The notes: a model not told the origin generated them from the sequence alone. DNA of 64,000 nucleotides from Octopus bimaculoides (GCF_001194135.2 NC_068983.1:94123348-94187347); one strand, 5' to 3'; positions 1 to 64,000 are shown, counted from the stretch's first letter. Made by a program: numbers and translations.

Positions 1-305
1 CAGTAGCGAAATGTGATTGTTTCAGTTAGTGGAATAGTTTCATTTTTAAAGTGAAAGTATTTGACATGAGTGTTTTTGTTTCACTTTTGACACGTAATAC
101 TTAAATAGTGGAGGAGATATTATGTTGCCGTGTGCTCGAACTCTGCAAGAAGTTAAAAAGATGTTTTGACTAAAATACAACTGGAACCCTAAGTAAGGCA
201 CGTGTAAAATTTGAATGAAATCGGTTGCGTAGTTCTCGAGTTTTAGGGATTCACACAGACAGACAGACAGACAGACACACATTCTCATTTTTATATATAT
301 AGATA
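1..305 (+). mobile_element. Probable 3' end of a Helitron-like non-autonomous repeat
   Basis: aaatttgaatgaaatcggttgcgtagtt...(ACAG)n...tttatatatatagat layout, recognised by resemblance only. Confidence 0.4.
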
Positions 306-532
306 TATATATATATGTATGTATGTATGTATGTATCTACTTCTGAATCAAAATAACCCCTCAAAGAGATAGTGATTATGAAATAAGAATGACTTTCCAC
401 AATAGTCATGTGTATCCCAAAATCAGAGTGGATACAGTCTTTATATCAAATTCCTTTTAAAGCTGAGGAACAACACAACTTTTGATATTCCTTGCCAGAG
501 TGTATGGTTAGTGCAGCTTCATCTGCATTGTG

Positions 533-815
533 AAGGCGCATGACTCAGTGGTTAGAGCAATTATGAAACAGTGAGTTCAAATGCCGGACTGGGCTGTATG
601 TTGTGTTCTTGAGCAAGACACTTAATTTCATGTTCACTCAGCTGTAGAAATGAGTTGTGAGGTCACTGGTGCCAAGCTGTATCAGCCTTTGCCTTTCCTT
701 TGGGTAACATTAGTGGCATGGAGAGGAAAGGCTGGTATGCATGGGCGACTGCTGGCCTTCCACAAACAACCTTGCCCAGACTTGTGCCTCAGAGGGGAAC
801 TTTTGTAGGGGTCTT
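533..815 (+). mobile_element. tRNA-derived SINE (gtgttcttgagcaagacact body); further copies 19036-19155(+), 33405-33723(-); related family 37558-37880(-)
   Basis: A-box-like tgactcagtgg and B-box-like gagttcaaatgc. The copies align with each other by eye. Confidence 0.7.
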
Positions 816-899
816 TACATTTGCATAGGCATACTTCTTATGAAGCACTATTAAAATGTTTTTTTGCTTTCAGAGATGAGAAGACTAAAGAATTTGTTA

Positions 900-1170
900 T
901 TGCGCCAAATAAGAAGCAGTACATGAGACAAATGTAATTAAAACAAAAAAATTGAGTTTTCTTTGCCCCACAATGAACCCTAGAAATTCCAATGTAGAAC
1001 CATTAAAAAAACATATGTTATCATGTAATACTCTTAGAATAGTCAGAAGAATATCATAGCAACCAAACCACATTATAACATAGTACATGCTTGTGCAACT
1101 AACCACATCAAAGGCCCTTATAAAATCAATAAACACAATGAATAGTGGTTTTGAATGGTCACTGTATTTT
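900..1170 (-). mobile_element. RTE-clade LINE RT remnant
   Basis: LLEKYSDHSKPLFIVFIDFIRAFDVVS...FGCYDILLTILRVLHD resembles the RTE 'EKxxExxxPLyxvFiDlxKAFDxV...fGCP' region. Confidence 0.75.
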
Positions 1171-1179
1171 TCCAGTAAT

Positions 1180-1410
1180 AGCATTAGTGGTGGTGGTGGT
1201 GGTGGTGACCATGGCTATGGTGGCAGCTACAGTAGTGGCAGCAGTAGAAGTGGAGGCAGTGGCACCAGCAGTGGAAGCAGAGAGAGTAGCAGAAGTGGCA
1301 GCAACAGCGAAATCAGCAGTAGCAACAGTGGAAGCAGTAAAAGTGACCGCAAAGGCAGCAGCAGCAGTAGCAGAGGCATCAGTGCCAGCAACAGCAGCAT
1401 CAGTAAAGGG
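1180..1410. repeat. Low-complexity trinucleotide tract (GGT/AGC/AGT)
   Basis: Direct reading. It generates spurious Ser/Gly/Ala ORFs on both strands. Confidence 0.9.
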
Positions 1411-2148
1411 AGCAGTTTCTTGGGCCCTTGTGACCAATAAAAGAAATTATTACTGTTATTGATAGGGTGAATGCTGACAAAATCAGTTGAGCACCACACT
1501 AAAATTCTATGAAATTTCATCCAAAAAGCTTGGGTTACCCCAACACTATGGTAAAACACCTACCTAAGATACTATACAATAGGATCAAATCCAAGACTTC
1601 ATGATTGCAAAGCAAACTTCTTATCTCCTTAGCCATCCCTATTTGAACATATTCTACAGTTGACAATAACTTTTTGTCTTATCGTGGAATTTTATTTTGA
1701 CTTCATAGTATGCAGTTTACAACAGCTTGTTTCAACATTTGATTTTAGTACTTTTTGGTATCAAGGCATTGATACTGTGTACCAAAAATCAAACATTCCA
1801 TTTTAAGTCCACAGCTTTTGAACTATTGTTGGACTTTTATCTTAGTTTATTTCTTATATCTTTCTTGGACATAGATAAAGCTTTCTCTCCATCTTTGTTA
1901 GTATATTTCAGACATGACTTTCATCTTTTACTCGTTTCAGTCTTTGGACTACAGCCATGTTGGGGCACTGCCTTGAAGCATTTTGATCAAACAAATCAAT
2001 CTCCATACTTAATTTTTAAAGCCTGGTACTTATTCTATTCATCTCTTTTACCAAAGTACTAAGTTGCAAGGGATGTGAACAAACCAACATCAGTTGTTAA
2101 GTGGTGATGCAGGACAAACACAAACATACACACACATATATATATAAA

Positions 2149-2420
2149 AATTAATAGAGGTCACAAAAGTGACGGAGGGTATTGACTAGCACCACTTATG
2201 CTAAGAGTTAAATTAACTCCAAAGCCACTAAAGCATTATACTTAACGACTGACGGAGGGAGGTAAGTCCCTAGCAATATGGCTGTATACACTAGAGACTT
2301 ACCTCCCTTCGTCAGTCATCAAGTATAGAGCTTTAGTGGCTTTGGAGTTAATTTCATTCTTATTTTAGCATAAGCAGTGCTAGTCAGTACCTTCTGTCAC
2401 TTTTGTGACCTCTATTAATT
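2149..2420. repeat. Fold-back element, about 125-bp inverted arms
   Basis: aattaatagaggtcacaaaagtgac... is the reverse complement of ...gtcacttttgtgacctctattaatt. Same family as 3930-4402, and both are followed by ...aattgctaataagccaccc. Confidence 0.85.
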
Positions 2421-2563
2421 TTGCGTTTAGGTTCTAATTGCTAATAAGCCACCCTTTTAATTTGTTATATATATATATACATATATATATATAAAGAATA
2501 AGGAGAAAATGGAGAGGTGATTAATAAAATACTATTTATTAATTATAAAATGTGACAACATCT

Positions 2564-2643
2564 CTGACAGCTGTTTCAATTCAGTAATCTTCAGATAATT
2601 AATTTATAAAATTAAAATCATTATAAGATTAATCTCTTCAGAG
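2564..2643 (-). ncRNA. Hammerhead motif with intact core, weak stem I
   Basis: ct-CTGAAGA-gatt...aatt-GAAAC-AGCT-GTC-ag. The AGCT loop is palindromic. Only 2 bp of stem I are certain. Confidence 0.5.
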
Positions 2644-2797
2644 GTAGTAAAGATATACCAATTAGAAATACATGTTGAGATAACGACTGCAAACTGTTAA
2701 TGGTTTGCAGCCATTATCTCAACATGTATTTCTAATTGGTATATCTTAACTACTTTTGAAGAGATTTATCTAATAATGATTTTAATTTTATAAATTA

Positions 2798-3262
2798 ACC
2801 ATTTTGAGTGTGGCCATTGCCAGTACCGCCTGACTGGCCTTCGTAGGATTTTCAAGCAAGATCGTTGCCAGTGCCCCTGGACTGGCTCTTGTGTGGGTGG
2901 TACATAAAATACACCATTTTGAGCGTGGCTGTTGCCAGTACCGCCTGACTGGCCTTCGTAGGGTTTTCGAGCGAGACTGTTGCCAGTACCCCTGGACTGG
3001 CTCTTGTGCAGATGGCACATAAAATACACCATCTTGAGCGTGGCCGTTGCCAGTACCGCCTGACTGGCCTTCGTGCATGTGACACGTAAAAGCACCCACT
3101 ACACTCTCTGAGTGGTTGGCGTTAGGAAGGGCATCCAGCCGTAGAAACTCTGCCAAATCAGATTGGAGCCTGGTGTAGCCATCTGGTTTCACCAGTCCTC
3201 AGTCAAATCGTCCAACCCATGCTAGCATGGAAAGCAGACGTTAAACGACGATGATGATGATG
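2798..3262 (+). mobile_element. SINE/RTE-tail family C with internal 115-bp tandem units; other copies about 3488-3850(-), 43855-44095(-), 47840-48050(-), 60345-60555(+)
   Basis: Units start at 2798, 2913 and 3028. Ends ...catggaaagcagacgttaaacgacgatgatgatgatg. Confidence 0.85.
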
Positions 3263-3929
3263 AATTATTTAAAGATAACTGAATCGAAACAGCTGTCAGA
3301 GATGTTGTCACATTTTATAATTAATAAATAGTATTTTATTAATTACCTCTCTATTTTCTCCTTATTCTTTGAATACATAAATATATGAACCATGGTTTAT
3401 AGTTGAACTTTCTATGGATTGGTAACTAACCAGTATTTTCATTGGATTTCATTATCCCTTAATGAGGTTTATAACCTTTATTTGAATATATCATCATCAT
3501 CGTTGTCGTTTAACGTCCACTTTCCATGTTGGCATTTGTTGGACAGTTTGACTGAGGACTGGCAAGCCAAAAAGCTGCACCAGGCTCCAATCTGATCCTG
3601 CAAAGTTTCTACAGCTGGATGCCCTTAAGAGTGTAGTGGGTGCTTTTACGTGCCACCAGCACGAGGGCCAGTGACACTACTGACAACGACCATGCTCAAA
3701 AGGTATTTTTTACATGCCAGCGGCATGGGAGCCAGTCAGCAGCCCTGGAAATAAACATGCTTGGATGGTGCTTATAACGTTCTACTAATCCAGTGGTACT
3801 GTCATCGGCCACGTCAGTGATTTTGATTTCACTTGCCTCAACAGGTCTTCACAAGCAGTTTATTTTCCAATGAATGAAGGGTACTTATAAGTGGGCTGGT
3901 TATACACTACTGGCATCACTGGCATATAT

Positions 3930-4402
3930 ATAGACATCACTAAAGTGACAGAGGGTACTAAGTAGTACTAGCATTGCTAGAAATAAGAGTCAAAACAACT
4001 CAATAGCCACAGAAGCATTATCTTAATAACTGACAAAGGAGACAAGCTCCTTAGTGGTGGACATAGCCAGATCACCAGTGATTTCAAATTTTGATGCAGA
4101 GCATCTTAATTCTCATCAGTGGCTCTTACCGCACCTAGGGTTAAATTCAACTCACCTTGCCAGCTTATAAGAAATCTGTTGAACTGATATGCTGATTTCA
4201 AAATCAGTAAGAGCCACCGATAAGAATTAAGATAAGCTGCATCAAAATTTGAAATCACCAGTGATCTGGCTATGTCTACAAGGAAGCTTGTTTCCCTTGT
4301 CAGTCATTAAGATAGTGCTTCTGTGGCTATTGAGTTGTTTTTACTCTCATTTCTAGCAATGCTGATACTACTTAGTATGCTCTGTCACTTTATAGACATC
4401 TA
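3930..4402. repeat. Fold-back element, about 200-bp arms
   Basis: 3930-4130 is the imperfect reverse complement of 4206-4402. There is a hammerhead motif at the inner end of each arm. Confidence 0.85.
4065..4124 (-). ncRNA. Type I hammerhead ribozyme, intact core (AUC site)
   Basis: Minus strand reads agcca-CTGATGA-gaattaagatgctctgcatcaaaattt-GAAA-tcactggtg-ATC-tggct. 5-bp stem I, stem II gaatt/aattt plus gatgc/gcatc, near-palindromic stem III. A decayed mirror copy (CCGATAA core) lies on + at 4212-4271. Confidence 0.72.
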
Positions 4403-5503
4403 TAAATTTGCCTTTAGGTTGTTAAATTGCTAATAAGCCACCCATATTATTTGTATGTACAAATATATGGTTCACAGATGAGATCCAGATATTCTCTGTA
4501 TAGAAGATACTTAGTGCTCAAAAAATTCAAACTTAGACTCCAATGTCTTTACAGAAGATCATTCCACAAGGTAACTGTCATTTGTACTCTGTGTAAGTTG
4601 GACCTATTTATATAAATAAATATATATATATATATATTTATTTATTTATTTTGTACATATAAATTCATCATTAATCATCTGAAAGTTTCTACCTTTTACT
4701 TTCTCTCATTTTTGCATGTATACATATAAACATACATTGTATTTTATGTACTTAATATATTTATTATATTTGATGTGTTTAATTTGCTTATCCTAATAAT
4801 TGTTTATAGTAGAAGATACTTGCCCAAGGTGTCATGTAGTAGGACTTAACCCAGAACTATGTGATTTAGCAGCAAACTTCTTACCACACAGCCATGCCTG
4901 CACCTAAGAAATGAAGTTACTTTGTGAAACATCTTTGTAAAGCTCTCTATTTGCATCATAAGTATATCCTATCTAAATTAGCTTTACCATGGTGGATTTA
5001 AAATGCACATTCTGGGTTTCTGATCTAGGATCCTTGAAACTGCAATTTTTGATTGGGATGGCTTGGATCTTTTACCTCTCATCTTTTACTTGTTTCAGTC
5101 ATTGAACGGTGGCCATGCTGGGGCACCATCTCAAAAGTTTTTAGTTGAATGAATTGACTCCAGCACTTTTTTTTTAGTCTCATACTTATTCTATCAATCT
5201 GAACTGCTAAGTTATGAGGACATAAACAAACCAGCACCAGTTGTCAAGCAGTGGTAAGAGACAAACACACACACACACACACACACATATGCACATGTGT
5301 GTGTGTGTGTAAAGGTAAAAATCCACGGATCAAGGTGTAGGAAGTTGATAAGCTTTAAGCAGTCTGTAGAAGGTATAAAAAACAACTTTCAGGAACAATA
5401 GTGGTTTATTGACATAGAAGATGATAAATTTTTTCCATATCAAAGTTCAGTAAACTGAAAAAAAGGTTATTTTATAGTTCATGGTTGCTGTGTATGTGAA
5501 TAA

Positions 5504-5850
5504 AATCCAAATTTAGGAAATGGAGTAGATAAAATCCAGGCTACATATGTTTCATAGCTAGCCAAACCTCAGAAGTAGTAATTACCCAAACAAGGGTAAT
5601 CTGCTAGCTACTTGTCATGCCAAACATACCTTAAGGTTACATTGTTGTTAAGGGATTTCATGTAAACTCACAGGAGATTTGATTGAAAATGTGACAACGT
5701 AACCTTCATTTGACTAAGGTATCTTTGGCCTGATGAGTAGCTAGCAGATTACCCCTCATTTGGATAATTATGATACTACTTCTGAGGTTCTGCTAACAAG
5801 GAAACATATGTAGCCTGGATTTTATCTACTCCACTTCCTAAATTTGGATT
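5504..5850. repeat. Fold-back element, about 135-bp arms
   Basis: aatccaaatttaggaaatggagtagataaaatccaggctacatatgtttc... is mirrored by ...gaaacatatgtagcctggattttatctactccacttcctaaatttggatt. Confidence 0.85.
5727..5815 (+). ncRNA. Degenerate type I hammerhead motif (GUA site)
   Basis: ggc-CTGATGA-gtagctagcag...ctgctaacaag-GAAAC-ATAT-GTA-gcc. The core is intact but the base of stem II is damaged. The mirror copy on - at 5539-5621 has a good stem II and a damaged core (ATGACAA). Confidence 0.55.
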
Positions 5851-6279
5851 ATATATATACATGCACACATGCGATGGACTTCTTTCACTTTTTGTCTACC
5901 AAATCCATTCATAAGGCTTTGTTCACCCTGAGGCTATAGTAGAAGACACTTGTCCCAGGTGTCACACAGTGGGACTGGACCTAGAACCATGTGGTTTGAT
6001 AGCAATTTTCTAACTATTCACCCACATACATGCCTATTAATTTTCTTGCATTTATAGTTATATTAGTAGAGTATTTTAATTATATATATTTACATAAAGA
6101 AGTCAGAAATCAAGACAGTGGTTGAAGATGTATGCATGGATGTATGTGTGTATGCTTATATACATGCATCAATGTTATACTGACCCAGTAGTAGGTTACT
6201 ATAATTAATGATACTCCTCCCTCAAATATGAGGCTTTGTGCTTATATTAGAAAACATCATTATGATTATTTGCTTATCT

Positions 6280-6880
6280 ACAAAGAAGAAGGGAGGGAGA
6301 GAGCAGGAGACTGGAGCAGAGGGCAGGGGGGAGAAGGAAAATGGAAGGAGGAGGGGAAGATGAGAGGAATGTGAAAGAAGGGGGGAAGAGGAAGGGGAGG
6401 AGGCTGGGAGAGAGAGAGGAGGGAGGAGAGGAGACAAGTAGGGGAGGAGCAGGGTATGGGAGTGGAGACGAGAGGGGGAGATGGGAAGGGGGGATGGGGA
6501 AGAGTTGTGCAGAAAGAGAGGGGATGGGGAAGAGTTGTGCAGAAAGAGAGGGGAAGGGGATAAAGATGAGAAGAGGGGGAGGAGAAGAGGATGAAGATGG
6601 GAAGGAGGGAGGAAAGAAGGATAAAGTGGAGGAGGGGGAGAGAAGATAGAGGGGAGGATTGGGAAAGGGAGGAGAGGAGTTGTGGGAGGAATGCAAGAAG
6701 GGTGAGGAGGAGGTGGAGGAAGCAAAAGGCANNNNNNNNNNNNNNNNNNNNNNNNNNNNNNNNNNNNNNNNNNNNNNNNNNNNNNNNNNNNNNNNNNNNN
6801 NNNNNNNNNGGGCTGGAGGAGTTGAATGGAGGGGAGGGGGGGAAAAGTAGGTGGGGAGGGGGAGGAAAAGGAGAAGGAAG
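6280..6880. repeat. Purine-rich (GA) low-complexity tract with 30-bp duplication at 6491-6550
   Basis: Direct reading. It spans an N gap. Confidence 0.9.
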
Positions 6881-7800
6881 ATAACAGTAACAACAGCTAT
6901 TAGAAAAAGAGACTAATGGTTATGTTTATACAAATACCTGATAACCAAATTACATGATTTTTTTTCTTCTCCACCTGAAACTTAATTTGTCAACACATTT
7001 TATATAAACTATATTCAAATTTCGTTTTGTCTTTATATATTTTTGAAACTTTATAAGTTTTTATCAGGATTTCTATGTCAATATTGTGATTATATAAGCC
7101 ATATTTTTGTTTTTAATCCCTCTTAATTTAACTGTCAATATCTATCTGAAGGGTATTTTTTTGGATAGACACATTAATTTAAATCAAAATATTTTCACAC
7201 TTTTATAGAGTTTTGTAAATTGCAATCTGCATGGGTGTGAGTGTATTTCATTCAAACCATATGCATGCAGACATAAACATATACACATAACATAGGGATA
7301 CACTCTTAAATATAGTTAAAAACACATACCCACATAAGCATACACAGGCATACTTCATAGACACTAAGCTTTCTTCCCAACTACATCATTCTGGGTTCAG
7401 TTTCATTGCATGGCACCTTGGATAAGTGTCTTCTACAACAGCCTGTGGCTGACCATAGTGAGTGAATTTGGTAGGCAGAGCCTGAAAGAAGTCCATTGTG
7501 TGTGTGTATGTGTGTGTGTGTGTGTGTGCACGCATGCATGTGTGTGTGTGTGTGTGTGTGAGGACATTAAAATGAGGTAGTTTTGGTAAAGCATTGTGAG
7601 GTATAACTTTAAAGAATGTAGTCCTTCCTAGGTAGTACAGTGGTAAGTGTCCCCACCAGCCATTAACAACAAGAAGAAACTACATGGAGTAGACTGGTTG
7701 CTATAGCAACAACAGTCCATGTATGTCACCTTCTTCCTCCCCCCCCCCCACCTCTGCCACATATCTGAGCAACAGTCTTTTCCAACTACCACTTCTTCGA

Positions 7801-7840
7801 ATGTCCTGAAGAAGAGGTCTTCACTCTGAAATATAGAAAT
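7801..7840 (+). ncRNA. Degenerate loop-less minimal hammerhead motif
   Basis: atgtc-CTGAAGA-agag(gtcttca)ctct-GAAA-TATA-gaaat. Perfect 4-bp stem II and 4/5-bp stem I. GAAATATA is read as CpG-decayed GAAACGTA (inference). Confidence 0.45.
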
Positions 7841-8723
7841 ACAAAGTAAAACTGCAACTGTTTTCTTTTTACTTTCTCACATTGTTTCGGCTACTTTTGT
7901 TATTTCAGGTACTTTTGTTATTTAGAATACTTCAATTCTATTGGATCATGAATTTTATAATATACATATATCTTTGTGCATGTGTCTTTGTATGTGTGTT
8001 TGTCCCCCTACTACTGCTTAACAACCAGTGTCGGTTCATTTCTGTCCCTGTAACTTAGTGATTCAGCAAAAGAGACCGATAAAATAAGTACCAGGCTTAA
8101 AAAAATTAATTACTGGGGCTAGTTTGTTCAACTAAACTCTTCAAAGCAGTGCCCCAGCATGGCAGCAAACAAATGACTGAAACAAGTAAAAAATACAAAA
8201 TAACACATCAATCCTAAAATTGCAAAACAATTCGTTACTGAGCAGTTTAGCATTTTGGTAAAGCACTTGATGTGTAATCACAGGGATGTGAGTTTGAGTC
8301 TCATGGCTGGCCAGTAACGATTTTTTCTGCAATATATGGATAGTTTATCCTGTTCATGCTATTGTATTAGCATTATCATGCATTTGAGAATAAATTATTT
8401 CTGTATCTTACATAAATCTATGTACATCTGTAACAGTATTAATAGTAAACCTACAATAACTAAATTATATACTAAATAGCAACCAATCTTTAAGTCCATA
8501 CAAATAATAATTCCACCAGTCTTCCATAGTTACTCTGGAAGACTGAGGTGTAGGAAGAAAGTTAGCTTTAAGCAATTCATAGTGAATATAAAAAAACAAC
8601 TTTCAGTGGTTTATTGAGGTGGAAGGGTGTGGATTTTTTCGTATTAAAGTACATTAAACTGAAAAAAATTTTTTTAATTATTTCACGGTAGGCAACCAGG
8701 GTTACCAAGTATGTAAATAAGAA

Positions 8724-8898
8724 TACAAGAGTGAAGGAATGGAGTAGATAAGATCTGGGCTACATATTTCATAGTGAGCAAAACCTCAGAGGTGGTAAAT
8801 ATCCAGGTGAGGTGTATACCACAGGCTAAGGGTATCTTGGTTCCAATCACTATGAAACATATGTAGCCTGGATCTTATCTACTCCATTCCTTAACTCT

Positions 8899-8902
<4 letters not shown>
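8724..8902. repeat. Shorter fold-back of the same family as 5504-5850
   Basis: About 50-bp arms containing GAAACATATGTAgcc. Shares the upstream flank (ggtgtaggaag...aaaaaacaactttcag) with 5330-5500. Confidence 0.8.
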
Positions 8903-8936
<34 letters not shown>

Positions 8937-9336
8937 AATATGTGTGTCTTGGTGCCTGTATTTGTTCCTCACCATTGTTTACATCCCCAATGTACTCATA
9001 GGTTAATGGTTCACCAAAAGAGACTAACAGAATAAATACCAGGCATTAAAATATATATATATTACTTGGTGATATTTAAACTCAGAACATAAAGAGCTGG
9101 AAGAAATGCCACCAAATATTTTTGTCAGAAACAGTAACAATTCTGCGAAGTAATAATAATTTTTAGCATTGGCACAAGATCAGAAATTTTGAAGGGTGGC
9201 TGAGTCAATTAAGTCAACTCTAGTTTTTGATGAGCACTTGTTTTATCAAACATGGAAAGATGAAAGGAAAACTGAACAATAGGAAGGTTTGAACTTGAAA
9301 CAAAAAAATTATCCAAATATTGCATAGTATTTAAAC

Positions 9337-9695
9337 CAGAGTGTCCCAAGCTATTTTTCCCCAAGTCCTACTATAACTTTCCAGAAAAATGTATGCCCCA
9401 CTAGTAGTTGGAAAAAAAAACAACTTTATTTTTAATATTTCATAATAATACACTTTATTTTAAGAAATATCCACACTAGAGCATCAGAATAGCACAATAC
9501 TGTAGCAAACAGTCTTCACACAGTATGCTTGGCTGGAGGGATTGGTTTAGCTTGGCTGAATATAGAGGTACTATGTCTGCTATGAAAAAATTTTTGAATT
9601 CTATGTCCCACTAAAAAACAATTTGTATATCATACACCACCACAATTTTCCCAGGCCTCACCAGGGAGGTGTATGCCCCATGTTGGGAATCACTG
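9337..9695. mobile_element. hAT (Charlie/Buster-type) MITE, 359 bp
   Basis: Perfect 8-bp TSD ATTTAAAC (9329-9336 and 9696-9703). Imperfect TIRs cagagtgtcccaag / gttgggaatcactg. Confidence 0.85.
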
Positions 9696-10177
9696 ATTTA
9701 AACTATCACCAACCCATAGCATAATGATGGCAGCAATGATAATGGTTTCCATTTCTTTTGTACAAACTTTGCCTACTTCTTAGTACCAATTGATCTGTAC
9801 TAAACCACCAATTATCATGGAGCCCATCTCCACTTTGGTTTCCAAAGTTTAAGTTTGGCAGATTTAAATATCTGCCAAAGCTTCGATGTAGTGGTTGAAG
9901 CTGCTAAAAATAGTAGCCAAATCATTCACCAAATGTACCTCACTCTCTTAAAACAGAAGGCACACATTGGATAATGTAGGTTTAATTGTAGCATGCCTGA
10001 ATAAAAAAAGATAGTGCTAGTCACAGCTTCTACAAGTTTGATTAAAAGTTTACTTGATCAAGACTAATCTGAAAGCTAAACAATATTCTCCACTCCATCT
10101 GACTAGTGATGGAATGAATACAATATAAATAATATGAATAATAATTCCAATAAAATACAAGCCAAAACGGCTAAATC

Positions 10178-11971
10178 GTGTCAGCTAGAACTTGTGATTC
10201 TCATGTTGGCTCCATATACAATTGTTGAAATCTCTAAGTTCATATGTTATTATAAATTGGTCTGTGACCTCTTCAATCTCTCTAAACAGAACAGAAAACT
10301 AGAAAAAATTTTAATAAGTAATATCAAATATATAAATAAATAACATATTTGCCTGCTCAAGTAATATTTATAAGGGGGCAGACACCTATTTGCATGTATT
10401 AATTTTTCTCATGCAGTAATGTATCAGCAATGAAGTTGGCACTGGTGTTGGGAGAGACAAAATTATGAACAAGACGTTTAGGAGTTAGCCCAATATTAAG
10501 CAAGCCATATGGCTGCCATCCAGCAACTAGATAACAAAACAGAGATCAATAGATGGCTAGAAGCAAAATCTTGACATAAAATCTAAAAATACTCTTTATA
10601 TGTACAAAACTGAAATGAAGCAAAAGTTTTATACATATACTGTTTATTACATTGCAATGTGTTTTACTGAGTTAATCACTTAACTGAATCTTAAATCTTA
10701 TGCATGCATTACAAAATAAGATATTTTATTGTGAATATAATTATACATAGGTTCACACACACACACACATGCATGCACACACTCATATACATACAGACAG
10801 ACACACACTCATATACACACATACAGACACACACATGCATACATGCACACACACTTCATGCATATATACATGATGGCTGCCAGCCTACATTTTGAACAAG
10901 ATCTATTATTTGATTATAAGTGGAGTGGACTGTTATATGTTGTTTGTATTTTTTATGAAGTATTTCCTAAGAGATACTATTTTATTAGTCTTTCACACAT
11001 ACACAAAACAGAGTCCCCTATATTCAAAGAAAGTTTTTTTAAATTCTGAAAAAGACATTAAAAAAAAAACAAATATTGTAGTATTATTTTTAAATAATAA
11101 AAATTACATTGAATAATTGATTTGCAACTTCAGAATAAATGATGCAAGAGAAACAACCAACAATAGTATTTTTCATTTTAAAACAGTCAATATGTTTCTA
11201 CATTTGTCATAACAAAATCGTTTCACAAGCCAAACAACAATGCACACAGATATATACACACCAAATTCAACATCCCTATTCCAATAAAAAAAATTTTTAA
11301 ATACAAATGCAGAATAATCGGAAGAATTTAAAGAAATTAGTGATGCTGTGTATAAGTAAGTGTGAGATCAGTAAAAAATTTTTAAAATGAGAAAAAATAT
11401 CTAATATTTCAGACAGGCCCTTTAATCATTTCTGTTGAAAGTCTCTATGCAAAGCATAAGGCATATTTACTCACACAGCATACCCACAATGCCTTCTTTT
11501 TTAGTCTTTTATTCTTTTTACTTGTTTCAGTCACTCGATTGTGACCATGCTGGAGCAGTGCTTTCAAGTGTTATTAGTTAATGATATCAAAACCAGCGGT
11601 TATTTGAAGTCTAGTACTTATTTCATCTCTCTTTGTGATGAGTCACTAAATTGTGTCAGTTAGCTAGAATTTTATTTGTGAGTCTCAAGTTGGCTCCATA
11701 TTACAATTGTTGAAATCTCTAAGTTCATATGTTATTATAAATTGGTCTGTGACCTCTTCAATCTCTCTAAACAGAACAGAAAACTAGAAACGTTTTTATA
11801 AGTAATATCAAATATATAAATAAATAACATATTTGCCTGCTCAAGTAATATTTATAAGGGGACAGACACCTATTTGCATGTATTAATTTTTCTCATGCAG
11901 TAATGTATCAGCAATGGAGTTGGCACTGGTGTTGGGAGAGACAAAATTATGAACAAGACGTTTAAGAGTTA
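10178..11971 (+). repeat. About 310-bp direct repeat (10178-10487 / 11653-11971)
   Basis: Near-identical copies about 1.48 kb apart. Not seen elsewhere in the window. Confidence 0.92.
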
Positions 11972-12610
11972 AACCAAATAACATGGGTCATCAAGTGACT
12001 CTTTCTCTCTCTTTCATTCCCTGTGTGTGTGTGTGTATGAATATGTGTATGCATGTGGGTGTGTGTGTGTAGTGAAAAGGATAAAGAAAATTTTCCAAGT
12101 AGTGAATTGTAGTGAAAAATATAAAAAGAAGAAAAATGCACAGAAATTTTATGTTGGACAAAATATATTTATATATTCTTATGAAATTAAATATTTATAT
12201 AGCTTACTGGTTTTGCTTATGCTAATCATGTTTAAGTAGTTTGTGATAATGTTGCATTTTCATGCTATGATAATAAGCTTTCATTCCATGTTAGTAGGAG
12301 GAAGGATATTTTGTAAAAGAATCAGCATGCAAATAAATGTTAGGAGAGGTAATCAGTGACTGCTATTATTCGAACCTGGGATAAGGTGGCGAACTGGCAG
12401 AATTGTTAGTGCACTGGATGAAATGCTTAGCGGTATTTTGTCTGTTGCTACGTTCTGTGTTCAAATTCTGCCTAGGTTGACTTCACCTTTCATGCTTTCA
12501 GGGTTGATTAAATGAGTAATCAGTTAAACACTGGGATCGATGTAATCAATTCATCCCCTCCCCCAAAATTGCTGCTCTTGTGGCAAAATTTGAAACCATT
12601 ATTAGAACCT

Positions 12611-12653
<43 letters not shown>

Positions 12654-12661
<8 letters not shown>

Positions 12662-13604
12662 AATGAAAAACAGAAGATGGAATATACAAGAATTTAAAAG
12701 GGAGGTCCATATATTTACATTGGGAAGACGGCTGAGTCATTTAAGAATTGCTATCATAACCATGTTGCCAGCTTTAAGACAATCAATAAGAGACATTCAA
12801 CATCTTTGGCAGATTTTGTATGGTGACTGAAGGAGGATAAAATGAAGTACAGCATAACTTGGTCCATAGTAAGGAATGCGAAACCATACAGTATAATTTC
12901 CAGGAGATGCCGTCTCTGCTCTGAAGAATCACTATCTATTCTGTGGACTAACAAGAAGATCATTAATAGAATTTCTGAATGACCCTCAAGATGCCTATAT
13001 GCATAAAAATGTACTTTCACACAATGCAGTAAGAATGAATTTTGAATAACCGTTAACATAATTTAATTTACTTTAAGGTATGGATGACTTAAGTTTACTT
13101 TTAACCTCACCATTCTTACAAACACAATGTAGATAGTTAACTCACTTTGTGATCAGGAGTCCACCAAACCTCACATGTGCATATGCTCACATTTTTCTGG
13201 ATGCTTGTATGAGCGAGTGTACTTGCACCATGCAACTTGCCCAAGAATGTTTATACATCCATATTTGTTAATGGTTATTTTTAATACTTTTCTTGCTGGA
13301 TTGCATGTTCGTTTCTCTTTTTGCCATCTGTGATTTTATTTTTGATTTTCTATATAAATGAAGATATTTCCTCTGCCTGGCTTCTTTTCTTTCTACAAAA
13401 CAAAAAGTTATATTGTGGAACTGTTATTTTAATGAGTTGTATTTATTTATTGCCCAATGAGATACATCTGCACCGCTGGATGCTTCTGAACCAGTTGTTG
13501 AGTGGCCCACCCATGAGGGATTGATGCTAGATGTATCAAAACAATTGTCATGATTAATAATAAATTCTTGTATATCCCATCTTCCATCTTTCATTTGCCA
13601 TATA
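12654..13604 (+). mobile_element. Penelope-like element fragment: GIY-YIG endonuclease C-half plus pseudo-LTR
   Basis: 12701-13020 reads YIYIGKTAESFKNCYHNHVASF...STSLADFVW*LKE...ITWSIV..AKPYS..SRRCRLCSEE...NRISE*PSRC. About 43-bp imperfect inverted termini at 12654-12696 and 13561-13604. Confidence 0.8.
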
Positions 13605-13689
13605 CATAACGATCACTGTGGAAGTGACTGTGCTTTACCAGTAAGCTACCAGGTGTAAACCATTTGTTTTATTATATATATGCACATGC

Positions 13690-14492
13690 ACAAGGCGCAT
13701 CCCATATGCTTTCAGACTTTTACAGGAGTGACAAATTCTAATCACCTTCTAAGTAAGATCCCACTGACTTCAATGCACTTATTGTAGTCCTCCAGCCAAT
13801 TTTGTGAAAGCCCCATGGAAGTCCTCCAAAGTGAAGGTGTCCAGGACCCTTATCATAACCTCCTTTATTTTCAAAATGACTGTTCTTGAGGTTCTTCTTC
13901 AGCTTAGGGATCAGCCAAAAGGGTGAAAGACAGTTCTAATGCCCATCTCAAGTCAAATAGTTGGTTACCAGGATGCTCATCACTGAGCATCCTGGGAACA
14001 AACTTTGCACATGTTCAGATGTTCATGAATAACTTTGTGTATAATTGTCACACCAACTCCAAGCTATATGAATATTGTCTTTATCCAGAAAATTGTGGAT
14101 GTTCTCAATCAGCTCTGATGTGCTAACATCTTTCTCCCACACTTCACCTCTCAATCTCTCTCACCTTCTCTCTACCATTCTCGAACCTCTTGTACCAGTG
14201 TAAAATTAATCCATAAGCAGTCTAGAGCATTCATAAGTTTCTTTAGCGTTTTTACCCAGTTTAACACAAAACATAGCTAGCTTCTAAATGTTCTGACTAC
14301 AAACTAGTCATCTATAACAAGTAGTGTTTCATTGGTTGTGTTCAAAGTGCTGTTACAGCCATCCCCTTCAATCTGGAATAAGAAAAGTTGGCAGGTCACC
14401 TTATTAGATGTATAGTAATGATATATTAAAATTAAAATAATCTACAATTGTTATAACTGCCTCTCCAAAAAAAGTCTCCAAGCTTCTGGAAT

Positions 14493-14497
<5 letters not shown>
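13690..14497 (-). mobile_element. Degenerate, internally deleted mariner element
   Basis: Minus-strand remnants MFCVKLGKNAKETYE, WYKRFENGRE and WLEDYNKCIEV..GSYLEGD*. Decayed TIR-like ends at 13690-13722 and 14467-14497. Confidence 0.75.
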
Positions 14498-14530
<33 letters not shown>

Positions 14531-14788
14531 ATATATTTATATATATGAATGTATGTATAAGTAATATACATATATATATACAAATATATGCATATAAGTA
14601 TATTTGATATACATGTGCATGTGTGTGTGTATGTATTTGTGTGTACATGTGTACATACATACATACATGCATACATATATATATACAAATATATGCATAT
14701 AAGTATATTTGATATACATGTGCATGTGTGTGTGTATGTATTNNNNNNNNNNNNNNNNNNNNNNNNNNNNNNNNNNNNNNNNNNNNNN

Positions 14789-14844
<56 letters not shown>

Positions 14845-15135
14845 AATATATTATGTGTTGTGTATGTGTGTATCATCATCAACGTTGTTTTAAATGTTTA
14901 CTTTTCCATTTTTGCATGAGTGAGATGAGAGTATGTTGGGACAGCTTTTTTATAGCCAGATGCTCTTCTTGTCACCAACCCCAGTGTCTCTCCAAGCAAG
15001 GTACTAATCTCCCAGTATATTAAACTACAAACAACAAACAGTTCAAATATGTTCTATACAGAGAACTGAAAATAAACAACACCATATGAATGAGCTTTTA
15101 GCATATGTGTCAGTGGTCAAGTAGCTCCACTACAG

Positions 15136-15402
15136 CAGGGGATCCCAACCTGGTCCATATGGACTACTAGGTGATCCACAGGAAAATCCAGGTAGTCCAC
15201 AGGAAAATTCAGATGGTCCATGGAAAATTTTCATGGATTATCTTACTAAAAATGGCACTGACCCCCTCAACTTCATATCAATATGCACTGATGGAGCACC
15301 GTCTATGATTGGCAAATCTCAGGGTTTTGTTGCCAGATGGATAGAATTTAATCCTATCTTCACAATTTTTGCATTCTCCATCGAGAAAACCTGATAGCAA
15401 AA
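15136..15402 (+). mobile_element. hAT (Charlie/Buster) deletion fragment
   Basis: caggggatcccaacc-type end, followed by SICTDGAPSMIGKSQGFVAR and CILHRENLIAK (CxxH) transposase motifs. Confidence 0.8.
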
Positions 15403-16019
15403 AGAACCAGAAATAATATATTTTCTGAAACCCTAGACTTAATTGCTTCCGCAGTAAAAAAATCAAAAGATCATTTCTTATTATAACAGCATTTTCTATG
15501 ATAAATAGCATGTCTTAAGATTGCTAACATGTGTATAATAATTATATAATACTGAATGTAAATATTAGTTTTTTTAAGAAACAAACAAGACATTTTGCTC
15601 AAAATGGCATGGTACTAAACTAGACAAAGTTAATTTAGTGTGTTAATATTTCTACTGGCCCCAGTGCCCTAACACACATAAATATTAAAGGAGCAAAGCT
15701 TCTTGTATGTTTTTCTTATAAATAAATCAATAAATCAGTAATAAAATGAAATGTGGATCATATTGAGGAGTTTTATAGAAATGATAATGATATTAAAGCA
15801 TTTTCCTATTATTTTCCAAAAGTTGTGGTTCTAAATGTGTGGAATGATTCACCAGTTCAACAAGGATTCTTGTTGAATTGTTTGCAAACAAAAATATTGC
15901 CTATCATTGTCCCCTGAGGCACTTCAGATGTGCTCTTTGATGTCAGGTGACAGAGGCACTGCAGATATGCTCTTTGATGTCAGGAGCAGAAAAAATATTA
16001 AGAACAAGGCCTCTCTATT

Positions 16020-17200
16020 AATCAAATTTTTGTTGACCAAACAAAAGCTTCAACATAGAGACTAGAAATACACTATGGAGAATTCTTGTGAAGTTTAGAG
16101 TGCCTGCCTAAGTTTGTTGCATGTTTCGTTCAACTAAACACTGGTATCAAGGCCTAACTCAATTCTAATGGTATTCTCTCAGAATCAATTTTTGTGGACA
16201 ATGGCATCAAGCAATTTGATATACCTGTGCCAGCTTTGTTGTCCATAAACCTTGTATCATTAACTAACTAAGCACTTCAGGACTGCAAAGTAGATATCCT
16301 TGATTACTATCACACAAAAAATAATCTGTTCAAAGTAAATCACTTCAAAGCCAGAACAGAAACCTTTATAGCTCTAGTCACAATTTTTTGTATATTGGCA
16401 ATTGCAATTTTGTAACAAAATGGAAAGAAGGTATTGAAAAAACTGAATAATTTATCCAGTGATTGTACTGCTTTTAGACTTAAAATAAACCTGAAGAAAA
16501 TTAAGGTGATGCTAACACCTGCTCTAGGTAAACTGCTGACTAAATATACTTATTCAAAGAACTAGATTTGATGAAATCAGTTCTTTTGTATATCCCAGCA
16601 TCTGTCTCCAAGGATGAGTCCTTAGATTCTGAGGTTAACTTAATGATTAAGAAATCTCCAATTGTGCTTAGAACACTTGAGAAACAAATTTAGTTAGACA
16701 GGGACTTGAAGCATTCTACTTAGCTTGCATTTATGATTCTTGCATCACAACATCTTTGCTGTACTTGTCTGAGACATTGCCAACACGGCAACATCCTAGA
16801 AATATTTCACAAGAAGTGGTTAAAACATATATTAAACATCAGTTAAAAATCATTTACACTAGACTTAGAAGTGCTACAAATTGAAGGCTATCTCAGTATG
16901 GAACTCACCTTATCAAGTATTATATGCATTGGATTAGTCATATCATCAAATTTGATGATTTCAAGCTTCCAAACCAATTATTTAATGGTGAATTACTTGT
17001 TGGTAAACATATCCACCACAAACTGAAATAAGAGATTTCATGATATCATAAAAAACAGTTTGAGGCTTTAACACTGATAATTGGTAACATGTAATAAATA
17101 AAAGCAGATCTGAAATCATTGTCTGCATTTTGAGGGAAAAAAAACGCAAATTGTGACATAGGTCTGAAAAATCCAAGTTATCAAAGTTCCACTGTCTTTG
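16020..17200 (+). mobile_element. RTE-clade LINE RT and C-terminal remnant, heavily decayed
   Basis: Fragmentary frames: RNTLWRILVKF, VDNGIKQ, FRLKINLKKIKVM, SKDESLDSEVNLMIKK. Confidence 0.7.
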
Positions 17201-19836
17201 AAAGTTAGTCTTGTTAACTATGAAAGATCTCATGTCAGGAGACAAACATATTTATGTGTATGAAGTTCCATCAACCCCACCTCTGTACTACAACTCCTTA
17301 TACTAAAAAAATGAGACATGTTCACATCATACACTCTACCATTATGTTTTCTGTGCTGCCAACCATCACTCACTCTCCCTCTAGTCACTTTATTCTCTTT
17401 CATCTCATCGACCTTTATTACTATCCATCATTCAGTTTCTCTTTCCCCAATAAACATGTAGCTACCATCATTCTCTTCCCTCTGACTCTCCCTTCTCTAC
17501 CACCCTCCCATTCTAAGCATTCCTTTTTTTCCATTCTCCTGTATCACTCTCATACCCAATCACTTTTTCTTACATCCGTTTCTTGCTTTTTTCATCATCT
17601 ACTCATCCTGATTTTTTCATCACTGCTCTCTCTTCTATTCATCCTCTTAGTCACATCACTTTGAATGAATGAAAATACCTTAGAATAGGGAGGACCCTTT
17701 AGTCTTTCAGGGCAATATACAAATTCACTGATAGCCACATGTCTTCATGGCAAAAAACTATTAGTAACTCTTGAGTTAATACAGTTTACATTAAATGGTA
17801 CTCATCTCTAACTGGATGAAGTACATTTTTTGTTGACCCTACATTAACAGAACTGCAAACTACATACACACACACACACACATATAGTTCAAATTTACAG
17901 AAAACAAAAGACAAAAAGAGGTGAAGGAACAATAAACAGGTGTATTAGTTTAACACTTGGAAAGGATGGAAAAGTCTTTGATGTTTTGAGCCTACACTCT
18001 TCAACATAAAGGATTGAGGAGGGAAAAATGGAGAGAGAATGAANNNNNNNNNNNNNNNNNNNNNNNNNNNNNNNNNNNNNNNNNNNNNNNNNNNNNNNNN
18101 NNNNNNNNNNNNNNNNNNNNNNNNNNNNNNNNNNNNNNNNNNNNNNNNNNNNNNNNNNNNNNNNNNNNNNNNNNNNNNNNNNNNNNNNNNNNNNNNNNNN
18201 NNNNNNNNNNNNNNNNNNNNNNNNNNNNNNNNNNNNNNNNNNNNNNNNNNNNNNNNNNNNNNNNNNNNNNNNNNNNNNNNNNNNNNNNNNNNNNNNNNNN
18301 NNNNNNNNNNNNNNNNNNNNNNNNNNNNNNNNNNNNNNNNNNNNNNNNNNNNNNNNNNNNNNNNNNNNNNNNNNNNNNNNNNNNNNNNNNNNNNNNNNNN
18401 NNNNNNNNNNNNNNNNNNNNNNNNNNNNNNNNNNNNNNNNNNNNNNNNNNNNNNNNNNNNNNNNNNNNNNNNNNNNNNNNNNNNNNNNNNNNNNNNNNNN
18501 NNNNNNNNNNNNNNNNNNNNNNNNNNNNNNNNNNNNNNNNNNNNNNNNNNNNNNNNNNNNNNNNNNNNNNNNNNNNNNNNNNNNNNNNNNNNNNNNNNNN
18601 NNNNNNNNNNNNNNNNNNNNNNNNNNNNNNNNNNNNNNNNNNNNNNNNNNNNNNNNNNNNNNNNNNNNNNNNNNNNNNNNNNNNNNNNNNNNNNNNNNNN
18701 NNNNNNNNNNNNNNNNNNNNNNNNNNNNNNNNNNNNNNNNNNNNNNNNNNNNNNNNNNNNNNNNNNNNNNNNNNNNNNNNNNNNNNNNNNNNNNNNNNNN
18801 NNNNNNNNNNNNNNNNNNNNNNNNNNNNNNNNNNNNNNNNNNNNNNNNNNNNNNNNNNNNNNNNNNNNNNNNNNNNNNNNNNNNNNNNNNNNNNNNNNNN
18901 NNNNNNNNNNNNNNNNNNNNNNNNNNNNNNNNNNNNNCCATTTTAGAAACTTTATCCTTATCCACAAGAATTGCATGTTGTTGATGTCATAAGAATTTTA
19001 TAAACTTCGAAGAGATTGTAAAATAATAAGTATGTGAAGGCACATGGCTCAGTGGCTAGAGTGTTGGGCTCACAATCATGAGGTAGTGAGTTCAATTCCT
19101 GGACTGGGCTGTGTGTTGTGTTCTTGAGCAAGACTCTATTTCATGTTGTTCCAGTTACTAAAGGGGTTAGTGAAAAGAGGCAACATAGGTTCAAGAGGAC
19201 CATTCACCCAGTTCAAATACATGACTACATTCTGTCATGATGCACTCAATACACTCTGTAAAGAGATTGATGTTAGGAAAATTCAGCCATAGAAACTGAG
19301 CCAAAAATAGAATATACAAAGGATCCATGTCCTCCAACCCCTCTCAAGTAGTAACTCAGAATAAGAACTAAATCAGACCATGATGACATGACCTGTCTAA
19401 TCATTGCCAGCATGGAAATCAGACAAAAAATTATGATGATGATGACGATGGTTATAATAATGAGTATATAATTATTGGAAGCTGAAAATTCATAAATCAT
19501 TACTACAAATAACACATTACAGATCTTTGAACAGTTATTGAAAAGTGATTTCATTTTTCAATAATCATCAAAAACAAATCATTCAATAATTGTTCAATTT
19601 TTAAATAATCACTTGAAGACCAGCAAAAATAAACTCAGTTTATTTTAGATTCAAGAAATTATATATCACTTCATCCTAATACTGAAACTGCTCTTTCTGT
19701 TTCTTGAATACACTAATGTCAATACATAATATATTCCAAGGTTGCTTGGAAACAAAAGGCATGTTATAAAATCTGCATAGCCACATGTCTTCATGGCAAA
19801 AAACTATTAGTAACTCTTGAGTTAATNNNNNNNNNN

Positions 19837-19867
<31 letters not shown>

Positions 19868-20307
19868 TGCTAGCATGGAAAGCGAATGTTAAACGATGAT
19901 GATTATGATATATATATACAGCAATAAGAAAATGCAAGGGATCAAGAGGTAGTATTCATCAACTTTTAGACATTATATTATGTCTATTTATTTATTTTTA
20001 AAAAAAACAATTATAACAATATACATACATGTATAACATATTATACTTTACATATATCATATATAAAATATAAAAATACCAGTAATTATTAAAATATATA
20101 ACGTAGAACATAGGAAGTAGAATAGTATCTTTATATATATATATATATATATATCGTTGATATCATAAGAATTTTGTAAACTTTCAAGAGAACATGAAAT
20201 AATTCTTTTTTTGGAATAAAGGATCTTGGCACAAGTAAAGCTTTAAATAAAAGCATGCAAATATTGTGTTGAAAGATCCTTTTGAAAAGACAGTGTCAAA
20301 GACTACC

Positions 20308-20364
20308 CTTGGGACTTGAACCCACATATCCTGTAGACACAACAGGCATTCTGCCACTGAACCA
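20308..20364 (-). mobile_element. tRNA-like SINE head or tRNA pseudogene
   Basis: tggttcagtggcagaatg...gtgggttcaagtccc gives A and B boxes. No clean acceptor stem. Confidence 0.45.
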
Positions 20365-20643
20365 AAACAATCCTTCAAATTTCCCAATCCATTTTAGAAA
20401 CTTTATCCTTATCCACAAGAATTGCATGTTGTTGATGTCATAAGAATTTTATAAACTTCGAAGAGATTGTAAAATAATAAGTATGTGAAGGCACATGGCT
20501 CAGTGGCTAGAGTGTTGGGCTCACAATCATGAGGTAGTGAGTTNNNNNNNNNNNNNNNNNNNNNNNNNNNNNNNNNNNNNNNNNNNNNNNNNNNNNNNNN
20601 NNNNNNNNNNNNNNNNNNNNNNNNNNNNNNNNNNNNNNNNNNN

Positions 20644-20679
<36 letters not shown>

Positions 20680-20859
20680 ATGTATATATTCTCATACTCG
20701 GGTGTTCTCCTTTTTTGCATTAAGAAATTCCATATTACTGCAAGATTTTCAGGAACATAACATTTCCATAACATGAAGAAAGAGAGAGAGAGTGTATGTG
20801 TGTGTGTGTGTGTGCATGTATGTGTGCGTACTCTCCATAATATGGAAATAGCAATATTC

Positions 20860-21160
20860 AAAATAATAATAATATCAGTGGCTGTGGTCGTAAACATAAT
20901 TATATTGGAAACAATGCTAATAGCAATAAGCATAATAGAACTCATAAAAAGCAAGATGGTGATAAAGATAATAATAAAAAGAACAATAATAGGGATAAGC
21001 ACAACAGCAATATCAACAGCAATAAAAATAGGGGTGGAATTAAAAATAATCGTGATGAGGATATGAATAACAATATGCATAATTTTATGAGTAGAAGTAA
21101 CAACAAAAACATGAAAAACAGCAACAGCAGCAGCAGCAACAACTTCAACAACAACAATAG
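20860..21160. repeat. Low-complexity AAT/AAC/AGC tract
   Basis: Direct reading. Confidence 0.85.
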
Positions 21161-22290
21161 TTGTAATGTAGGGACTCTAATAAATGCCTTAAGAAGAACC
21201 TATTTTATAGATGCCCAGTTGTTATGGATAATACAGCTTACCATTACATAGGCTGTTGCACAACTTTCAAGTCTCAATATTATAACTATGCCTTTGTTAG
21301 GTGGCGAGCTGGCAGAACTGTTAGCATGCAAGGCAAGATGTTTAGTGGCATTTCATCCAACTTTACATTCTGACTTCAAATTCCACCGAGGTTAACCTTG
21401 CCTTTCATCTTTTCAGGGTCAATAAAATAAGTACCAGTTAAATACTGGGGTCAATGCAATCAATTTACCCCTTCCCCAAAACTGCTGGCCTTGTGCCAAA
21501 ATGTGAAACCAATATTATAATTATGTCTTTGTAAGGCAGCAAGCTGGCAGAACTGTTAGCACGGTGAGCTTAGTGGCTTTAGTCCATTGTTACATTCTGA
21601 GTTCATATTCTGCCAAGGTTGACTTTGCCTTTCATCTTTTCAGGGTCAACAAAGTAAGTACCAATTGAGCGCTGGGGTCGATATAATCGACATATCCCCT
21701 TCCCTGAAGCTGCTGGCCTTGTGCCAAAATGTGAAAATAATATTATGATTATATCTCATCATTTAGACGTAGGAATAAGGAAAGTTCAACCTCATTAGGC
21801 CTTTCAAAGACATAGTTATAATATTGACCCTCGCAGGATTTGAACTCAGAACATGAAGATGGACAAAATTCCGCTAATCATTTCACCCAGCACATTAACA
21901 TTTCTGTCAACTTGACGCCTCTAAAACAACTAAGTATAATATTTAGCAGTGCACCTCCATATGATATGCAGAAAACCAGATGTGAGCTTCACCTAGAAGA
22001 ATCATTGTTGATACTTACATCAAAGCATAACATCCTAAATAAGAGGGAGGAATTAGCAGTAAGATCATTTATCTTTTACTTGTTTTAGTCATTAAACTGC
22101 AGCCTTACTGGGGCACCGTCTTGGATTTTTAGTTGAGTGAATCAACTCCAGTCCTTTTTTTAAAACTTGGTACTTGTACTATCAGTCTATTTTGCCAAAC
22201 TACTAAGTTACGGGGCTGCAAACACACAAACACCAGTTGTCAAGTGGTGGTGGGGAACAAACAGACAGAAAGACACACACATATAGACCT

Positions 22291-22349
<59 letters not shown>

Positions 22350-22351
22350 CA

Positions 22352-22385
22352 CAGGGTGTCCCAAAATGATGTACTCACTCTTTGA
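22352..22385 (+). mobile_element. Single Tc1/mariner-type terminus (CAGGGTGTCCCAAAA)
   Basis: The sequence resembles a Tc1-type TIR. The partner end was not found, and a gap follows. Confidence 0.35.
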
Positions 22386-22514
22386 CTTCCCAGTACTCAT
22401 GCATTTTGTGTTCAAGTAGATGTTTATTGATATACATACAATCCTAAAAAGTTAAATTAAATTCAGGAAAATAAATTGTTGTAGAAACGATTATTTATTC
22501 TAATNNNNNNNNNN

Positions 22515-22549
<35 letters not shown>

Positions 22550-22825
22550 AAATAGTAAATGAGTATATGCATATATACGTACAGGTATGTGCATACCGAC
22601 ATCCACCTGTATGTATAGGTGCATATCTGGGTACAGGACATTGCAAACAAACGTAGACGAGAACACACGAGCCACATAGAGAACATTCTACTTCATCAGC
22701 TACCCACGTTTTAACACCGGCGTTTCGACGTATATAAGCGTATATAAGCTTTTTATTGGGATAGTTTTATCCAAGATATATTGGTTTGATATATTATACT
22801 TTGAAGATATAATTCTTCAATAAAT

Positions 22826-23289
22826 ATATTATACAAATATCAAATATTATTAAGTAAGAAAATGGAGAGATATAATGGGTATGAATTAATTTTTAATCAA
22901 TTAACATTACCTACAATCATTTCAATTTACACTCAATACAAATTACAAAATATATAGAAAATAATTCTGTACATTTTAAGATTTTGACTGAAATACCTTC
23001 AGGGCAAAGAGGAATTACGGAATGTACATGTAAATCAGTTGAGGTACTCTGTTGGAGTACCTCAACTGATTCACATGTAAATTCCTTTATGCCCTGAAGA
23101 CAATGTAATTTTTTCCCTGAAGATACTTCAGTCAAAATCTTAAAAAATGCAGAATTATTTTCTATATATTTTGTAATTTGTATTGAGTGCAAATTGAAAT
23201 GATTGTAGGCAATGTTAATTGATTAAAAATTAATTCATATCCATTATATCTCTCCATTTTTTTACTTGATAATATTTGGTGTGTATATA

Positions 23290-23290
<1 letters not shown>
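22826..23290. repeat. Fold-back element, about 220-bp arms
   Basis: Apex gaggtactc-tgttg-gagtacctc at about 23050. The arms pair out to about 22826 and 23290. Confidence 0.85.
22907..23008 (-). ncRNA. Degenerate hammerhead motif (mirror copy on + at about 23090-23212)
   Basis: ttgcc-CTGAAGG/A...GAAAT-GATT-GTA-gg(c/t)aa. Stem I ttgcc/ggcaa. Inferred ancestral GAAAC-GATC-GTA. Confidence 0.45.
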
Positions 23291-23327
<37 letters not shown>

Positions 23328-24759
23328 GTAGTATATTGCCACTTAAGTGTGGCTGACCCCTAGGGGTGGATGTTACTGTTGCTTTTAGCCCCAGGAGGAC
23401 ATCTCCTCCAGCTGGCTTATCGACACACGACTGTGTCCTGTTTGCCAAGGGAAGTTATCCCTCTCACCTCGATCTGCAGCACGANNNNNNNNNNNNNNNN
23501 NNNNNNNNNNNNNNNNNNNNNNNNNNNNNNNNNNNNNNNNNNNNNNNNNNNNNNNNNNNNNNNNNNNNNNNNNNNNNNNNNNNNNNNNNNNNNNNNNNNN
23601 NNNNNNNNNNNNNNNNNNNNNNNNNNNNNNNNNNNNNNNNNNNNNNNNNNNNNNNNNNNNNNNNNNNNNNNNNNNNNNNNNNNNNNNNNNNNNNNNNNNN
23701 NNNNNNNNNNNNNNNNNNNNNNNNNNNNNNNNNNNNNNNNNNNNNNNNNNNNNNNNNNNNNNNNNNNNNNNNNNNNNNNNNNNNNNNNNNNNNNNNNNNN
23801 NNNNNNNNNNNNNNNNNNNNNNNNNNNNNNNNNNNNNNNNNNNNNNNNNNNNNNNNNNNNNNNNNNNNNNNNNNNNNNNNNNNNNNNNNNNNNNNNNNNN
23901 NNNNNNNNNNNNNNNNNNNNNNNNNNNNNNNNNNNNNNNNNNNNNNNNNNNNNNNNNNNNNNNNNNNNNNNNNNNNNNNNNNNNNNNNNNNNNNNNNNNN
24001 NNNNNNNNNNNNNNNNNNNNNNNNNNNNNNNNNNNNNNNNNNNNNNNNNNNNNNNNNNNNNNNNNNNNNNNNNNNNNNNNNNNNNNNNNNNNNNNNNNNN
24101 NNNNNNNNNNNNNNNNNNNNNNNNNNNNNNNNNNNNNNNNNNNNNNNNNNNNNNNNNNNNNNNNNNNNNNNNNNNNNNNNNNNNNNNNNNNNNNNNNNNN
24201 NNNNNNNNNNNNNNNNNNNNGGCCAAGTAAGTGACCGTTAGAAGTAAGAACGCTTGTTTACATAGAGTTATAAAGGGAGGGGGCTGTAAACATAATGCTA
24301 AAGGTTTAAATTAAATGATTAAAATGGGGGGAGGAGGGCAAAATAGATCACAGTAAAGTAAACTAAAAATCGTAAGCTAATTGCTAAGTCAAAAGTGGAG
24401 GAAGGGAGAGAACTAAGGGAGTTCATCAAATATAAAACATTTTCTCCTTAAGGAAAAAACTAATGACATACTTCATATGAAGTGAAGAAAGTAAATATAA
24501 AAATAAATAAAGCATCATAGCCTAGTAATATATTATATTATTATACGGATATTAATGCTAGTTAATGGTAAAACAAGGTACAGGATATTTATTGGAGAAA
24601 TAATAATGATAATAATGTGTACGCTTACAAGGAGAAGATTGAAAATACTTAGTTGAAGTTACCGAAGGTACGAACAACAACCAGTGTGGCATTACTAGGA
24701 AGAATTTACTTAGCTAACTGTAGAAGGGGAAAATAAAGCACTAGTGGTGATTGAGGCAG

Positions 24760-24797
<38 letters not shown>

Positions 24798-26444
24798 ACT
24801 TGAGATGGATATGCAACAAGTGGCTATTCCTTCAGTATAATAAAGGTAGGCAAGATATTGTAACCAAAGAAATTCACAATATTGAAGAGGTGGAGTGTGC
24901 AATTAAAGCAGTAGGACTGTGGAGACAATACAAATAGGTGGACAACATAGGAAATAGAAGAGAGGAACAATCTGTTAAGGAGCATGTTGTGGAAAATGAA
25001 ACCAAGCAGATTGTTTACTACTTTTTAAGCAGAGTCACAGTGTTTCCATCCTCAGCCAATATTAAGTCATGGAATAGCAGTGAGCTGGCAGAAACATTAG
25101 CATACCGGGCGAAATGCTTAGTGGTATTTTGTCTATCTTTACCTTCTGAGTTCAAATTCTGCCAAGGTCGACTTTGCCTTTCATCTTTTCAGTGTCGATA
25201 AATTAAGTACCAGTTGTGCACTGGGTTGATCTAATCGACTGGGCCCCTCCCTAAAAATTCCGGGCCTTGTGCCTAGAGTAGAAAAGAATATTAAATCATG
25301 GAGCTGGCAAATATCGACTTGGAGGCTCTGCTTCATTGGCGTATATTGTAACAGCATGTAAGTCACCTTTGCAAAGTATATCTGGTGTTATATCCAAGTC
25401 TGAACTATTATTGCTGATGTGCTATGATAACAATTCTGAATACTGCAGTATCAATACAATGAGAATCAATAATTTCCTGTTGTTTTCCACTTGGAAGGTA
25501 AGAAAGGACAATGCTGGAATGTTAACAAAGGAAAGCTCAGGCTTTTGAATGCTACTAAAGATTACAACCTCAAGTGGATTTGAAGGAAGTCCCCATGTTC
25601 TTAAGCCACATTACAATAATAAAGCTATGTCCTGTTCCTGTGTCTGATAATGTGAAAAGTTTTGATTTTTGAGTTGACAGCATCTTCAGAAGGGCCTAAA
25701 GTTTGAAGAACTTGGTGAATCATATGAAGCACAAAGACAGAAGTATATGGTGCTATCACTCAAAGCAGGAAATCATAAGTTTATAGCTAGATCCACAATA
25801 CCTTTCCTTGATGGTATTGGACTTAGGAAGGATAGCAGAGCAGTGATACATAGAGAGGAAAGCAGAAAATGTTTTGCTATGGATATGGCAGAGATATAAG
25901 AGAGAAAAACCAAAACTGGGAGCAAATTACAAACCCTCAGCAAGCAGTAAAACAGAATAGTTGCTGCATAGTTGGAGTGGTTACAGCTGACACCAGTTTG
26001 GTGTGGCAGCTGAATGGATAACAGTAATAAGATTGTTGGACGGGGAAATACAGTCAGAAGGTGCCAAAATAACTGTAATCTCCTATCAACAGCTGAAAGG
26101 AATGTTCTGTAGTGCAAATCGTATGAAGAATATTTACACACACACAAACTGAACATCTGCAAGGTTTTAATTTGTTAAAAAACATTTTCATTGAAATCTT
26201 TTTTTTTGTCAGTATTCAAACTTTTAAAAACTAGAATTTATGTTTATTCCTAACTAAAATGAAATAATCAATAGTTCTGGCATGATTGATTATATTGTAG
26301 TGTTTATTTGTTTTAATCATACTGTCAACAAATATTTTCAACAGTGTAGACTCTGATTTATACCAAATTTTGCTCAAATGCTGTAAATAATAAAATGCTG
26401 TTTATAAAAGTTCTTGGAATCAGCTTTGACTTAATGATCTGCAT

Positions 26445-27037
26445 AAATTTACCACAAGGTCTGGAGACAGTCCAGGCCAAAACAAAGTCTTGCTTTCATG
26501 ATCTTGGAGAGACCATTTGACTACTTTGGCTGAATGAGCGGGAGCATTATCATATTGGTACATTGCCAGTCTGAAATTAATAAGTTATTCTTGTATAGGG
26601 AAGATGATGCTTTTGTAAAATATTCTTGTCAGCATTGACTTTTTCTTTTTGATTTTCTTAGACATTTTTAATGTCCATCAGTGAGTTGGTAAGTCTTGAT
26701 TTATCCAAGAAGATAACACTTTGAAACACACTGATGTTCATTACTTTCTACAGTTCAAAGAATTCTATTGGTAATGTTTTGGGTTTATGACGCAATCCCA
26801 GCCACAAATTCCAGATTCCTTCAAAGACCTTCTAATGAGATATCTATATACATGCCTTCCATCATTTGTAGATAAAGAAGTAGCAATTTGTTTTCTGCCA
26901 TTAGAGGCTAGTTTTATGAAATTTCTCTTATCACTCAAATTCAGATCCTTTTTTTTACCTTCTGTATCCTGTTTTTTGTAGCTACTAAATTCTCTTTCTT
27001 TTGGATGAAGTATTCTATGTATGGTAGTTAATGGCAT
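26445..27037 (-). pseudogene. Tc1-family transposase remnant
   Basis: HTH region (PLTTIHRIL...GKKKDLNLSDKR...IRRSLKESGI) and catalytic QYDNAPAHSAK...WPGLSPDL at 26450-26560. Confidence 0.78.
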
Positions 27038-27473
27038 ATTTAATTTTCTTTGTTATGTTTCTATTTCAGTGATCTTCATCATAAAGGAAAGAATCCTTCC
27101 CTTCATGGAAGAAGACACATGTTTTCTTCTTTTGGTAGGAGCAATCAAATATAGAATAGTAACTCAATCAAGACTTGCTCTCCAGCATCATGCTCCAGAA
27201 GAACTTCAAACATATGAATGCCATAGCTAAGTTATCAACTCAAGGGCTCCATCTAACAACAATTCTTAGATTGGAAATTTCCTGAAAAACCACTTATCGC
27301 AGCATGTTGATAGCTACTGACCTCTAAATGCTCCAGCTCTTTTATATACACATGGTGGTGATGGTGAGGGTACACACATACACACATACATACATGTATA
27401 TTTATAGATATATATGTATGTGTGTATGTGCATATGCATGTGTGTGTGTAAGTGTGTGTAAGTGTGTGTGTGT

Positions 27474-27521
<48 letters not shown>

Positions 27522-27974
27522 GTGTTTGACAGGATACCACATTCAGTAATTGGGTAGTCACTGAGAAAACTTGGTGTTGACAAATGGCTTGTGAAGGTTG
27601 TATAAGCTACATGCAAAGATACAGTAAGTAAAGCGAGAGTCAACAATAATTTCAATGATGAATTTCTTGTGAACATAGAAATCCATCAGAACTTGATTCC
27701 TTAGGCCTCTTCTATTTATTATAATCTTAAAGGATTTCAGAGAGGAGTTGATCTAATTCTCATTGCTGAATCTAATGGAGAATTAGAGAGGAAATTCTGA
27801 GTGTTGGATCTAAACCTAGAATTGAGAGATCTTAAAGTAAACTAAGCAAAGATGGTTTTAAGTAAGTAGGAAAAAAGACAGGATCATGGTAACTTCAGGA
27901 AAATGGCCATGCCCAATATGCAGAAAAGGACTATAAGCCATAAATTTCATACAGTGTACTCATTGTAAGCCATA

Positions 27975-28635
27975 GACACACATGAGTTGTAATTCTATAG
28001 GCAGACTAACAGAGAATATAAGCTTCATATGTGATAGATTCACTGGAGCAGTACATACTATGTGTATGTCAAAAATAGGTTCTTTTACAGGCTCAAATGG
28101 CTCACTTGAAGTGGCTGATAGCTTTTGTTATCAAGATGTAATTAGCAGAGGAGGTGTTAGCCAAGTTAAGTATGGGTTGGAGAAAGGTCAGGGAGCTACT
28201 ACTACTGCTGCTGGTTACAAAAGTCTTTTCCCCCAGAGTAAAGAGCAGATTGCACAATGGTTGTGTTAGAACTACAATACTGTGTGGTATTGAGACATGG
28301 ACTTGAAAAAACTAGAAAGAAAAGAAACAAGCATGCTCAGCTGGGTGAGTAATGCAAGTGTGCATGAGTAATGTAATACAAACATGCTGAAAGAAAACTG
28401 AGTATAAGAGGGATCAGATGTACTGTGTAAGAAAGAAGACTACGCTGGTATGGACATGTGATATCTATGAATGAAGACAGCTGTATAAAGAAGTGTCAAT
28501 GTCTTAATGTAGATGGAGTTGGCAGAAGAGAGAAAGCCATAAAGAAATGGGATGAAGAGCTGAAGGCTAATCTCAGGACCTTAAACCTCACAGGTGAGAT
28601 GACACAAGACCAGGCTGACTGGTAATACACACCAA
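27975..28635 (+). mobile_element. RTE-clade LINE 3' coding remnant
   Basis: LEVADSFCY, GWRKVRELL and RRLRWYGHV..MNEDSCIKKC motifs. Confidence 0.8.
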
Positions 28636-28825
28636 GATGTTTTTATGTAACAGCAGCAGCACCATCCCAGGTGTGGAAGCAGTATTTCCTTATCAGTTTT
28701 GCATTGACTTTGCAAAGGTCCAGCAATCGACCAGAGCCAAAATATTTCCTGCTCATAACCTTTTATTCAGGTATGTTGAGTCAGGCCTGACCTGAAGTTA
28801 AACAGCAATGATTAACTAAGTGAAT

Positions 28826-28895
<70 letters not shown>

Positions 28896-28921
28896 GTGTG
28901 TGTATAATAATTATATGACAT

Positions 28922-29133
28922 GAAGATGGAAGATACCAGGCTTTAATAGTAAATCACATTTGTTTCTGCACTGGAACCTAATAATTTGATTGGTAAAGAG
29001 TAATCAACATCAAATACCTAGAGAATTCAGAAAAATCCAATAGTATTTAATCGTATTCCACCCAATGAAGCTGGTGTGCAGTGCAGAAACAAATGTTGTG
29101 ATCTACTATTAAAGCTTGGTATCTTCCATCCTC
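28922..29133. repeat. Fold-back element, about 52-bp arms, with hammerhead remnant
   Basis: gaagatggaagataccaggctttaatagt... versus ...actattaaagcttggtatcttccatcctc. + strand 29059-29100 reads cac-CCAATGA...GAAAC-AAAT-GTT-gtg. Confidence 0.75.
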
Positions 29134-29274
29134 ATATTACATTATTGTTATGCTAATGTTATGCATGGAGGAGTTCCATATGTGTATACAGCCTTGGAAA
29201 ATATCCAACTATAGAATAAGATATGGTAGCCAAATAACAACATAGCTCTTAGATGCATGTTATGAGGTTTTGGG

Positions 29275-29920
29275 AGTTGCTATGTGGTAAGAAGCTTACT
29301 TACCAACCACATGGTTCCAAGTTCAGTCTCACTGCATGGCACCTTGGGTAATGTCCTCTAGTATACCTCAGACTGACCAAAGCCTTGTGAGTGGATTTGG
29401 TAGACAGAAACTGAAAGAAGGTGGCGAGCTGGCAGAATCGTTAGCAGGCCGGATGAAATGCTTAGCGGTATTTCGTCTGTCTTTACGTTCTGAGTTCAAA
29501 TTCCATCGAGGTCGACTTTGCCTTTCATCCTTTCGGGCTTGATTAAATAAGTACCAGTTACGCACTGAGGTCGATATAATCGACTTAATCCATTTGTCTG
29601 TCCTTGTTTGTCCCCTCTCTGTGTAGCCCCTTGTGGGCAGTAAAGAAGTAAGAAACTGAAAGAAGCCCATCGTGTATATATATATATATGTGTGTGTGTG
29701 TGTATGTGTATGTATTTGTCCCCCACCACTGCTTGACATTCAGTATTTGTGTGTTTATGTCCCTATAACTTAGTAGTTTCACAAAAGAGACTCTGAGAAT
29801 AAGTACCAGGTTTAAAAAAAAAATACTGGGGTTGATTCATCCAACTAAAAGTTCTTTAAGGTGGTGCCCCAGCATAGCCACAGTCTAATGACTAAAACAA
29901 GTAAAAGAATAAAAAATAAA
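29275..29920 (+). mobile_element. SINE family B (gctgtgtggtaagaagcttgc...accttgggcaagtgtcttc); other copies about 1915-2130, 5075-5280, 5870-6035, 7345-7495, 7985-8195, 11510-11650, 22068-22270, 32470-32810, 48105-48670, 49430-49640, 52835-52985, 62965-63080
   Basis: Recurrent tRNA-like head, an internal (TG/TA)n tract and a ...gactgaaacaagtaaaag tail. Confidence 0.85.
29421..29650 (+). mobile_element. SINE family A (gtggcgagctggcagaatcgttagc...), nested; other copies about 9160-9325(-), 12384-12603, 21298-21520, 21532-21745, 25078-25290, 32905-33040, 45888-46105, 51015-51225(-), 51235-51445(-), 61505-61732(-)
   Basis: Recurrent sequence of about 220 bp with a gagttcaaattcc B-box. This copy has a 15-bp TSD AGAAACTGAAAGAAG (29406-29420 / 29651-29665). 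Confidence 0.85.
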
Positions 29921-30824
29921 AGTATACATATAGTTAAGTACAGAATACCATATTTTATAGGTGAGATAAAAATAATTTTAAGCAATTGCAATTATACCCA
30001 TAATAATGAGTCATTAATTTTCACTTAAATTACTCTCAGAGAGGGAAAAGATCAAAGCCCATTCATCCTCACCCCTGTGTATCAGCACTTAATGTTTGAT
30101 AAATGGCACTTCTGGAAGTTCTCAGTTTTGTCACTTCTGAGTGTAAGCTAATGGCTTTCCACTTGACTGATTAAAATTATTTTTAGCTCACCACCCTGAG
30201 TATGGTAGCCTGCACTTAACTATATGTTCTTCACACAGAAGACAATCTGGGAAAATATATCCTACACAACTACTATTCTGGAACAAACTATGATAGCTAG
30301 TCCCTTTGTTGATTCCATTGGGGGTAGTCCCTCACTATCAAATTCTTCATCCTCTTTCAACAGCCTTTTATTATATTGATCCAACAAAAGAACCTCTATG
30401 AAGTTACTCAACTTACAAGAAATAGCAGCCAAATTCCCTCAAATCACACTCTATTGTCTTTAAGTAGGGAAGATACATTGAACATTGTAGTCTTAGATAT
30501 ACAATAAGATAGGATTTGCTGCTTTTGATTATAAGTTTGCTCAGTCAATGCTAAGTGCAACAACTTTCTATTATAAAACTTCTCTGTCTCCTTCTTGTCT
30601 TTGTCAATAAAAGTAAGTGCATAATGGACATAATCTTTTTCAACATCTTGATTTCTATAAACACCATGCTTTGTAATTTAGAACACTTTACACCTTCCAT
30701 TCTCACAGCACAGAATATCAGCAGATTTCTGGCATTTAGCTTCTCACATAATCAGACACAAATGATATCTTGTTTCTTGTCTGGCATCTCAATATTTCTC
30801 TTTGCTATATCCATTCTCTGACTA

Positions 30825-32052
30825 TCAGGTCATCCCATAAGTTCTGTCCGATTTTACCATTTTTTAAAATTGAATGAAATTTAATAGTATTTTAGAATGT
30901 CTAATGGAATTAAAAATTATTTTTATGCATTTGTGTACATTTAAACTAATAAAATATTATTTTACAAAATAATAGAATTAAAATTTCTTTGATTAAAACC
31001 CTTTCTAACATGGAAGTATCCAAAGAGCATTTGAGGCACCTAATGCTTTATGAATACAAAAAAAGAAACTCTGCAGCCAAAGTGACTCGAAACATACACT
31101 CAGTTTATGGGAAAGAATGCTTGAATGAAAGAACTTGCAGAAGATGGTTTGCAAAATTCAGAAGTAGAGATTTCCGCCTTGAAGATGAAGATCAAACAGG
31201 ACANNNNNNNNNNTTGAAGAATTGGCAATAAAGCTTAGTTCAAACCATACAACTGTTCATCGTCATCTTCAACAACTTGGAAAGGTTCCTAAACTTAGAA
31301 AATGGGTGCCTCATGAATTGTCCGAAAGCAACCACAAATCCCGAGTTGACAGCTGTTTTTCTCTCCATTCTCGCGAACTCATTTCACCCTTTTTGGATAG
31401 ACTTGTGATTGGTGACAAAAAATGGATCTTCTATCAGAATTTGAAATGTCGCAAACAGTGGCTTGGTAAAAGGGAAAAAGCTCAACCACAACCAAGAAGG
31501 GAACTTCGTGGGAAAAAGGTTCTTCTCTCTATCTGGTGGAATTGCAAAGGATTTTTGAATTGTTACCACCTAATGTAACAATCAATGCTCAAGGCTACTG
31601 TCAGCAATTAAAGCGTTTGAACCAAGCTTTTAAGAAAAAAAGACTTGCTTTAGTGAATCAAAAAGGAGTAACGTTTCATCAGGACAATGTGCGACCCCAC
31701 ACTGCAAAGATCACATTACAGAAGATTGAAGAGCTTGGTTGAGAAAAAATTTCTCATCCACCTTATTCTCCCGACCTTGCTCCTTCAGACTACTATTTGT
31801 TTCGTAGTTTACAGAATCATTTGGGGGACATAACTTTTGCAAGCCAGGAGGAGGTTGAAACTGACATTTCAGAGTTCTTCACTTTGAAACCAAGAGTTTT
31901 ACATTGATGGGATTAAAAAGCTTATAAATAGACAGAAGGAAGTCATAGATAATAAGGGACAGTACATTGATGATTAAATTTCATTTAAATATAACATTTG
32001 ATCACTTGTTTTCTTTATTCAAAATTCGGACAGAACTTATGAGATGACTTGA
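30825..32052 (+). mobile_element. Near full-length mariner (DD34D) DNA transposon, inactivated
   Basis: 27-bp TIRs TCAGGTCATCCCATAAGTTCTGTCCGA (30825-30851) and TCGGACAGAACTTATGAGATGACTTGA (32026-32052), 2 mismatches, with TA on both flanks. Confidence 0.95.
31010..31977 (+). pseudogene. Mariner transposase pseudogene
   Basis: MEVSKEHLRHLMLYEYKK HTH, WVPHEL, VIGDKKWIFY, FHQDNVRPH, HPPYSPDLAPSDYYLF. TGA at 31740-31742 in place of Trp, frameshifts near 31550 and 31895, and an N gap at 31204-31213. Confidence 0.93.
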
Positions 32053-32620
32053 TATTTCCAAGTCTTTTATTTAACTCGTAAAGCCACCATAGTTCAACTT
32101 TGTCCACCATTTGGACAGAGATCTTCATCAACAAAACATTGAATATAATAAAGACTTGCAGCAGGCTGCTGATAAGAATGTGTAACTGTCCTATACATTA
32201 CAGCTTTCACCTCTCCCTCCTTGTTGTTTGGAAATCTCACCTAAGACAGGAGTCTTCTAACTCTCACACTTACCTTCTCTTATATGTTGCTTCTGAGTCT
32301 TCCTCAGACTCAACCAAATGTTCCTAACACTATACTATTCAAATGAGTGTATTTCTCATCAGGGAAGCATGTGGTGTTAGTCTCTTGTCTTGTTTTTACT
32401 AAGCAACAAGCTCCTTCTGGTTCTCATGTCCACTTGAGTGATATGTGACCAGTTATCTAGCTTTTCTTTTATACTTATTTCAGTACTTATTATTTTTTTG
32501 CAAAGCCTGGCACTTATTCTATGAATCACTTTTGCCGAACTGCTAAGTTAAGGGGGCATAAACACACCGACACCAGTTGTCAAGCAGTGGTGGGGAACAA
32601 ACACAGATGCAGACACAAAG

Positions 32621-32651
<31 letters not shown>

Positions 32652-34193
32652 CGATGGGCTTCTTCTAGTTTCCTTCTACCAAATCCATTCACAAGGCTTT
32701 GGTCGGTCTCAGGCTATAGTAGAAGACACTTGCCTAAGGTGCCAAGCAGTAGAACTGAACCTAGAACAATGTGGTTGGAAAGCAAGTTTCTTACTACACA
32801 GCCACAGTTACAGACTAGCTTTTCAAAGCTTGTGTTGCAAATGGTTAGAATCATTGATTTCTCTTTATTTGTTGAAGCATAGTCTTAGCCTCCATGTACA
32901 CCATTTGGTACAGTTGTCAGAGAGCATGATAAAATGCCTTGCAGTATTTGTTCTAGCTTTCTGCACTTCCAGTTCAAATTCTACCAAGGTCAACTTTATC
33001 TTCTAACCTTTCAGGGCCATTAAAATTAAGTACCAGTTCAAGGCAGAACATTGGTGAAATTGTTAGAGTGTGTCATTAGATTATTTAAGGCTTCTGTTAT
33101 AACTCCTTGTGATTTGAGTTTTAGAGTGGTAGGCTTAACCATCTTGTGGTTTTACAACACTATCTGATCCTTAGACAACTTCAGTACAGTTCATTTCATT
33201 GCATAGATTTAGACCAGGTCTCTGATTTAAAGATAACTTTCTCTCTTCATCCCACCAGTTTCAGAGGTCTTGATAGGATAATGAGTCGTGCACTTCCCTC
33301 CCTCACTAAATAGTAAAAAGAATAAAATAAAATAGCAGTATACTTGCCTGGTGTTTTCCAGTATGACTATTAAAACTGCTAGATATACAAACTAAGGGTA
33401 AAGACCCACATCAGTCATAAATGACCATAGGATTGCACCTAGAAAGTTCCCCTCTGAGGCACAAGGTTTTTATGGAAGACCAGCAGTCACCTATGCGTAC
33501 CAGCTTCCCCTTTCCATGCCACCAATGTTATCCAAGGGAAAGGCAAAGACCAGTACAGCTTGGCACTAGTGATGTTGCAACTCATTTCTACAGCTGAGTG
33601 AACTGGAGCAATATGACATAAAGTGTCTTGTTCAAGAAGACAACACACAACCCAGTCCAGAAATCGAACTCACTATCTCATGATCGTGAGTCTGATGCTC
33701 TAATCACTGAGTCATGCACCTTCAGACTATATCACCATTATCAATTAACAATTAAAAGCCTCATAAAACTAATTCATTTGCTCATCTTTCGGACATATTT
33801 CACAGGCATAAGCAGGGACCCACCTTAATTATATGAGTGTATGTGTGTGTAGGGGGGGGTGCATGTTCCTTATGCATTTGAAAACCAAGTTGCCAATTTT
33901 GATGTGTGAGGTATCAAAAGATTCTGTAATCTTTCAGCTACCAAATAAACTTTATTTTCATTTACATATTTTCTATGTTATCTCAGCAACTAGCTTTAGT
34001 TATTTGAAAGACAATGCTTTACAATGACCAAGTTTCATTAGAAAGGGACAATAATCTCACACTTTCAATTTGAACCAAAATTGCATGTTGCATTACAAGA
34101 GTGACAATGTATGAATAATGAAAGTAATGTTTCTCCAAATTAGTCACATTTGTACTATAATAAAGAAAGCTGCTTCTCATCTATCTATATGTA

Positions 34194-34520
34194 TTGGGTC
34201 ATCCCACAGAAATGTGTTTTTTTTTTTAATTGCATGAACTAAAAGTCGAAAGGGGGCAGGACAAACAACTTGCTATAAAAGCAGGCAGTAATTTTACCTT
34301 TGAATTCTGTAGACAAGGTCAGAACAGTAGTGGAAGAGTATTTTTCATCATGGACAAGTGAATTTTGGAAGAGGGGCCTAGCAAGTCTACCAGATAGATA
34401 GAAGAGCATTGTAGCAAATGAAAGAGAGTATATTTTAGAATAAAAAAGAACTTTGTTTATCTTAATTTTGAAAAGTAAATGAAGTATAAAGAAAACTGCA
34501 TTATTTATGGGACGACTCAA
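34194..34520 (+). mobile_element. Internally deleted mariner derivative (MITE-like, 327 bp)
   Basis: TA-ttgggtcatccca ... tgggacgactcaa-TA. The interior encodes a transposase C-terminus (EFWKRGLASLPDR...EYIL). Confidence 0.8.
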
Positions 34521-35261
34521 TAAAGGCTACCAAATAAACTATGTTTTTGACACAACTCTTTTTTACTACTGAAATAACCTCGGCAACGAGGTCAGGTCAC
34601 ATAATTTTGAGGTCATTTTTGGGCAATATTTCGATTTGCTTCTTATGTTTCACTTTTATTCAATGCTTCACATATGCGTAGAATTCTACTCAGACAAGCT
34701 TTTATGAAAATGTACACATAAATATTATATTAAAATAAGCCACAACCAAAAACATTTCATTAAAAAATATCCATTTCTCTGTTTGTTATGAGGAAATACA
34801 GTCACTCACTCTCTCTCTCTCTCACATGCACATGCTAGTGCACACATACATGCAAAAAAGCTATATGCATATGTACATATATATGTGTATATGAAAGATA
34901 ATGTGTGTGTGTGAGAGAGAGAGAGAGAGAGCAAGTGAGTATCATTTACACATACATACAAAAAATACATACATGACAATACACACCTTCACTCACTCAC
35001 TCTCTCTCACTCTCTCATGCACACACATACACATATATTCATTTCATATACTCACACATACATCTTTCACTTTCTCCTCTCTTTCAATTTCTGCTCTCTT
35101 CAAAGCATAAAGAAATAAAAAAAAATTTACGGAAATTAACGAACAATCCTATGATTCTATATGATCGACCATATGAACAAGTTGACACCTTTGCTGCTTC
35201 AAATGAAAGAATGCCATTAAATAACTTTCTTTGGCACACACATGCCGACACACACATGCTG

Positions 35262-35297
<36 letters not shown>

Positions 35298-38144
35298 TCT
35301 AGGTAAAACTTTTGTATGAATTATGTTATTTCTTGTGCGCACGCGCAAAATTACAGCTCAGATCCAATTGAAATTACCTTTTTCTATTTTGTAATTTGTG
35401 TTTGTGATGAGCATATTTAAAAACCTGATCTTCAATATAATCTTAAAAGAAGTTTTCCCAGAAATCCTATCCTTTACCTCTTGTTTCTAGCATGTCCAAG
35501 GTGAAATTTACACCTCACTCATATTTCTTTCTAAATTTCTTTTGATTCCTATGTTTTCGATACAGAAGATTAGGATTTCGCCCAAAAAACATTCTCAATA
35601 TTTTAATTTTCTCACTCCCCGCCCCAGTTTCTTCATTTTTAGTTTTTTCTAAATTTTTTTCTTGGAAATCCACAGAGAAAAAAAAAACAGAGAGTACAAA
35701 TCTTTAAGAATTTTCTTCTTCTTTTCTTCTTAAAGAAACACNNNNNNNNNNNNNNNNNNNNNNNNNNNNNNNNNNNNNNNNNNNNNNNNNNNNNNNNNNN
35801 NNNNNNNNNNNNNNNNNNNNNNNNNNNNNNNNNNNNNNNNNNNNNNNNNNNNNNNNNNNNNNNNNNNNNNNNNNNNNNNNNNNNNNNNNNNNNNNNNNNN
35901 NNNNNNNNNNNNNNNNNNNNNNNNNNNNNNNNNNNNNNNNNNNNNNNNNNNNNNNNNNNNNNNNNNNNNNNNNNNNNNNNNNNNNNNNNNNNNNNNNNNN
36001 NNNNNNNNNNNNNNNNNNNNNNNNNNNNNNNNNNNNNNNNNNNNNNNNNNNNNNNNNNNNNNNNNNNNNNNNNNNNNNNNNNNNNNNNNNNNNNNNNNNN
36101 NNNNNNNNNNNNNNNNNNNNNNNNNNNNNNNNNNNNNNNNNNNNNNNNNNNNNNNNGTGGGTGAGGTGGGAGAAGGGGCATTGAGTGTTTCTAAAATCAA
36201 ACTTTCAGAAAATATATATATTTCCCAGATTCATAATATCTGTATTTTTCTATGTGGATAAAATTTTTTTTTTTAAAGTTACAAATTAAGAAATTGCAGT
36301 GGGGATGGGGAAATTAAAATTTTGGAAACGTGATTTCTGGGCAAAATCGTAATAACCCCCTTTTATACAATGAAACAATACATAGTTTGTGATCCTTCTT
36401 AAGAAAAGAAAGCACTTTCATGCAAACCCATGCAAATTGCCCCCTCCCCCTCCCTTCACTTTTAAACTAACAATAACTTCTATTATGCTAGTAATCCAGT
36501 TCACTATATATCAGTTGTGTCAATTCTGCCCATAAGAAAGGAATAAATAATACAATGTGGCTGTAGGTTATAACATCCGGACAACGCCAGGAAGCATTGT
36601 TAGTTAAATTATAAAGACAAAATTGAATTTCATTGAATTAGTCCCTTCCAAAGTAGTTTGCTGCAAGTAATTCACTGAAAAACTGAATATTCATCAGCTA
36701 TGGTTTTTCCATGGTTATGCACTAATCTTATAATAAAAGATCCAGTCCAAGACCTAATGAAAACTTATTGAAAATTTCTAAAAATATATCTGTAGAATTA
36801 AATATCTATACAGTCAGTGATTCCAAAGTCCAATCTCAGGTTAGAACTAAAAGCATTTTATCATTAAAATTATCAGAAAAGGATGAGAGTGAAATGTACA
36901 TGACAATTTTCAGGCCCTTCCAGACTGGTAAGATTGGTGGGGTAGATGTCCAATTCAAACATCTGGAGGGAAAGAGAGTGTAGAGAAAGGAATTCCAAAG
37001 GGTTGCCGGTCTTGAAACTGGATGAAGTGTTTAGTGCAGGGTATGAGAGGTAAAATACAGAGGAGAATGATAGCAGGAGAAGAAANNNNNNNNNNNNNNN
37101 NNNNNNNNNNNNNNNNNNNNNNNNNNNNNNNNNNNNNNNNNNNNNNNNNNNNNNNNNNNNNNNNNNNNNNNNNNNNNNNNNNNNNNNNNNNNNNNNNNNN
37201 NNNNNNNNNNNNNNNNNNNNNNNNNNNNNNNNNNNNNNNNNNNNNNNNNNNNNNNNNNNNNNNNNNNNNNNNNNNNNNNNNNNNNNNNNNNNNNNNNNNN
37301 NNNNNNNNNNNNNNNNNNNNNNNNNNNNNNNNNNNNNNNNNNNNNNNNNNNNNNNNNNNNNNNNNNNNNNNNNNNNNNNNNNNNNNNNNNNNNNNNNNNN
37401 NNNNNNNNNNNNNNNNNNNNNNNNNNNNNNNNNNNNNNNNNNNNNNNNNNAGTGCAGGGTATGAGAGGTAAAATACAGAGGAGAATGATAGCAGGAGAAG
37501 AAACAAGTATATCAAGTCTCAGAGGTGGAGAAGAACAGGGGTCATTGTAGTAGCAACAAAGCTGGCACTCTGTCGGTTATGATGATGAGGGTTGTAGTTG
37601 ATCCGATCAACAAAACAGCCTACTCATGAAATTAACATGCAAGTGGCTGAGCATTTTACAGACATGAGTACCCTTAATGTAGTTCTCAGGGATATTCAGC
37701 ATGACACAGAGTGTGACAAGGCTGGCCCTTTGAAATACAGATACTACTCATTTTTTGGCAACTGAGTGGACTGCAGCAATGTGAAATAAAATGTCTTGCT
37801 CAAGGACCCAATGCATTGCCAAGAACTGAACTCACAACTTTACAATCGTAAGCTGAATACCCTAACTACTAAGCCACATATTTTCACAATAGCAACAGAA
37901 GAGGTAACAAAAAGAAAGAGGAGGACACTTGTCAGTCAGTGATTATAGCCTGCTAAGGAGTTAATCATTGACACTCTGCTAAATTCACCTTGTTTAGGTT
38001 TCAGTCAAGGATGTTTATTTATGCAGGAGCAACTGCACTGTGTCACATATATAAGCAGGACATATGGGATTTACTGACCTGATCTAGGCAAAAGTACTGA
38101 CATATTAAAATTTCCCCTCCTCACCAATTTTATGTATGTATGTC

Positions 38145-40458
38145 ATTTTTCAGTTTATTTCAAGATTCCTTGCTAATAGAGAAAGAACCAGTTTCTAACC
38201 TAGATCCAAGGTTCCTTCACTGGAATTTCAACATCAACAACAGGGTATTTTTGTTTGTATGTACAGATTTGTGTGTTTTATGTATGTTTTCTCATGTATA
38301 GAGTTATATATCTAGACATGCTCATATATATTTAAATGATAAAACTTCTGGAAAGTTTTACAGATTTTACAGTTCAAGTGATGGATTCAATCTGTAGCCT
38401 TCAAATTAGCTTTCTCCTTTCTGGTTTTGAGAAGCCTAATTTCTCAAGATTGGTATTTAAGCAGTGTTACATATCCCAGGGCCCCAATAATTACAGGTAT
38501 AAATCTGAACTTGTAATCTGGATAGAATAACTGTAGATTTTTTAATAGTTCAGCATAGGTGTTCTCTTTTTCACTTTATGTTAACATCCGCTGGGCAGCT
38601 AATTTCTACAACTGTGCACAGTTACTTTTCTCTATCCCAAATCATTATATCAGATCTGTTGTACTTACATTTTATTGATGCCTTTATTGGTACATTCTAC
38701 CAGTATTCCTTTTCATTATGAGTGGCTATGGCTTCTACCATATTGTGGGTTTTTATTTCTTTGTCCTCGGGATTATCTTTCCAACGGATTTTGTTATAGA
38801 GTGTCCTAACAACAACGTCATGTCTCATCGTAGATAATACCGTGATGACATTTTCAGACAACTGCTTATGATGTGGGTGATATTTTCAGTGTTAAATCCA
38901 CAAAGTCTGCATCAGTTGTCACATTTTACGGCTTTTCCTGCATCTCTATCCCTTTTGTGCATCAGGTACTTGGTTGATATTTCCTGTTCCTGAATTGCAA
39001 ACACATACCCTTCAAAGTGGAAGGTAATAATCCGGCTATTCGGCCATGATAAATTGCTTTGATGATCGATGTTACTATCATCATGGAACTTTCTACTAAT
39101 ATATCCATGCATAGTCTTCTGCTCATATAGGCTCATCTTTTCATCTGATGATATGTTGTGGTAGAGTTGTGCGACTTTTTGGGGCATGTATTCTAGGGTA
39201 TCAGACAAAGAGTGTTGCTCAAGGAGCTGCCTTCCAAGTCTTATGATGTTATCAGCTACATGTATGCAAATTTGGTCAAGGGATACACTGATGCTTAGTG
39301 GTTAAAAGATGTTGCCGAAGGAATATGATGCAACATTCAAAGGCATTTTGGATTGATGTTAAACCTCTGCCACCTTGTTTACATTTTAGGTAGAGGCGGT
39401 CTACATCACTGTTTATGTGGAAATTATGTGTGCTTGTTAGTATTTTTCAGGTTTTCACATCAATGGCTCAGATTTCATCAAGTGTCCAATCAAGCAGCTC
39501 AAATGTTGCTATGAGTACCCTACATCCTTTGAGAATGTTGTAACTAGGTCTTTTTCATCTCATGCATATTCTTTGCATAAAGTTTTAAGTCATCCACAAA
39601 GAAACAGTGTGTAATTTTGGCATTTCTGTTCCCTTGTGAACCAGTGAGATACCCTTCAGACTTCCTTAACATGAATGACAAGGTGTTTAAAGAAAGTATA
39701 AACAACATCACAGAGAGGCTGTCTCCTTGGAATATGCTTTTGCAATACTGTATTCTATCAGTGATAATATATTCACTCTTTGTGTTTAATTTCAAGATGG
39801 TGGCCCACAATGAAATCAGGCCAGCTATGGCTTTGACTATTCTCACTGGAACTTTAGCAAGTTGAAGGGTTTCTAGCATCCATGAGTGGGGAACAGAGTC
39901 AAAGGCTTTCTCATAATCTAATCACATTGAATTTAGGTTCCTCCTCTGCTCTTGCACCTCTGACATCATAGTTTTGTTGATTAGCAATTGCTCGGCACAT
40001 CCCCAGACTTTCTTCTTTGTAGCTGCTTGTTGTGCTGTGATAATGTTATTGGTTTCACAGTGGTCTTGGAGGAAGAGATTTAAACAGGCTGTATATATCT
40101 TATACATTAAGTTCTGGTATGCAATTGGCTGGTAGTTTTTTGCCGTGTTGGTGGTTCTGCATTTGGGGATCAATTTTACATACATAAACATTTGAAGCAG
40201 CAAGTTGCATATTTGGCGTGGGAGACTATTTATCAAAAATACGATGAATACTAACTCCAACTTTGGAGCCACAACCATCAGCCTTGTTAAATAACTGGTT
40301 AATCTCCAGATGAATTAACTGAGGGAGCCTTTTATTTATGACCATAGTGATTTTTAACTGAAACTTGAATATCTCATACAGAGAGTTACTACAAACAACA
40401 TGGCTGGACACAACATCAACAACACAATTGAGGAATAGAACAAAAACAGAAGTCCATC
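38145..40458 (-). mobile_element. 5'-truncated R4/Dong-type non-LTR retrotransposon (RT + CCHC + restriction-like endonuclease), decayed
   Basis: RT motifs LDYEKAFDSVPHSW, IFQGDSLS, FFVDDLKLY. CRLCGFNTENITHIISSC zinc knuckle followed by RHD. NRSDIMIWD...VVEISCPADVN...IPVIIGALGYV endonuclease. 3' UTR with AATAAA near 38155. Several stops and frameshifts. Confidence 0.88.
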
Positions 40459-43400
40459 ATGTATGTATGTATGTATGTATGCATGTGTGTATGGATGGAT
40501 GCATGCATGCATGCCTGTATGTATGTATGTGAAAAGGAATACAAAAAAATGGGACAAGAACGCAAAACATCCAGACAGCTACATGATACAAAAAGGGACA
40601 ACAAAACATCCAGACAGATGATACAAAAAAAGAGCAAGAAAAAACACGGACGAGTCATTCAAAGTTTTCTTTCCTCAGTTGAGTTCCAGATTATCTTTGT
40701 AATTTCAGCTGGTTATACTCGAGATTGCTCCAATCTAGCCAGCCCCAAGGAAAAACTAAGCTAAGAGCACTAGATTCCTTGGAAGAAAGCAGCGAATGTA
40801 TACGAAAACAAGGACGGGAAAAAAATGGAGAAATAGTACACAAATACAAGTGCAAATAACAGGACATAACAACAGGTGTCTTTCGACTAAGGACGAATTA
40901 AATTTAGCTGGCGTGTGTGGAAGTGAAGCCTTACGGCAGGGACATAACCGATGACAGGTATGGGGAGGAATATAGATGTTGCACGGATGGTAGTCGAACC
41001 AAGAAAGAAAGGTCAGGCTTGGCCGAACACAGGTCATGTGGAGAGAGAGGAGAGAGGTAGAAGCAGAGGGACAGAATATTTAGGGAGGGACAAGAAAAAA
41101 AGAAAAAGGACAGAGTGAAGTGAAAGAGGAGGGAAGGTGAGAAAGAAGAGAAAGCCAGGAAATGTGAGAGAAGGGAAACGAAAGAAAGAAGAGTGGAAAA
41201 CGAAGTAAGTGTGAAGGGGTATATGTATGTATGTATGTATGGATGCATGCAAGCATGTATGTGTAGCATATGTTTTTGTGTATGTTTGCGTGTACCCTTG
41301 TCTTGACATCATGTCATAGTTGTAAATGAGCAAGTTGTTCATTTCCAGTCAACCATACAAAATATGTCAGGCCATGGGGAAATATTACCTTGCTTGGAAA
41401 CAGGTTGATGACAGAAAGGAGCATCCAGGTGTAGAAAATCTGCCTCAACAAATTTCATCTGATCCATACAAGCACAGAAAAGTAGACATTAAATGAAGAT
41501 AATACAGCAAGAAAAAAAAAGCAAGTTTGTTCTTTTTCTTGTTAAAAATCAAATCAAATTTGAGTTTAATAGTCAAATCTGTAACAAAATAGTTACAGCA
41601 AAAGGTTACTGTAAGAAATCTACATATCTGCCTACAAATGGGTATCATCTACAACTAGATATAGTAATACATGACACCATCAAAAACTGGATATGTTAAT
41701 ACTTGTGACCATCATAAATAACTGGACAAAGGAATACATTTGCAAGTGATGATTCATATTCAAGCCTGCTCTAGATTAGTGATGTTAGAATTGAAACTAA
41801 AGGTCTAACTTCTTAGCACAGCTATCATAGCTGGAGCTGACAGCTCAAGTTGAAGTCAGAACTACAAACCAACAATATTCTTGTCAATATTAGAATGTTT
41901 CCACTGCTTACAGTGATGAACTGTTCCTTATTGTAGTACTTATCTACAGCAATGCAGACTAGGCTGTTGGCAGTCGTCTTACTTATGGACATAGAACAAT
42001 GAACCCCCAAACATGTGGGACATATTTACAGCTGGATGTACTGAGATGTTGATAGTTAAATTAACTTGGTTACAGACACTGTACAATGAAATATGCAATG
42101 TGGTACCTACATACAGCAAAGTAGACTGTCAGCTGACAGTTAATTTTCTTAGCCATAGACATTGTACAGTGAGGTATATCACCACAAAGTACCTAATTTG
42201 TGGCTAGATAGACTTGGTTGAATTGTTTCAGCTATTGACACAGTGTGAAATGGTGACAGAATAGAGCAACTCTTTGACTAATTATTGTGTACCCTGTCAA
42301 TAGGGCCATCCAGTCCTTGACCAGTCTATTAATGCAGCTTTTATAAACCTACTGTTTATATTGTTTACACTGGAAATAATGCAAACATCAGTTATCATTA
42401 TCACTTTAGAATCAATTTTCTTTATCTGTTAAGACAAGTCATTTCTCTCCCATAATTGGTATGATGCTATCAGTGTAAATTAGCATGCTACTGTGAGAAG
42501 TAACACCATCTGACAGTGCTAATTAAGTAGATAACAATGTTATAATGAGGCTATAAACTGTATTTGAAAGGAGATCATTTAACAGGTTAACTCTTCAACC
42601 ATGCCAATAACTGCCCTGTAACCTTCTCCTTGAACAAATAACTGTTGGAAGAATAAAATTTAAATTCCCTAAAGGTAAACAAAGTGAAGATAAAGGAGTG
42701 AGTAGAATAGCAGTACTCAGTGTACAGGAAGGAGAATTTAAGAACAAATGGCTACAAAAAATTCTATGTGGCTTTTTGTAAACTGTTCTATACATGCTGT
42801 GAATAAAAAAAAAATAATAAGACGCCATCTTGTACTCTTACAATTTCAATGCCCACTTCTGTATATACAAAATAAACTAAAAAGAACTAAATTTGTCAAA
42901 AATCCAACTTTCAAATGACAATAGTTCTCTTAATGGCTGTTTCAAAGATTCTCATTATAGGTTATTGTAAATATTTGAGTTAACAGGTAATGGGGGTGGG
43001 GTTGATACAGGACTCTGTTACCAGTCCAGCTTCACCTATGGTCTAAACATGCCGTTCTCAAGAGTCCGATCTACATAGACCGGTAACATAGAAGGTAACA
43101 CAAAGTGTTCATTGCTCTGAGCAACATTAAAATGGTAAGTTTGACAAGAGTTTCATTAGCTTGCAGTGTGGAGTTCAAATGTTTTCTGTTAAGCAGGTCA
43201 TTCATCTGTATACCACTTGTAATAAAAATTAAAACAGAGCTTAATTGGTGAAAAAGAAAAAGCAGTTGATGACTTTAGCAAAATAAACCTTTATTAGCCA
43301 ACGTGAACAAGAAAATAACTTTTTTATACTCTAGATAGAACATACAGGGGTATCTTCACTTAAGAGAGATCTTGTAATGAAAGGACTATGTGACTCACAG

Positions 43401-45202
43401 TTTTACATCATTTTATCTTACTGATTATGACATAATTAGATTAACTAAGTTCCATAATGTAAATGGACCTTCAATCATACTTAATTCTATTCAATAGCCA
43501 TCTACTCTGCCCTGCTTGTTCACAATTCTAGTAATTTTATTCCAACCAGTTATCAGGAGTCTATTGATTATCAAACACTAGATGTAGTGAGTGAATAAAG
43601 TATTAGACAACCTACTCATGGGTTACAAATTCAATGCCACAACTGGTATTTTATTAAGTGTCAATTAAAGCATTTCATTGCATTGCCTCAATTCATATAG
43701 ATGTTGAGAATAAGTAGATTATTTGACAATAGACAAATGTTTTATCCAGGAAGATATATATTTCATCCAAGTTACACCACAAAACTATAGCAAAGTATTT
43801 GTTTTAAAAGTCCATGTAAATTTAGGAGACATTCCCCTTCCTCCTTCTCAGCATCATCATTATTATTATTATTATTCAATGTCCATTTTCCATGCTAGCA
43901 TGAGTTGGATGGTATGATAGAAGCTGGCAAGCCAAAGGGCTGTGCAAAGGTCTAATTTCTGCTTTGGCATGGTCTCTACAGTGAGGTGCCCTTCCTAACA
44001 CCAACTACTTCACAGAGTGTATTGGGTACTTTTTACACGGTATTGGCACAAGTGAGGTCACTTAGTAACTTGCAAGACAAATCCCTCAACTAAGGAGGCA
44101 AGTAATATTGAGAGAGGTGGCTTTTTACCAGGTGTGGAAAGGTTAAAGAATGGTAAAGGGACAGGAACAGGTGTTTTGTTTCAGGGATGATATATGATTA
44201 CTCCAGCTGGAAAAGAAAAATGATAGTGGTGGAGATGTGTCTGGGAGTACCCTAAAATTACAGGAAGGTGAATATAAGAGAAGTGGTATTGTTGAGTAGG
44301 TAAGTTCATGGGAATGTGAGAGGCAAGTGGCAGATAGACAGAGATGGGGATGGAGGGAAATGCAATGAGAGATGAGAGGCATGGTCAGTTGTGAATATCA
44401 GTTAGAGGGGAAGATGGAGGAAGCAGATACAGGTCAGGGAAGTAACAGGTGACAGCAACGATGACATGAAATATGTTGAGATAAGGTGCAACAAAGAGAT
44501 GAACAAAGCCAGAAACAGAGTCAAAGGTACATGAGAGTGGAAACAGTGGGAGATGAATAGAGGTAATGGGGAGGGGCTGTAGGCAAAAAATGACTGGGTG
44601 TACAAGGAAAGGTTAAAGGGTCATTCAGTAAAAAATAAGGTGGTAAGGGATGATGCTGAGAATGCAAAGGAAAAAAGGAGTGGTTTCAGGAAGAGTGAGT
44701 GGTAAGGTATGAAGTATGGGCAGTTTTGCTCTTATAATTTGCAGCAGCTGAGTAAGTAGTGCCTTAGACAGAAAAGTGATGGCAGGATGAGTGTGAGGAA
44801 GATGGGCAGTGGTGCTCGTCATGAGCAGATTGGGTGAAGGAGCATATACATAAGCAGTATACCTTTAGGACCTCATTTTTGCTAAGATGGACAGGTTTTC
44901 TCAAGCACTACATATTGGTTACTTGCATTAATCTTTAACCCTTCCATTACCGTATATCTACTGATGTTTACATCAATTTAGTAAAAATGAAGAATTTAGT
45001 AAAGTAACTCTGTTATTATGGAGCTGGTGTCTGAAACATAAATTAACATGAAACTTTGATGAAAGTTTTTGAGTGAGATCACTTAAAACCAGAAATCTGT
45101 ATCAAAGAACCAGAGTCAGTCTCAAGTGGGTTGGTTTCAAAAGGATTAAACAGAAATCATAGTAGCCACCTTCAAAAATAAGAATTTCAAATATCAATTT
45201 TT

Positions 45203-45415
45203 CTTTCATTGACCAAATACTCCACCTGTAAACCAAACTTGTTAAGCACAAACACTTTGAAACTATGGGTATAAGTGTTTTTGGAATACCCAGCCATTCG
45301 CATGTGTGTGTGTGTATATGTATATATATATATATATATATAAATATATACATATATTTATATATACGAGTGGGTGGACAAATGAAAGAAGAGCACTCAA
45401 CACATTTATAGAGTT

Positions 45416-45446
<31 letters not shown>

Positions 45447-45853
45447 TTATCAGTCAGTTGGCTGAGAGTCTGAAAAAAAAAGCACACTCTAAAATAGAAT
45501 TTGAGTAGTTATACTTTTATATTACCAAGTAGTATATTCCTGATTATGGCATATAACCCATCAGAAAGTTACCATTGGTTCAATGGTAACTTTCTGGCTG
45601 GTCAACTTTACTTTCATTGACCAAATACTCCACCAATAAACCAAACTTGTTAAGCACAAACACTTTCACCATGACAGAGTGTCATGTTTACCCCTTTTGA
45701 AATAATCATACACTTATCCTGTAAGGTCTTTGTCTTACACCTTTCCTAGGGTCAATAAAAGAAAACACCAAAAACACTAGTCAGATAATACACTGGTGTC
45801 AGCACTGATTATTTTCTTAACTCTTCAGTAACCCTTTTCCTCAAATTTGCAAA

Positions 45854-45884
<31 letters not shown>

Positions 45885-46582
45885 GTTAAGGTGGCAAGCT
45901 AGCAGAATTGTTCCCACACCAGACAAAATGCTTAGTGGTATTTTGTCTGTCTTTACGTTCTGAGTTCAAATTCCACCAAGGTCGCTTTGCTTTCCATCCT
46001 TTCAGAGTCAATAAAATAAGTACCAGTTATGTACTGGAGTCAGTGTAATTGACTTGCCCCGTCCCCCAAAATCTCAGGCCTTGTGTCTATAGAAGAAATG
46101 ATTATCATTATTATTGTTGTTATTTACAATTCTATACATTATTTGTCCATGGTAATGTGGCTAAGAAGTTTGCTTGGCAATCACAAGATTTTGGGTTCAA
46201 ACATCTTGTGCGACATCATGTTACCAGTCAACTCCAGTTTTGTAAGTCAAATCAGGTAGATAAAATCAGATGGATTGATTTCATATGGGATTTGGGATTT
46301 GTTGTGAAGGAGGGAGTGCTTGTCATACAGTGTCATGTTAAGTCTGCTTGAAATTATGGGTATAAGTGTTTTTGGATTACCCAGCCATTCGCAGTGAACA
46401 AATGAAAGAAGGGCACTCAACACGTTTATTGAGTTACATACACACGCACACACATTATCAATCAGTTGGCTGCAAGTCTGAAAAAAAAGCACACTCGAAA
46501 ATAAAATTTGAGCAGTTATACTTTTATATTCCTGATTATGGCATATAACCCATCAGAAAGTTACCATTGGTTCAATGGTAAC
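45203..46582 (+). repeat. Compound direct repeat A-B-A...B
   Basis: 56-bp A at 45203-45258 and 45611-45666. B at about 45257-45592 and 46348-46582. A partial B lies at about 49110-49220. Confidence 0.85.
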
Positions 46583-46999
46583 TTGTTACATCCCATAACC
46601 AGGAGTATACTACTCAACAATATAAAAGTGTGTGTGTGTGTCTATATTGGTGGGGACAGCTTTTCTTATAAACATGCTGTATTAAAAACAGGACTATGGT
46701 CTAGTAATATTTTTCATGAAACTATTTAGGGTTTTTTTTGTTTGTGCAAGTTCCTTAGTTTGTTTAGAAATGTAGAGTTTACAAATTCATCACGAACTTA
46801 GACACTCATGCTATCACCTTTTGAATGAAGTGGTGTTGGTATGTATTGCTGCTGCTACCTCAGAATTTGAGTTTTTTGCCATTAGCTCTATGCATCATTA
46901 GTCAGGGAGTATTTTATTTATGTTTGTGATTACTGTAAGTAGTTGGTGTGCTTATTTTAACATTGTGCTCAGCTATAAGTATTACTTCCCTCCCTAATC

Positions 47000-47680
47000 G
47001 TCTATTTTTGTGGAGATTTCCGTACAGGATACATGTGTTGTAAAAACTAATGTTTCTCACCTGGTCTTTGTTTTGTGTGACGTAGTTTGACAAAAGTGAG
47101 GAGTCAATTTTATTGATTCCCAGTAATTTAGTGGTATTTATATTGCTGATGCCAAGGAGTTGAAAGGCAAAATTCGAATTCAGAACGACGCGAGAGAACA
47201 AAATACCACAAAACATTTTCTCTGGTACGTGAACATGTTTACGACTGCAACAAAGTAAATGTAACACATGCATGTTGACTATAATAGGTTATTATGAGGT
47301 GGAAGTACCAGGTCAACATGTTGACAGTATAATTATCATAGCTTCAACAACAAATCATGGACGAAATCTGCCAGTACAACAAAAGGAATGTTCATAATGT
47401 ATCAACACAAATATGTAGAGAAATAACAGCTTTTAATCTAAGGGGAAAAACTCTTGCGAAACAGCTGCAAAAATCACTAAAAAAAAACTCTCTTGAATTC
47501 ATTGCGACAATTTCGATGCTCTATTCCTTTTCCTTTTTCCTGAGGCGCTATGTGCTAGGGGACTCCAAGGAGAGCGTGACAAAGACAAGGAAATTTCCAC
47601 GACCGTCAGCTTGTACACGCTGAAGTTCAGCTTGCCCGGGACGCCAGCAACCTTAGGGCTAGCACTGACACCATGTTCTT
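47000..47680. promoter_or_regulatory. CpG-retaining segment, possible promoter or first exon of an unidentified gene
   Basis: Many intact CpGs in non-repeat-looking DNA (cgacgcg, cacgaccgtc, cccgggacgcc) compared with depleted surroundings. No product recognised. Confidence 0.3.
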
Positions 47681-50091
47681 ACTATTTTAAACAAACATCT
47701 ACACATACAACAAATTAAGTTACAGCTATTCTCTAAGATATGCATACACATGTAAGTTTTCCTAATGACTTCCTCAGAAGGGAAAGGATATACTCATAAT
47801 TTTCGTAGGCATTCTGAGACTTACAAGATTAATCATCCTCATCACCAGCATTTAATGTCCTTTTTTTCCATGTTGGCATGGGTTGAACGGTTTGACAGGA
47901 GCTGGCAAGCCAGAAGACTGTGTCAAGCTCTACTTTTACTTTCTTTTTTAGCATGGCTTTTAGGGCTGGGTGCTCTTTCTAATACTAGCCACTTTATAGG
48001 GTTTATTGGCTGCTTTTTACATGTCACCAGCAGCAGTGATGTTCCGGTGATAATGGCAGTTGATATTCTACTTAAATTACTATAATTTGAGGAGTAAAGG
48101 AAAATACGAGCATGGCTGTGTGGTAAGATGTTTGCTTCCCAATCACATTGTTTTGGATTCAGTCTCATTGCATGGCACCTTGGGCAAGTGTCTTCAGCTG
48201 TAGCCTCAGCCAACCAAAGCCTTGAATAGATTTGATAGACAGAAACTGAAAGAAGCCCATCATGTGTGTGTGTGTATACATATATATATATATACGTAAA
48301 TGCTCAATACTGCATTGGTGGATAAAATTTCTTTGTGTGTATTAAAGCTACCATTGGTTTTGTTAAGAAAATATCTTAACAATTTTTCAAGCTGATCACA
48401 TGGAGGAATGGTGTTCATCTCCATTTTGGATGAAAACATATATTTATATATGTGTATATGTCTTTGTGTCTGTGTTTATTCTCATTGCTTGACAACAGGT
48501 GTTGATGTGTTTACATCCCCATACCTTAGCAGTTTGGCAAAAAGAACTGATGCAATAAATACCAAGCTTTAAAAAGATAATTGCTGGCATTGATTTGTTC
48601 AGCTAAAACCTTCAAGGCAATGCCCCAGCATGGCCACAGTCAAATGACTGAAATAAGTAAAAAGATAAATGGGATATCAGATTAGTGCTATTCTGGGAAG
48701 GAACAAGAGAGAATAGAAGTTGCTGTGTAGTTAGCAGGACATGGTTTGCAGTACGGATGATGACAAATGAGATGATTGTATCAAAGGGTGCTTGAATGGA
48801 GCTGATATACAACTAGCTGGTTCTAAGGAATGGAAGCCATTACTGAAGTAATAGAAAAGCAGAGGAAAAAAAACTTATGTAGATTAAAGGTTCAAATGTA
48901 TTGGTAAGTGAGTCTTTAATGATCGGTTTCTTTGGCTTTCTTTTGGATGTAGTCTAGAATGTTTATGCGTAGCAACAGCACCACACAGACATGGGAACAG
49001 TATTCTGTCATGGGCCTAGTTGGACTTCATGGAAAGTAAGAAACAAATTGCCATTCACGTTTTCTCTCTCTCTATATATATATATATCATATTATATACC
49101 TTGTCAATGAATCAGAAAAAAAGCACACTCTAAAAGAAATGTTGAACGGTTATACTCTTATGTAGCTAAGTGGTATATTCTTGGTTATGGCATATAACCA
49201 ATCAGAAATTTACCATTGGTTACACATCTACTGCTGCACATGGAATACAGAAATTAAACTGACACGCTGGCTGGAAGCACATAGCCTCTTTAATGCTGGA
49301 GGTAAATATATAGTTTGTGTCAGTTTGGTGGTGAATAAAACTACAATATAAAAAAAGCTTTTTGAGAGAGTTACCTACCCTTATATCATTCCAGCCATAG
49401 CTGAACTGAGTCAGTTGTGCCTGCTTTCTTTTCTTCTTTTACTTGTTTCAGTCATTTGACTACAGCCATGCTGGAGCACCGCCTTTAGTCGAGCAAATCG
49501 ACCCCAGGACTTATTCTTTGCAAGCCTAGTACTTATTCTATCGATCTTTCACGCCGAACCGTTTAGTTACGGGGACGTAAACACACCAGCATCGGTCGTC
49601 AAGCAACGTTGGGAGAGACAAACACAGACACACAAACATATATATACATATATATATATATANNNNNNNNNNNNNNNNNNNNNNNNNNNNNNNNNNNNNN
49701 NNNNNNNNNNNNNNNNNNNNNNNNNNNNNNNNNNNNNNNNNNNNNNNNNNNNNNNNNNNNNNNNNNNNNNNNNNNNNNNNNNNNNNNNNNNNNNNNNNNN
49801 NNNNNNNNNNNNNNNNNNNNNNNNNNNNNNNNNNNNNNNNNNNNNNNNNNNNNNNNNNNNNNNNNNNNNNNNNNNNNNNNNNNNNNNNNNNNNNNNNNNN
49901 NNNNNNNNNNNNNNNNNNNNNNNNNNNNNNNNNNNNNNNNNNNNNNNNNNNNNNNNNNNGTTGCAAGATGCAACGAAAATTTTAGGAAAATAAAAATGAA
50001 AATAAAAATAAAAATAATAAGTGGAAATTTTAACGGTGAGTGTGTTAAATTTTAAGGCACGAAAAGAAAATGACTCTCCCTAGACACAACA

Positions 50092-50131
<40 letters not shown>

Positions 50132-52422
50132 GATGCAATTCAACGAACACAAAAGCTGAAAATTTTATAAACATGTTTAAATGTGCAACAAAAAAAGTGT
50201 ATTCCATTTTCCTTGGTATTTGAAAAGTTGCATATCCACTTTTTGAAGATATTAGTTTTAAAGGAGAAATTTTAATAACTGCACTGTTATCCAAGATGGA
50301 TGAGAGAGAGAGAGAGGGAGAGGGAGAGAGAGAGTGTGTGTGTGTGTGTGTCCCAACATCATTTGTGCTTGATTGTAACTATCATGTAAACAGTGTCATT
50401 CATTTCCAATGTTTGCAAGAACACGTCTGGCCATAGTGAAATATTAGCTTACTAGGAAACAGGCGATGGGTGGGGGCAGGAACAGCAACCAGATGTAGAA
50501 AATCTGGACATTAAAATGATGATACTGATATATATACACACACACACCCACACATATATATACATACGTATAAATATATATATATATATACATACATATA
50601 TATGTATGTATACACACACACACACAAGTAACATTAACCTCTCACTGGTTCTAGTCATAAGAATGCAGCCATACTGGAGCACTGCCTTGTAGGATTTACT
50701 ATATCATGTTGAAGTCAATACTTATTTGTAAACAATCATTCTTTACATCTTTTATTGAACTGTTTATCAGCCTGCTAAGTTATGGGGCATAAAGGTTCCA
50801 CTGGTGCAAACAGAAAGACAGATATAAGCTGGGCTTCAACATAGTTTCTATCTACCAATTCCATTTAAAAAAGTACTGATTAACACAAAGCTATATAATA
50901 GAACACACAAGCCCAAACTGCTATGCAGTGAAATTGTTCCCAAAATCAAGTGACTTCAAAGCAAACTTTTTAAGCAAAGAACCATACTTCTATCAATATG
51001 CTCAGACTTAATATTCATTTCAAATTTTGGCACATGGCCAGAAGTTTGAGGGGAAGGGATAAGTCGATTACATTGACCCCAGTACTCAAATGGTACTTAT
51101 TTTATCGAACTTGAAAGGATGAAAAGTAAAGTTGACTTTGGTGGAATTTGAACTCAGAACTTAAAGACAGACAAAATGTTGCTAAGCAGTTTGGCATGCT
51201 AACAATTCTGCCAGCCCACAGCCTGAATAATGTTTTCAAATTTTGGCACAAAGCCAGAAATTTTGTGGGAGAGGATAAGTCAATTACATCAACCCCAGTA
51301 CTTGACTGGTACTTATTTTATCGAAGCCACAAGGATGAAGAGCAAAGTTGACTTTCACATTCTCAATTTTGAACTCTCAATGTAATGACAGACTAAATAC
51401 AGCTAAGCATTTTCCCAGCATGCTCATGATTCTGCCAGCCCACAGCCTTGTTCAGACTTGATATTAGTTTCATTATTCATGTTATATTTGAATAAAGACA
51501 TTAACTACCACACCTGCAACACACACAATAACATCAACCTAATAATGACAGTAACCACAGACTGACCAACAATTAGTAGTAGCAGTAGCCTTTGTTTAAA
51601 CTCAAACTAATCACTAATCACCTCTGAAAACTACAAGAGATGAAAAGCTCATTTAGGATTTGAAAAGAGAGAAAAACAGTTCATTCAATGGTTACAGTTG
51701 GTTAGCAGGAAACTTGAATAATGAAGCTGTAGGAGTGTAAATACCAACAACCACATAACTTCTATTGAGTATGCACTTCCTTGTTTACATATTAATATTG
51801 ATGGTTCTAGGTAAATTCGTCAACAATTCATCTACAACAATTTGTGTGTGGTTGTATGTTTGTGTGGTTGTGTGTGTGTGTGGTTGTGTGTGTGTGTGTG
51901 GTTGTAGATGAATCGTATCCATAGATAAATTGCTGTGGGTGAATTATTGTAAATGAATTGTAGACAAATTCGTTGGGTACATAATATTGGTATATATACA
52001 TATAAATATATATATGCATAAGATAAATCTGAGCAAATATTTATATATATGTGTATATATCTCCAAACCATGCCATCATGGAACATTGATATTAAAAAAT
52101 CATGACATACATACCATAGAAACTATGCCATAACAAACATTGGAGCTTGATGCAGTCCTCAAGATTAGATCCTTTCAAACCATCTAACCCATGCCTCCAT
52201 GGAAGATGGATGTTAAACAATGACAATAATGATGATGATGACAATGATGATGATATATAAACATATATATATATTTAGAACACATCAACACTTCAAGTAC
52301 AGGTATGGTGATGCAAACAGGAAAAATAGAACTTTTATTAATATTTAGCTTGCGCTAAATATATATAAATTAGAAATTATCTAATTATAAATCTCACAGA
52401 GAATTAAGCAGCAGTGTTACGA

Positions 52423-52829
52423 TAAAGCAGGTGTATACTGTGAACTTAATGTGACAGTCCCAATAAGGGAATCATACTGCTGCTATTTAGCCCTAGGAAG
52501 CTGGACCGCTTCCTGTCGGCCTTGACACATTTCCTGTGTCCTTATATTTGTGAGGGGGAGACAAGCACCTCTACCCAGCCTAGTCTGCATTCAGGGACAT
52601 GTTTCTGAGTCATTGCTCATCATCAGCCTGAAGTAGCAACACCAGTTGGCTGAAGTCCCTGAATGCAGACTAGGTTGGGTGGGGGTGCTTGTCTCCCCCT
52701 CGCAAATATAAGGACACAGGAAATGTGACAAGGCCGACAGAAAGCAGTCCAGCTTCCTAGGGCTAAATAGCAGCAGTATGATTCCTTTATTGGGACTGTC
52801 ACATTAAGTTGACAGTATACAACTGCTTT
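52423..52829. repeat. Fold-back element, about 175-bp high-identity arms
   Basis: 52423-52598 is the reverse complement of 52655-52829 with few mismatches. The 56-bp spacer carries the hammerhead core. Confidence 0.92.
52590..52632 (-). ncRNA. Minimal type I hammerhead ribozyme, intact core
   Basis: Minus strand reads ttcagg-CTGATGA-tgag(caatga)ctca-GAAA-C(AT)-GTC-cctgaa. Perfect 6-bp stem I, 4-bp stem II, palindromic ACATGT stem III and a GUC cleavage triplet. Predicted cut between 52596 and 52595. Confidence 0.82.
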
Positions 52830-52990
52830 AAATATATATATATGACAGGTTTCTTTCAGTTTCCATCTACCAAATCCACTCACAAGGCTTTGGTCGGCCC
52901 GAGACTATAGTAGAAGACACTTGAGCAAGGTGCTATGCAATGAGACTGAACCCAGAACCACACAGTCACTCCTGCGCCTATGTCTATGTA

Positions 52991-53023
<33 letters not shown>

Positions 53024-53121
53024 GTATATGTATTGTTTGTTTTTATGTTCAATAATAAAAGCAATTTTACATTAATCTGACGGGTTACTCTATACTTTTG
53101 CAGAGTACAAACTTATTCTTA

Positions 53122-53534
53122 TACAAGAATGTTGTTGGCAGTGACTCGGAAATTTTGGCCAGCTAAGCCATCGTCAGACAACAATGCATTAGAATTAGTT
53201 TTGCCTTTATATAGTCTGTTAAAATCACCTTTAGGTGTGTGGGTTTGACTGGGGTGGTAATTAGGTTTTTATGAAAAGGTGTTTTGGGAAAATTTTTTTT
53301 GATTAAATTTGGTGTTTACTTACAAAGTTGTACATGCATGAATAAACTCTAAACAACAACCACCTCAAATTTAATCAATAAAAATTTTATCAAAAATATC
53401 TCAAACCCACACACCCAAAGATGATTTTAACACAACAAAGACTATATAAAGACAAAACTAACTCTAATGCATTGTGGTTCAATGATGGCTTAGCTGGCCA
53501 AAACTTTGGAGTCACTGTCAACAACATTCTTGTA
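53122..53534. repeat. Fold-back element, about 180-bp arms
   Basis: tacaagaatgttgttggcagtgactc... versus ...gagtcactgtcaacaacattcttgta. Confidence 0.85.
53141..53179 (-). ncRNA. Degenerate hammerhead motif (mirror copy on + at 53478-53516)
   Basis: gt-CTGACGA-tggc(ttagctg)gcca-AAAT-TTCCGA-GTC-ac. Comparing the two arms gives inferred ancestral gccGAAAC-TCCGGA-GTC with a palindromic stem III. Confidence 0.5.
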
Positions 53535-55301
53535 TTATATATATATATTGCCAGTAGTTCATATACCTAAAAAAGAAGCATACTCTAGAACATTAGAGCA
53601 GTAATATATTTTTGGGAAGGTTGATTGTTATGACTAGTCAGAGGGTGACCATTCTCCAGCCATTTGTGTCTAACGAGTCGCCTATATGGCTAAGTGCTTT
53701 ATAGGTGCAAAACCAATGGTCAATCTCTGACCAGTCATAACAATCTACCTTCTAAAAATATATATATATATATATAAACAAACACACACATTTCAACCTC
53801 ATAAATAGTGCTTACAGATTTTTATAAACAATCACTCATTAATAATTCACCTTTTCTGCTTGGTTTATTTCACAGCAGTAAACAACCTCTTAACATTCAA
53901 TTAGCAGAAGAATGCAATTTTACAAAATTTCATATCTCCTCTCTAACTGAAACCTTTATAAAAGCATTAGAATTTTACTGGCCACACAAAAGATAAATCT
54001 GTCCCTTCAACTGACAAAAGTATTCCCACAAGCTACAAAAATTGTTCTTACAAGAAACAAAACTATCCCCATAAGGAATAACACGATCTCAACCAGTGAC
54101 AAAACATTTTCTTTGGTCCCTACTTTTACATTTGTCAGTCAGACAGAGAATTATGGGCAACATGAGGGGCACTAGGTTTCACCTAGAAAAGGCTTTGAAA
54201 GTTGTGTTTCTTTGTTTGTTTTTTATCTAAAGCCATTAAAAATGTTGAGATTTCAATTCAGCATAAACGAGTCACATAATGAAGAGAAATACATGCTCTG
54301 TCTAAAGATTCATATTTGGTAGCTTTCTTTTTTCTTTTCACTTCTTTTTTTTCTTTACTAGTTAACATCCCCTGCACCATATTAGCATGGATGAGAAATC
54401 TACCATTTTGTTTTTTTATTTTTGAGTTTTTTTTTTCTTTTTCAAATTTAAACATATACACACAGCTGGAAAATAAGCTTTGAAATTGAACGCCCTTTCT
54501 ATTATTAACCATTCAATTATGAATTTATATATCAGATGTACAAACTGAAGCAAGCGATGTTTGTGTGCGTCTTGCTATACATTAGCTGTAGTAATAATTG
54601 AACTCTTGACAACTGCCTCAGTTTGATTCTACTTTTCAGTAGGAACTAGTTTCAAGTTCTGTATGTGGGTAAAAGCATATTCCTTGATTTAGTTACCTAC
54701 CAAGCGTTATTTAAAGAATGTGGTGACAGTGTGACATCCTTATGATCAACCCCAGCTATAACTTACCATATCCGTAACTTAATACAGCTATAAGTTACCA
54801 CTCTAATAACCCAGTTGAAGAAACAGTGTTTTCTGCAGTCTGTATGGGTTTATAAGTCCAGTGCTTAGCTCTGGTCTTCTGGTATTTAATCAAATGAGAG
54901 ATAAATTATCACTGGGATAGAGTAGCAGCTTATCTCAGGTAAGACTCAAGATCTGCTACTTAACAACTAGATAAATTCAAGTATGTTGATTTATCTTACA
55001 TACAAATACAAGACACCAGTAGTCAAGCTGAACTTGAGACCAAGAAATTTGGTAGTTCACTACCTCAGCCACTTCTCTGAATTGAATTAGGTTATTATGA
55101 CATGGAGTTATGGTCAAGGATCGTTAACACAACTGATTTTTGTTACTGATTTTTTTTTTGTCCGAAGTTCTACCAAAAGTGTTAGGGCATGGGAGAGGAC
55201 AAGAAAGCAAGAGAGATAGGGGGAAGGAGAGAGAATGCTCCTGCAACATTTCAAGAGATTAATTACCTTTTACAGTTAAAATATAGTTCTCAGAATTAAA
55301 T

Positions 55302-55583
55302 TTAGTCATCTGGCTTAGAATGTCTTATATGGTCCCATGAAAGATAGCAAGCTTGTCCTTTACTGAGATCATGCCACCCGACAGGGCCAGACTCACAATC
55401 AGCACATATCAAGTACTTGACAGTTCCAACAGTGTTTGAAAATCCAATATTTTCAAAGTTGTACATGTTATCAATCCTCCAGCAATCAATAAGTTTATCT
55501 TCTTCATCATATACTTCTGTGACATTACTACTTCCATTTCCATCCTTTTCTTCCTTTGAACCTTTTTCTAATGGCAGGAGAAA
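55302..55583 (-). CDS. RABIF: MSS4 / RABIF coding exon 2 (93 codons + TAA)
   Basis: Acceptor ttattttacag|TTT at 55584/55583, phase 0. Translates FLLP...WRIDNMYNFENIGFSNTVGTVKYLICADCESGPVGWHDL..., the hallmark MSS4 'FENxGF...KxLxCADCExGPxGW' block with the second CxxC. Confidence 0.95.
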   Translation of the reverse strand, partial: FLLPLEKGSKEEKDGNGSSNVTEVYDEEDKLIDCWRIDNMYNFENIGFSNTVGTVKYLICADCESGPVGWHDLSKGQACYLSWDHIRHSKPDD

Positions 55584-55704
55584 CTGTAAAATAACAAATA
55601 AGATGCATTTCAAAATCTAACAAATAATTTTTTTTTAGCTTGTTTGTTTGTTTACACAGATACATTTATATAATTATCAAATGTTTACTATATTTTCTTT
55701 TCAA

Positions 55705-56250
55705 AGTGTGCAAGACAGAAGACTATGCCGGTACAGACATGTAATGAATGAAGACAGTTGTGTCAAGATGTGCCAATCTCTAAATGTAGAGGGAACATGT
55801 GTAAGAGGTAGACTCAGGAAGACAAGGGATGAATTGGTGAGAAAGGATCTTCAGATATTGGGCCTCACAGAGGGGATGACAGGGATCTGAGACTCTTGGC
55901 AGTTTGCTGTACTTGAGAAGACGCATCAAGCTAAGTAAAAGCATGGTTATCCTTGCATACAAACATGTTCTCTGCATCCCTCTCCCGCTGAACACCTCTA
56001 ATCTTGCAGGCTCATGGGTACTGGTGCCATATAAAAAGCACCCATACTGGTATCACATAAGCATACCCATGCTGGTGCTGCATAAAAGCACCCAGTACAT
56101 TCTGTGAAGTGGTTGGTGTTAGGAAGGGCATCCAGTCATAGAAACCGTGCCAAAACAGACATGGATCCTGGACAGCTCTTCAGCTGGCCAGCTCCTGTCA
56201 AACTGTCCAACCCATGCCAGCATGGAAAACAAACATTAAATGATGATGAT
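55705..56250 (+). mobile_element. RTE LINE 3' end plus 3' UTR/(GAT)n tail, antisense in RABIF intron
   Basis: VQDRRLCRYRHVMNEDSCVKMCQSLNVEG..RGR.RKT, then ggtgttaggaagggcatccag...taaatgatgatgatg. Confidence 0.8.
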
Positions 56251-56734
56251 GAGTTTAGAATTCAACATCATCATCACTTCATTTTTGTATTTGGTTTGCA
56301 AGGTTTTTTTATGTGAATTCATGTATTGAAACAAATTTTGTTGTGTTCGTCAAAGTTCTTTCATCGCCATTCACAACTATTTCAGTGATTTCTTTTTGAT
56401 GAATAAAAAACAACAAACAATTGACTGTTTAACCAACAAGTTAAACAAATGATCAACTAGTCAGATTAAACTAATGTGAGTGTTATTAATAATGGTGTAA
56501 TGAATCTCCCTAGATACAACAAAATCATCATCACAGTAGTACGTTTGTAACTTGGTTCTTGCTGTAGACATTGAGATTTCAACAGCATTACGGATTCTGA
56601 CTTCAACAAAGGAGGCTCCATGCTTCTACCTGATATTAATTTGTCAGTGTTTTATAAACTGTTGTGCATGGAAGTACCACAGCTTTTACAATATCTCCTA
56701 ATATAATAATGAACGTAGTGTTTTTATATATTTG

Positions 56735-56782
<48 letters not shown>

Positions 56783-57395
56783 CCTAAATCACACTGGACG
56801 GAGGAGGAGAAAGTAGTATAAGTGAAGGGAGAGGAGAGAAAATTGTGATTCAGTGAAGGAGAGGTAGTGAGAGTAATAGCCCTGACTGAAAGGGAGTAAG
56901 AGAAAGGAAGTGGCAAAGAGCACGTCGTGTATCTTCTGTTTTTCTCTGCCACAACATATGAATGAGAAAGGAAGGGGTGAAAAAAAATCAGCATTTCAAC
57001 TCTAAGTATATGTGTGTATGTGTGTGCATGTACAAGGGAAGTATGTGAATATATGTGAACATTGACAAGCATATTAATTTGATTTACCATCCATATCTTC
57101 TATTATAATAATACTCTTGTGTATTTCTCCATCGCAACATATGAATGAGAAAGGAAGGGGTGGTGGAAAACTTGGTAGTGATGGAAGTTCTATGGTGAAA
57201 AAAAAAATCAAACAGCGTTTCAACTCAGCGTGAGTATTTGTGTGTGTATATAAATGGGAGTCAGGTGAATGTGTGTGAGTGTGCATGCAATGGAAGTGAG
57301 ATGGTGAACATTCAATGCTAAAAAGAATAATCAAACAGCATTTCAACTCTGTGAGAGTCTATGTGTGTATGTGTGTGCATGTACAAGGGAAGTAT

Positions 57396-58364
57396 GTGAA
57401 TGTTTGTATGTGTGATTATTATGTACCTTATTTTCTACTTTATATATAAAATACTACATATGCCATCATTTTTGATGGCATGGGGTCAGCTAGTTAATAT
57501 ATAATGACCATTAGTTATTGATTGGAAATGAAAATAAAGTTAATAGATCAATAAATTCTGAAAAACTGACCAAGTTTTTCTTGTGACTAATATATGACAT
57601 GCATGTCACCACAGGCTTTTTAGTGACATGCAATGGACATCAAAAGATAAAACTCTCCCTCTATAAATATTTACCTTAAACTAAAATATGTATATACATT
57701 CAAGTAACACTCCAAAGGAGTATTATTAAAAGAATTTAAATTTCAGTATGTGTTAAGGTTTACCATCACTGAACTAGACAAAACAGTACTTTTTTTTCTT
57801 TTTATAATAGGCATTAAAGTTAATTGAATTAAAAATATTACTGATTTATATTTTACTGAATAAAGGACAAAATAAACTTGGTAAGGATATAGCAAGGATA
57901 TATATAAAGGACAAAATAAACTTGGTAAGGATATAGCAAGGATATATATAAAGGACAAAATAAACTTGGTAAGGATATAGCAAGATATGGATCTGTTTAC
58001 AATCAAGAATTTAACTTGTTCTGTATCAGCTATTTCTATTATCCTTGGACACTGTAAATATTGATTTATAAAAGATCTCATAGAAGAATTTGGTAAATCA
58101 ATTCACAATGAGTTTGCCAAATTCTTCCATGAAATCTATGAATATTTGTTTACACAGACCACCTCCTGTTACCTTGAATCCTGGATTTTAACAAATATTG
58201 ATATGCAATTTGCATAAAACTTTATTTTCATTTCCAATCAATAACTAATGGTTATTATATATTAACTAGCTGACCCCATGCCATCAAAAATGACAGTTAA
58301 TTGTAGTATTTTATATATAAAGTAGAAAATAAAGTACATAATAATCACACATACAAACATTCAC
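57396..58364. repeat. Inverted repeat of about 146 bp (57396-57541 / 58218-58364) with about 680-bp spacer
   Basis: Direct reverse-complement match. The spacer holds a 44-bp tandem repeat and an internal hairpin at about 58075-58145. Confidence 0.85.
57861..57985 (+). repeat. 44-bp minisatellite, about 2.8 units
   Basis: taaaggacaaaataaacttggtaaggatatagcaaggatatata starts at 57861, 57905 and 57949. Confidence 0.95.
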
Positions 58365-58426
58365 AAACTTATTGTGCAAAGCAACACTCATATATGTGAA
58401 TGAGTGTGTAAAGCTGCATTGTACAT

Positions 58427-58517
58427 ATATATATAAATACAGTTATCCATATACATAAATACAGTTATCTAAATATATAAATACAGTTATCTAAATATAT
58501 AAATACAGTTATCTAAA
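58427..58517 (+). repeat. 22-bp minisatellite, about 4 units
   Basis: atatataaatacagttatctaa repeated. Confidence 0.9.
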
Positions 58518-58554
58518 GAAAACAATCTTCAATACCTCCTGTTGGGGGATTGCT

Positions 58555-58800
58555 GGAAAATTCAAATGGATCATACTTTTTTCAAAACCAGATCTTAATA
58601 TGGACCAACACCAGAAGGAATTACATCCATCATCACATCATATCATATAACAATATTTGCTTCTTCTAGTAATTTGTATCAGTACAAGTGTTTGGTTCTT
58701 GGAATCTCCTCAGTATTTGAAGAATTTTAGGTAATCATTAGTAATCTCTTCAAATCTTAACCTAACATAAATAATATTGCAGATGCAAGATTTGGTATGA
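58555..58800 (+). mobile_element. Ty3/Gypsy reverse-transcriptase remnant
   Basis: FSKPDLNM.QHQ.ELHP.S.H/ITIFA...LYQYKCLVLGISSVFEEF*.II...NNIAD, with stops and a frameshift. Confidence 0.6.
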
Positions 58801-61800
58801 GGTGCTATGCTGATCAGAGGGTCAAGAAGTTAGTGATCATATCATCTGGAGAAACCAAAAACAAGGAAGTACCAATCAATTTATTTAACTCAGTTCATTG
58901 TTAACAAAGAAATAGGGAATATTAATTTGCAAGGCATCAGATGGCTCAGAAAAATTCATGCAGGCCATATCTGACATCAAGCTCATACCTTGAGGAAATA
59001 CATAAGATCCTTATTATGCAGATCCATATAGTCATGGAAAGTTTGAATGTGAATAAAGTTTACAGATTGAATCAACTGATGAAAGTGTCAATGAGGATTT
59101 CAAGGTGTCACAAAAGAGCTAACCTGACAAGGAGTCATCTGAATTATAGCATGGCTTATGAGGGTCTACAAGAATAAACAAGCAATCAGACACCATTCTT
59201 AGTGTGAATATAATATGAAAAAGGCAAGATACAACTTCATACAGTAGTATTGCCTGTTAAACATAAAATATGTGCTTACTATATCACATGGCCCAACCCA
59301 GTGGTCAGATGACATGTTCTATTCGTCATGGCTACTAGTTCAATGAAAGGAATTTTGATATTCAGTTAAAAGTCAACTTGAAAAAAGTAAGGGAGCTCTT
59401 GCACCTTTGGTTTCATTTTTGAATAAACACTTTACAATGAAACTACATTATTAGACATTGAACAAGCATGTTACCAGATGTATTGCAGTAGGTATGCTAT
59501 GCTACACAATAAGTGTGTGTGTGTGTGTGAGTGTGTGTGCGCGTCCGTCCATGCATGCGTGTGCGCGCACGCACACAAACTTGGAGCCAACACTAAGTAC
59601 AAGCAATGTAAACACTTTCTCTTTATATCTTCACAGACAGAGAAAAAGATCAGCTAGATAAGTTTCACTCTTGTGTTGGGATACCATCAGCACCTGAGTA
59701 TTGTCTTAAACTGTCCATAAAGATATATTGAGCCCAAGGATTTGAACCATTTTTTCTAAATCATCAGTGGAGAGCAATTAGTGAACCACAACTGAAACAT
59801 AATTTTCCTGTGCATGATCTGTTTATCGACCAATCGATTTGTAGCAGATCAGGTCACCAAGTCAGAACATCAAGTGTCCTTGAGATTCATGCACTTTTCT
59901 CTCGTGATTTTTCACTAAAGATCTTCGCAGAGTGTTGGGGAAAACTGAAAAACTTACACCTCACTTCTTGCCGAGCAAGCCAGAACAATCACAGAAGTTG
60001 AGAGTGGCTAGAGAGCACATAACTCACTTGCCACAGGCCAGTACACCAGAGCAGATTTTCAGCAAGATTTGGTGGATTTACATCTCTGTCTTTTGCTGAG
60101 TAAAAACTGTTAAAGATACATTAATTCATTTCTCACCACAAGCAAGCCAGAAATTTTGAGTAGATTCAGATAAACTCATATTTTGACTTCTTTTTGGAAG
60201 GAATACGTAGAACAAAGTATTGAAGGCTAATCTCAAAACCCTGAACCTTACAAAGAGATGACAGAGGACTGAGATATGTGGCTCATTGCTGCTCTCAAGA
60301 CCCTCCCACTACAACAGAATTGAGATCCCAAAACCAAGGTACCACAAAAAAGCACTGGTAATGGTGTCACATAAAAAGCACCCAGTACACTCTGTAGAGC
60401 AATTGGTTTTATGAAGGGTATGTAGCTGTTGAAACCAAGCCAAAACAGATTGTGGAACCTGGTGCAGCCCCTGGCTTTGCCAGTTCCTGTCGAACCGTCC
60501 AAGTCATGCCAACATGGAAAACAGACGTTAAATGTTGATGATGGTAATGATGAAGAACTCACTGAGTAAGCCATTAATGCCGGTGGAATTTAGACAATAT
60601 GAAAGTCAATCCCTATATCCTAAGTCTCTACCAGTGAGCATCTGAAAACCCTTGATTATATGTTCAGCCTCTTCTTAAATATATTACAAAATGTTTGCAA
60701 GTTTTGCATCTGTTTATAATTCACACAGCCAACCTAATTCATTATAATCTCACACCAAAGATCACAGTAACAATGAAAACCTAACTAATATACATCTCAG
60801 CAACAAAGATACTGTATATAAAGACAAGGGTTTACATTTGTCTACACATAGTGTTAGCTGAAAGTCTATAGATATATTTTGTAGCACAGTATTGCAGTGA
60901 AGCACAACACTTACGTAGTCAAGGATAATGCTATGTTTCTGAAGTGAAAAAGTTGCAGTGCTTTGTCCCATTTCGAAATAGTGTAATTTGGTCTACAATT
61001 GCTTTATTTTTCCAATTTGCCTTTTCCAAACAAATTCTGAGATTGCTCCTGTTTTCCATTTAAAGGGACCCTGTTAAACAGTTCAAAATGTACAACTGAT
61101 GTTTTGATGTGTATTCTCTAGCTGGCCAAGACCATACCCAAAGAGACCTCAACTTACCACCTTGAGCTTTAAGAACTCACACTAATGATAGACTGGATTG
61201 TACCTGTGTTTAGGATAGATCTAAGTAAGTAAGGTTAGTGGTTGGTATGGAAACAGTTATTAATACATCGTCAGGTAGGCTGTAGTGAGAAAAACGCAAG
61301 TTGTATGAAGTAGATTTAGAGTAGATACTTAGATAGTAGAGTTTGTTTATACTGATGAAAAGGGTACTATGGAAATGTGGTCGTCGTGCATTCGATAAGT
61401 GCAAGCCTACTTGTTTAGCAGATGGCTTTCCGGCACCCTTGGTGCAAAGAGGATACAGAAATTAGTTACAATAAACGGTGCGATTATGTGAACCGTAAGC
61501 ACCATTTCAATAATCCTCTCTACTATAGGCACAAGTCCTGAAATTTAGGAGAAAGGTGTTAGTCGACTACATCAAACACCCCACCTCCAGTACTTGTCTA
61601 GTACTTATTTTATCGACCTTAAAGGATGAAAGCCAAAGTTGACATCGGCGGCATTTGAACTCAAAATATAAAGCCGGAAAGTATGTCGCTAAGCATTTTG
61701 TGCGGTAACGATTCTGCCAGTTCGCCACCTTAAACGTTTCAATAATAACATACTTGACAATATGCTGCTTGATGAGGTGATGACAAAATTACCAAAATTA

Positions 61801-62083
61801 TCATGGCTTGACAATTAAAACATAAATAAAATTTAAGATAACTAGTAATAAAATGCATAGAAACTATTTAGTTTCAAAAAGTGAATTTTTTGAAGTGTAA
61901 AACCTTGAAATTTTTTTGTAGATGCGCAACAGAGCAAAGATAACTTGGTTGGTATACGCCCCTGATGGTTTTAAATATGGATAATTAGAAGTTTAACATA
62001 TACTATAGAACATTTAAAAATGACAATGGATCAATGATACAAAAAATACAAAAACTGAACATTAAATGTTCCTTAATACTCAC

Positions 62084-62251
62084 TTTTTGCCTCACATAAT
62101 TACCATTTCCTGGAGTCAACATAAGACTCGGGCATCTGGTGCAGTAGACCTTCGTTTTGTTTTTACCGTTATCACCTAATCTGTTGCTGTATAAGGATTT
62201 TATTCTCATGATATCGGTGTCATTGTTATTATCGCAATTATCTTCTGCCAT
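62084..62251 (-). CDS. RABIF: Guanine nucleotide exchange factor MSS4 / Rab-interacting factor, coding exon 1 (56 codons)
   Basis: ATG at 62251. Translates MAEDNCD...NGKNKTKVYCTRCPSLMLTPGNGNYVRQK, matching the MSS4 N-terminal 'NxxxVxCxRCxSxxLxPG' motif with the first Zn-binding CxxC. Ends in phase 0 at a canonical donor AAA|GTGAGT (62083). Confidence 0.93.
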
Positions 62252-63324
62252 TCTATAACAACACTATCGATGTCTTAATATTACAATATAACAATTGTTT
62301 ACTGTAAATCCCATTAAACATGCGGTAATAAGACGAGAGAATACACGGCAACTAGTTATACTTGACTGCAGAGGTTCACCTAAATAGTCGTCACACGAAC
62401 AGCATGTCACAGAAGCAATAAATGTTTTGGGACTAGAAGGTTCCTGATACCTGTGGAGTATCTCCTTCTCCCATTACAATATGTTAATCTGTGCTAACCT
62501 GAACGGAAGGTTAGTTCGGGTTAGCATATTTAATTGATGTTTTAGGAATGATGGGATGAAATTTTCAGTTCGTCACAGTATCAAAGAGTCAATATCCAAC
62601 CATATATTTGTTTTCCTTATTTCCAACTTCTGAAGTTATTGACAGTTTTTTTAATATACTTTTACTTATATAACATGGCTAGCACGTACATGCACGGAAC
62701 TTTCAATGTTCTCTATAATTTTATTGTCAGTAATTAAAACAATTTTATAAGCCACTTAGGGAATATTCAATATTGCCCAAATTTCTTCCGAAACCTCGTA
62801 CATAATTTCAACCGCACAATTTAATATAAGTATTTCATTAACTTAGTTCAAATAATTCTGATAACCACTAGATTCCTGGTGAAAATCAGTTAATTTCACT
62901 TATTCTTTTAATTTTTTTACTTGAAGAATTTTTAGTCGAAGGAATCTATTCCAGTACTTATAATTTTTGAATTACCAGTGCTTATTCTATCGGTCTCTTT
63001 TTGCCCAACCATTAAGTTACGGGGATGTAAACACACCAATACGGGTTGTCAAGCGGTGCTGGGAGAGACAAACACACACACACACACATATATAAATATA
63101 TATATAGCCTAGGGGAGACAATCCTTTTGTTGACATTGAGTAACGGGGTCCTTTCCTCCCCCCCCCCTTACTCTATACAGGCTATTCGTTAGAGCGGCCT
63201 TTAGTTAACAGTGTTTGGGATCTGATAATATGCCATAAAGCTAAGCCCTTTATGGATGTGAAACTTAAAGTAATCCCATAAACCGGACTTATCTAACTTT
63301 AATATATATACTCACTTATATTAA

Positions 63325-63481
63325 AGTAATAAAGTTAATGTCTGGTCACAGAGTGACCAATGGTTTCGCATCCACGAAGGCCGTAGCTTTGTGGACGACT
63401 CATCAGACTGTAGTCCGAAGACAAATTTGTCTGCAGCCTTCGTGGATGCGAAACCATAGACCAGACATTAACTTTATTACT
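63325..63481. repeat. Short fold-back element
   Basis: agtaataaagttaatgtctggtc...tggtttcgcatccacgaaggc is mirrored by gccttcgtggatgcgaaacca..gaccagacattaactttattact. Confidence 0.88.
63347..63414 (-). ncRNA. Type I hammerhead ribozyme, intact core
   Basis: Minus strand reads tacagt-CTGATGA-gtcgtccacaaagcTACGgccttcgtggatgc-GAAA-ccattg-GTC-actctgtg. Extended stem II capped by c(UACG)g, 3-bp stem III, and a bulged stem I of 3+3 bp. CpGs are undecayed. Confidence 0.72.
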
Positions 63482-64000
63482 CAACCTCATTCTGACCGTG
63501 GCCTCCTTTAATTCAACACGAAATCGTTATGGCCCCCATGCTAATTTAAGCTTTTATCTCCACTCTGTCCCTCAACTTAATGCATCTAAAGAAGTAGAAA
63601 GAAGCATTAAAAGTTGTAGTTTTGCATCAAATATCCACCCCACTTGTAAATAAAAAAAAAATAGTTGAATAAATATTTCACTTAAATAAATCTATTTACA
63701 CTTACAAAGCAAAAAAATGTAACAATTTTAGTTTATATTGCTTGATTTCAATGGGATCCCTGTGACTGATGCAGAGTTACCAACTTGTCAATATTTGGTT
63801 TTAAAGCCATCAGTGAGAGGCGTAAATCTCCTCTTTCTTCTACGTCAAGGCAATTTCGAATCTTTGACAGCAGACACATCACCCAACTGAAACCTGACTC
63901 AACTAAATAAGATGTGGGAAAAACTAGTAAAAGCAACTTAACGTTTTTCCTAGGTAGTGGGTACTTTATAGAGATCTGTAGTAACGCTGTGTGCATGCGT
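63482..64000 (-). mobile_element. hAT (Buster/ZBED5-8-like) transposase 3' end
   Basis: ORF 63748-63996: LLLVFPTSYLVESGFS...RNCLDVEERGDLRLSL...HQSQGSH* is the hAT C-terminal dimerisation domain. The subterminal ggaggccacgg...gaggttgag is cut by the fold-back at 63481. Confidence 0.88.

What the first reader, a model, noticed from the sequence alone, without database searches (positions are those of the whole stretch)
63347..63414. Intact hammerhead with a cUACGg-capped long stem II, 1.1 kb upstream of RABIF on the same strand
Seen: full core, GUC site, bulged stem I and an extended stem II closed by a UNCG tetraloop. CpGs are intact, so the copy is young or unmethylated. It truncates the hAT element end at 63481. 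Inference: it could cut upstream or readthrough transcripts entering the RABIF promoter.
Basis: partly seen in the sequence, partly recalled or inferred. Interest (0 to 1): 0.72.

Follow-up and report, generated by a model that had tools for sequence, protein, structure and literature searches.

The report
Retroelement-derived hammerhead ribozyme copy in octopus
The hammerhead ribozyme motif upstream of the octopus RABIF gene is real and has an intact core, but it looks like a leftover of a mobile retroelement insertion, one of several in this window, and nothing here shows that it regulates RABIF.

Summary
On the minus strand at 63414..63347 there is a complete type I hammerhead: CUGAUGA, G10.1-C11.1, GAAA, and a GUC site cut before 63354. 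Helix II is 12 bp with a cUACGg cap, and helix I has a C·C mismatch or bulge. A descriptor search finds it once, against 0.007 hits per shuffled window.

The window is Octopus bimaculoides. The motif belongs to a repeat family with three insertions here. Arms A and B form a 155-bp head-to-head palindrome. Copy C next to it is dead. An older dead pair, D, lies at 53.6-53.8 kb and is shared with O. vulgaris and O. sinensis. Compensatory changes among the copies support all three helices.

The 263-bp block C+A+B (63217-63479) sits inside the 3' inverted repeat of a decayed hAT transposon and is absent from the orthologous RABIF loci of three other octopods. Two unrelated hammerheads in the window also sit in head-to-head palindromes. 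This architecture matches insertions of Penelope-like elements and their retrozyme derivatives.

Helix III is minimal, so the ribozyme is probably dimer-dependent. The flanking palindrome (-87 kcal/mol) outcompetes the ribozyme fold (-10 kcal/mol). A role in RABIF regulation is unsupported. This is a new member of a known kind.

The parts
63347..63414 (-). Hammerhead A, with an intact core. Helix I 5' strand 63414-63407; CUGAUGA 63406-63400; helix II 63399-63368 (UACG loop); GAAA 63367-63364; helix III 63364-63356; C17 at 63355; predicted cleavage between 63355 and 63354; helix I 3' strand 63354-63347.
63325..63425 (-). Arm A of the palindrome: a 101-nt copy running from the 5' end TTTGTCT... 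to the 3' tail ...CATTAACTTTATTA(CT).
63426..63479 (+). Arm B, the inverted copy. It equals arm A with two substitutions and two deletions. One deletion (about 35 nt) removes helix I 5' strand, CUGAUGA and the 5' half of helix II. The other (about 11 nt) removes the GUC site. It is not a ribozyme.
   Evidence: copy D retains the 11-nt segment
63217..63324 (+). Copy C, an older-subfamily copy of the same hammerhead family, tail-to-tail with A. Its core is dead (CUGAUAA; U10.1/U11.1). Helix I is GGGAU/AUCCC and helix III is A-U, C-G, U-A. A 20-nt TA-rich spacer follows.
63209..63216 (-). The last 8 bp (AAACACTG) of the hAT 3' terminal inverted repeat, separated from the rest of the element by the 263-bp block 63217-63479.
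63480..64000 (-). 3' part of a decayed FAM200/ZBED5/SCAND3-like hAT transposon. It continues beyond the window to L004 4841, where the 5' inverted repeat CAGAGTTTCTCAACGGGAGCC lies. The transposase C-terminus ends at about 63748.
62920..63106 (+). Octopus SINE copy ending in (AC)n(AT)n. Four more copies occur in the window.
62080..62723 (-). RABIF exon 1 (ATG at 62251, donor after 62084) plus the upstream block conserved in other octopods (to 62723 in O. vulgaris and O. sinensis, to 62373 in Argonauta). This is the likely promoter.
53610..53758 (+). Pair D, an old head-to-head pair of the same hammerhead family. D1 (53663-53758, + strand) has a dead core (CUAACGA, AAAA). D2 (53653..53610, - strand) starts in helix III. 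(TA)n flanks the pair. Orthologous copies exist in O. vulgaris and O. sinensis.

Best explanation
The motif is the ribozyme of a hammerhead-bearing retroelement: a Penelope-like element (PLE) terminal region, or a short non-autonomous derivative of the retrozyme kind.

Proposed history (inferred). An older copy, C, landed inside the 3' inverted repeat of a hAT transposon. Later a younger, CpG-rich subfamily copy was inserted at C's 3' tail as a head-to-head pair, A and B. Such a pair is expected when both target DNA strands prime reverse transcription of the element RNA. Arm B then lost the ribozyme core and the cleavage site by deletion, which left one intact hammerhead.

In its home element the ribozyme would process multimeric element RNA. 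It would most likely act as a dimer, through its minimal and nearly palindromic helix III.

Here it is a solitary relic, and the palindrome locks it into a long hairpin. Self-cleavage of host transcripts is therefore expected to be weak or absent. Its position 1.1 kb upstream of RABIF is incidental.

Shown: the motif, the family, the covariation, the palindromes, the insertion into the hAT inverted repeat, and lineage specificity. Inferred: PLE-type mobilisation, dimer dependence, and lack of host function.
For: Motif and chance.

Family. Copies A, B, C and the D pair occur in one window, and D is orthologous in two other species. A versus C: 92.7% of cells are paired, with 5 compensatory pairs spread over all three helices; slid controls give 24-46% paired and 0-1 compensatory pairs. 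Five sequences: 7 pairs with compensatory changes against 1.9±1.1 in shuffles, 0 of 500 reaching the observed value.

Architecture. The arms share 3' ends that face outward, and no target-site duplication is seen. The same head-to-head design recurs around two unrelated hammerheads in the window and around one in O. sinensis. Most of these lie next to (TA)n.

Lineage specificity.

Literature. Metazoan PLE hammerheads have a long helix II with an unpaired base at its 5' end, a short helix I and a palindromic minimal helix III. They act as dimers, show low in vitro activity, and occur as dual motifs on opposite strands (PMC4209133). PLE insertions are strongly 5'-truncated, often carry an adjacent inverted 5'-truncated copy, and favour microsatellites (PMC8557442). 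A purified PLE protein nicks and extends both strands. Reverse transcription starts a short distance 3' of the hammerhead site, and the endonuclease recognises the element's own tail (PMC11167929). PLEs have been recently active in Octopus (PMC13282606). Animal retrozymes appear to be PLE derivatives (bioRxiv 10.64898/2026.07.22.740005).

Thermodynamics.
Against: No reverse transcriptase or GIY-YIG ORF was found linked to any copy. tblastn with the Poseidon_Ac protein found none in about 280 kb of octopod DNA, so the link to PLEs rests on architecture and literature alone.

Arms A and B both begin at the same nucleotide (TTTGTCT), and D1 starts at a similar point. That fits full-length copying of a roughly 100-nt RNA better than random 5' truncation of a long element.

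The hAT target (GGTTGAG|AAACACTG) is not AT-rich.

The C plus A/B arrangement needs two events at one spot.

No Rfam hammerhead model recognises the motif.

Nearest-neighbour energies ignore hammerhead tertiary contacts and co-transcriptional folding, so some cleavage cannot be excluded.
Confidence: 0.7

Rival explanations
1. One reading: an active cis-acting hammerhead that cleaves upstream or read-through minus-strand transcripts before they reach the RABIF promoter, acting as a transcriptional insulator.
For: The core is intact and CpG is not depleted. The motif is on the same strand as RABIF and 1.1 kb upstream. The region 61.5-64 kb has raised CpG observed/expected, as expected for a hypomethylated divergent RABIF/FAM192A promoter domain where upstream transcripts are plausible.
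Against: The motif is absent from the orthologous loci of three other octopods. It is part of a transposable-element block inside another transposable element. The palindrome and a local GGUCAC/GUGACC hairpin sequester helix II, the GAAA box and the GUC site; the computed hammerhead fraction is 1e-9 for the 73-mer and 7e-26 within the palindrome. Helix III is of the dimer type and there is no partner on the same strand. PLE-type hammerheads cleave poorly in vitro (PMC4209133), and no RNA ends were seen at the cut site of an active PLE (PMC11167929).
Confidence: 0.06
2. A self-contained mini-element: a non-autonomous RNA of about 100 nt (18-nt leader, hammerhead, 30-nt tail), retrozyme- or SINE-like, copied full length by a PLE or other reverse transcriptase. 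On this reading it is not a truncated end of a long element.
For: Arms A and B share the same 5' nucleotide at the centre of the palindrome. D1 starts at a similar TTTGT and C starts 5 nt before the core. No RT ORF is nearby. Retrozymes have been proposed to be PLE derivatives (bioRxiv 10.64898/2026.07.22.740005; PMC7229834).
Against: Known non-LTR retrozymes are 170-400-nt head-to-tail tandem repeats. No tandem repeat exists here. The unit boundaries do not coincide with the self-cleavage site. Only four copies were available.
Confidence: 0.2
3. A MITE or foldback DNA transposon, or palindromic filler DNA from repair of a break at the hAT end, that merely carries hammerhead-like sequence.
For: The 155-bp unit has long inverted termini of 23 and 27 nt. 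It lies at a hAT inverted repeat, a site the transposase cuts through hairpin intermediates (established hAT biochemistry; my own knowledge).
Against: No target-site duplication is seen. The arms differ by deletions of exactly the ribozyme parts. The same family occurs as an unequal-arm pair elsewhere (D) and as a single copy (C). Covariation shows selection on the RNA fold. Three unrelated hammerheads share the same architecture.
Confidence: 0.04

Closest known systems
Hammerheads in the pseudo-LTRs of Penelope-like elements (Cervera & De la Peña 2014, PMC4209133; Poseidon_Ac, PMC11167929)
   Same: Type I topology, helix II longer than usual with an unpaired base near its 5' base, a conserved G10.1-C11.1, a short imperfect helix I, and a minimal near-palindromic helix III (ACCAUUGGU). 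The motif lies tens of nucleotides from the 3' end of the insertion. Inverted pairs, dual motifs on opposite strands, and heavy 5' truncation are also shared.
   Different: No RT/GIY-YIG ORF is linked here. Helix II is longer still (12 bp, UACG-capped). The unpaired base lies after 10.1 rather than between 9 and 10.1. The copies appear to have a fixed 5' end.
Animal non-LTR retrozymes with type I hammerheads (Cervera & De la Peña 2020, PMC7229834)
   Same: Short, non-coding, AT-rich elements that carry one type I hammerhead with a weak helix III. They are thought to depend on another element's reverse transcriptase.
   Different: Retrozymes are 170-400-bp head-to-tail tandem arrays that yield circular RNAs. 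Here the copies are about 100 nt, solitary or head-to-head, and never tandem.
Newt satellite 2 and Schistosoma Sm-alpha hammerheads
   Same: Genomic type I hammerheads in repeats, with a 2-3-bp helix III that favours dimeric cleavage.
   Different: Those have 4-bp helix II and conserved loop 1 / loop 2 contacts, and Rfam RF00163 recognises them. This motif gets no Rfam score.
Amniote intronic hammerheads HH9/HH10 (Rfam RF02275, RF02277)
   Same: A hammerhead at a fixed place in a host gene region.
   Different: HH9 and HH10 are ultraconserved across species. This copy is lineage-specific. In this window only the separate motif at 52.6 kb resembles HH9 (28.5 bits).

Membership tests
Hammerhead ribozyme (type I) | Invariant core C3 U4 G5 A6 N7 G8 A9 ... 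G12 A13 A14, with an A15.1-U16.1 pair and an NUH cleavage triplet | tested here: met
   CUGAUGA, GAAA and GUC are all present in the right order.
Hammerhead ribozyme (type I) | Three helices around the core, with G10.1-C11.1 closing helix II and helix I open-ended | tested here: met
   Helix II has 12 bp, helix III has 3 bp plus a triloop, and helix I has 5 of 6 positions paired.
Hammerhead ribozyme (type I) | Helices supported by compensatory changes among relatives | tested here: met
   A versus C gives 5 compensatory pairs. Five sequences give 7 pairs, with 0 of 500 shuffles reaching that number. Only 3 insertions are independent, and alignment A3 was fitted to the model.
Hammerhead ribozyme (type I) | Match to a curated Rfam hammerhead covariance model | tested here: not met
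   No hit at the gathering score or at E<=10, even on 91 nt. The likely reasons are the 32-nt helix II and the minimal helix III.
Hammerhead ribozyme (type I) | The catalytic fold is accessible in the native transcript | tested here: not met
   The hammerhead fold is -10.4 kcal/mol against an MFE of -22.9 (73 nt). Within the palindrome the MFE is -87.2 and the hammerhead fraction is about 1e-25. Tertiary contacts are not modelled.
Hammerhead ribozyme (type I) | Site-specific self-cleavage | not testable with these tools
   This needs in vitro transcription and mapping of RNA ends.
Penelope-like element (terminal region with hammerhead) | The hammerhead variant typical of metazoan PLEs: long helix II with an unpaired base, short helix I, and a minimal palindromic helix III | tested here: met
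   The sequence was compared with the description in PMC4209133.
Penelope-like element (terminal region with hammerhead) | 5'-truncated copies with a common 3' end, often with an adjacent inverted copy, and no regular target-site duplication | tested here: met
   Pairs A/B and D1/D2 and single copy C show this, and no duplication was found. The published features are in PMC8557442 and PMC11167929.
Penelope-like element (terminal region with hammerhead) | A full-length relative that encodes a reverse transcriptase plus a GIY-YIG endonuclease | tested here: inconclusive
   tblastn with Poseidon_Ac found nothing in the window or in L001-L009. The octopus genome as a whole could not be searched.
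Non-LTR retrozyme | Head-to-tail tandem repeats of 170-400 bp, each with a type I hammerhead | tested here: not met
   Only (AC)n and (AT)n tandem repeats are present, and the copies are inverted or solitary.
MITE / foldback DNA transposon | Terminal inverted repeats flanked by a target-site duplication of fixed length | tested here: not met
   The flanks are ...TATATTAA | ... | CTCAACCT, with no duplication.

The most novel reading that the evidence does not exclude
Octopus genomes may carry mini hammerhead retroelements of about 100 nt, little more than a ribozyme with a short leader and tail. They would be copied full length and inserted as head-to-head palindromes next to (TA)n tracts. On this reading the young, CpG-intact copy upstream of RABIF still cleaves and trims upstream transcripts of a divergent promoter.
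Probability: 0.07. Interest if true: 0.6.

Novelty: new member of a known kind. Interest (0 to 1): 0.3.

Why it matters
Hammerheads tied to Penelope-like elements and retrozymes are already known across animals. A new octopus family therefore mainly extends the catalogue. The literature searches here found no paper describing cephalopod hammerheads.

Three points are useful. First, the case shows how to read such motifs: an intact core near a gene can be a remnant of a transposable element locked in a palindrome. Second, Rfam misses this class entirely. Third, the recurring head-to-head pairs are genomic footprints consistent with the two-strand priming reported in vitro for one PLE. Several short arms end just 3' of helix II, which may say something about how the ribozyme structure affects reverse transcription.

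Tried and rejected
Rfam. A gathering-score scan of the window and E<=10 scans of 601 nt and 91 nt gave no hammerhead hit for the finding. The microRNA-like hits only reflect the hairpin.

Other copies in the window. Pattern search and BLAST found only the local arms. The covariance model was needed to find copy D.

Metagenome scan. The pattern CTAYRGCCTTYRTGGATGYRAAAC gave 0 matches.

Link to a PLE reverse transcriptase. tblastn with the Poseidon_Ac protein found nothing significant in the window or in any fetched locus. A protein search seeded with Poseidon_Ac returned 4593 hits, and none of the 120 listed was from a cephalopod. No octopus PLE could therefore be fetched.

Exact look-up of the ORF that spans the palindrome: not on record. 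The O. vulgaris short isoform was not on record, and the locus was reached through cluster members instead.

I first read C as a CpG-decayed version of A. That is only partly right. C and D share UAAG and UUUAU(G/A)G where A has UACG and UUCGUGG, so A belongs to a different, CpG-richer subfamily.

I also tested whether an ORF starting at the AUG inside CUGAUGA mimics the Poseidon arrangement. The frame stops after 22 codons in A and earlier in D, so I rejected it.

Full report
WHAT IS THERE

The minus strand of 63414..63347 reads ACUACAGU-CUGAUGA-[GUCGUCCACAAAGC-UACG-GCCUUCGUGGAUGC]-GAAA-CC-AUU-GG-UC|ACUCUGUG. Every invariant hammerhead position is present: C3-A9, G12-A14, the A15.1-U16.1 pair, and C17 in a GUC triplet. 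G10.1-C11.1 closes helix II.

Helix II has 12 base pairs, one bulged U, one bulged C and an A·C mismatch, and a C(UACG)G cap. Helix III is only A-U, C-G, C-G with an AUU loop. Helix I is U-A, G-C, A-U, C·C, A-U, U·G, or 3+3 bp with a CU bulge.

A strict type I descriptor finds this site and nothing else on either strand of the window. Dinucleotide shuffles give 0.007 hits per window. Against this, no Rfam hammerhead model scores it: not at the gathering score, and not at E<=10 on 601 nt or on 91 nt.

WHOSE GENOME, AND THE LOCUS

The ORF at 62251 (minus strand) and an exon at about 55.5 kb splice to a 149-aa MSS4/RABIF protein. It is identical to Octopus bimaculoides XP_014788234.1.

The O. bimaculoides chromosome locus (L004) is 100% identical to window 62000-64000 and extends 8.2 kb further upstream. 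Orthologous loci were fetched for O. vulgaris (L002), O. sinensis (L003) and Argonauta hians (L001). The upstream neighbour is FAM192A, transcribed divergently.

Conservation with O. vulgaris and O. sinensis runs from RABIF exon 1 up to window 62723 (90% identity). With Argonauta it runs up to 62373. It resumes only 4.85 kb further upstream. In O. vulgaris that interval is 2.13 kb of unrelated repeat DNA. Everything between 62724 and the equivalent of about 67570, hammerhead included, is therefore lineage-specific.

THE MOTIF IS ONE ARM OF A PALINDROME INSIDE A TRANSPOSON END

Inverted repeats 63325-63347/63459-63481 (23 nt, 100%) and 63360-63386/63431-63457 (27 nt, 93%) surround the motif. 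The symmetry centre is 63425|63426.

Arm A (63425..63325, minus strand) is the full 101-nt copy. Arm B (63426-63479, plus strand) starts with the same TTTGTCT. It carries two substitutions and two deletions. The deletions remove helix I 5' strand, CUGAUGA and the 5' half of helix II, and also the 11-nt segment containing GUC.

Immediately to the left lies copy C (63217-63324, plus strand), tail-to-tail with A. C is about 77% identical to A and has a dead core (CUGAUAA).

To the right, the window carries the 3' part of a decayed hAT transposon of the FAM200/ZBED5/SCAND3 type. A second O. bimaculoides copy (L005) defines the element's ends. The 5' end is CAGGGTTTCTCAAC... and the 3' end is ...TTGAGAAACACTG, with an 8-bp target-site duplication.

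In the window the hAT sequence stops at ...GGTTGAG (63480). The missing AAACACTG is found at 63216..63209, directly beyond copy C. The 263-bp block C+A+B (63217-63479) is therefore an insertion into the hAT terminal inverted repeat, 8 bp from its end. No target-site duplication flanks the block.

IT IS A FAMILY, AND THE RNA FOLD HAS BEEN UNDER SELECTION

Aligned on the hammerhead structure, A and C pair in 92.7% of cells. They show 5 compensatory double changes: 3 in helix I, 1 in helix II and 1 in helix III. With the 3' partners slid by 1-3 columns, pairing falls to 24-46% with 0-1 such changes.

A covariance model built from A and C finds a further copy, D1, at 53663-53741 (35.8 bits, E about 3e-6). 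It also finds orthologous copies at the syntenic position in O. vulgaris and O. sinensis. The family therefore predates the split of these species.

D1 has a dead core (CUAACGA; GAAA changed to AAAA by a CpG transition) and is itself half of a head-to-head pair. The arms are 53610-53653/53715-53758 (44 nt, 86%), and (TA)n flanks the pair. D retains the segment that B lacks, so B's gap is a deletion.

Over the five sequences, 7 pairs show compensatory changes against 1.9±1.1 in shuffles, and 0 of 500 shuffles reach that number. Two caveats apply. Only three insertions are independent, and that alignment was fitted to the model.

C and D share UAAG and UUUAU(G/A)G where A has UACG and UUCGUGG. 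A and B therefore represent a distinct, CpG-richer subfamily.

CpG observed/expected is 0.96 in A and 0.90 in B. It is 0.41 in C, 0.55 in the hAT part, 0.79 in the conserved promoter block and 0.26 for the window. 'Young or unmethylated' is a fair reading. The whole 61.5-64 kb stretch has raised CpG, so low methylation may contribute.

THE SAME ARCHITECTURE RECURS AROUND UNRELATED HAMMERHEADS

A relaxed descriptor run over 217 kb (the window plus L001-L006) gives three distinct hits, all in the window. Block shuffles give 0.43 hits per 217 kb.

The second hit (52634..52596, minus strand) has a 6-bp helix I, a 4-bp helix II and a perfectly palindromic helix III (ACAUGU). It matches Rfam Hammerhead_HH9 at 28.5 bits, E=7e-6. 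It sits at the apex of a 408-bp palindrome with 176-nt arms that are 94% complementary (MFE -334 kcal/mol). That palindrome lies next to a SINE's (TA)n tail and is absent from O. vulgaris.

The third hit (4119..4070, minus strand) lies in a palindrome of about 490 bp. The other arm carries a mutated core, CCGAUAA. Its Rfam support is negligible.

In O. sinensis locus L009, another minimal hammerhead lies at the inner edge of a pair of 121-nt arms that are 98% complementary and are flanked by (TA)n.

In three of the five pairs, the shorter arm begins 2-10 nt upstream of the cleavage site, just 3' of helix II.

HOW IT MOST LIKELY AROSE AND WORKS

The features of this motif are a long helix II with an unpaired base near its base, a short imperfect helix I, and a minimal helix III that is nearly palindromic (ACCAUUGGU against ACCAAUGGU).

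These are the published hallmarks of hammerheads in the terminal repeats of metazoan Penelope-like elements. Those hammerheads are thought to act as dimers, cleave poorly in vitro, and are often found as dual motifs on opposite strands (PMC4209133).

PLE insertions are strongly 5'-truncated, often have an inverted 5'-truncated copy alongside, and favour microsatellites (PMC8557442). A purified PLE protein nicks and extends both target strands. It starts reverse transcription a short way 3' of the hammerhead site, and its endonuclease recognises the element's own tail. Hammerhead mutants still insert, and no RNA-seq ends map to the cut site (PMC11167929).

Two-strand priming predicts what is seen here: head-to-head copies with their 3' ends outward and no regular duplication. 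Tail recognition would explain why the A/B pair landed at the 3' end of copy C.

PLEs are abundant in Octopus, and some are recently active (PMC13282606 and PMC8967140). Animal retrozymes have been proposed to be PLE derivatives.

My best explanation (confidence 0.7) is a relic hammerhead of such a retroelement. What is missing is a linked RT/GIY-YIG ORF. None was found in about 280 kb of octopod DNA, and no octopus PLE protein could be retrieved. A and B also share the same 5' nucleotide. That leaves room for a self-contained mini-element of about 100 nt (rival, 0.2).

IS IT LIKELY TO CUT RABIF-DIRECTED TRANSCRIPTS?

For the isolated 73-mer the hammerhead fold scores -10.4 kcal/mol against an MFE of -22.9. 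The MFE structure pairs the GUC site in a GGUCAC/GUGACC hairpin, and the computed hammerhead fraction is about 1e-9.

A minus-strand transcript entering from upstream contains arm B first. The full palindrome then folds at -87.2 kcal/mol (z = -13.8), and the hammerhead fraction is about 1e-25. These energies ignore tertiary contacts and folding kinetics, so they argue against efficient cleavage without excluding it.

There is no second intact copy on the same strand to form a dimer. B and C lie on the opposite strand and are dead. The block is absent from three related species that keep the RABIF promoter block. I put the insulator reading at about 0.06. Transcription across the site could not be examined.

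VERDICT

The object is a new member of a known kind: retroelement-borne type I hammerheads. It is ordinary in function but cleanly documented.

Its main value is as an example of a class that Rfam misses. It also gives genomic footprints consistent with two-strand priming by PLE-type machinery in cephalopods.

Noticed in passing
window 52423-52830 (hammerhead 52634..52596, minus strand): A second, unrelated type I hammerhead: UUCAGG-CUGAUGA-UGAGCAAUGACUCA-GAAA-CAUGUC|CCUGAA. It matches Rfam HH9 at 28.5 bits, E=7e-6. It sits at the apex of a 408-bp palindrome with 176-nt arms that are 94% complementary, next to a SINE (TA)n tail. It is absent from O. vulgaris and O. sinensis.
   Followed up: partly
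window 3921-4412 (hammerhead 4119..4070, minus strand): A third hammerhead-like motif with a long helix II and a 4-bp helix III, or a 12-bp near-palindromic one. It lies in a head-to-head palindrome of about 490 bp, and the other arm has a dead CCGAUAA core. Only the descriptor supports it (Rfam E=9).
   Followed up: partly
window 53610-53758; L002 14186-14264; L003 14191-14269: An old, dead head-to-head pair (D1/D2) of the same family as the finding, flanked by (TA)n. It is conserved at the orthologous site in O. vulgaris and O. sinensis.
   Followed up: yes
window 53121-53535: Another palindrome of about 415 bp (97-nt arms, 89% complementary) flanked by (TA)n on both sides. The reverse complement of its left arm reads CTGACGATGGCTTAGCTGGCCAAAA...GAGTC, possibly a decayed hammerhead with G12 changed to A at a CpG. 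Not verified.
   Followed up: no
pairs at window 52598/52655, window 53653/53715 and L009 4596/5035: In three of five head-to-head pairs, the shorter arm begins 2-10 nt upstream of the hammerhead cleavage site, just 3' of helix II. This may reflect reverse transcriptase stalling or template switching at the ribozyme, or use of partly processed RNA. It is unexplained.
   Followed up: no
window 63480-64000 and L004 4841-9043; L005; L006: The decayed hAT transposon (FAM200/ZBED5/SCAND3-like) has protein relatives at 65-73% identity in crustaceans (Macrobrachium, Oratosquilla, Palaemon). These rank above most octopus hits, which hints at horizontal transfer among marine invertebrates. A SINE-like insert (L004 7751-8274) interrupts the transposase gene.
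   Followed up: no
L009 5008-5045 and 6662-6688 (O. sinensis): Two minimal hammerhead motifs with palindromic helix III (ACAAUUGU and ACGU) lie 1.6 kb apart on one strand. The first lies at the edge of a pair of 121-nt inverted arms that are 98% complementary, next to long (TA)n tracts, so it looks very young.
   Followed up: partly
window 61500-64000: CpG observed/expected is 0.5-0.9 here, against 0.26 for the window. This is consistent with a hypomethylated domain between the divergently transcribed RABIF and FAM192A genes. It may help explain the intact CpGs in arms A and B.
   Followed up: no
window 63403..63335 (minus strand): The AUG inside CUGAUGA opens a 22-codon frame in which GAA of the GAAA box is a codon, as in the lizard Poseidon element, whose ORF starts in the hammerhead. 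The frame stops in the tail here and earlier in copy D, so this is probably coincidence.
   Followed up: partly
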